Assembly (NCBI GenBank): GCA_000004985.1 | Contig: GG739606.1 | DNA from: Naegleria gruberi | Lineage: Eukaryota | Length of the DNA stretch: 1,031 bases | Reading direction: 5' to 3' (one strand) | In this document: in pieces, positions 1 to 1,031 of the stretch | How the letters are laid out: every line of letters starts with the position of its first letter | Numbering within the stretch: the stretch's first letter is position 1 | Position numbers and translations under genes: made by a program | Notes under the pieces: generated by a model | The model's input: the letters and a program-made list of their open reading frames with translations, nothing else | What the model was told of the DNA's origin: nothing | Database searches by the model: none

Positions 1-176
1 ATTGCAATATTGAGATTCGAACAACCATGCGAAGTTATTGGAAATACACAACACCGATGATACGCCAATTACAAATTTTCCTTATTGACAAGCTACATAC
101 TAAAAACCGCAAAGATAACAAATCCAAACAAATCACTAATCAATGGGTAAGTTTATGACAAGTTATGCATTATTTG

Positions 177-202
177 TACAGCACGTTTACTTCAAGTTTG
201 AC
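177..202 (+). repeat. Left arm of the 26-bp inverted repeat (terminal inverted repeat including the TA flank).
   Basis: Direct comparison with the reverse complement of 550-575 gives 25/26 matches. The single mismatch is at position 196 (g here, a in the partner). Confidence 0.9.
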
Positions 203-225
203 AAGATTTGGGGAAATTAAAATTG

Positions 226-233
226 TTTTTTTT
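226..233 (+). repeat. Poly(dT) homopolymer tract (T8) inside the element, embedded in the palindrome-like ttaaaattg-T8-aaaatttaaa.
   Basis: Seen in sequence. Established knowledge: poly(dA:dT) tracts of at least 8 exclude nucleosomes in yeast promoters. Confidence 0.3.
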
Positions 234-545
234 AAAATTTAAAGTATTTCATCTTTCAATTTTGATTTGGCAAGTAAACTCAACTTCATTTGAAAAGAAT
301 CTGTAACGATAATATTTTATTCAACAAAATGCTAATTTCTCGATGGAATTAAGGTAGTTTTGAAATCTGACTTCAAATTATGAATCCTCGCATTGACATA
401 CCCCTTGGGGTGGCAGCATTCTCAAAAATATGTAGAAATGAGTAAGAACGAGTGATTAGGTGTTGTTCTATTGAAATGCTTATTTTGGATTTGACAGCAG
501 AAGAACAACAAAATTTTTTCTAAACAATTTATTTTCTTTCAAAAA

Positions 546-553
546 ACGCGTCA
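546..553. promoter_or_regulatory. MCB-like motif ACGCGTCA (MluI cell-cycle box consensus ACGCGTNA) directly abutting the right terminal inverted repeat.
   Basis: Seen in sequence: the palindrome acgcgt lies at 546-551 in an otherwise GC-poor region. Established knowledge: MBF-type G1/S factors bind ACGCGT in yeasts. It is a single copy, so the call is weak. Confidence 0.15.
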
Positions 554-575
554 AATTTGAAGTAAACGTGCTGTA
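550..575 (-). repeat. Right arm of the 26-bp inverted repeat (terminal inverted repeat including the TA flank).
   Basis: Its reverse complement, tacagcacgtttacttcaaatttgac, matches 177-202 at 25/26 positions. Confidence 0.9.
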
Positions 576-636
576 TCGGGAAAGAGTCCTTTGATGGCAT
601 TCTTCTTTTTGTAACAAAAATTTCCTTTCGAATAAT

Positions 637-641
637 TATAA
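637..641 (+). promoter_or_regulatory. TATA-like element (tataa within aataattataacaacg), about 140 bp upstream of the ATG.
   Basis: This is the only TATAA pentamer between the right terminal inverted repeat and the start codon. The distance fits yeast TATA-to-ATG spacing if the 5' UTR is short, but AT-rich DNA produces such matches by chance. Confidence 0.2.
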
Positions 642-751
642 CAACGAAAAATCAAATCTCCTCAACTCACAAATGTAACCAAGATGTGCATTTTCAGTCC
701 TGTTCACAACAAACATTGTCAAATTGATTCGAATAGATTTAAACATTTCAA

Positions 752-778
752 AGATACAAAAAACAAGAAAAAAACAAA
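752..778 (+). promoter_or_regulatory. A-rich 5' leader and translation-initiation context (agatacaaaaaacaagaaaaaaacaaaATG) upstream of the CDS.
   Basis: Seen in sequence: the leader is almost purely A/C with A at -3 and no upstream out-of-frame ATG between the in-frame stop at 740 and 779. Established knowledge: highly expressed and regulatory budding-yeast genes favour A-rich leaders of this kind. Confidence 0.4.
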
Positions 779-1031
779 ATGACAAACCAACAACAAGATG
801 GTGGAGTAATTAACACCACCTTCTCATCACCTCCAAACCAACAGTTTCGTATAAATTCACCACCTTCTCTCACTAACCTGACAAGTCAAACTTCATCTCA
901 AGACACAATGCTTGCTGACTCACCAACCAAGATCAATAACAGTTCTCTTAATAGAAGAGAGTCCTCCACTCAAAAATCTACAACTAAAAGTTTACCATCC
1001 TCATCCAAAACTCCAAGAAGCTCCTCAGTAC
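779..1031 (+). CDS. 5'-complete, 3'-truncated CDS whose first 84 codons are read through. The product has a Ser/Thr/Asn/Gln/Pro-rich intrinsically disordered N-terminus, typical of fungal transcription regulators or other nuclear regulatory proteins. The specific product is not identifiable from this fragment. Translation: MTNQQQDGGVINTTFSSPPNQQFRINSPPSLTNLTSQTSSQDTMLADSPTKINNSSLNRRESSTQKSTTKSLPSSSKTPRSSSV...
   Basis: Seen in sequence: ATG at 779 is the first ATG after an in-frame TAA at 740-742, and the frame stays open to the window edge (84 codons in about 30% GC DNA). The other two + frames terminate immediately. Context aaaATGa has A at -3 with an A-rich leader (752-778), as in budding yeasts. 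Codon choice is strongly yeast-like: CAA for Gln, AGA for Arg, CCA/CCT for Pro, GGT/GGA for Gly, TCT/TCA/TCC for Ser, and no CGN or CCG. By my hand count the protein is about 24% Ser and 14% Thr, with no hydrophobic signal peptide. One in-frame CTG at 878-880 would be Ser in CTG-clade yeasts. The organism and product class are inferences. Confidence 0.78.
   Translation, partial: MTNQQQDGGVINTTFSSPPNQQFRINSPPSLTNLTSQTSSQDTMLADSPTKINNSSLNRRESSTQKSTTKSLPSSSKTPRSSSV

Follow-up and report, generated by a model that had tools for sequence, protein, structure and literature searches.

What are the two near-identical inverted sequences that stand upstream of an open reading frame in this DNA, and does the segment that they bracket matter to the gene below it? 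In the window, by which we mean the whole 1,031-nt stretch of DNA that was analysed, the segments 177-202 and 550-575 agree at 25 of 26 positions when one of them is read as its reverse complement. The left arm reads TACAGCACGTTTACTTCAAGTTTGAC and the right arm, as its reverse complement, TACAGCACGTTTACTTCAAATTTGAC; their sole mismatch pairs position 196 with 556. Direct comparison thus bears out the complementarity, the coordinates and the 347-nt spacing of the arms as first described. We consider it probable that the segment between the outermost TAs, 179-573, is a single copy of a non-autonomous cut-and-paste (class II) transposon belonging to the IS630-Tc1-mariner (ITm) type, a type taken here to include pogo-like elements, and that it integrated at a TA within a 5' intergenic region. 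The features on which the argument draws are the following.

177-178, no strand assigned: left TA, putative target-site duplication, read directly; the only perfect flank repeat among lengths 2-10 under three boundary definitions
179-202, plus strand: left terminal inverted repeat CAGCACGTTTACTTCAAGTTTGAC, matching the reverse complement of 550-573 at 23/24 positions (25/26 with the TA)
203-549, no strand assigned: internal AT-rich non-coding core, 347 bp, subjected to ORF, Rfam, tRNA, tandem-repeat, tblastn and skew tests
550-573, minus strand: right terminal inverted repeat CAGCACGTTTACTTCAAATTTGAC, mismatched to the left repeat at 556, which pairs with 196
574-575, no strand assigned: right TA, putative target-site duplication, read directly
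779-1031, plus strand: 5' end of the downstream ORF, with an ATG at 779 and an S/T/N/Q-rich frame that runs without a stop for 84 codons, up to the end of the window

A window of 33% GC is one in which an inverted pair might arise by chance or as a low-complexity match, and the repeat search did return many short AT-rich inverted matches (19 pairs). Against such an origin, the analytic expectation for inverted pairs of at least 25/26 in the window is ~1e-7, the best 26-nt inverted match across 200 mononucleotide shuffles reached 23/26, and 200 dinucleotide-preserving shuffles contained no inverted 26-nt match with three or fewer mismatches. The terminal repeat moreover contains CAGCACG and is therefore not of low complexity. 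The analytic expectation and both shuffle tests refute a chance origin, in agreement with the preliminary description, which had called it vanishingly unlikely; we assign it a practically negligible probability.

The similarity between the arms stops sharply at both edges, as had also been proposed. Beyond the TAs there is no match between TATTTG on the left and TCCCGA, the right flank read as its reverse complement, and when the next 100 nt inside the two arms are aligned with gaps, 93 of 500 shuffles score at least as well. The extension of the arms to 64 nt at 70% returned by the repeat search is AT-rich noise, because the inner-arm alignment is not significant against shuffles. The real repeat is 24 nt plus the TA. 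Abrupt ends on the outside, together with an absence of similarity beyond 26 bp on the inside, are the pattern of transposon terminal repeats and not of a long palindrome, which the lack of significant similarity between the inner arms rules out.

The termini are CAG with immediate TA/TA flanks, and here the first reading holds as well, the TAs being read at 177-178 and 574-575. When flank repeats of 2-10 bp were compared under three boundary definitions, the only exact one was the TA/TA adjoining CAG...CTG; the chance of a TA on both sides is ~0.013. A 2-bp TA duplication is the hallmark of ITm elements and, in combination with CAG termini, the signature of the IS630-Tc1-mariner group including pogo; termini beginning 5'-CAG are common among Tc1/pogo-type elements. 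The locus thus displays terminal inverted repeats at both ends (23/24, or 25/26 with the TA) and a flanking TA pair, which, TA being palindromic, could equally be read as a duplicated target or as a repeat that is 2 bp longer without duplication. Only the 2-bp TA and the CAG termini speak to the superfamily, because the interior holds no remnant of a transposase; judged by these few letters, the element would belong to the ITm group.

The same flanks bear on the other superfamilies with terminal inverted repeats. The 3-, 4- and 9-bp flank repeats left by PIF/Harbinger, piggyBac/Kolobok and Mutator elements, respectively, are absent. The most plausible of these alternatives is a non-autonomous hAT element whose 8-bp target-site duplication has partly decayed: the 8-bp flanks at the CAG...CTG boundaries, TATTTGTA and TATCGGGA, match at 5/8 positions, and four of the five letters of the terminus CAGCA agree with YARNG, the consensus for hAT ends. 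In yeasts, moreover, the earliest MITEs to be described were hAT-derived and ~356 bp long (mRover1, PMC4316626). A 5/8 match, however, has a chance of ~0.05 before correction for 27 comparisons, and the 8-bp duplication of a hAT-derived MITE is not found. Because a duplication starts out identical and decays at the neutral rate of the repeats, three mismatches in 8 bp do not agree with one in 24-26 bp of repeat, and an ITm insertion is the simpler account of the exact TA/TA. We therefore regard an origin from hAT or another such superfamily as improbable.

What lies between the repeats agrees with a miniature element. The segment 179-573 measures 395 bp and has 30% GC in surroundings of 33%. 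It lacks coding capacity, as the preliminary description had stated: the longest ORF in 177-575 runs to 45 aa from a TTG start, and the longest that begins with ATG to 25 aa. Size and content accordingly fall in the range of MITEs (under ~800 bp, non-coding). Searches of the element returned no Rfam family (E <=1), no tRNA and no tandem repeat, and the lack of any Rfam or tRNA match rules out an RNA gene. A tblastn search with 192 proteins, nearly all of them pogo/Fot1-type, gave a best E of 0.026 in the element, which is noise because 192 queries were used; with no significant similarity, a transposase relic of pogo/Fot1 type is ruled out. Removing the element together with one TA in silico restores no interrupted ORF, and insertion into a reading frame is rejected because this removal rebuilds none. 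The site predicted to have existed before insertion can be written in two ways.

Predicted empty site: GCATTATTTG-TA-TCGGGAAAGAG, also given as GCATTATTTGTATCGGGAAAGAG
Predicted empty site: ATGCATTATTTGTATCGGGAAAGAGTCC, composed of window positions 165-176, one TA and positions 576-589

Strand composition offers a further line of evidence. A exceeds T and C exceeds G on the plus strand of both non-coding flanks, 1-176 and 576-778 (GC skew -0.16/-0.23, AT skew +0.21/+0.19), whereas 179-573 is strand-symmetric (GC skew +0.10, AT skew -0.02; chi-square p = 0.0085), and this break in composition coincides with the boundaries of the terminal repeats. An element that differs in composition from two mutually similar flanks fits inserted DNA. 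In single-stranded form the segment adopts a hairpin, with the terminal repeats pairing to close it (z = -3.45), and hairpin folding is typical of MITEs. We also observed an internal 10-mer, ACTTCAAATT at 370-379, that is a perfect complement of 554-563 in the right terminal repeat. By chance alone the window should hold about 1.3 such pairs of 10 nt, as estimated from the match probability; being at chance level, this 10-mer is probably not a subterminal binding-site repeat.

Turning to the gene, the distance from 575 to the ATG at 779 is 203 bp, which confirms the earlier placement of the element some 200 bp upstream. The frame that opens there has a chance of ~0.002 of running for 84 codons, favours CAA, AGA, CCA and TCA in its codon usage, and is preceded by an A-rich context. 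The label of a regulator-like gene, in contrast, finds no support: the 84-aa fragment matches no Pfam family, and a phmmer search against 1.84 billion cluster representatives yielded no genuine homologue, its single match being a spurious low-complexity match to a repeat protein. A protein homology search with the same fragment likewise found none among proteins of ~0.65-1.8 times the query length, apparently the only lengths which that search returns, and this negative does not exclude a full-length homologue. No 20-25-mer around the ATG was found in the full texts of papers, and the products of five window ORFs, searched as exact sequences, are not on record.

Two side observations concern the coding strand and its complement. 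An exact 12-nt direct repeat, CACCACCTTCTC, occurs in the ORF at 814-825 and 858-869, 44 nt apart; because 44 is not divisible by three, the copies fall in different reading frames, and the repeat, which lies in an S/T/P-rich stretch, is probably low-complexity coding sequence. On the minus strand, frame 2 is open for 219 codons between ~340 and ~1000 under genetic code 4, with a W-rich nonsense product. We reject the alternative code (table 4), since this antisense frame arises artefactually from the many TCA codons of the sense strand, whose complement is TGA.

The position upstream of an ORF also invites readings in which the inverted repeats belong to the host. One, the alternative that the preliminary description had named, holds that they are a promoter structure under selection, either paired protein-binding sites or a hairpin/cruciform, single-copy, conserved and not mobile. 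The segment does lie 203 bp upstream of an ORF, selection could keep its repeats near-identical, and one copy is what the window contains. A non-palindromic spacer of 347 bp, on the other hand, makes cruciform extrusion implausible, 24-26 bp far exceeds a typical transcription-factor site, and the segment has no Rfam match; the TA/TA flanks, the CAG termini and the composition break would all need to be coincidences. The likelihood that we attach to this explanation is small.

A second host-centred reading is that of a promoter segment inverted by a recombinase, as in bacterial phase-variation switches. The geometry resembles that of fimS, in which inverted repeats surround ~350 bp upstream of an ORF. 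The window, however, is unlike prokaryotic DNA, with 778 bp that hold no ORF of more than 49 aa. The start of the downstream ORF is disordered and S/T/N/Q-rich, and its ATG is preceded by A-rich sequence with no Shine-Dalgarno. Sigma-70-like sites are not enriched (5 against 4.1 expected), and a search of 185,579 bacterial and archaeal species, each represented by one genome, did not find the terminal repeat. We reject a bacterial invertible switch on this absence from GTDB and on the sigma-70 counts, and hold an invertible segment to be very improbable.

If a transposon copy is the best account of the locus, does the insertion influence the gene? It had been suggested that the element may contribute regulatory sites or the start of transcription. 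Nothing in the window indicates this, and the TATA-like sequence ATTATAAC (~634-641) is not part of the element but falls in the interval that separates it from the ATG. By default, one would expect the insertion to have been neutral or mildly disruptive and to have left the upstream region ~397 bp more distant from the core promoter. We imply no regulatory function for the element. The original proposal of a non-autonomous Tc1/mariner-type miniature element is partly supported, by structure: the repeats, CAG termini, TA flanks, small size, AT-rich and non-coding interior and composition break. The promoter role finds no support.

A motif that came to light in the window deserves mention in its own right. 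TGACAAG occurs four times on the plus strand, at 86-92, 156-162, 199-205 and 879-885, where 0.18 copies are expected and the maximum in 200 dinucleotide shuffles is 2. The copies at 86-92 and 156-162 lie in the upstream flank as part of a longer repeat (TGACAAGCTA / TGACAAGTTA), and that at 199-205 lies partly in the left terminal repeat and partly beyond its inner edge. The motif may be a transcription-factor site. Because two of its copies lie upstream of the element, the insertion would have moved them ~397 bp away from the core promoter; whether this displacement bears on the regulation of the gene we treat as a lead, not as evidence. A bolder proposal would combine several of these strands: a hitherto undescribed family of Tc1/mariner-type MITEs, active in the recent past of a budding yeast, of which the present copy would have changed a regulatory gene's promoter, for instance by putting distance between the upstream TGACAAG motifs and the core promoter or by contributing a new site. 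We think this combination unlikely.

By the transposon reading, the insertion would have come about as follows. A DD(E/D) transposase encoded elsewhere in the genome would bind both 24-bp terminal inverted repeats, excise the element and integrate it at a TA, and duplication of that target would have left the copies now at 177-178 and 574-575. Mobilisation in trans and a parent element are postulated here. The near-identity of the two repeats suggests that the insertion is fairly recent. The copy could either be a member of an amplified MITE family or a one-off derivative formed by internal deletion.

The window contains one copy of the element, and our searches for others covered several collections. 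A 23-nt terminal repeat had no match in JGI metagenome contigs, IMG/VR viral contigs or one genome per GTDB species, a pattern of two termini with a gap of 356-386 nt had none in metagenome contigs, and the whole window had none by blastn against plasmids and phages; the metagenome, viral, GTDB, plasmid and phage collections are not known to include the source organism, and these negatives say little about copy number. In the searchable literature, 12-mers of the terminal repeat appear only in unrelated human primer lists. For a possible parent, Cirt2 peptides deduced from primers in PMC6593122 (IMDGHG, LQPLDLG and VDMKWL) were embedded in a pogo-like query. An 87-aa pogo-like query returned only short fragments (57-153 aa), and four fragment matches traced to apparently fungal contigs showed no similarity there to the terminal repeat. 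With a 640-aa chimeric query, the best 120 of 324 matches contained no Cirt2 or window peptides; among these 120, Fot1-like transposases dominate, and those that are named come from filamentous ascomycetes.

In kind, the element is ordinary and textbook, and it opens no long-standing question. Its interest would depend on the host. In our judgement, the absence of the terminal repeat from the GTDB genomes, the low coding density, the A-rich sequence ahead of the ATG and the preference for CAA, AGA, CCA and TCA codons would suit an AT-rich budding yeast; the CTG-clade Candida source named in the preliminary description is a guess. Class II transposons and MITEs are rare and poorly catalogued in budding yeasts. 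No yeast MITE was reported before 2014 (PMC4316626), and as late as 2026 the ITm elements of yeasts are described as rare and poorly characterised (PMC13469147). Should the window come from a budding yeast, a young miniature element of ITm type would lengthen a short list and would point to a transposase that is active now or was recently. The element may already be catalogued, for example among the Candida Cirt families, or may be a member of a new family. Its 5' intergenic position makes it, purely as a hypothesis, a candidate cause of allele- or strain-specific differences in expression.

Among known elements, Tc1/mariner MITEs are hairpin-capable and often found near genes, as with the Stowaway elements of plants and the mimp elements of Fusarium, which derive from impala. 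The yeast elements offer closer points of reference. Cirt2 or Fot1_CA (GenBank AF205929) is a pogo/Fot1-like DNA transposon of Candida albicans, 1822 bp long, with a transposase ORF of 1551 bp (~516 aa) and 46-bp terminal repeats, and it occurs in CTG-clade yeasts (PMC12047244 for the structure; PMC4316626 for the occurrence). It belongs to the ITm group, as our element probably does, and has the TA target-site duplication that is putative here; PMC12047244 gives this duplication for Cirt2, PMC13469147 for Dici. In contrast to Cirt2, which encodes a transposase, our element carries no remnant of pogo/Fot1 type. Its repeats of 24 bp (26 with the TA) are likewise shorter than the published length; a deletion derivative of Cirt2 would have 46-bp terminal inverted repeats, whereas the similarity here ends at 26 bp.

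In Diutina catenulata (Debaryomycetaceae), MITEs that derive from the ITm-related transposon Dici1 have a TA duplication and terminal repeats starting with CAG (PMC13469147), and thereby attest ITm-derived MITEs in a related family of yeasts. Measuring 1053 bp, with terminal repeats of 8 or 33 bp that start CAGTCGGT and 42.7% GC in a genome of 53.5% GC (PMC13469147), they are clearly different elements from the one described here, which is 395 bp long, starts CAGCACGT and has 30% GC in surroundings of 33% GC. Similar small size and terminal repeats are found in mRover1 of Lachancea waltii, a non-autonomous hAT-derived MITE of 356 bp with 8-bp target-site duplications and insertion polymorphism (PMC4316626). 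Whereas mRover1 has the hAT 8-bp duplication, our element has a 5/8 flank match and an exact TA/TA.

The nearest likeness in kind is to plant Stowaway and to the mimp family of Fusarium (PMC3599309 and PMC5579170), Tc1/mariner MITEs that likewise combine short terminal inverted repeats and TA flanks with an AT-rich, non-coding body of a few hundred bp. Whereas those are multi-copy families with identified or inferred autonomous partners, the present case is one copy in one window. By analogy with them, we suggest that the element at this locus would work, in kind, like Stowaway or mimp-type MITEs.
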